A DNA stretch of 5,178 bases, taken from UHGV virus genome UHGV-0384497. One strand, written 5' to 3'. Within the stretch, counting starts at the first letter, position 1. Each line of letters begins with the position of its first letter. Below the pieces are notes generated by a model. That model saw nothing but the letters and a program-made list of their open reading frames with translations, ran no database searches and was not told the origin of the DNA. Shown here one piece after another: positions 1 through 5,178 of this stretch. Both the position numbers and the translations under genes were made by a program. The stretch is from a virus.

Positions 1-729
1 TCGCGCGATATTTCTAAAGAGAAGTTATCAGTTGATTTTGTGACTTGTCACCCAGATAATCGTGTGTTCTCGTTTCAAAATTCTAGGCCAGATCTTTGTC
101 GTATACAAATGATTGGTAATATCATTGGTGTTGGTGCTGTTGGTACTTCGAAGTTCTTGCTAGATGGTTATGCTTGGATTCCAAAGAGTGCTTTGACACA
201 AGGTTCTGATATCATGTTCTCTATTTCTAAGGAATCTATAGCTAATGATCCTAAGTTATTATTTATTGGTCAACTCTCATCTTTTCAAGATGTTGATAGT
301 GTTAGTTTAGTTCCTGGTCGAGTTGATCAAAATACTGTATTTTTCAATACTTTTACTTTAGGTACTGATGTATCTGATCGGTTTGATTTGGACAGAAATA
401 CTATCATTGAGATTCACGAAGATGATTATTTAATTAGAGCTTCGTTAGGTTCATTATCTTATATTTCCTTTGGAGGTGAGACTTATCCGTTTTTGCTTGA
501 TGTTCGTAAGACTATACAGTTAACTAATGCGATGGATTCCTCTTCTATTGCTATTTTTAATGATGGCGAGAATGGTTTTAAGCAATTGGTTTCTTTTCCT
601 CTAGGGTTTTATACTCTTATGCCTTATGATACTGCTAAGCCTATGGATAATCACGTATTGTCTGTGACTTACAATAATGTGGACGTATTGCGTCCGCTTG
701 CTCGTTATGATGGTAATGTTTTAAGGTGA
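1..729 (+). CDS. Major capsid protein VP1 (F-like), C-terminal portion. Frame 1 is open from nt 1, so the true start lies outside the window; it is most likely the continuation of the ORF beginning at 3997 on a circular genome.
   Basis: Frame 1 is open from nt 1 (SRDISKEKLSVDFV...), so the GTG at 40 in the ORF track is not the real start. It ends at TAA 727-729, 6 nt before the VP2 start. In microviruses VP1 immediately precedes VP2. Its phase matches the VP1 N-terminal ORF that runs off the 3' end of the window. Confidence 0.75.
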   Translation, partial: SRDISKEKLSVDFVTCHPDNRVFSFQNSRPDLCRIQMIGNIIGVGAVGTSKFLLDGYAWIPKSALTQGSDIMFSISKESIANDPKLLFIGQLSSFQDVDSVSLVPGRVDQNTVFFNTFTLGTDVSDRFDLDRNTIIEIHEDDYLIRASLGSLSYISFGGETYPFLLDVRKTIQLTNAMDSSSIAIFNDGENGFKQLVSFPLGFYTLMPYDTAKPMDNHVLSVTYNNVDVLRPLARYDGNVLR

Positions 730-735
730 TAAGTT

Positions 736-1773
736 ATGGATCCCGTTACTATTGCAGGTCTTGCAGGTGCAGGCGCTAGTCTTGTCGGAGGTCTTATAAA
801 TAATGCTTGGTCTGATGCTCGTACAGAGAAACAGTACAGGCAAATGAATGAGATGCAAGATAAGATGAACGCATATAATGCGCCCGTTGCTCAAATGGCT
901 CGCTTGCGTGCGGCTGGATTGAATCCTAATCTTGTGTATGCTAATGGCGGTGCTGTTATACAGTCCGCTGTTGGTAATGCTCCCCAGCCTGCCCATACTA
1001 CTCCGATTGATACACAAGGAGTACTTCAGATGGTGCAGACGATTGTCGGAGGTATGCTAGAAAAGGATAAGATACAAGCTAGTAAGGAGATGCAGTCAGA
1101 GCAGATTACAGCTGATAAGGAGATTTCGGAAGCTAAGAATACCACAACTAAAGAGGTTACAGGTATGCAGACTAAGTCTTCAGAGCGTAATGTCGATGTT
1201 CAGACTCAATCTAATGAGAATATAGCTACTGAACGTAATAAGACTGAGAAAGAGATGAACACAGCTCGGATTCAATCTAATGAACAGATTGAATTTGCTA
1301 AGCTTTCCGAGAGTGCTCGTCAGGCTGATATGCGTAATGCTATTGATCGTGCGCATGTTGTTATAGATCAGTTTTTGGCTAGTGTAGCTAAAGAGCGTGC
1401 AGATGCTGATGTAGATGAGTCTCGTAGTCGTAAAGCGTTGAATGAACAACAGTATAGGTTACACGAATCACTTGATGAATTGACTCTTGCTGTTGAACGT
1501 GGTAAGATACGAGAATATCAGATTCGTAATGGTATTACTGAGATTGAGAATTTCTTGTCTCGTCCTGGTTATATTGATACGAAGCAATTAGCGACTTTGT
1601 ATGATAAATATGGTATTTCTTATACGCAGGAGCAGTTGAATTCTATTAAATCTGTTTTTGATAATCTCCATAATAGAACCGAGATTGAATCTGTTATGTC
1701 TAATAATTATGTAACGCCGTTTATAGGTGAGCTTTCAGATGCTATTCTTAAGCCTTTGTCGGTGTTAAAGTAA
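736..1773 (+). CDS. VP2 / H-like DNA pilot (minor capsid) protein
   Basis: 345 aa. The N-terminus is Gly/Ala-rich and hydrophobic (MDPVTIAGLAGAGASLVGGLINN). An AGLNPNLVY motif follows, which as I recall is typical of gokushovirus-type VP2. The centre is a long Q/E/K/T-rich, low-complexity, predicted coiled-coil region. It sits directly downstream of VP1. Its ATG has the only strong Shine-Dalgarno (SD, ribosome-binding) sequence in the genome (AAGGTGA, about 8 nt upstream). Confidence 0.75.
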   Translation: MDPVTIAGLAGAGASLVGGLINNAWSDARTEKQYRQMNEMQDKMNAYNAPVAQMARLRAAGLNPNLVYANGGAVIQSAVGNAPQPAHTTPIDTQGVLQMVQTIVGGMLEKDKIQASKEMQSEQITADKEISEAKNTTTKEVTGMQTKSSERNVDVQTQSNENIATERNKTEKEMNTARIQSNEQIEFAKLSESARQADMRNAIDRAHVVIDQFLASVAKERADADVDESRSRKALNEQQYRLHESLDELTLAVERGKIREYQIRNGITEIENFLSRPGYIDTKQLATLYDKYGISYTQEQLNSIKSVFDNLHNRTEIESVMSNNYVTPFIGELSDAILKPLSVLK

Positions 1774-1806
1774 TTGTTATCTTTGCAGATATCAAATTTA
1801 TTATAT

Positions 1807-1938
1807 ATGGCTTCTATACTTATCAGCATTATGTATGCTATTCCCCTCGTTTTGCTGTTGCTTGCTATGATTTATGGCATTATACGGCTTATTAAGTTAA
1901 TCATTAAAGAGTTTCGTCATGGAAAAAAGAAGTTATAA
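1807..1938 (+). CDS. Hypothetical 43-aa single-pass membrane peptide (MASILISIMYAIPLVLLLLAMIYGIIRLIKLIIKEFRHGKKKL). Candidate lysis or accessory peptide.
   Basis: ATG at 1807 and TAA at 1936-1938. A hydrophobic stretch of about 25 aa is followed by a basic C-terminal tail. It lies in the 145-nt gap between VP2 and ORF99 and overlaps the ORF99 start by 20 nt in another frame. It is absent from the ORF track, presumably because of its length. A T-rich coding strand inflates the chance of hydrophobic ORFs, so support is weak. Confidence 0.3.
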   Translation: MASILISIMYAIPLVLLLLAMIYGIIRLIKLIIKEFRHGKKKL

Positions 1939-2218
1939 GTATGTGGCTCGTGCGCCACAGAGTGTAGTGTCTGACACTTTACCGAATCAGACTGTAGACT
2001 TGTCTATACTTGTTAAGCAGTTAATGGACGGTCAGGCACTGAATGTTGGATTATCATTGTCTGAGGACACTTCGGATACTTTAGACACTCCAGATATTAC
2101 TAAGTATGATTTCCGTCATATGACAGTATCTGATGTAGATAATCTATTGTCTAAGGTTCAGCCGGTGAAAATTGATCCTGCGCCAGCTGAGACCGGTACG
2201 GCTTCCGTAGCCGATTGA
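1919..2218 (+). CDS. Hypothetical acidic 99-aa protein. It sits in the VP3 (internal scaffolding protein) position, which suggests that function.
   Basis: It lies between VP2 and Rep, as VP3 does in gokushovirus gene order. The C-terminal two-thirds is rich in D/E/S/T (SEDTSDTLDTPDITKYDF...), and scaffolding proteins are typically acidic. I recognise no motif; the call is by position and composition only. Confidence 0.4.
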   Translation: MEKRSYKYVARAPQSVVSDTLPNQTVDLSILVKQLMDGQALNVGLSLSEDTSDTLDTPDITKYDFRHMTVSDVDNLLSKVQPVKIDPAPAETGTASVAD

Positions 2219-2248
2219 TATTAATGGGTGCGGGGGCTGATGGCTTGT

Positions 2249-2287
2249 CCATTGCCCCCCTCACCTCTTTTGAGGTGGGGGCAATGG
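2249..2287. other. GC-rich imperfect stem-loop (about 16 bp stem with a small internal bulge and a TTTT loop). Part of a larger G/C-tract structure (GGGTGCGGGGG at 2226-2236 ... CCGCCCCCCCGCCC at 2313-2326) in an otherwise AT-rich genome.
   Basis: ccattg/caatgg, cccccc/ggggg and acctc/gaggt all pair directly. No U-tract follows, so it is not a canonical intrinsic terminator. The flanking G-run and C-run are partly complementary. Confidence 0.5.
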
Positions 2288-2346
2288 CAATAGCCGAATA
2301 AGTCCTTCGGACCGCCCCCCCGCCCGTTAATTATTACGAGAGAGCA

Positions 2347-2377
2347 GGCGATTACTCCTACTTGATATGTAATCGCC
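2347..2377 (+). promoter_or_regulatory. Putative rolling-circle origin (nick-site hairpin). A perfect 9-bp stem (ggcgattac / gtaatcgcc) encloses a 13-nt loop, tcctACTTGATAT, that carries a 9-mer identical to the phiX174 ori core (CAACTTG^ATATTAATAAC).
   Basis: The inverted repeat is read directly from the sequence. The exact ACTTGATAT match to the phiX174 gene-A origin (nick between G and A) lies in the loop. It sits in the main intergenic region just upstream of the Rep gene. Related copies: TTGATATTAAT at 2215-2225 and CTTGATTATTAAG at 2458-2470. Confidence 0.45.
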
Positions 2378-2381
2378 AAGT

Positions 2382-2414
2382 GACACCACGATACAAATAC
2401 ATTGTGGTGTTGTC
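2382..2414. other. Second intergenic hairpin (7-8 bp stem, acaccac / gtggtgt, with a 14-nt AT-rich loop)
   Basis: Inverted repeat gacaccac ... gtggtgt(t)gtc seen directly in the sequence. Confidence 0.4.
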
Positions 2415-2518
2415 TCTCTAAATAATTTGTAGTACATTTGTGCCATAAGCGGGTAACTCTTGATTATTAAGATTGTAAAAGCCTGCTTTTGGACTAAACG
2501 TATAACTCATTCTGATAA

Positions 2519-3457
2519 ATGCTTTGCGTTAATCAAATACAAGTTTTGAACCCCAAGACGGGTAAATTTATTAAAGTTCCTTGCGGTACTTGTTATGCTT
2601 GTCAAAGTAACAAGCGTTCTTCCTGGATGTTCCGTAATACGGTTGAATTACAGTACTCACAGAGTGCGTTCTTCTGTACTCTTACATACAATGATACTGC
2701 CTTGCTGGGTCTTCCGTATCACGCTTCTTCTCAACTGCGAATGCCCTTGAAATATCATTATCAACGCTGGCTTAAGCGCCTGCGCAAGGCGTTACAGCCT
2801 GCTAAAGTTCGGTATTTCCTCTGTCACGAGTATGGCGATGAGTCTCTACGTCCTCACTATCACGTTATACTGTATCTAGATAGGTCTATGTCTCTCACAG
2901 ATATGCGCCGTCTTATATCTGATACTTGGACTAATGGTAATATACAGTGTGATTATGTCACCCCTGCTAGGATACATTATCTATCTAAGTACGTTACTAA
3001 GCAGTTCCGCAACGTGAAAGTATCTGGTCGTTCAGTGGATTATATATTTAATCATATCTGGGCTAATAGAGCTCTTCAGCATCGTTATATAGTTGAATTC
3101 TACCTCAAAAAGTTTTCTTTTGTTGTAGCTAGTCAAGGCTTAGGTTGTCAGCTCCTGCGGGAGCCTGCTTTTATACGCTGGTTTTGGGATCACCTAGAGC
3201 CAGGCGAATCGTATCCTACTTATGTTATCGGAGGTCACTCTTATACGCTACCGCGTATCTATCTGCGTAAGCTTGTGCCAGATATATGGCGCGAAGCTAT
3301 TACCCCCGATATATCGCCCGAGGCTAAATATGCCCGTATGTCTGATATCGCGTCTGACGCTAATCTAACCGTAAAACAGTATGTGGAAAATGCGCGCTAC
3401 ATACAAGACCGTAAGTCTACCATTATCCGCGCTAATAACAAAAAATCCCCTTTGTAA
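2519..3457 (+). CDS. Replication initiation protein (VP4 / gpA-like rolling-circle HUH endonuclease)
   Basis: 312 aa with all three rolling-circle replication (RCR) motifs. Motif 1 is FFCTLTYN (nt about 2669-2692). Motif 2 (HUH) is RPHYHVILY, with HYH at nt 2855-2863. Motif 3 is YLSKYVTK (nt about 2978-3001), whose two Tyr are spaced Y-x3-Y as in the phiX174 gpA catalytic tyrosines. The N-terminal VPCGTCYACQ Cys cluster is typical of microvirus Rep. Confidence 0.9.
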   Translation: MLCVNQIQVLNPKTGKFIKVPCGTCYACQSNKRSSWMFRNTVELQYSQSAFFCTLTYNDTALLGLPYHASSQLRMPLKYHYQRWLKRLRKALQPAKVRYFLCHEYGDESLRPHYHVILYLDRSMSLTDMRRLISDTWTNGNIQCDYVTPARIHYLSKYVTKQFRNVKVSGRSVDYIFNHIWANRALQHRYIVEFYLKKFSFVVASQGLGCQLLREPAFIRWFWDHLEPGESYPTYVIGGHSYTLPRIYLRKLVPDIWREAITPDISPEAKYARMSDIASDANLTVKQYVENARYIQDRKSTIIRANNKKSPL

Positions 3458-3459
3458 CT

Positions 3460-3588
3460 ATGAAGTTATCAAATCGTAAAATCGGATTCTTCGCTAGGTT
3501 GCGTAAGTTCCGAATCCCTGTGCTACTGCTATTGCTGGCAGTGGTTGTTGTCTGTGTTGCTTTCGGATGGTTTTCTTTTTTAGTCTAG
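3460..3588 (+). CDS. Hypothetical 42-aa peptide (MKLSNRKIGFFARLRKFRIPVLLLLLAVVVVCVAFGWFSFLV). It has an Arg/Lys-rich N-terminus followed by one strong transmembrane-like helix. Candidate single-gene lysis protein, or a J/VP8-like basic DNA-packaging peptide.
   Basis: Its ATG is 2 nt after the Rep stop, and its TAG at 3586-3588 is 6 nt before the ORF132 ATG. It therefore exactly fills an otherwise unexplained 137-nt gap in a compact genome. It is missing from the ORF track, presumably because of its length. Seven basic residues in the first 18 aa are followed by about 24 hydrophobic residues. Confidence 0.4.
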   Translation: MKLSNRKIGFFARLRKFRIPVLLLLLAVVVVCVAFGWFSFLV

Positions 3589-3594
3589 TATCTT

Positions 3595-3993
3595 ATGAAC
3601 ACTTGTAAGTATCGAAATAATCCGTTTAATATACGGTATAATCCCGATAACAATTGGAAAGGTCAGACAGAGCCAAAGAATGGTTTCTGTCAATTTTCGG
3701 AGCTAAAGTACGGAGTTCGTGCCGCTTTTATTCTTGTCTATAACTATCGTAATTTGCACGATGCTTCTACACCTCGTGATATAATACGATATTGGGCACC
3801 GAAAGAAGATGGTAATGATACCGCTGCTTATATATCCTTTGTCTCTCAGCTGTTGAATGAAGATGAGGATATAAATACTACCCTCGAGTATGTCGTTTTG
3901 CTGTACTCAATGTGGCATGTTGAACAAGGTTGGACGCCCTCCATTTGGGAGTTTGCCAAACTGCTGAATTACTCACTAATAGAAGATCTATAA
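3595..3993 (+). CDS. Hypothetical 132-aa protein of unknown function. Located between Rep and VP1; I have no confident homology call.
   Basis: The ATG is the first one after an in-frame stop, and the ORF ends 3 nt before the VP1 ATG. Its composition is not low-complexity and it contains several W/Y/H residues (NPFNIRYNPDNNWKG..., MWHVEQGW). I cannot assign a family from memory. A peptidoglycan-hydrolase or peptidase role is suggested only weakly, by its position next to a candidate membrane peptide. Confidence 0.5.
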   Translation: MNTCKYRNNPFNIRYNPDNNWKGQTEPKNGFCQFSELKYGVRAAFILVYNYRNLHDASTPRDIIRYWAPKEDGNDTAAYISFVSQLLNEDEDINTTLEYVVLLYSMWHVEQGWTPSIWEFAKLLNYSLIEDL

Positions 3994-3996
3994 ACT

Positions 3997-5178
3997 ATGC
4001 CTAATCTAACTAAGTATTCGCTTGACCATGAGGTTCGGTCAAGCTTTGAGATGGGACAGTTAATCCCATTTTTGTGCCAGGAGGTTGTGCCTGGCGATAA
4101 GTATCGCGTACAATCTAGTACGCTTGTGCGTCTCCAGCCTATGTTATCCCCGCTGATGCATAGACTTGATTACTTCCAGAGGTACTATTATGTGCCTTAT
4201 AGGTTGCTTATCCCTAACTATGAACAACTGTTGACTGATCCCGATAGCGGTAATACTGTGCCAGGTATGGATAAGTATTTGCAATATACTGCGCATACCC
4301 TAAAGGAATTGTTCTTGGAGAAACCTTTGTTGGAGTATTTTGGTCTTGCATCGTCATTAGATGGTACACACCCCGATAATGTGATTAAGGATCTTAATGC
4401 TACTCCCCTACTTGCTTATTACCTTATATATAATCATTATTATATGAGGTCAGACCTTGATAAGCGTTATATTGATCAATTGCGCCCCGAAAACTTTACT
4501 AGTGCCGAGTTGCGCAAATACATTGGTAATGTTATGTATGTCAATGAAGGACTTGATTACTTTACTAGCGCTAAGACCTCTACACAGTATGGTAATATGG
4601 TACAGTTGGATATGGACGGTAATAATACCATTACTGTGCCTGAGATGCGTCTCGCTGAGCGTTTGCAGTCGTTTAGAGAGAGACTTCTCCGAGTTGGTGG
4701 TAAGTATGTGAATTATATTAAGGAGTTCTTTGGTGTCGAGCCCCTTGATGCTCGTGTACAGATACCTAAGTATCTAGGTGGTGACTCCTATGTTCTTAAT
4801 GTGTCTGATGTTGACCAGACAGCTCCCTCTGAGCTTGGTTCCGTTGGTGAAAGTTATGGCAAATCAGTGTCTGTTAATCGTACGGGTCAGATCGAGTATG
4901 ACGTTTACGAGCATGGTCTAATTATAGGCTTGCATTTTGTCCGTCCTCGTCCGTCTAATATCGGCGGTTGTCCTAAGATGTTTACACGACGTACGTATTT
5001 CGACTTCTTTAACCCGCATTTTTCTGCTCTTGGTTATCAAGAGATACAGGCGCGCGAACTTGATGTTGCCCGTCCGAAAGATGAAGCTTTCGGTTACGTC
5101 CCTCGCTATGATGAGTATCGTTATGGTAATGATATAGTATCTGGAGACTTTAAGCGGTCTCTTGATTATTGGCATATG
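3997..5178 (+). CDS. Major capsid protein VP1 (F-like), N-terminal 394 aa. There is no stop in the window. It continues at nt 1 in the same phase if the genome is circular, giving about 636 aa in total.
   Basis: Translation begins MPNLTKYSLDHEVRSSFEMGQLIPFLCQEVVPGDKYRVQSSTLVRLQPMLSPLMHRLD...YYVPYRLL. This matches the conserved microvirus VP1 N-terminal architecture (FxMGxLxP...VxPGD...PMxxP). Further along, LAERLQSFRERLLRVGGKYVNYIKEFFGVEP matches the conserved VP1 'erla-RGGSRY-Wl-shFGV' region. The ORF runs to the last base of the window in frame 1. Confidence 0.85.
   Translation, partial: MPNLTKYSLDHEVRSSFEMGQLIPFLCQEVVPGDKYRVQSSTLVRLQPMLSPLMHRLDYFQRYYYVPYRLLIPNYEQLLTDPDSGNTVPGMDKYLQYTAHTLKELFLEKPLLEYFGLASSLDGTHPDNVIKDLNATPLLAYYLIYNHYYMRSDLDKRYIDQLRPENFTSAELRKYIGNVMYVNEGLDYFTSAKTSTQYGNMVQLDMDGNNTITVPEMRLAERLQSFRERLLRVGGKYVNYIKEFFGVEPLDARVQIPKYLGGDSYVLNVSDVDQTAPSELGSVGESYGKSVSVNRTGQIEYDVYEHGLIIGLHFVRPRPSNIGGCPKMFTRRTYFDFFNPHFSALGYQEIQARELDVARPKDEAFGYVPRYDEYRYGNDIVSGDFKRSLDYWHM

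Follow-up and report, generated by a model that had tools for sequence, protein, structure and literature searches.

A CTTG-loop hairpin and downstream TGACAC box as the probable viral-strand replication origin of a Bacteroidales-associated microvirus

Genome organisation and host association

The window analysed here, the whole 5178-base stretch of UHGV virus genome UHGV-0384497, is a complete-looking circular microvirus genome with all of its genes on the + strand. The gene for the major capsid protein (Pfam Phage_F) wraps around the ends of the stretch (3997-5178 and 1-729, +) and is followed by the pilot protein gene (736-1773, +), a series of small ORFs and a 99-amino-acid ORF (1919-2218, +). 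Next comes a gene-free region of 300 nt (2219-2518), directly 5' of the gene for Rep, an HUH rolling-circle endonuclease (2519-3457, +; Pfam PF23343, E = 1.5e-18). It is the single large ORF-free stretch of the genome, as the initial annotation had held. A 42-amino-acid ORF and a 132-amino-acid ORF complete the gene set, the latter (3595-3993) lying between Rep and the capsid gene. The 132-amino-acid ORF returned no Pfam match; it may encode a divergent lysis enzyme, because in more distant relatives (L015-L018) the gene for a Peptidase_M15_3 protein immediately precedes that of the capsid.

The close relatives, with Reps 84-98% identical to that of the window, comprise five GenBank genomes from human samples, two of them labelled vaginal secretion, and five IMG/VR contigs. 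A search of genome contigs with the window Rep as single query returned a single prophage, whose Rep is 98% identical; the contig that holds it (NZ_UQDF01000014; hereafter L104) belongs to an uncultured Porphyromonas MAG. An integrated, near-identical phage suggests both Porphyromonas as host genus and a temperate lifestyle. As this prophage sits in a Porphyromonas MAG, the window phage is classed here as a temperate, Bacteroidales-associated (alpavirus-like) microvirus and not as a gokushovirus in the strict sense, so the earlier label 'gokushovirus-like' does not hold for the phage; the element described below is nevertheless present in true gokushoviruses too.

A hairpin with a phiX174-like loop

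Within the gene-free region lies a perfect inverted repeat on the + strand, the 5' arm GGCGATTAC (2347-2355) pairing with the 3' arm GTAATCGCC (2369-2377). By direct reading and by repeat finder, the arms are 9 nt long, 100% complementary and 13 nt apart. The intervening loop, TCCTACTTGATAT (2356-2368), contains a core CTTG (2361-2364), at the end of which Rep is predicted to cut, between G2364 and A2365; the 3' arm carries a G and a C (G15 and C16 of the family consensus below, at 2375-2376) that are conserved family-wide. The 9-mer ACTTGATAT (2360-2368) lies in this loop and occurs exactly once in the whole window. Stem and 9-mer had thus been placed correctly, to the base, by the initial annotation. 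When folded as single-stranded DNA, positions 2340-2385 form exactly this hairpin (-8.6 kcal/mol, z = -4.0, with none of 200 shuffles as good), and it is kept when the entire 300-nt intergenic region is folded (region z = -8.4). Dinucleotide shuffles yield 0.1 exact copies of the 9-mer per genome, and 0.3 perfect hairpins of at least 9 bp per genome against three observed, so that finding the 9-mer in a loop of this kind goes far beyond chance. The stem is followed by AAGTGACACC, and Rfam covariance models gave no match to the element at E <= 1.

That the hairpin follows the structural-gene block might mark it as an intrinsic transcription terminator. It has, however, a 13-nt loop and no T-run, where such a terminator has a GC-rich stem, a short loop and a T-run, and a terminator scan makes no call here; a palindrome arisen by chance is excluded by the shuffles together with the conservation and covariation set out below. 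For the terminator and the chance palindrome alike, the probability that remains is negligible.

Several other features share the region or resemble the loop. A GC-rich compound hairpin (2220-2331, +; arms 2220-2237/2314-2331, 2249-2259/2277-2287 and 2258-2267/2272-2281, from repeat finder and fold) stands directly after the last structural gene and directly upstream of the CTTG-loop hairpin. GC-rich hairpins with small loops, some of GCGAAGC type, occur no more than 62 nt upstream of the corresponding hairpin in 37 of 88 instances, compared with 8 of 440 shuffles. Such hairpins, in the window that at 2220-2331, are candidate terminators and/or complementary-strand origins. Downstream, TACATTTG (2433-2440) belongs to a stretch without variation among the six close relatives (alignment A1); it fits TAnnTTTG, the -7 promoter box of Bacteroides type, and probably serves as promoter of Rep. 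A near-match to the 9-mer, ACTTGTTAT, lies at 2588-2596 inside Rep, in the codons of a Cys-rich CGTCYAC motif, and resembles the CTTG|TT variant of the loop. It was considered as a phiX-like origin inside the gene and set aside: it has neither hairpin nor TGACA, and its partial score against the covariance model described below is weak (E = 4.5).

Conservation from close relatives to classical phages

Among the close relatives the stem is nearly invariant, PV067916 having a C-to-T change at the innermost position of the 5' arm, and the sequences are too similar to be informative on structure. Their loop reads TACTTGA(T/A/C)AT, and several carry ACTTGACAT or ACTTGAAAT instead of the exact 9-mer. 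To require the 9-mer in relatives is consequently too strict, as position 8 differs even between close relatives: what is conserved family-wide is CTTG followed by A or T and then T, and the exact 9-mer is not the conserved unit.

More distant genomes are more telling. The three relatives with 55-61% identical Reps, found by protein search and including two prophages, all keep TACTTGATAT in a hairpin loop. Compared with the window, the stem of L013 (AGCGATTAC/GTAATCGCT) has a compensatory change from G-C to A-T, and that of L014 and L011 (GCGGTTAC/GTAACCGC) one from A-T to G-C. In relatives with Reps about 33% identical the stems are wholly different (for example CTGGCAAATAT and TCTGGACATT) around CTTACTTGATAT or GACTTGATAT. 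The check originally proposed for the element, namely conservation of hairpin and motif with covariation of the stem in relatives, was thus run without refuting it: both persist as Rep identity falls from 98% to about 27%, and the stem shows compensatory changes.

A wider sample was made up of 80 gokushovirus-like genomes from IMG/VR, each with a Rep alignment. Their capsid proteins are nearer to VP1 of Chp2 and phiMH2K (30-54% identity) than to the capsid protein of the window, so that the sample takes in true gokushoviruses. The element is present in roughly 70 of the 80, and most have one hairpin, on the coding strand, whose perfect stem measures 8-15 bp and whose loop contains CTTGAT; about ten are without a clear match, some of them being partial contigs. 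All four classical phages inspected by eye (Chp1, Chp2, SpV4 and phiMH2K) have an intergenic hairpin of this type: Chp2 at 2904 (TCTACTTGAT), SpV4 at 512 (ATTACTTGTTATA), phiMH2K at 3296 (...CTACTTGTTGTAA) and Chp1 (L102, D00624) at 2750-2777 (CCTCTTGGCT). The last, with a 9-bp stem and CTCTTGG in the loop, lies directly after VP3 and is the Chp1 counterpart of the element. The GenBank record of Chp1 (D00624) annotates four 'hairpin-like structures', and this hairpin is not among them.

Two observations concern the assemblies themselves. Firstly, the IMG/VR contigs L029 (8468 nt) and L064 (7497 nt) are head-to-tail concatemers, in which the genes and the element each occur twice. Secondly, in the circular contigs L019, L049, L059, L063 and L098 the assembly break or overlap falls within about 50 nt of the element, slightly above expectation, which may reflect an effect of the palindrome on assembly.

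A palindrome in a phage whose relatives are prophages could also be read as a dif-like site for XerC/D recombination, serving the lysogeny of Bacteroidales microviruses; proviruses of this kind in Bacteroidetes are flanked by dif-like sites (PMC3091885). The attachment site can, however, be mapped separately. Positions 2493..5178 and 1..2516 of the window are colinear with the Porphyromonas MAG prophage (Rep 98% identical, DNA about 90-94%), and a 23-nt core, ACTAAAC.T...AACTCATTCTGA, occurs at both prophage junctions (L104 7975-7998 and 13162-13184). Because this core is repeated at both junctions of a colinear prophage, the attachment site is placed at window 2493-2515, where the dif-like core ACTAAACGTATAACTCATTCTGA (no strand assigned) lies just upstream of the Rep start codon and is distinct from the hairpin; its reverse complement ends in TTATGTTTAGT, which resembles a XerD arm. 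The mapped junctions contradict the hairpin as integration site, since they lie some 120 nt from it and leave it intact inside the prophage. Moreover, the element is present in the lytic phages Chp2, SpV4 and phiMH2K, and its loop of 8-18 nt with a CTTG core is unlike the 11+6+11 layout of dif. Recombination by XerC/D is hence scarcely credible as the function of the hairpin. On the prophages themselves, L011 (5176-5694, 5814-5909) and L014 (5622-6095) carry an HTH repressor-like gene that the window is without, L011 also has a degenerate duplicate of the 5' end of this gene, and both adjoin a host DUF4301 gene.

The TGACAC box, its spacing and its strand

The hairpin is one half of a larger element. 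A second conserved half, which the initial annotation missed whilst describing hairpin and loop motif correctly, is the box TGACACC (2381-2387, +), 16 nt after the predicted cut and a candidate for the Rep-binding half of an origin. TGACA(C/G) follows the hairpins of relatives and sampled genomes alike. Counted from the G of CTTG to the T of TGACA, the spacing on the plus strand takes two values, 16 nt (74 instances, and the value of the window) and 17 nt (19 instances). As a linear motif, CTTG-N16/17-TGACA occurs 93 times on the coding strand against six on the other. In the classical gokushoviruses the box is degenerate, variants replacing TGACA (TGATA in Chp2, TGACG in SpV4, CGACA in Chp1, none in phiMH2K), and TGACA was dropped as a requirement there.

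The 65 unique instances with a spacing of 16 give the consensus (t)(a)CTTG|ATATAT.AGTGC..A.TGACACCA. Of these instances, 53 have A and 10 have T at position +1 after the CTTG fixed by the motif, and 57 have T at +2. Among the positions that the search motif left free, G15, C16 and A19 are strongly kept: counted from the C of CTTG, G stands at +15 in 57 of 65 and C at +16 in 60 of 65, and beyond the box C, C and A are present in 54, 46 and 45 of 65. CTTG is unpaired in every instance, with loops of 8-18 nt and a 3' arm that starts 1-7 nt past the predicted cut. In the window, the TGACAC box also serves as 5' arm of a second hairpin on the + strand, ACACCACGAT / ATTGTGGTGT (2383-2392 / 2401-2410; repeat finder and fold). 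Inverted repeats of the type TGACAC...GTGTCA, of at least 5 bp, accompany 36 of 88 instances compared with 39 of 440 shuffles (for example in L015, L039, L060, L080, L089 and L097), and could form a dimeric Rep-binding site or a second hairpin.

Such repeats look like the operator of a dimeric protein, and in the window clade the element lies 158 nt upstream of Rep beside the conserved promoter-like box, which would suit an operator for Rep transcription. The position relative to Rep is, however, clade-dependent. It is 50-330 nt upstream in some clades, and in most clades other than that of the window the element does not adjoin Rep, being about 1.2 kb upstream or downstream of it; the earlier description 'just 5' of Rep' is accurate for the window clade and fails elsewhere. 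Each genome has a single copy, nearly always in non-coding DNA, and one non-coding element per genome at any place with respect to Rep points to a cis-acting replication site and not to a Rep operator. A signal for termination only, or for packaging, instead of initiation, would be more a refinement than a rival, because in phiX-type replication the sites of initiation, termination and packaging-coupled cleavage are one sequence. Taken together, these readings as operator, terminal or packaging signal in place of an initiation site seem to us very improbable.

Two gokushovirus-like genomes, L031 (3905-3955, -) and L047 (1540-1590, -), do not fit the pattern, as they have the full element antisense to both the Rep and the capsid genes; for an origin, this calls for packaging of the antisense strand, unless the assemblies are wrong.

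Selection on stem structure

Covariation of the stem was assessed with the test anchored on the linear motif alone, such that circularity is avoided. In 82 of 86 unique instances the sequence forms its own stem of at least 7 bp (median 10); when partners are permuted, each 5' flank being paired with the 3' arm of another genome, the median is 4. In a gap-free alignment of 19 distant sequences, without the window clade, each of the 11 pairs shows compensatory changes, and covariation is 0.657 compared with 0.163 in shuffles (0/500 as high) and 0.14 or less with slid partners. When 72 distinct sequences are aligned by the model, 88% of cells are paired and covariation reaches 0.732 against 0.179; the anchor-based test is the cleaner of the two, since this alignment leans towards the model. 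Selection thus acts on the structure of the stem, not on its sequence.

A covariance model (R1), built from the 19 distant genomes with the window clade left out, finds the whole element in the window as one full-length match (2340-2390, +; 34.7 bits, E = 5.1e-7), the next best hit having E = 1.2. Over 89 sources it returns 74 matches, 72 of them on the coding strand, and it also finds the elements of SpV4 and Chp2; the phiX174 origin and the Chp1 hairpin are not detected by it at E <= 1. The window has each of the features that define the R1 family: a stem of 7-15 bp, an unpaired CTTG in the loop, TGACA 16-17 nt past the G, and location on the coding strand.

Rep and the comparison with known origins

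The window Rep carries the motifs FFCTLTY, RPHYHVILY and HYLSKYVTK, with Tyr154 and Tyr158 in the last; both tyrosines are invariant in 28 homologues. In hhalign it aligns with phiX174 protein A across three HUH-endonuclease motifs (95% probability, E = 2e-8), HYLSKYVTK falling on FYVAKYVNK of phiX with both catalytic tyrosines matched. By this alignment Rep is a two-tyrosine homologue of protein A, and it is the enzyme predicted to cut the element.

In phiX174 the origin of viral-strand synthesis is annotated at 4306 (J02482), within CCCCCAACTTG|ATATTAATAACACTATAGACCAC, which agrees with the nick site given by the initial annotation. Ten of the 11 bases around the cut of the phiX174/Bullavirinae origin, the 30-nt gpA recognition sequence CAACTTG|ATATTAATAACACTATAGACCAC, are the same in the window. 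Both sites are on the viral (coding) strand, and the Reps are homologous two-tyrosine enzymes. At 16 nt past the cut phiX174 has aGACcAC, the same spacing as the TGACAC of the window, and there the resemblance ends: its AT-rich spacer and the right-hand part of its recognition sequence, TTAATAACACTATAGACCAC, do not occur in the window, only GAC at equal spacing being common. The phiX174 site lies inside gene A and has no inverted repeat at the cut, whereas the window element is intergenic with its motif in a hairpin loop. As the phiX site has no hairpin and R1 misses it, the likeness rests on a short motif and its spacing; and as that site is hairpin-less and intragenic with a different right half, the element falls outside the phiX 30-nt origin family as defined, and represents a variation on the phiX origin, not a replica.

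A second comparison is with plasmids of the pC194/pUB110 group, whose Reps have one tyrosine and a glutamate where the window Rep has two tyrosines. The double-strand origins of these plasmids share with the window a CTTG|ATA nick region and a rolling-circle HUH initiator, CTTGATA being their ori signature (PMC5031790), as in published origin sequences of the family (...TTCTTATCTTGATA...; PMC7072734). Their conserved upstream TTCTTTCTTAT is absent from the window, and the consensus CTT(G)TTCTTTCTTATCTTGATA is not matched beyond CTTGATA; the element is no member of the pC194 origin family.

In architecture, the nearest parallels are the origins of CRESS-DNA viruses (circo-, gemini- and nanoviruses) and of the pT181/pMV158 plasmids, which likewise have a variable, covarying stem, a conserved nick site in the loop and an adjacent candidate Rep-binding element. 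Their loops, of the TAGTATT|AC or TAATATT|AC types, are unrelated to that of the window, their Reps, which belong to another clade, have a single tyrosine and are often fused to a helicase, and their binding sites are iterons in place of a TGACAC box at fixed distance. The window shows the general layout of HUH hairpin-loop origins: its inverted repeat presents a nick motif in the loop, and the same replicon encodes an HUH Rep. To judge from sequence, then, the element is arranged as a hairpin-loop rolling-circle origin with a loop of the phiX174/pC194 class.

The closest report concerns two clades with tiny genomes, the reekeekee- and roodoodooviruses. Their intergenic regions hold conserved hairpins close to Rep, in which the loop is conserved and the stem changes in a compensatory way; the function of these hairpins was left open (Olo Ndela et al. 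2022, PMC9865509). They are likened here to the window element by their description. The authors discuss complementary-strand priming, and the available passages draw no link to CTTG or to the phiX cleavage site.

Complementary-strand priming is also the strongest rival for the window: a hairpin in the incoming single strand would recruit host primase or primosome, as do the hairpins of phiX174 and G4. Single-stranded phages need such an origin, usually an intergenic hairpin; the window region is very structured; and this role was proposed, and left open, for the hairpins of the two other microvirus clades (PMC9865509). Set against this, the part that is conserved is CTTG(A/T)T, like the Rep cleavage sites of phiX174 and pC194, together with a TGACAC at fixed distance, and host priming signals are unlikely to be constant across Chlamydia, Spiroplasma, Bdellovibrio and Bacteroidales hosts. 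The neighbouring GC-rich hairpins are better candidates for that function. We therefore regard a complementary-strand origin at this hairpin as unlikely, though a dual role, as viral-strand origin and in complementary-strand priming, is possible.

A probable viral-strand origin

The reading we prefer is that the hairpin and the TGACAC box are most probably the viral (+) strand origin of rolling-circle replication of the window microvirus. Several lines of evidence lead to it: 1) the loop motif is the phiX174 gpA cleavage core (CTACTTG|ATAT in the window, CAACTTG|ATAT in phiX); 2) homology of the Rep family to phiX174 A takes in motifs 1-3 and both catalytic tyrosines; 3) the element is deeply conserved and strand-specific, with a covarying stem, and occurs once per genome, almost always in non-coding DNA; and 4) a model built without the window clade finds the element of the window uniquely. 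The origin interpretation first given to the locus is supported in this by conservation, strand bias and Rep homology.

By analogy with phiX174, where the cut falls at G4305|A4306, cleavage is predicted between G2364 and A2365. Extrusion of the inverted repeat as a cruciform, or its melting, in supercoiled replicative-form duplex DNA would expose CTTG|AT single-stranded in the loop, and the TGACAC box 16 nt downstream, the candidate docking half of the origin, would position Rep such that Y154 or Y158 could make the cut. Rep would become linked to the 5' phosphate of the A, leaving the 3'-OH of the G to prime synthesis by host polymerase. After one round, the regenerated site would refold as a hairpin in the displaced single strand, where the second tyrosine could cut it, and the strand would be ligated to a circle for packaging.

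A broader and more tentative proposal, to which we give somewhat less than even credence, is that a single two-part hairpin origin, undescribed before, is common to all microviruses outside the Bullavirinae, be they gokushoviruses, alpavirus-like phages of Bacteroidales or members of several unnamed clades. Its parts would be a stem of free sequence with CTTG|(A/T)T in the loop and TGACAC at +16/17, and it would be the ancestral form of the 30-nt phiX174 origin. No mapped or predicted replication origin for microviruses outside the phiX174 group was found in the searchable literature, nor any earlier description of the CTTG-loop element in searchable full texts, and older subscription papers may mention it. 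If the proposal is true, the shared origin would act as a strand marker that tells which strand is packaged, including in L031 and L047, which would then appear to package the antisense strand.

Microviruses are among the commonest phages of gut, vaginal, marine and soil viromes, and for thousands of metagenomic genomes the element offers a natural zero coordinate and a strand call. A signature with one site per genome provides an oligonucleotide-level target for Rep nicking assays and would let phagemids and minimal replicons be designed, both for gokushoviruses and for phages of Bacteroidales or Porphyromonas. The fixed spacing of 16-17 nt that separates box and cut constrains the docking of Rep in a way that can be tested. 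The element also relates the hairpin-less origin of phiX174 to the hairpin type usual among other HUH replicons, and the location of the origin in microviruses outside the phiX group becomes a directly testable, family-wide prediction.

Follow-up and report, generated by a model that had tools for sequence, protein, structure and literature searches.

ORF42, an open reading frame of 42 codons located at 3460..3588 on the plus strand of the window (the whole 5,178-nt stretch of viral DNA that was analysed), is a real gene under purifying selection, as judged from the pattern of substitution among its relatives. It encodes a predicted single-pass membrane peptide and lies directly upstream of ORF132 (3595..3993, plus strand), which is assigned here by family and predicted fold to the endolysin domains of the Enc34 type (PHA02564). 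A role of ORF42 in lysis is the most likely one suggested by these data, most likely as the membrane half of a two-gene lysis cassette rather than as a single lysis protein of the phiX174 style. The more specific reading that we prefer, and that we put forward tentatively, is that of a holin-like inner-membrane partner which would let ORF132 reach the wall. Hence, the interpretation given in the original prediction is retained as regards a genuine, selected gene with a basic head, a transmembrane (TM) helix and a likely lysis role, and not supported as regards its analogies with E and other single-gene lysis proteins (Sgl) and with J/VP8 proteins.

Position, architecture and conservation of ORF42

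The gene for Rep, the rolling-circle replication initiator (2519..3457, plus strand; PF23343, E 1.5e-18; phrog_942, E 1.1e-48), ends with a TAA at 3455-3457, followed by the letters 'ct', the ORF42 ATG at 3460, its TAG at 3586-3588, the letters 'tatctt' and the ORF132 ATG at 3595. Both the ORF list and the sequence thus bear out the earlier claim that ORF42 fills the 137-nt gap between Rep and ORF132, with spacers of 2 nt from the Rep stop and 6 nt to the ORF132 start. The translation from the ATG given in the ORF list is MKLSNRKIGFFARLRKFRIPVLLLLLAVVVVCVAFGWFSFLV. Residues 1-19 have a net charge of +7, with zero acidic residues, and harbor all seven charges of the peptide, residues 20-42 being uncharged. 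This cationic head contains the invariant GFF...R..R and is followed by Pro20 and then by the TM helix, a 23-residue uninterrupted aliphatic stretch rich in Leu, Val and Ile, with a Kyte-Doolittle maximum (19-residue mean) of 2.88 over residues 19-37. The helix carries an invariant FGW near its C-terminus, and the chain (...FGWFSFLV) ends within the hydrophobic stretch. AlphaFold2 yields one continuous helix for residues 4-41, with a mean pLDDT of 76. The +7 head, the 23-residue span and the single modelled helix agree with the cationic N-terminus and single hydrophobic helix described originally, and the predicted topology is N-in/C-out. A 10-pair hairpin-like element is found inside ORF42, at 3522-3545.

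Among random 137-mers drawn with the dinucleotide statistics of this genome, only 0.4% hold a complete ORF that starts with ATG and has 40 codons or more, in line with the claim of a fit tighter than chance would give; conservation is, however, stronger evidence than this estimate. An intact ORF of 41-44 aa occupies the slot in every clade locus (18 plus 7 more), and the counterpart is likewise intact in the 3 loci from a lineage that is further removed; in all these counts, some loci are the same contig fetched twice. The length is 42 aa, with one lineage at 44 aa. A conserved small TM ORF at the same position, proposed in the original prediction as a check, is therefore present and intact in all clade loci examined, and within the clade we observed neither interruption of the ORF in close relatives nor lack of positional conservation. 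The dN/dS of ORF42 is 0.11-0.31 at nucleotide identities of 64-78%, and its values of 0.15-0.20 compare with 0.10-0.16 for Rep and 0.08-0.18 for ORF132, i.e. a like constraint. Variable columns are distributed over the codon positions as 22/11/33, which is codon-like, and the other five frames are closed. About 15 residues are invariant (K7, G9, F10, F11, R15, R18, P20, L23, L25, V30, F35, G36, W37 and L41), and the amino-acid motifs stay invariant among clade loci despite nucleotide divergence. A non-coding explanation, in which the frame is open by chance above a conserved element of DNA or RNA, or is a uORF that matters by its translation and not by its peptide, could appeal to the hairpin-like element and to the missing family match, and is effectively refuted at the level of sequence by these substitutions, the conserved length, the closed frames and the unchanged motifs.

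Comparison of the loci also indicates that ORF42 is a separate cistron, because TAG, TAA and TGA all occur as its stop codon and because its frame with respect to both neighbours varies, the gap to ORF132 being 4, 6, 7 or 8 nt among relatives. A C-terminal extension of Rep was considered and rejected, since ORF42 is in another frame and the spacer from the Rep stop to its ATG differs among relatives. Likewise, ORF42 was rejected as a lipoprotein signal peptide or spanin, as it has no lipobox and its Cys is not conserved: Cys32 is preceded by VVV, GVL or VLV, without the small residue that is canonical there, and 6 of the 17 family members have Leu in place of the Cys.

Searches of Pfam, PHROGs and NCBIfam gave no family match of ORF42, and no holin family at E up to 1, the sub-threshold hits to Class_IIIsignal (E 0.12), phrog_26412 (E 0.08) and leader_Ms4533A (E 0.014) being noise. 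Remote homologues were sought with a 13-sequence profile in a word-indexed search, which returned only 16 clade clusters, and in an exhaustive HMMER scan of 1.84 billion representatives ORF42 matched its own cluster only. All of its homologues are unnamed 41-44-aa ORFs within its clade. The label 'unannotated' is right in that the five GenBank relatives all lack the ORF in their annotation; in metagenomes it is picked up by gene callers, without a name.

The ORF132 endolysin and a proposed holin-like partner

ORF132 had been treated as an unknown gene, which is incorrect in the light of PHROG, PDB and Foldseek comparisons. It matches phrog_873, 'endolysin', with E 9.1e-25, and the Enc34 endolysin (7q47_A) with E 3e-6 in a phmmer search of the PDB, while its AF2 model (pLDDT 88) has 7q47 as best Foldseek match (prob 1.00, TM 0.70). 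W67, Y79 and E110, invariant or nearly so in the family, align with Trp79, Tyr95 and Glu131 of Enc34, the Trp/Tyr/Glu catalytic signature in the substrate groove, and the lytic activity of this family has been shown experimentally for the Enc34 endolysin (PMC8943055). Thus, ORF132 is a predicted peptidoglycan-degrading enzyme of 15 kDa, consisting of the hydrolase catalytic domain with no signal peptide and no TM segment (maximum Kyte-Doolittle 0.88), and it keeps its own ATG in all loci. Public records leave it unnamed or misname it 'similar to VP3', and some GenBank homologues are annotated 'P5-like structural protein'. Given these last annotations and the trace amounts of the Ebor hydrolase Gp7 present in virions (PMC11980548), ORF132 could be a virion-associated entry enzyme instead of, or besides, a lysis enzyme.

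Since ORF132 is predicted to be muralytic and has no signal peptide, the genome would need a membrane-permeabilising partner, not a wall-synthesis inhibitor. The host is a diderm member of the Bacteroidales, a Porphyromonas MAG, and the phage group integrates into genomes of Porphyromonas type. The phage is a temperate microvirus; the ORF42 family occurs as integrated prophages, and the phage group is abundant in human gut and vaginal samples. A search of viral contigs with Rep returned the same clade only, and among GenBank phages the next Rep relatives are only ~30% identical. A diderm host and a temperate phage make a timed, enzyme-based lysis plausible. Rep, ORF42, ORF132 and the MCP gene form one co-directional, tightly packed block, and a scan for sigma-70 promoters and for terminators around the locus, of a kind that does not cover Bacteroidales promoters, gave no promoter-like or convincing terminator-like signal of ORF42's own.

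The proposed mechanism would start late in infection, or upon prophage induction, when Rep, ORF42, ORF132 and the capsid gene would be expressed from this one block. The soluble ORF132 glycosidase, with no export signal, would build up in the cytoplasm, and ORF42 would enter the inner membrane as a type II (N-in/C-out) protein, its GFF/Arg-rich head remaining cytoplasmic and its aliphatic helix crossing the bilayer. Upon accumulation or oligomerisation ORF42 would then breach the membrane, and the enzyme would gain access to peptidoglycan. The insertion topology, the oligomerisation, the hole formation and any lysis role at all are inferred.

Concerning the properties by which holins are usually recognized, ORF42 is a small protein with at least one TM domain (42 aa, Kyte-Doolittle 2.88, single helix) and its gene lies beside that of the endolysin (6 nt in the window, 4-8 nt in relatives). 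On the other hand, it lacks a highly charged, hydrophilic C-terminal cytoplasmic domain and belongs by sequence to none of the holin families described in Pfam, PHROGs or NCBIfam. Further points against a holin are that the helix has no polar face and lacks the usual charged tail behind it, and that 42 residues with a purely aliphatic span are not readily reconciled with the passage of a 15-kDa enzyme. A spanin-like gene is absent.

The relatives also bear on this point. In the lineage of L036 and L059 the endolysin is 60% identical, its start overlaps the stop of Rep, and ORF42 is absent, which indicates that ORF42 is dispensable for a phage with such an enzyme. The endolysin gene of L036 contains an embedded +1-frame ORF with an ORF42-like architecture; apart from L036, only the near-identical L059 has this frame open, all other genomes having it closed. 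The picture is mixed in more distant microviruses that encode a homologous enzyme: the Rep/enzyme junction of L007 and L010 is free of TM ORFs, as are the called neighbours of the L037 enzyme, and L006, L008 and L009 have TM ORFs at other places or in alternative frames. This comparison is a weak one, since the alternative frames of AT-rich genomes yield many spurious hydrophobic ORFs.

Extended to the whole group, the preferred holin-like reading becomes a more tentative one: a two-component minimal lysis system may have replaced single-gene lysis in this Porphyromonas-associated microvirus clade, with ORF42, a peptide devoid of a soluble domain, as the holin and the Enc34-type endolysin acquired horizontally. 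The junction of Rep and endolysin may be where ORF42 arose or was split off. In a still more unusual variant, ORF42 may act in trans as a detached signal-anchor, recruiting or carrying the endolysin to the membrane.

Other explanations for ORF42

Best placed among the alternatives, and nonetheless unlikely, is a membrane protein unrelated to lysis, acting in superinfection exclusion, in some other prophage membrane function or in tethering of replication or assembly. The occurrence of the family as integrated prophages fits such a protein, as do its restriction to one clade and its dispensability in L036, features shared with accessory 'moron'-type genes, and small TM ORFs are common in microviruses at varied positions (including Gp1 of Ebor, PMC11980548). 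The location argues against it: ORF42 directly adjoins the endolysin, within a co-directional Rep-to-capsid block with spacers of 2 and 6 nt, and the scan assigned it neither a promoter-like signal nor a convincing terminator-like one.

Next comes, also as an improbable explanation, a lysis accessory (a co-holin, an antiholin or regulator of timing, or a factor tethering or activating the endolysin at the membrane), the true holin being the product of a second small membrane ORF that the original prediction overlooked in its lysis reading. The latter is located at 1807..1938 on the plus strand, between the pilot gene and ORF99, whose start it overlaps, and encodes 43 aa from the ATG at 1807 or 54 aa from a TTG at 1774. 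With a TM helix at the N-terminus and a basic tail at the C-terminus, it has a layout more typical of holins than that of ORF42, and it is kept more widely: of the 12 relatives examined, 11 have a TM ORF in this place, among them L033 and also L036, which is devoid of ORF42, while in L017 our script detected none and the gene caller lists a 47-aa ORF there. The sequences fall into several unrelated-looking types, such hypervariability being typical of holins, and the high conservation of ORF42, with invariant GFF and FGW, suggests in turn a specific protein contact. Nevertheless, this ORF lies ~1.7 kb away from the endolysin, and no co-variation of ORF42 alleles with those of either the 1807-1938 ORF or ORF132 is apparent, the genes reassorting freely. 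Its membership in the lysis system is uncertain, and as a holin it is equally plausible to ORF42.

That ORF42 is instead a single-gene lysis protein (amurin), blocking wall synthesis as E does or resembling L of MS2, we regard as quite improbable. MS2 L-type peptides and type I toxins such as TisB and Hok, which damage or depolarise the inner membrane, are 30-75 aa long and consist of a basic segment plus one hydrophobic helix. ORF42 resembles L-type lysis peptides in size and in the basic N-terminus joined to a hydrophobic domain; furthermore, like Sgl genes, for which de novo evolution has been described (PMC7693330), it is confined to its lineage and seems young in evolutionary terms. However, ORF42 has neither the LS motif, Leu-Ser being absent within or after the hydrophobic domain throughout the aligned family with nothing following the helix, nor an antisense-RNA context, and MS2 L, TisB and Hok act with no phage endolysin, unlike ORF42, which is encoded beside one. 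Its conservation (dN/dS about 0.15, about 15 invariant residues) is also unlike that of typical, fast-evolving Sgls. With phiX174 E (Microvir_lysis, an MraY inhibitor) it would share being a small microvirus membrane protein with a conserved TM-associated proline and a lysis role. Yet in E, of 91 aa, the TM is N-terminal and the basic domain C-terminal, and its gene is overprinted in gene D of a phage with no muralytic enzyme, whereas ORF42 has the reversed polarity, an intergenic slot of its own and an endolysin neighbour. There is no sequence match between the two, and Pfam gives none to PF04517 (Microvir_lysis), so the analogy with E and Sgls drawn originally is left unsupported.

Very improbable is a detached or recoded signal-anchor of the endolysin, i.e. 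a TM-ORF132 fusion made by read-through or frameshifting, or an anchored endolysin that was recently split. In the window ORF42 and ORF132 are in frame, with TAG plus 6 nt between them; the stop is TAG in most of the in-frame genomes, and the distance from the end of the TM to the NNP motif is ~11 residues, as in the PHA02564 enzymes of L056 and L058, which are fused to an N-terminal basic-plus-TM segment ~10 residues before that motif. Order and spacing of the segments in these anchored enzymes equal those of ORF42 followed by ORF132. The microvirus, in contrast, encodes the two as separate cistrons. Every locus has a stop codon between them, which can be TAA or TGA as well as TAG; the frame varies, ORF132 being shifted out of it by gaps of 4, 7 or 8 nt in roughly half of the loci; and ORF132 has its own ATG everywhere. 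A functional fusion would thus need a different recoding event in each lineage, and read-through was rejected on these grounds. In addition, SAR-type helices are weakly hydrophobic, rich in Gly and Ala and leave the membrane, unlike the strongly aliphatic, Leu/Val/Ile-rich ORF42 helix. An origin of the pair by splitting of an anchored endolysin is possible, as a matter of history and not of present function.

Finally, the J/VP8-like DNA-binding packaging protein suggested as an alternative in the original prediction, to which the head with +7 over 19 residues could point (phiX174 J is likewise basic in its N-terminal part and ends in a hydrophobic tail), is highly improbable and unsupported, as ORF42 matches neither Microvir_J nor any packaging PHROG, its 23-residue aliphatic span (Kyte-Doolittle 2.9), modelled as one long helix, is that of a membrane protein rather than a capsid tether, and it is missing from L036, which must still package DNA.

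Known enzyme-based lysis systems and implications

The holin-like reading of ORF42 is best compared with systems in which a wall-degrading enzyme goes along with a small membrane protein. In unrelated phages, enzymes of the PHA02564 family either adjoin holins and spanins or are fused to an N-terminal membrane helix, as in the above mentioned L056 and L058. A 2-TM ORF lies directly upstream of the enzyme in L049, and a TM ORF upstream of it in L057, both having a u-spanin-like ORF downstream (in L049 with a lipobox and a C-terminal TM), while in L045 and L047 a 2-TM ORF lies directly downstream. These tailed-phage cassettes of Enc34 type (ORF38-41 of Hafnia phage Enc34; L045, L047, L049 and L057) are like ORF42/ORF132 in that the enzyme family adjoins a small membrane protein, and also in their Gram-negative hosts (PMC8943055). 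They differ in that their holins, of about 70-150 aa, in most cases possess two TM helices plus a charged tail and are followed by spanin genes, against 42 aa, one helix, an N-terminal charged part and no spanin-like gene for ORF42; moreover, the Enc34 enzyme has a C-terminal two-helix TMD that ORF132 lacks.

P10 of the cystovirus phi6 has ~42 aa. Together with the endolysin P5, this holin provides a precedent for holin-endolysin lysis in a small non-tailed virus (PMC12819732). As would be the case for ORF42/ORF132, its multicomponent lysis of a Gram-negative host combines a muralytic enzyme with a membrane protein of very small size, with no identified disruptor of the outer membrane (PMC12819732). 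Unlike the present phage, phi6 is an enveloped dsRNA virus, and P10 and P5 are both virion components.

Among microviruses, Ebor (Tainavirinae) has an experimentally verified peptidoglycan hydrolase, Gp7, and a 45-aa membrane protein, Gp1, and hence resembles the present phage in combining a wall-degrading enzyme with a membrane peptide of ~45 aa (PMC11980548). The enzyme family is, however, another one (HHpred match 6SSC), the host is alphaproteobacterial, no holin has been claimed, and Gp1 and Gp7 are by their numbers not neighbours, unlike ORF42 and ORF132 (PMC11980548).

The lysis mode of microviruses outside the phiX174 group is largely unassigned. In the first description of Bacteroidetes microvirus prophages lysis goes unmentioned (PMC3091885), surveys that followed note a peptidase or 'lysis-associated' accessory gene only now and then (PMC3394797, PMC9239249), and the first microviral wall hydrolase was verified in 2025 (PMC11980548). 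A full-text literature search of limited depth found no holin assigned to a microvirus. Even if the holin reading fails, the annotation is corrected, since ORF42 is missing and ORF132 unnamed or misnamed in public records, and the pair, a 129-nt gene and a 399-nt gene, is compact and directly testable. Porphyromonas is a genus with oral and vaginal pathogens, and, if the reading is confirmed, ORF132 would add to the lysins of Enc34 type an uncharacterised one whose phage has a host of Porphyromonas type. If the holin reading is true, ORF42 would be the first holin assigned in the Microviridae and among the smallest of any DNA phage, adding a minimal holin for mechanistic study, and very small ssDNA phages would be able to use the canonical holin-endolysin strategy.

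Genome organization and host of the phage

The window, 5178 nt long, represents an entire circular microvirus genome. The major capsid gene starts at 3998 and wraps to 729, and is followed by the DNA pilot protein (736-1773; phrog_8689, E 1e-17), Rep (2519-3457; PF23343, E 1.5e-18) and, from the ORF list, a small hydrophobic ORF (1774/1807-1938), ORF99 (1919-2218), ORF42 (3460-3588, also read from the sequence) and ORF132 (3595-3993). The non-coding stretch of ~300 nt between ORF99 and Rep contains three perfect or near-perfect inverted repeats (2249-2287, 2347-2377 and 2383-2410; for example CCATTGCCCCC/GGGGGCAATGG), candidate origin, terminator or ssDNA-hairpin elements; in the relative OP549878 a hypothetical CDS of 64 aa is annotated in the matching region.

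Genomes bearing ORF42 were found integrated as prophages in 9-46 kb contigs, where their neighbours are genes of Bacteroidales type (Fimbrillin_C, dihydroorotate dehydrogenase and Tra genes of conjugative transposons), one of these contigs being assigned to the MAG 'Uncultured Porphyromonas sp. UMGS166'. A core of ~24 nt, ACTAAACGTATAACTCATTCTGAT, located at 2493-2516 just 5' of Rep, recurs at either end of the prophage (about 6893-6916 and about 12079-12102 in the UMGS166 contig). It is likely an attP/dif-like site, in agreement with the dif/Xer-type mode of integration that has been proposed for microviruses of Bacteroidetes (PMC3091885). Flanks, MAG assignment and end repeats thus indicate a Gram-negative diderm host and a temperate phage; this Bacteroidales microvirus has no integrase gene. 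The clade is isolated, the next Rep relatives among GenBank phages being ~30% identical. It is mosaic: Rep identities of 81-98% go with capsid protein identities of only 52-79% (L011 and L052 against the window; L039-L044 and L054), which suggests frequent recombination or fast capsid evolution; locus L011 also combines an ORF132 100% identical to that of the window with a 76% identical ORF42 that has a different N-terminal head.

ORF42 as a gene of its own

The position claimed for ORF42 in the original prediction is confirmed, with its ATG at 3460, 2 bases 3' of the Rep stop, and its TAG (3586-3588) 6 bases 5' of the ORF132 ATG. Among random 137-mers with the dinucleotide content of the genome, only 0.4% contain a full ATG ORF of 40 codons or more. 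The product, MKLSNRKIGFFARLRKFRIPVLLLLLAVVVVCVAFGWFSFLV, carries a net charge of +7 and no acidic residue in positions 1-19 and no charge in positions 20-42, with a 19-residue Kyte-Doolittle mean that peaks at 2.88, and the AlphaFold2 model (17-sequence alignment) is a single unbroken helix over residues 4-41 (pLDDT 76). A terminator scan also picked up, at 3522-3545 within ORF42, a 10-pair hairpin-like element with a T-rich stretch after it; the nucleotides around it are not conserved among relatives, and it is therefore probably a by-product of the Leu/Val codons.

Five GenBank microviruses from human samples (source given as vaginal secretion in two) are 79-88% identical to the window over most of the genome, and all five keep an intact 42-codon ORF at this position, in an interval that is, as had been claimed, free of annotation in every one. 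The ORF is likewise intact in 18/18 clade loci and 7 further loci, drawn from IMG/VR, metagenome, genome and assembly collections, and the more distant L033-L035, whose endolysin is 63% identical, carry a clearly homologous version of 44 aa, MFNKLPSRKIGFFGKIRRFRVPLLLLLISIVVLCFSFGWASFLI. Length is held although nucleotide identity drops to 64%. Variable columns fall on codon positions 1, 2 and 3 as 22, 11 and 33, and pairwise dN/dS is 0.11-0.31, matching Rep (0.10-0.16) and ORF132 (0.08-0.18) in the same genome pairs; invariant among 17 family members are K7, G9, F10, F11, R15, R18, P20, L23, L25, V30, F35, G36, W37 and L41. These substitution patterns are evidence for purifying selection and, together with the intact relatives, therefore effectively exclude that ORF42 is not a gene.

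Concerning its independence, ORF42 and ORF132 share one frame in the window. Among relatives the spacer between them is 4, 6, 7 or 8 nt, the ORF42 stop is TAG, TAA or TGA, ORF132 always retains its own ATG, and the distance from the Rep stop varies as well. To function at present as a read-through fusion with ORF132, or as an extension of Rep, ORF42 would require a separate recoding event in each lineage, and both readings were rejected. A lipoprotein or spanin assignment also fails, there being no lipobox and Cys32 being replaced by Leu in 6/17 members.

A profile search by word indexing over 5.8 billion clusters returned 16 clusters, all of 41-44 aa and unnamed, and HMMER, run exhaustively over 1.84 billion representatives, yielded nothing beyond the family's own cluster; this makes ORF42 an orphan, confined to a single clade of Bacteroidales microviruses.

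ORF132 and the membrane partners of its enzyme family

ORF132, left as an unknown gene in the original prediction, belongs, by sequence and predicted fold, to the Enc34-type (PHA02564) peptidoglycan hydrolase domains. The protein has matches to phrog_873 'endolysin' (E 9.1e-25) and to PDB 7q47, the endolysin catalytic domain from Hafnia phage Enc34 (phmmer, E 3e-6), the latter being also the sole significant Foldseek match (prob 1.00, TM 0.70) of its AlphaFold2 model (pLDDT 88, pTM 0.82). Trp67, Tyr79 and Glu110, invariant or nearly so in the family, align with Trp79, Tyr95 and the catalytic Glu131 of the Enc34 enzyme, for which degradation of Gram-negative peptidoglycan has been demonstrated (PMC8943055). 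By tblastn, homologues occur in 332 phage records, annotated as endolysin, P5-like structural protein or virion protein; those of the GenBank relatives are 'hypothetical protein' or unannotated, and the label 'similar to VP3' in MG945638 looks like a misannotation. ORF132 begins at the catalytic domain itself (its NNP motif occupies residues 8-10) and lacks any hydrophobic segment (Kyte-Doolittle maximum 0.88), and would therefore be unable to cross the inner membrane unaided.

Unrelated contigs carrying the same catalytic domain show what may accompany it. In L049 (1321-2381, apparently a complete holin, endolysin and u-spanin set on a 5.7-kb contig) the enzyme lies directly 3' of a 73-aa two-TM ORF and is followed by an ORF that has the u-spanin layout, a lipobox plus a C-terminal TM. 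In L057 (3550-4812) it is flanked on one side by a TM ORF and on the other by one resembling a u-spanin, in L045 and L047 it is followed directly 3' by a 71-aa two-TM ORF, and in L056 (3899-4393) and L058 (3851-4390) it carries at its N-terminus a fused segment, basic plus TM, ~10 residues ahead of the NNP motif. In Enc34 a holin-like ORF lies immediately upstream of the endolysin, which has a C-terminal two-helix TMD (PMC8943055). Members of this family thus regularly have a membrane element beside them or fused to them. ORF42-ORF132 matches the N-terminally anchored forms in order and spacing but is encoded as two cistrons; a split from one anchored enzyme is possible, and bears on history rather than current mechanism.

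Function of ORF42

Of the original interpretation, a real gene for a membrane peptide, probably related to lysis, stands, whereas the likeness to phiX174 E does not: ORF42 does not match Microvir_lysis, its domains run in the order opposite to those of E, the gene is not overprinted and a muralytic enzyme adjoins it. We tentatively favor ORF42 as a membrane-permeabilising, holin-like partner of ORF132, at somewhat less than even chances. From architecture, conservation and adjacency, its only established properties, we infer insertion, oligomerisation and hole formation. The cationic head (GFF...R..R) would be kept on the cytoplasmic face by the positive-inside rule, the membrane span would begin at Pro20 and the conserved FGW would be placed near the outer leaflet; accumulation would then produce a membrane lesion through which cytoplasmic ORF132 gains access to the wall. 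A holin with an endolysin has precedent in a tiny non-tailed virus, the cystovirus phi6 (P10/P5; PMC12819732), and in the microvirus Ebor a wall hydrolase has been verified and a membrane protein of 45 aa is also encoded (PMC11980548).

Several observations weigh against this reading and feed two rival ones, both unlikely: a membrane protein with a non-lysis function and, slightly behind it, a lysis accessory with the peptide of 1807-1938 as the holin. ORF42 matches no holin family in Pfam, PHROGs or NCBIfam, and has neither the usual charged C-terminal tail nor a polar face on its helix. The 1774-1938 ORF (ATG 1807; 43-54 aa, MASILISIMYAIPLVLLLLAMIYGIIRLIKLIIKEFRHGKKKL), overlapping the ORF99 start, stands as a rival candidate for holin or Sgl, and its layout of an N-terminal TM and then a basic tail is more holin-like than that of ORF42. 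A TM ORF occupies this slot in 11/12 relatives examined, including L033 and L036, with at least four very different types of sequence; in the twelfth, L017, our script found none and the gene caller lists a 47-aa ORF. ORF132 could, moreover, be a virion enzyme for entry rather than lysis. In more distant microviruses with a homologous enzyme, the Rep/enzyme junction is free of TM ORFs (L007, L010) or none is present among called neighbours (L037), and lineage L036/L059 has a 60%-identical endolysin, its start overlapping the Rep stop, and no ORF42, which is therefore not indispensable to a phage with this enzyme.

It should be noted that in L036 (6155-6268) and L059 a +1-frame ATG ORF of 37 aa, MKLKLLGKLSQLGRRLKKIILAIILTLSLILFFLMTL, lies inside the endolysin gene and has the basic head and TM architecture of ORF42; this frame is closed in all other genomes, the two copies being near-identical. 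The L036 pilot-protein gene (8389-9566) is called as two ORFs of 177 and 204 aa against one of ~340 aa, and may be split or degraded, or an assembly error, in a possibly defective prophage.

An L-like Sgl is improbable, the Leu-Ser motif being missing from the family and its strong conservation being atypical. The proposed J/VP8-like packaging protein can practically be discarded, lacking family support and being contradicted by the membrane-grade hydrophobic span.

Concerning lysis in microviruses, M15 peptidases have been proposed as possible endolysins (Roux et al., PMC3394797) and lysis-associated accessory peptidases have been noted (Kirchberger et al., PMC9239249); our full-text literature search, which was not exhaustive, found no paper assigning a holin to a microvirus. 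As a holin-like partner of ORF132, ORF42 would represent a new, minimal holin-like family inside canonical holin-endolysin logic, and the pair is small, directly testable and bears on the lysis question in non-phiX microviruses.
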